Source: Octopus bimaculoides (lineage: Eukaryota). From it: a stretch of 64,000 nucleotides of DNA. Shown one piece after another: positions 1 to 64,000 of the stretch. Each line of letters begins with the position of its first letter. Position 1 is the first letter of the stretch. A program made the position numbers and the translations under genes. The stretch lies in NCBI RefSeq assembly GCF_001194135.2, contig NC_068987.1, forward strand, positions 12,629,900-12,693,899, given 5' to 3'. Under the pieces are notes generated by a model. That model ran no database searches, had not been told where the DNA came from, and saw only the letters and a list, made by a program, of their open reading frames with translations.

Positions 1-14500: not shown

Positions 14501-15051
14501 TGATAATCTCTTGCAATTCAATCAAGTCACTCCTGCTATTTCTTGCTGAACAACCAGCATAAATGATTTGTTTATAGTGATCTAATGTTAATGTTGTACA
14601 TTAGCTCACTCACTCCATCAAAATTGACATTATCTGAAAATGTACATAGTCTACCACACATAGTATCTGAACAGGTACATAGCGTACCACACATCTGAAC
14701 AGGTACACAGTGTACCACACATCAAGTGTCAAAATGATTGGAGAGCAATGTGAGATGAAGCGTTTCGCTCAAGAAACTAAAATCATAATCTAGTGATTGT
14801 AAGTGCTATGCACTCTTACATATCTATATATATACGTGTGGGTACGTATGTATGCATGCATACAGCAATAATAATTTTAGATACAGAGAATTTATAAATA
14901 TAGAGATAAACCTCAGTGCAGATAATGCTAACCTTCTCTTTTTAATATTTAGCCCGCAGTTATCAGATGAACTACTGCGGTCAATATGATTTAGTTGATA
15001 AACCTTTTGAAAACTAGGTTTCAGTCCAATGTCTGAAACTTAGAAAACATT

Positions 15052-15298
15052 CATTATTTACAATTGACGGATATTTGTCCTCATCTTGTTTGTTGTTAAC
15101 ACTATGTTTCAGCTGATATACCCTCCAGCCTTCATCAGGTGTCTTGAGGAAATTTTGAACCTGGGTTCTCATTCCTAAGGTATTTTTCGATGTTGTTATT
15201 ATTATTATTATTATTCAGGTCACTGCCTGGAATCGAACTTGGAATCTTGGAGTTAGTAGCCCGTGCTCTTAACCACTATGCCATATGCCCATGGGCTT
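15052..15298 (-). mobile_element. Second, inverted copy of the same tRNA-headed hammerhead element
   Basis: Reverse complement of 15305-15601 along its whole length. It differs by scattered substitutions, a shorter (AAT)n tract and a short indel. Confidence 0.75.
15098..15143 (-). ncRNA. Minimal hammerhead ribozyme motif, variant copy
   Basis: GACAC-CUGAUGA-A-GGCUG(gagggtatat)CAGCU-GAAA-CAUA-GUGUU. The core is intact but the stem III palindrome is broken (ACGU to ACAU). Confidence 0.55.
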
Positions 15299-15304
15299 TT
15301 TTTC

Positions 15305-15396
15305 AAGCCCACGGGCATATGGCGTAGTGGTTAAGAGTGCGGGCTATTTACCCCAAGATTCTGAGTTCGACTCCAGGTAGTGACTTGAATAATAAT

Positions 15397-15435
<39 letters not shown>

Positions 15436-15601
15436 TAATAATAATAATAACAACATCGAAAAATACCTTAGGAATGAGAACCCAGGTTCGAAATTCAAAA
15501 TTTCCTCAAGACACCTGATGAAGGCTAGAGGGTATATCAGCCGAAACGTTGTGTTAACAACAAACAAGATGAGGACAAATATCTGTCAAATGTAAATAAT
15601 G
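15305..15601 (+). mobile_element. tRNA-headed SINE-like element with (AAT)n spacer and Penelope-like hammerhead-bearing tail
   Basis: A box TGGCGTAGTGG at 15320-15330 and B box GAGTTCGACTCC at 15363-15374, followed by (AAT)n and a hammerhead motif at 15510-15555. Confidence 0.75.
15510..15555 (+). ncRNA. Minimal type I hammerhead ribozyme motif (Penelope-like element type)
   Basis: GACAC-CUGAUGA-A-GGCU(agagggtatatc)AGCC-GAAA-CGUU-GUGUU. Stem I is GACAC/GUGUU, stem II is GGCU/AGCC, stem III is the palindromic ACGU, and the cleavage triplet is GUU. Confidence 0.7.
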
Positions 15602-18495
15602 CAAATAATGTACACAATTCCTCATCTCTTAAATACAGAACTGTGTTAGAAAATGTTTTAAGGAAGTGTTATTTCTGATAACTGCATGTCAAAAACATTG
15701 TAACAGAAAATGTTTCATATACCACAGAAAGTATATTACAGATATTACAGATTGTTCTTGGAAATATATGCCAGAATAATAAAATAAGGAGTGAAGTTAA
15801 AGAACATTCTTTACTTTAAAGAACTCTGCAATATTTGCCAAGTATTTCTTGATTTAATGTTCTTAGTTTTAAAATGATCAAAGTAATATCTCGTGTAATG
15901 ATATTGTATGATGCATGCATGGAAATAGTATAGGTGTGACAGAAACTAGAAGAATCAAATGGAGTCACTCATAAGAGTTATAAACCAGGAAACATTTGAG
16001 AGGTGTCTTTGAAATTGTAGAGTGCAAACTATGTGAAGTAGAACTCAGAACCGTTAGTGGTTAGAAGTCAAATAATAGGTGGCTAACAGAACAGTTGGAC
16101 TAAACTAAATTGTCTAAACTAAGAGTACTGACCTCCACAAAAGAAGCTATCAAATATATGAACTAATGGACTGAAACATGTATGCATATCTCTCTTTATA
16201 TCTAATTTATTCTTTGCTTTCCTCAAAGCAACATGCACTTCTCATTAAGAGTAATGATTAAGAAAGAATAAAGATTAAGAAATATATAGTAAAACTCTAC
16301 ACTTATATAACTGTGATATTTTGTACTACAAGAGTTAGCAGAATTGGTGAAGTGCTGGGCAAAATGCATTGCAGTATTTTGTTTCCATGCTCTACACTCC
16401 AAGCTTAAATCTTTTATCAGTCAGGATTCAACTGAATTGATTATACCTCTTCCCCTGAAAGAAATTAACATAAACTACTACAATTTTAGTATTTCTCACC
16501 ACTTATACATATTGTGTCACTTGTAATTGTGTTTTACAGAACCATAAATTTACTGAAAATATTCTGAGAAAGATAACAGCCTCATAGTCTAACCACCTAG
16601 AAGTAGTTGAGACATAATTAAATTGCTGAATCTTTAATTTTAATCATTTCATATCTTTTGTGTTTAATGTTTTCAGAAAATATTTTTCTTATTGCTGAAG
16701 TGTAAAACTGGTCTTAGAAATAAAACAACTAACTTTTGGAAATCCTTTTAACTTTAAATAAAGAAACATAAAATATAAATAACGAAGTTATTTGGTTTAA
16801 GAAAATATCTACATGTGAGAAAATACAATAATAGCATTTGAAGATAGATTCCCTGTGTTCTTTAAACTATTATTGGATTATTTGCAACCTAACACTTAAC
16901 ATTAATTAAAATGAATGAACATACTTTTTATCAATGTAATATGTAACCAAAAGGGTGAAATAAATAATTCTAAAAAGGTAAAATTATATATTCAACCATT
17001 GATTAACAAAAACTTAAAGTTAGTTCCTGTGGTGCAATTCTATTAACATTAAATAATTGAATTCAAGAAATAATTAAGTCTTAAAAAACTCAAAACTGTA
17101 GTTACAACTAACTGAACAAAAACTTATATACAATGACACATGGATTTGACATAAATATAACAAAAGCATGGAATAATTAGGATGGGTGGGAATGCGCGAA
17201 CAAACACCGCTGGCAACTTTGAAAGTACAATTCTGAAATTTTTTCAAGGAATTTTCCTTTGAAGTATATGAAGTGGGGTACTTTCAGAGTTTGATTAGCG
17301 CAAAAGAAAAAAATAAATAAATAAATAAATAATCAAATAATAAACAGATGCGTGCATTTTCAAATTATATTAGGAAATATAATGGAGTCATATGAAAAGG
17401 ATTGTCATTGCAACTATCAAAAGACATATAACAAATTTTAGTTACTTAATGTGGAATATATATATATCTGCTTGAGCATGTATGAGATGTTTTGGTACAG
17501 CTGTTTTGGACATTGCTGATTTGATGCAGACTTAACATCAGACATTTTGATGCTTTTTTTCGCCCCCCAGTTTAATGTTTCTCTCATTCTCTCACACATT
17601 CTTTCTCTTCCCTTCTCTTTTTTTATGTGGGTGAGCATATTTCACTGTGTACAAGGAGAGGGAAGCTGTTTTAATAAACAATAATGTCTTTCTCACTCTT
17701 TCTATCTGTATGCATATATTTCTGCATGCATGTGCACATATGTGCGTGTATGTCTGCCTCTAGTGCCAAAAAGTACTGTTGCCAAAACAGGCTCAATGTC
17801 CAGTTAACCACACCAAATCATCAGTATCCAACCAGCTGTGCCCACTTGTCTCATTCCAATATTTCTACTGCTGTGTTTAATATGAAATGAAGGTATGTGA
17901 ATAGCCAATTAAATTTAAAGCAAATTTTCTTAACTTGTTGTCTGTTGATAGTAGCACAAACATAACAAGAAATAATAAAATCAGGGAATGAAAGCAATAA
18001 AAAAAAAAAACAAGTCGGTTGGAAATCAGTTATATGTATTCTGTGAACCAGTATCTGCATAGAATTCATATTATCCTGCCAGACACATTGGAATTAATAT
18101 ATGCAAGTATTTGAAATGATTAGTTGATTATTTCTGTGTAGTCGATCTCTGCTTCTACTGTAGGTAAATGTAATTATTGTTGGCAGTCATTTTTCTCCCT
18201 TTCTACAACAATATGTATTATTTTAAAGACAAAATAATCCCCATAAAACTGAAAATGGAATTAGCTTGTATTTATGTAAGAAGTTTAAATAATATGAAAA
18301 TACCATCAGACAACAGCTGAAATTTTACACAGTACTCCATAATGACAGTGTATTAAATGATATCAATTATGATTTTATTTTAAGATGTCGCTCAAATGTA
18401 TTTTATGTTTTCCAAAAATTATGATAATTTTCTTTTAATATATAAAACCCTATTTAAATTTATGTATTTGCTTAGAAATAATTAGGTTTACTTAC

Positions 18496-18511
18496 CTTTG
18501 GGAGCAGCTTT
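18496..18511 (-). CDS. unc-22: Twitchin 16-nt micro-exon (KAAPK)
   Basis: tctttttactaatttccag|AAAGCTGCTCCCAAAG|gtaagta; phase 0 to 1. It bridges the E/K exon to the phase-1 exon at 12235. Confidence 0.75.
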
Positions 18512-18684
18512 CTGGAAATTAGTAAAAAGATGAACTGTCATTAGACTGAAGCATAAAATTTATAAACACTAACATAAGCTTTCAAAGCAAGCTCAAAGAG
18601 AACATGATATACATACATACATACATATATATACACACATACACACTCATATATACATACATACATATAAAACTGAACAATGAC

Positions 18685-18998
<314 letters not shown>

Positions 18999-19336
18999 CA
19001 TATATATATATATATAATAATGGTATATTTTATATAAGCCTAAAGCTTATGGCGATCACCATGCAATGATTAAGAAAAATAGTCTAATAAAGGGGCATAT
19101 AAGCCCTCGACAGAATAAAGAAGGCTTTCCTATCCGCATGAGAGTTGAAGCCATATCCCTTTGTTAACAGGACCAAGTGTGTGTTACCTTTATATGCCCC
19201 TTTCTTTTAGACTATTTCCCTTGGTCATTGCACAGTGATCATCATAAGCTTTAAGCTTATATAAAAGAGTACCATTACTGCTATTTACAGGATTGTAAAT
19301 CACAGTACCATAATAAAAAAACCAATTGCACCGAAA

Positions 19337-19392
<56 letters not shown>

Positions 19393-19479
19393 TCATCATC
19401 ATCATCATCGTTTAACGTCCACTTTCCCTGCTAGCATGGGTTGAACGATTTGACTGAGGACTGGTGAAACCCGATGGCT

Positions 19480-19540
<61 letters not shown>

Positions 19541-19679
19541 CACACACATACACATACATACATACATACATACATACATGCATATATAATATACTCATTT
19601 GTGTAGATGTGTATATATATATGTGTGAATATATGTACACGTCTATATACAAATGTAAATAATTAACAAATTAACATAC

Positions 19680-20059
19680 TTCTTTCTTCTTCTTCTCTTC
19701 TTCCTCTTTCTTCTTTTTCTCTTCCTCTTCCTTTTTCTTTTTCTCTTCCTCTTCCTTTTTCTTCTTCTCTTCCTCTTCCTTTTTCTTCTTCTCTTCCTCT
19801 TCCTTTTTCTTTTTCTCATCATCCTCTTTCTTCTTTTTGTCATCAGTCTCCTTCTTCTTTTTATCCTCTTCTGCTTTCTTCTTTTCCTCTTCCTGTTTTT
19901 TCAATTCCAATTTCTTTTTCTCCTCTTCCTTTTTCTTGTCGTCTTCTTTCTTTTTCTTTTCTTTCTCTTCCATCTCTAATTTTTCTCTCTCCTCTTGCTT
20001 CTTTCTCTCCTCTTCCTTTCGTTGCATCTCTTCTTCTCTCTGCTTCTTCTTCTCGTCCT
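19680..20059 (-). CDS. unc-22: Twitchin exon, E/K-rich single-alpha-helix-like segment ending in (KKKKEEEE)x5
   Basis: atttattacag|AG GAC acceptor and GAA|gtatgt donor; 380 nt, phase 1 to 0; in frame with both neighbours. The 3' half is a 24-bp coding tandem repeat. Confidence 0.9.
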
Positions 20060-20099
20060 CTGTAATAAATATATAACATATTTTAGAATGCTGTATACA

Positions 20100-20900
20100 A
20101 GAACTTCAGCCATTTGACTGTGGCCATGCGGGAGCACCGCCTTTAATCAAACAAATCGACCCCAGGACTTATTCTTTGTAAGCCTAGTACTTATTCTATC
20201 GGTCTCATTTACCAAACTGCCAAGTTACAGGGACACAAACACACCAACATCGGCTGTCAAGCGATGGTGGAGGTACAAACACAGACACACAAACATACAA
20301 ATCCACTCACAAGGTTTTGGTTGCCCCAAGGCTATAGTAGAAGACACTTGCCCAAGGTGCCATGCAGTGGGACTGAACCCAGAACCATATGGTTGGGAAG
20401 TAAGCGTCTTACCACAAAACTATTATAATTGCCAGTCAAAATTCTGTGCAGACTATTATATTCAGCTTTTTTTTATTCTTTTATTCATTTACTTATTTCA
20501 GTCATTTAACTGCAGCCATGCTGGAGCACCACCTTGAGGGATTTTAGTTGAACAAATCAACTCCGGCACTTATTTTTTGTAAGCCTAGTATTTATTCTAT
20601 CAGCTCCTTTTGATGAACTGCTAAGTTATAGGGACATAAACACAACAACACCGGTTGTCAAGCGGTAATGGGAGACAAATACAGAAACAAAGACATGTAC
20701 ATAGATATATACATATATATATATAAATATATATATGTACAACAAGCTTCTTTCAGTTTCCATCTACCAAATCCACTCACAAGGCTTTGATTGGCCCAAG
20801 GCTATAGTAGAAGACACTTGCCCAAGGTGCCATGCAGTGGGATTGAATCCAGGGCCATGTGGCTGGGAAGCAAACTTCTTACCACACAGCCACACCTGTG
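20100..20900 (-). mobile_element. Two tandem copies of SINE family AB (about 20100-20415 and 20490-20900)
   Basis: Reverse complements of the AB consensus, located in the intron immediately 5' of the E/K exon. Confidence 0.8.
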
Positions 20901-21628
20901 CCTATCTTTTTTTTTTCATTAAAATGCTCTATCTATAAATCTGCTATTTATGAATATCATATCCTAATGTTATTACTAATTCAATGGAATAATTACCTGT
21001 CATATATTGGGACATGGAGGTGTGTGGTTTAGCGGTTAGAGTGTTGGTCTCATGATTGTAAGATTGTAGTTTCAATTCCTGGACCAGACAATAGTGTGAA
21101 AGTATGTGGCTTAGTCTTTAGAGTGTTGGACTCATGATCATAAGATCGCTTCATTTCACATTACTTCAGTCCACTCAGCTGGAAAATTTGGGTAATCCTG
21201 CAATGGACTGGAGTGCCATCTAGTGGGGAATATATGTATCACTGAAACTGAGAAACTGGCCCTATGAGTCTATATAACATGCGAAGGATCTTTATCCATT
21301 TTTATCCATCCTATCCATATTGAGGCAGATTCATATCGTATACCCAAGCCTAATCCCCATTTTTTTTTTAGGAGGAGGTAGCCACAGCAAGACACACCAG
21401 GCATTCCATTCATTTCCTAGCTCAAAGGGATGAGCCCCGTTCTATGTTCGGGATAAGGTATAGAATGCAACCCCCAATATCAACAGTGGGGCCCGACAAC
21501 ATATGCTGAGGCAGAAGGTTGGGTTAAATCAATGGACTTTATCTCCAAAGAATAACCTTGCACTTTAACAATAAATAGGGCTTTTGTTTTGTTTTATTTT
21601 ATTTTTCTTAGTTAAATGATTTACTTAC

Positions 21629-21872
21629 CTTTAACAATCATATTTGCTGATCCTTTTTCAGATCCAACAGCATTCTTCAATTCAACTGTGTATACGCCAG
21701 CGTCTTTTGGTGTTACTTTGGACATATAGAATCGAGCAGTACCTCTTTCATAAGAAATATTTACAGCTGAGGAACCTTTGATTTCTTTATCATTAAAATA
21801 CCATGTGGTGGTAATTGGTTCAGTTCCTGAAACTTTAAGTGTAATATCCATAGCCTCTCCAATAGTGAATGT
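21629..21872 (-). CDS. unc-22: Twitchin exon, remainder of Ig domain F (TFTIGEAMDITLKVSGTEPITTTWYFNDKEI...DAGVYTVELKNAVGSEKGSANMIVK)
   Basis: ttctcattacag| acceptor and |gtaagt donor; 244 nt, phase 0 to 1; canonical I-set pattern. Confidence 0.93.
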
Positions 21873-22969
21873 CTGTAATGAGAATAAATGAAAATAATGT
21901 AGAGATACTTTACTTAACCTTATTGTAATATATTCTCTGATTTCATCTGTCTTTACAATCTGAGTTCAGATTTTGCCAAGGTGATTTTGCCTTTCATCCT
22001 TCTGAGGTTGATAAAATAAGTACTCGCTGATCATTGGGGCTGATGTAATTGATTTACCCTGTCCCCAAAATTACTGGCCTTCTACCAAAATTTGAAATCA
22101 GTATATTCTCCGAATTTTTTCATGAAAAAAGTACATCTTGTAATTGAAAACAATTCTATTTCATAAAGTTGGCTTCAGCATTAGATTATCTATTAAAGCA
22201 CTTTGTTTAGTGCTTTTACTAAAACAGAAAGTAATGACGACCTTGGCAAGTAATAGATATTTCCATTAATACTAAACATTAGTTGTTTAGTAGTCTTTAT
22301 CACTGTGTATAGAAAGCTTTCATGAAGCCAACACTGACTATACAACTGCATTTGTATGCACAGGCCTGGGAAAACTCTTTTGAGGAAATCTTGTAGTAGC
22401 TCAGGCAGGCAAATTTCCCTTTTCCATGCTCATGTTGTTTATGCAAGGGAAGGGCCATCAACTTGGGCCACTACACTCCCCGCTGATGCTGTCACAAGTG
22501 TTGTGAGAATGCAAAGAATCAGAACAGATATGACAAAGTTTCATGTAGCACCCTCCGATATTGCCACTGACTTCATTAGTACTTTATTTCTCAACCCTGA
22601 AAAGTTGGAAGGCAAAGTTGTTGATCTCAGTGGGATTTGAACTCAAACCACAGAGTTAGAACAGACATTACAAGGCATTCTATCCAATGTTGTAATGGAT
22701 TTGACAATAAACTGGTTCTTATTTTATCAATCCTGAAAGGATGAAAGGTAAAGTCGACTTAGGTAGAATTTGAATTCAGAACATAAAGATGGACAGAATC
22801 CAACTCAGCATTTTGTCTGGCATGCTAATGATTCTGCAAGCTTGCTGCCTTAAAACATATTCAATACTAAAACATTTTCCATCTCTGGAGATGAAGAGAA
22901 TAGCTCCTCCCATAAAAATAAAAAAATACCAAAAATTTTAGTTATATTCAAATCAATATCTTGTCTTAC

Positions 22970-23031
22970 CTTTGATGTCAGCTTTGTGATGAATTTTGGA
23001 GCATCGCCCTTCACTTTAGGAGGGATCAGTT
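22970..23031 (-). CDS. unc-22: Twitchin exon, start of Ig domain F (QLIPPKVKGDAPKFITKLTSK)
   Basis: atcttttcag| acceptor and |gtaaga donor; 62 nt, phase 1 to 0; APKF A-strand motif. Confidence 0.9.
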
Positions 23032-23141
23032 CTGAAAAGATTAATAAGATAATTATTAACTGAAATATAATACTAATTAAATTAGTAATTATAATATTTG
23101 TAATATCAATACAAATTTTTCATGACAAGAGAAATACATAC

Positions 23142-23229
23142 GTGTTGATGATAATTTCATTAGCTGAACAGCTTCACCGAATGGTGTTTGAATTACACAT
23201 TTATAAGGACCAGCATCTTTTGTGGTAAC
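23142..23229 (-). CDS. unc-22: Twitchin exon, Ig domain E part 2 (VTTKDAGPYKCVIQTPFGEAVQLMKLSST)
   Basis: tttacctccag| acceptor and |gtatgt donor; 88 nt, phase 0 to 1; DAGxYKC motif. Confidence 0.92.
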
Positions 23230-23557
23230 CTGGAGGTAAAAGAAGTTTGAAAATATATTGAAGCTTTTGAATTTGTTTTTTTGTTTTTTTAATGTCACTC
23301 AAGTGTTTAAGAATTCTTGGCAAATTTTACTTTTTAATCAAATTACAAGTCATAGAAGTCATTTATTTTTCACTTAGATTTGCTTTTAATTTTAACTGAC
23401 TGAGAATATACAACACGTATAGATTTTTCCTTGTGTTCCTAGAGATAAATAGTTCAATGAGATTGATACAGTAAATGCACAATTATGAAGTCTTGCTTTC
23501 AGCCCCTTTCAGTATCATGTCAGTGAATTTCTTTTACCATAACCTTAGCATTGTGAA

Positions 23558-23612
23558 CAGGGCCAGATTAAGATCCATAGAGGCCCCAAGCACTTAAAAG
23601 ATTTTGGTACCC

Positions 23613-23649
<37 letters not shown>

Positions 23650-24134
23650 GTGATGGTGTGACAAAGCAGACTATCAGATGTTGATGCACATCACTGATCA
23701 CAATGTGCTTTGCATTGTTTTAACCTTTGACACCACTCTGTTGGCTAAGCAAGCAGCCTAACATTCCTCACTGATCGAAGGGGGACTGGAGCAATGTGAA
23801 ATGAAGTGTTTTTGGTCAAGAACACAACGTGCCACCTGGTCTGGGAATTGAACCCATGATCTAGCAATCATGACTGCAACAGCCTAACCACTAGGCCACA
23901 TGCCCTCACACACACAATTATATCTATATAATTCAATGTATAAACAATAACAAACCTTAAAATAAATTTTATTTTTCAAAACGAAACAAAACTAAGAGTA
24001 AGATGGAAAATACTGTTTATTTTTGTAAACTTCCATTTTATTTATATTTGAAAAGTTTTCTCCAACTGTGGTGCCTTTCTTCCCTCGATGCTTTAGGCAT
24101 GTGCTTATTTTGCTTAACCCTTAATCCCACATCG
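23558..24134. mobile_element. Probable old non-autonomous DNA transposon hosting a (TA)n tract and a SINE insertion
   Basis: Starts CAGGGCCAGATTAAG and ends at a degenerate CTTAATCCC, with GGCCCC/TTTAGGCA internal motifs. The right TIR is poor. Confidence 0.35.
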
Positions 24135-25376
24135 ATTGTGAGTAACACGAAGTATGCAGAAACTGCATAAAATCTGAGAAAAGGGATGGTGCTTGTAATT
24201 TCAAAGGATCTGCCCTGTATTACATTGAATTACACTGATTCAGTCATAGGATTACATTAAAGATTACAAGAGGCTGTGGAATACTCAGCCAGTATAATAT
24301 AAAGAGAAATTAGTTCCATTGATTGAACAACTAGAACACACAGCATTGAAGCCAATGAGGGATCATCTTGGCTCTTTCATTATAAAACATATTTAGCATT
24401 CCAATGACAAAGGGTTACAAAGACAGTTATATTCAGGAGAATTCCTAGTCCAAAAACATTATGCAGGATATTAATACTTTGATTTTTAAATTGCAAGGCT
24501 CATTCATCTTGTAGGGCTATAAATATTATAACTTTGGGCGATATCTAACAGCAGTTGGATCTTTTGAGATAAGTTTCACTTCCTTGTTAGACATATAATT
24601 CTATTTCATTAGCCTATTTTGGCAGAATCATTAGAGCAAGATTGTAACTCAATTCTCAAAATATATATATTTTTTTAATGCTGTCATTCTTCCACAAAAG
24701 AAAGCAAATGTACAGAGTTACTTCCCTTGGAAATATATATTTTTAATTGTATGTGTGTGCACTTATCTATATATTGGGACATACCAATAGATGGTTATTA
24801 CACCATTCTGCATATAGTCATAGAATATGATTTAGCTTGCATCAAGCCTCGTTTGGGTACATGTAATTGATAAGTCACAAAAATGATGAAACATCTATGC
24901 CCATCACTCCTGAATGGGATCTGATGTGAGTTACCTTGCTTGTCTATGATTTCCAGGTGTTTCAACACCAGGCACATTGATGAGAGTATATTTTCTTATG
25001 CCTATGAGCACAGTCTACCAATGAACTAGCAAAACACACACTTACTTGTGCCGGTGGCATGTGAACAAAACATTGGACTGACTCCTGTGCAGGTGGCATG
25101 TAATAAAACACCATTTGAGCGTGGCCGTTGCCAATACCACCGGACTGTCCCTCGTGCTGGTGGCACATAAAAAGCACCCACTACACTCTCGGAGTGGTTG
25201 GCATTAGGAAGGGCATCCAGCTGTAGAAACTCTGCCAGATCAGATTGGAGTCTGGTGTAGCCATCTGGTTCACCAGTCTCCAGTCAAATCGTCCAACCCA
25301 TGCTAGCATGGAAAGCGGATGTTAAATGATGATGATGATGATGATGATAAAAAGTTATTAAATATTTTCTAATTAC

Positions 25377-25632
25377 CTCATCCACTTGCATGCTAGCATA
25401 GTAACTTGCATCTTTCTGTGACACATCCATCTTGTATCTCCCACCACTTTTCAAAGGAGAGTTTCCAAAAAACCATTGGGCAGTTGGTTTCTCCTTGCTA
25501 TCAACTTTCTGTTCAAATGTTACTCGTTTTTTATCCAGTTCAACTTTAGTTGTGGCTTTATCTGTTAACGTTATTGTCTTTTTCTCTTTATCTTTTTCTG
25601 CATCTTTTTCTGCATCTTTGTCCTTTTGTTGG
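25377..25632 (-). CDS. unc-22: Twitchin exon, charged linker plus divergent Ig domain E part 1 (QQKDKDAEKDAEKDKEKKTITLTDKATTKVELDKKRVTFEQKVDSKEKPTAQWFFG...YYASMQVDE)
   Basis: aattctttggcag| acceptor and |gtaatt donor; 256 nt, phase 2 to 0. The frame is open, with Ig core Trp and RYKM motifs. Confidence 0.92.
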
Positions 25633-25724
25633 CTGCCAAAGAATTAAATAGAATTGAAGAATATTATATTTTCTAATTATCAAGTGCATCATTTTTAAAA
25701 CAACTTTGACAATGGTGAAGTTTT

Positions 25725-25875
25725 GGCATGGCTATGTGGTAAGAAGCTTGCTCCCCAACCACATGGTTCTGGGTTCAGTCCCACTGCATGGCACCTTCAG
25801 CAAGTGTCTTCTACTGTAGCCTCGGGCTGACCAAAGCCTTGTGAGTGGATTTGATAGATGTAACCCGAAAGAAAC

Positions 25876-25927
<52 letters not shown>

Positions 25928-26110
25928 ATGTGTGTCTTTGTATCTGTGTTTGTCCCCCACCAGCACTTGACAACCAGTGTTGGTGTGTTTGCATCCCCAT
26001 TACTTAGCAGTTCAGTAAAAGATATTGTTAGAATAAGTACTAAGCTTTGAAAAATTAAATACTGGGGTTGGTTCATTCCACTAAAAAATTCTTCAGGGTG
26101 GTGCCCCTGC
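25725..26110 (+). mobile_element. Composite SINE: tRNA/CORE-like head, internal (TA)n(TG)n, conserved tail (family AB here)
   Basis: GCTxTGTGGTAAGAAGCTTGCT...GGTTCAGTCCCACTG..GGCACCTT..GCAAGTGTCTT head, then a microsatellite, then a TGTGTTTGTCCCCCACC..CTTGACAACC..AGAATAAGTACTA tail. Confidence 0.8.

Positions 26111-64000: not shown

Follow-up and report, generated by a model that had tools for sequence, protein, structure and literature searches.

This locus raises the question of whether a minus-strand tract of 380 nt, the sole case of at least 90% purine or pyrimidine over 100 nt in the window (the whole 64-kb stretch of Octopus bimaculoides DNA that was analysed), is a genuine exon of the gene around it, and what a product made largely of glutamate and lysine would do there. 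The reading favoured here, which we hold to be reasonably probable, is that it is a genuine exon of twitchin coding for a monomeric single alpha-helix (SAH) of the ER/K type, which would serve as a spacer at rest and as a low-force link under load. The features needed to follow the argument, from high to low coordinates, are these:

25377..25632, minus strand: exon coding for an inter-Ig linker rich in K, D and E and for the first half of the penultimate Ig
23142..23229, minus strand: exon coding for the remaining half of the penultimate Ig
22970..23031, minus strand: small exon, QLIPPKVKGDAPKFITKLTSK, coding for a linker and the first strand of the last Ig; present in the Octopus sinensis protein P0001
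21629..21872, minus strand: exon coding for the greater part of the final Ig in the N-terminal cluster (Pfam I-set, E=1.9e-16), ending in phase 1
20059..19680, minus strand: E/K exon of 380 nt, entered in phase 1 and left in phase 0, whose 127 aa are predicted to form a single alpha-helix
19680..19838, minus strand: near-perfect 24-nt repeat block, coding for KKKKEDDE(KKKKEEEE)x5KKKKE
18496..18511, minus strand: micro-exon of 16 nt, AAAGCTGCTCCCAAAG (KAAPK plus one nucleotide), in the context tttccag/AAAGCTGCTCCCAAAG/gtaagt
12017..12235, minus strand: exon for a Pro-rich linker, AAEPEPKEEAPAPAPQQ...SRSPSP...YRKQPTTIFEYEE, entered and left in phase 1, with splice sites found

The identity of the gene was sought by a HMMER search of 1.84 billion representative sequences with P0001 as the query, followed by a look-up of names; a word-index search with the Ig domains only had returned few eukaryotic relatives, and the index-free HMMER search was used instead. 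The closest named relatives of the Ig cluster include the Twitchin proteins of Mytilus edulis and M. coruscus, in the cluster of P0057 (50% identical to the query), Anopheles twitchin X7, Ptychodera twitchin-like and Patella twitchin-like. By tblastn, the Ig exons are collinear with M. edulis Twitchin and Patella vulgata twitchin-like X1, and the exon of the last Ig (21872..21629) matches residues 646-721 of the Mytilus protein and 566-642 of the Patella protein. The locus has both an N-terminal tandem cluster of I-set Ig domains orthologous to those of known twitchins and, after this cluster, a unique low-complexity linker with a short conserved segment behind it. Octopus has the post-linker motif KQPTTI(F/L)E.EE in common with Mytilus Twitchin; because KQPTTIFEYEE matches Mytilus Twitchin 812-829 with 61% identity over 18 aa at E = 0.45, it is the collinear position that gives this match its weight, and a second collinear match (TDGYEADED / SDGYEGDDD) is weak. 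The assignment to twitchin that the sequence-only reading had made is thus upheld by the collinear exons and the common motif, as is its placing of the E/K segment between the last N-terminal Ig and the Pro-rich exon (12235..12017), which lies in frame downstream of the micro-exon. These alignments identify the gene in the window as the octopus orthologue of twitchin (projectin in insects), of which the window covers the N-terminal part. The Fn3-Fn3-Ig super-repeats and the kinase domain would lie past the low-coordinate end of the window, and the O. sinensis contig ends about 2.5 kb after the micro-exon.

The E/K exon is bounded by an acceptor, ttattacag/AGGACGAG (the exon opens AGGACG), and a donor, AAGAAAGAA/gtatgt (the exon closes AAAGAA), and its splice phases fit its neighbours on both sides. 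The upstream Ig exon (21872..21629) closes ...AAA G/gt in phase 1, and joining of this G to AG gives Glu at the junction, so that the frame runs on as ...ANMIVK-E-DEKKKQ. Translation of 19680-20059 reproduces exactly the 127 residues, ending KKKKEDDE-(KKKKEEEE)x5-KKKKE, that had been read there, and Tandem Repeats Finder recovers the 24-bp coding repeat, the period of 24 nt extending across 19681..20054 (15.7 copies, 71% matches). In the last six units the repetition is near-perfect, and the variable sites among the units of the repeat block fall at third codon positions only (0/0/5 by codon position). The exon probably arose by amplification of a 24-nt unit of eight codons (K4E4). It holds no GT dinucleotide and so offers no canonical donor within itself that could serve fine tuning. 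The possibility of a plus-strand gene was also considered and, on the reading frames alone, dropped, the pyrimidine tract yielding only poly-Ser/Phe/Leu mirror frames. Skipping of the E/K exon alone leads to stop codons; together with the 16-nt micro-exon it forms a frame-neutral pair of 396 nt, and frame tests agree with the earlier statement that skipping the two jointly preserves the frame. The micro-exon and both of its splice sites are conserved in O. sinensis.

The orthologous exon of O. sinensis (33731..34131 of L001) also keeps both splice sites. Twenty-two substitutions separate the two species, distributed 1/2/19 over codon positions 1/2/3 (binomial P ~4e-7), and the differences comprise 14 that are synonymous and six that are conservative (R/K, E/D four times, T/V). 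Exchanges between K and E number zero, though one first-position A<->G transition would suffice for each. The sole indel is of 21 nt, in frame and inside 19680..19838 (127 versus 134 aa); the suggestion that length could be tuned through the repeat is therefore sustained as to an in-frame repeat indel between species but not as to its size, which differs from one 24-nt unit. By this pattern of substitution, the E/K exon is evidently protein-coding and maintained by purifying selection, which appears to keep the positions of K and E, beyond mere composition. Such selection would imply that the exon is included in mature transcripts. P0001, a partial gene model, takes in just the first 61 nt of the E/K exon, and, among the matches listed from the protein collection, no transcript-derived octopus protein other than this model spans the Ig and E/K segments.

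The 127-residue product has the composition K55 E49 D8 Q4 R4 L3 M2 A1 T1, with 0 Pro and 0 Gly; D, E, K and R make up 116 residues (91%), and the net charge is +2. The charge period of the segment is 7.9 residues. Charge pairs at the spacing i,i+4 are opposite in 93 cases and like in 8 (z = +8.1 against 20,000 composition-preserving shuffles), and those at i,i+3 are opposite in 81 and like in 22 (z = +9.8, 20,000 shuffles); the 174 opposite pairs at both spacings compare with 103.9 +/- 7.2 in shuffled sequences, of which 0 of 20,000 attain 174. This excess speaks against a chance origin of the pattern, as do the matching splice phases, the third-position bias of the substitutions and the tract's being the sole one of its purine content in the window. 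Hydrophobic residues take up at most 3 of 36 a/d positions in any heptad register, leaving no hydrophobic seam. AlphaFold2, given the E/K segment alone as a single sequence, predicts one unbroken helix of residues 2-125 with a mean pLDDT of 92.4 (range of the five models 83.5-92.4), a score to be read in the light of the program's tendency to call helices on charged low-complexity sequence, which prevents it from telling a stable SAH apart from a polyampholyte of only marginal helicity, and of its inability to establish a monomer. Peptides of the (E4K4)n type and ER/K motifs have been shown by experiment to be monomeric helices. Scored with proxies of our own, the octopus segment displays the properties of an SAH: charged content, pairing at i,i+4 and i,i+3, freedom from Pro and Gly over 127 residues (where an SAH is expected to run for at least about 30), lack of a seam and an unbroken predicted helix. 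The ER/K (E4K4) pattern announced by the sequence-only reading accordingly holds for every sequence property, the pairing lying beyond all shuffles, and the AlphaFold check that it had proposed returned the single helix described above. Published predictors of SAHs are Waggawagga (SAH score threshold at least 0.25), SCAN4CSAH and FT_CHARGE (PMC5812594). Pfam has no family for the E/K exon, a sequence search of the PDB with the segment gave only a meaningless match at E=0.11, and Foldseek found no match between the helix model and the PDB, results that are uninformative for a bare helix. Taking pattern and model together, the E/K segment is most likely a stable monomeric ER/K-type single alpha-helix. 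Its helicity would be monomeric in vivo as well, and inclusion of its exon may be either constitutive or regulated.

Stretches of the same type occur in relatives. In the Patella twitchin-like models, DDNKDKQKKEEEEKKKKAEADKKKKEEEDKKKAEEEKKKVEAQKKE comes straight after the ...LQVK in which the last Ig ends. In insect projectin orthologues, the final Ig of the N-terminal cluster gives way at once to ...KKKKEEEEKKKKELEEKKKKEEE..., which is contiguous with the sequence coding for that Ig; when 57 insect orthologues were aligned to the end of the Ig, nearly all opened with a Pro/Gly-free E/K-rich stretch of 20-100 aa, which in some is KKKKEEEEKKKKELEEKKKKEEE. The nearest named relatives of the insect projectin sequences are beetle, bug and stick-insect proteins, and in one orthologue (P0003) the predicted Ig domains are followed by a predicted helix at 389-461. 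The gene models of Mytilus, Sinanodonta and Batillaria contain no K4E4 stretch, the homologous Ig running straight into P/E/K-rich repeats; the helix would thus not be indispensable to twitchin, unless these bivalve and caenogastropod models miss the exon. On the protein alignments, a K4E4-type stretch is not specific to octopus, since the limpet and many insect projectins have one at the same place. What appears to be new is its occurrence at the same position in Patella and insects, inside the region that the literature calls 'PEVK'; the literature searched yielded no paper linking twitchin or projectin to an SAH or single alpha-helix.

In the mechanism proposed, the helix would start exactly where the final beta-strand of the last N-terminal Ig stops, would extend for about 19 nm at about 0.15 nm per residue, and would lead through KAAPK, contributed by the micro-exon, into a Pro-rich flexible linker with which it would act mechanically in series. 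At rest, the helix would be a semi-rigid spacer keeping the N-terminal Ig cluster off the rest of the molecule, and under load it would become a reversibly unwinding low-force link. Unfolding of SAH domains is non-cooperative and takes place below 30 pN, with the force staying nearly constant (PMC4183817), and the E/K segment may have the role of a spacer or of a constant-force spring.

Other explanations of the tract depart from this one at the level of the DNA, of the fold or of the function. The tract might be a GA-rich microsatellite that mimics an exon, being in truth a pseudo-exon or a rare or poison cassette that contributes nothing to the protein. An open frame is no proof of coding here, because a purine-only tract cannot hold stop codons in any of the three frames, and the O. 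sinensis model leaves out most of the E/K exon; however, the concentration of substitutions at third positions (19/22, P ~4e-7) with zero charge reversals, the in-frame indel, the conservation of both splice sites in two species, the compatible phase on both sides and the equivalent stretches in annotated Patella proteins and, contiguous with Ig coding sequence, in insects make a microsatellite very improbable. Least probable of all is a two-stranded coiled coil that dimerises twitchin. The segment is a long unbroken helix-former, of the sort that older predictors often mis-call as a coiled coil, but charged residues and Gln account for all except 7 of its 127 residues (3 Leu, 2 Met, 1 Ala, 1 Thr), and the coiled coil was set aside for want of a hydrophobic seam. 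A chance that is larger, if still small, attaches to the proposal that the E/K segment is a disordered strong polyampholyte, an entropic spring within a PEVK-like linker. It sits at the position of the 'PEVK' spring of insect projectin (PMC3835035). It is also of low complexity and variable in length between species, and Pfam, the PDB sequence search and Foldseek offer no structured family that matches it. Yet the segment is without Pro, Gly and Val, whereas PEVK and poly-E springs are Pro-rich; a polyampholyte spring would have no need of the i,i+4/i,i+3 tuning (93 opposite versus 8 like, z ~+8), nor of selection that keeps K and E positions rather than just composition; the AlphaFold2 pLDDT of 92 contrasts with the values below 50 usual for disordered regions; and (E4K4)n peptides are helical in experiments.

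If the helix is accepted, its main function could be that of an electrostatic docking surface for the myosin/paramyosin rod, actin or another sarcomeric partner, or it could form the C-terminal tail of a short N-terminal isoform; we consider this decidedly unlikely, although less so than the microsatellite. SAH domains do serve as interaction surfaces too (PMC5812594), and a hint of a short isoform comes from Patella, where RefSeq models X1-X3 end at or just after the E/K stretch, as does the partial model of O. sinensis. Docking, however, is a reading compatible with a spring rather than exclusive of it, and the sequence points to no partner; the short Patella and O. sinensis models may be truncated predictions, and the octopus exon is in frame with the micro-exon and with a Pro-rich exon that bears the motif of the full Mytilus Twitchin. 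The monomeric ER/K helix acting as spacer and low-force link remains the favoured reading.

In motors and cytoskeletal proteins, SAH domains have recognised roles as rigid spacers and constant-force springs; to our knowledge, the elastic regions of giant invertebrate muscle proteins have been described only as disordered PEVK-type springs. If the E/K segment is a true SAH, twitchin/projectin would gain a second, mechanically distinct element with nearly constant force and no hysteresis, located at the departure of the N-terminal Ig cluster from the part of the molecule bound to the thick filament, and the first 'PEVK' exon of insect projectin would be due for re-reading. A natural near-perfect (K4E4)n with copy number unequal between sister octopuses would be a convenient series for relating helix length to sarcomere or catch mechanics. 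A wider hypothesis, put forward tentatively and with well under an even chance of being right, is that a K4E4 helix after the last N-terminal Ig is an ancestral, unrecognised module of protostome twitchin/projectin that has been lumped into the 'PEVK', and that its length, set by changes of the 24-nt repeat and by cassette splicing, tunes the reach of the N-terminal Ig cluster or its low-force compliance to the filament geometry of each muscle. The practical consequence is modest, namely a refined domain map of one protein family and not a new kind of system.

Several known systems resemble the octopus segment in part. The Patella proteins (P. vulgata twitchin-like X1 and unc-89-like X2/X3, XP_055958000-2) likewise come from a mollusc and pass directly from the last Ig, which is 38.5% identical to the octopus Ig (over a two-Ig query), into the charged stretch, but this stretch is only about 46 residues long and less regular, and the models stop nine residues later; the likeness, a protein-level comparison, is compatible with homology or convergence. 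The 'PEVK' of insect projectin lies between an N-terminal block of eight Ig domains and NTCS-1 plus a block of six Ig domains, and the whole region is treated in the literature as a disordered, alternatively spliced spring without repeats (PMC3835035). The octopus segment agrees with it in gene family and in position right after the last Ig of the N-terminal cluster; the E/K exon differs in its perfect repeat, and the motif GPFDVKLKK that follows the stretch in insects is not seen in octopus. Having 0 Pro and 0 Val, the octopus exon falls outside the definition of a PEVK region (Pro-rich, with enrichment of Pro, Glu, Val and Lys) despite its 'PEVK' position, and only the next exon (12235..12017) is Pro-rich. 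In vertebrate titin, the PEVK is disordered and rich in Pro (PPAK repeats), and the poly-E is net acidic; these titin regions are, like the octopus segment, charged, of low complexity, variable in length and situated between Ig blocks of a giant sarcomeric protein, but the octopus segment lacks Pro, is balanced in charge (net +2) and is patterned as a helix. In myomesin, another sarcomeric protein in which a helix starts directly after an Ig, the inter-Ig helices of My9-My13 unfold before the Ig domains and so absorb strain; they differ in being about 20-25 residues long, without E/K blocks and partly packed on the neighbouring Ig. Judged by pattern and predicted fold, the E/K segment would belong to the known kind of SAH, in a twitchin host. 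With ER/K SAHs it has in common a content of E, K, D and R above 90%, blocks of about four acidic and about four basic residues, i,i+4 and i,i+3 pairs, freedom from Pro, Gly and a seam, a place as a connector between folded domains and an unbroken helix, here predicted; its last 49 residues reproduce the designed E4K4 sequence to the letter. It differs from them in that its host is a giant Ig/Fn3 muscle protein and not a motor or actin-binding protein, in that it is Lys-dominated with almost no Arg and is known here from sequence and prediction, and in that it is coded by a tandem repeat, near-perfect and of 24-nt period, that is present in unequal copy number in sister species.

The E/K exon and its neighbours on the minus strand are, in order of transcription:

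Window 21872..21629, minus strand: Ig exon upstream of the E/K exon, encoding the greater part of an I-set Ig domain (Pfam E = 1.9e-16)
Window 20059..19680, minus strand: E/K exon, 380 nt, acceptor ttatttattacag/AGGACGAG and donor AAGAAAGAA/gtatgt, both good
Window 18511..18496, minus strand: micro-exon, 16 nt, tttccag/AAAGCTGCTCCCAAAG/gtaagt
Window 12235..12017, minus strand: Pro-rich exon downstream of the micro-exon, tcacag/CTGCCGAACC...GAAGAAG/gtaggt

The Ig exon ends in ...ATT GTT AAA G/gt, and its last G combines with AG of the E/K exon in a split Glu codon, so that the junction reads in frame as ...GSANMIVK-E-DEKKKQREEEM...; splicing onward to the micro-exon and the Pro-rich exon gives ...KKKKE-KAAPK-AAEPEPKEEAPAPAPQQPLPTVNEPIADEEAGKIPKSRSPSPQFQAPNKDMPKKAKSPQPYRKQPTTIFEYEE. 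The product of the E/K exon has 127 residues (K55 E49 D8 Q4 R4 L3 M2 A1 T1), contains neither Pro nor Gly, and ends in KKKKEDDE(KKKKEEEE)x5KKKKE. A 24-nt period runs through the whole exon (15.7 copies with 71% matches by Tandem Repeats Finder), the final six units being near-perfect. The splice sites, translation and repeat thus bear out exactly the extent, composition and ending of the segment described in the sequence-only reading. Dense (AT)n, (ATC)n, (AC)n and (TACA)n microsatellites (window 19339-19640) occupy the intron from about 40 nt past the E/K donor, and divergence from O. sinensis is rapid beyond about 35 nt. An interspersed intronic element that recurs in both orientations (window 20118-20534 and 20705-20935, plus strand; 25735-26112, minus strand; and others), with an ORF-like translation (...GFG(C/W)PKAIVEDTCPRCHAVGLNP.P.GWE...), probably represents a SINE-like octopus repeat.

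The closest protein in a collection of 5.8 billion clusters is P0001, annotated "disorganized muscle protein 1, partial [Octopus sinensis]" (93-96% identity in the Ig part), a label taken from the best match of a truncated model; the identity places the source octopus near O. sinensis yet distinct from it. Relatives of P0001 found by index-free HMMER among 1.84 billion representatives, followed by name look-up, include a cluster containing Twitchin of Mytilus edulis and M. coruscus (representative P0057, 50% identical to the query), Anopheles coluzzii twitchin isoform X7, a twitchin-like protein of Ptychodera flava, and Patella vulgata twitchin-like isoform X1. The Mytilus edulis Twitchin model (P0174) and a Patella model (P0283), aligned to the window by tblastn, gave collinear exon matches from the second Ig through the Ig exon (21860..21630). 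The P0174 match goes on at 12071..12018 with KQPTTI(L/F)E.EE, 18 residues whose E value of 0.45 is not significant alone and which take their weight from collinear position; window 613..933 holds another weak match in collinear position (TDGYEADED / SDGYEGDDD, E = 0.08). The named relatives and collinear exons agree with the earlier identification of the gene as twitchin, an assignment that rests on the N-terminal part, the defining Fn3/Ig super-repeats and kinase being outside the window. The proposed location between the N-terminal Ig cluster and a PEVK-like region also holds, the E/K exon having the last Ig of the cluster on its 5' side and the Pro-rich linker on its 3' side; this Ig corresponds to insect projectin Ig8 and, counted by collinearity against the Mytilus model, is number seven. 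An I-set Ig contained whole in one exon at window 34161-34544 (minus strand), missing from P0001, is 50% identical to residues 217-325 of Mytilus Twitchin; the Patella model shows no collinear counterpart, and the exon may be an alternative or missed one. The KSRSPSP sequence of the Pro-rich exon (window 12100-12130, minus strand) could be a cluster of Ser phosphorylation sites in the linker; in Mytilus, the RRPS motif known from the D1 site comes further downstream, near residue 1047 of P0174, beyond the window.

The coding strand of the E/K exon is 94% purine, with no stop in the coding frame and two and five in the others; since a purine-rich strand has few stops in any frame, the open frame is not evidence of coding. 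The orthologous O. sinensis exon (locus L001; GCA_006345805.1, contig VCDQ01001320.1) has 401 nt encoding 134 residues and both splice sites intact. Over 126 aligned codons, the 22 nucleotide differences are distributed 1/2/19 among codon positions 1/2/3 (binomial P for 19 or more third-position differences, 4e-7); 14 codon changes are synonymous and six conservative (R/K, four E/D, T/V). No K/E swap occurs in these codons, though one first-position A-G transition would suffice, and the sole length difference is 21 nt, in frame, within the repeat block. The third-position bias, the lack of K/E swaps and the in-frame indel argue that purifying selection maintains this reading frame and, in particular, its charge pattern. 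No other 100-nt tract of the 64-kb window reaches 90% purine or pyrimidine, and five sites, every one of them third-position, vary among the KKKKEEEE units, of which there are five; this uniqueness and within-repeat variation, together with the fit to neighbouring exons and the O. sinensis orthologue, indicate more than a GA microsatellite, and the exon is inferred to be translated. The substitution pattern runs counter to a pseudo-exon. In P0001 the E/K exon is cut short after its first 61 nt, at GAA/GCAAGA, a GC donor (L001 33731-33791; window 20059-19999), and the micro-exon is read in a different frame as KLLPR (L001 35498-35514; window 18511-18496); because 61 + 16 = 77 nt is not a multiple of three, this splice is an artefact of the model or else a minor isoform with a shifted frame.

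Charged residues make up 91% of the E/K product, with a net charge of +2. Pairs of opposite charge outnumber like pairs at i,i+4 (93 versus 8) and i,i+3 (81 versus 22), whereas like charges dominate at i,i+1 (74 versus 31 opposite). None of 20,000 composition-preserving shuffles attained the observed values (z = +8.1 for i,i+4; z = +9.8 for i+3/i+4 combined), and the autocorrelation of charge is highest at 7.9 residues. The i,i+4 bias is also present in the first 78 residues, which are irregular (44 opposite versus 8 like), so the patterning extends beyond the perfect repeat. AlphaFold2 given the single sequence, the check proposed earlier, predicts one helix over residues 2-125 (mean pLDDT 92.4; all five models at least 83.5), although it is prone to draw helices for such sequences and is silent on oligomeric state; for a bare helix, searching the PDB by sequence or by fold yields no information. 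A classical coiled coil is excluded by the lack of a seam, heptad a/d positions being hydrophobic in 3 of 36 cases at best. The main rival, a disordered polyampholyte spring, is disfavoured by a Pro/Gly-free, register-specific charge pattern kept by selection. Charge content, pairing, lack of Pro and Gly, lack of a seam and the predicted helix all agree with the proposed single alpha-helix (SAH) of the E4K4 or ER/K type, which has the support that computation can give it; a role as docking surface, or as the tail of a short isoform, would be compatible with such a helix. An alpha-helix rises 0.15 nm per residue, and 127 residues are accordingly predicted to span about 19 nm, as first estimated.

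The helix would start directly where the last beta-strand ends (...ANMIVK/EDEKKK), without a Pro/Gly hinge, and would put about 19 nm between the N-terminal Ig cluster and the flexible KAAPK/Pro-rich linker, with which it would be in series. The unfolding of SAH domains is non-cooperative, takes place below 30 pN at a force that stays nearly constant, and is readily reversed (PMC4183817), so that under load the segment's length of about 19 nm could grow towards about 45 nm while avoiding the sharply rising force of an entropic spring.

Length was also proposed to be tunable. Tuning by repeat change is supported by the difference between the two species (127 versus 134 residues), while splicing offers only an all-or-none cassette: the E/K exon contains no GT dinucleotide and hence no canonical internal donor, which limits tuning to use of the whole cassette. 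Skipping the E/K exon and micro-exon together keeps the frame, as anticipated (396 nt; 417 nt in O. sinensis); omission of just the E/K exon leads to stop codons, and omission of just the micro-exon shifts the frame. GAR-type purine tracts are exonic splicing enhancers, and inclusion of the E/K exon, one long tract of this type, would be favoured. The second frame of the Pro-rich exon (12017-12235, minus strand), entered when the micro-exon alone is skipped, is open over its full length (...LPNQSRKKKRPRPRHSS...), probably by coincidence of composition.

The main addition to the sequence-only reading, which somewhat raises its interest, is the comparison with limpet and insect projectin. All three Patella vulgata RefSeq models pass from the homologous Ig directly into DDNKDKQKKEEEEKKKKAEADKKKKEEEDKKKAEEEKKKVEAQKKE, and Patella is the best non-octopus match (38.5% identity over the two-Ig query). 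A family of insect sequences with 53% identity to Anopheles twitchin residues 439-834, its nearest named relatives being proteins of beetle, bug and stick-insect, continues after projectin Ig8 as ...KKKKEEEEKKKKELEEKKKKEEE...; nearly all of 57 insect orthologues aligned at the Ig end open their unique region with a Pro/Gly-free E/K-rich stretch of 20-100 residues, and the prediction for one (P0003) has Ig domains and a helix at 389-461. Some gene models are without the stretch: Anopheles has an E/K/V-rich region, and models of Mytilus edulis, Sinanodonta woodiana and Batillaria attramentaria run from the homologous Ig directly into P/E/K-rich repeats, these bivalve and caenogastropod absences being those of predicted models that could miss such an exon. 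The K4E4 stretch thus recurs in the twitchin/projectin family, is perhaps ancestral there, and is neither universal nor of constant length. The Patella models (P0283, P0220 and P0284; XP_055958000-2) consist solely of the N-terminal Ig cluster and the E/K stretch, ending nine residues on (GNGSLVCIF); with the truncated O. sinensis model they hint at a possible twitchin isoform that is short and N-terminal, or else at gene models systematically cut off at a low-complexity exon. A conserved GPFDV(K/M)LK(K/P) motif, which we have not seen described, often follows the E/K-rich stretch in insect orthologues (P0175-P0282) and was not found in the octopus window.

[quoted passage not shown] No paper linking twitchin or projectin with single alpha-helices was found in the literature searched. 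The octopus twitchin segment is predicted to be of the same kind as the known ER/K single alpha-helices, in a host family that is new for them.
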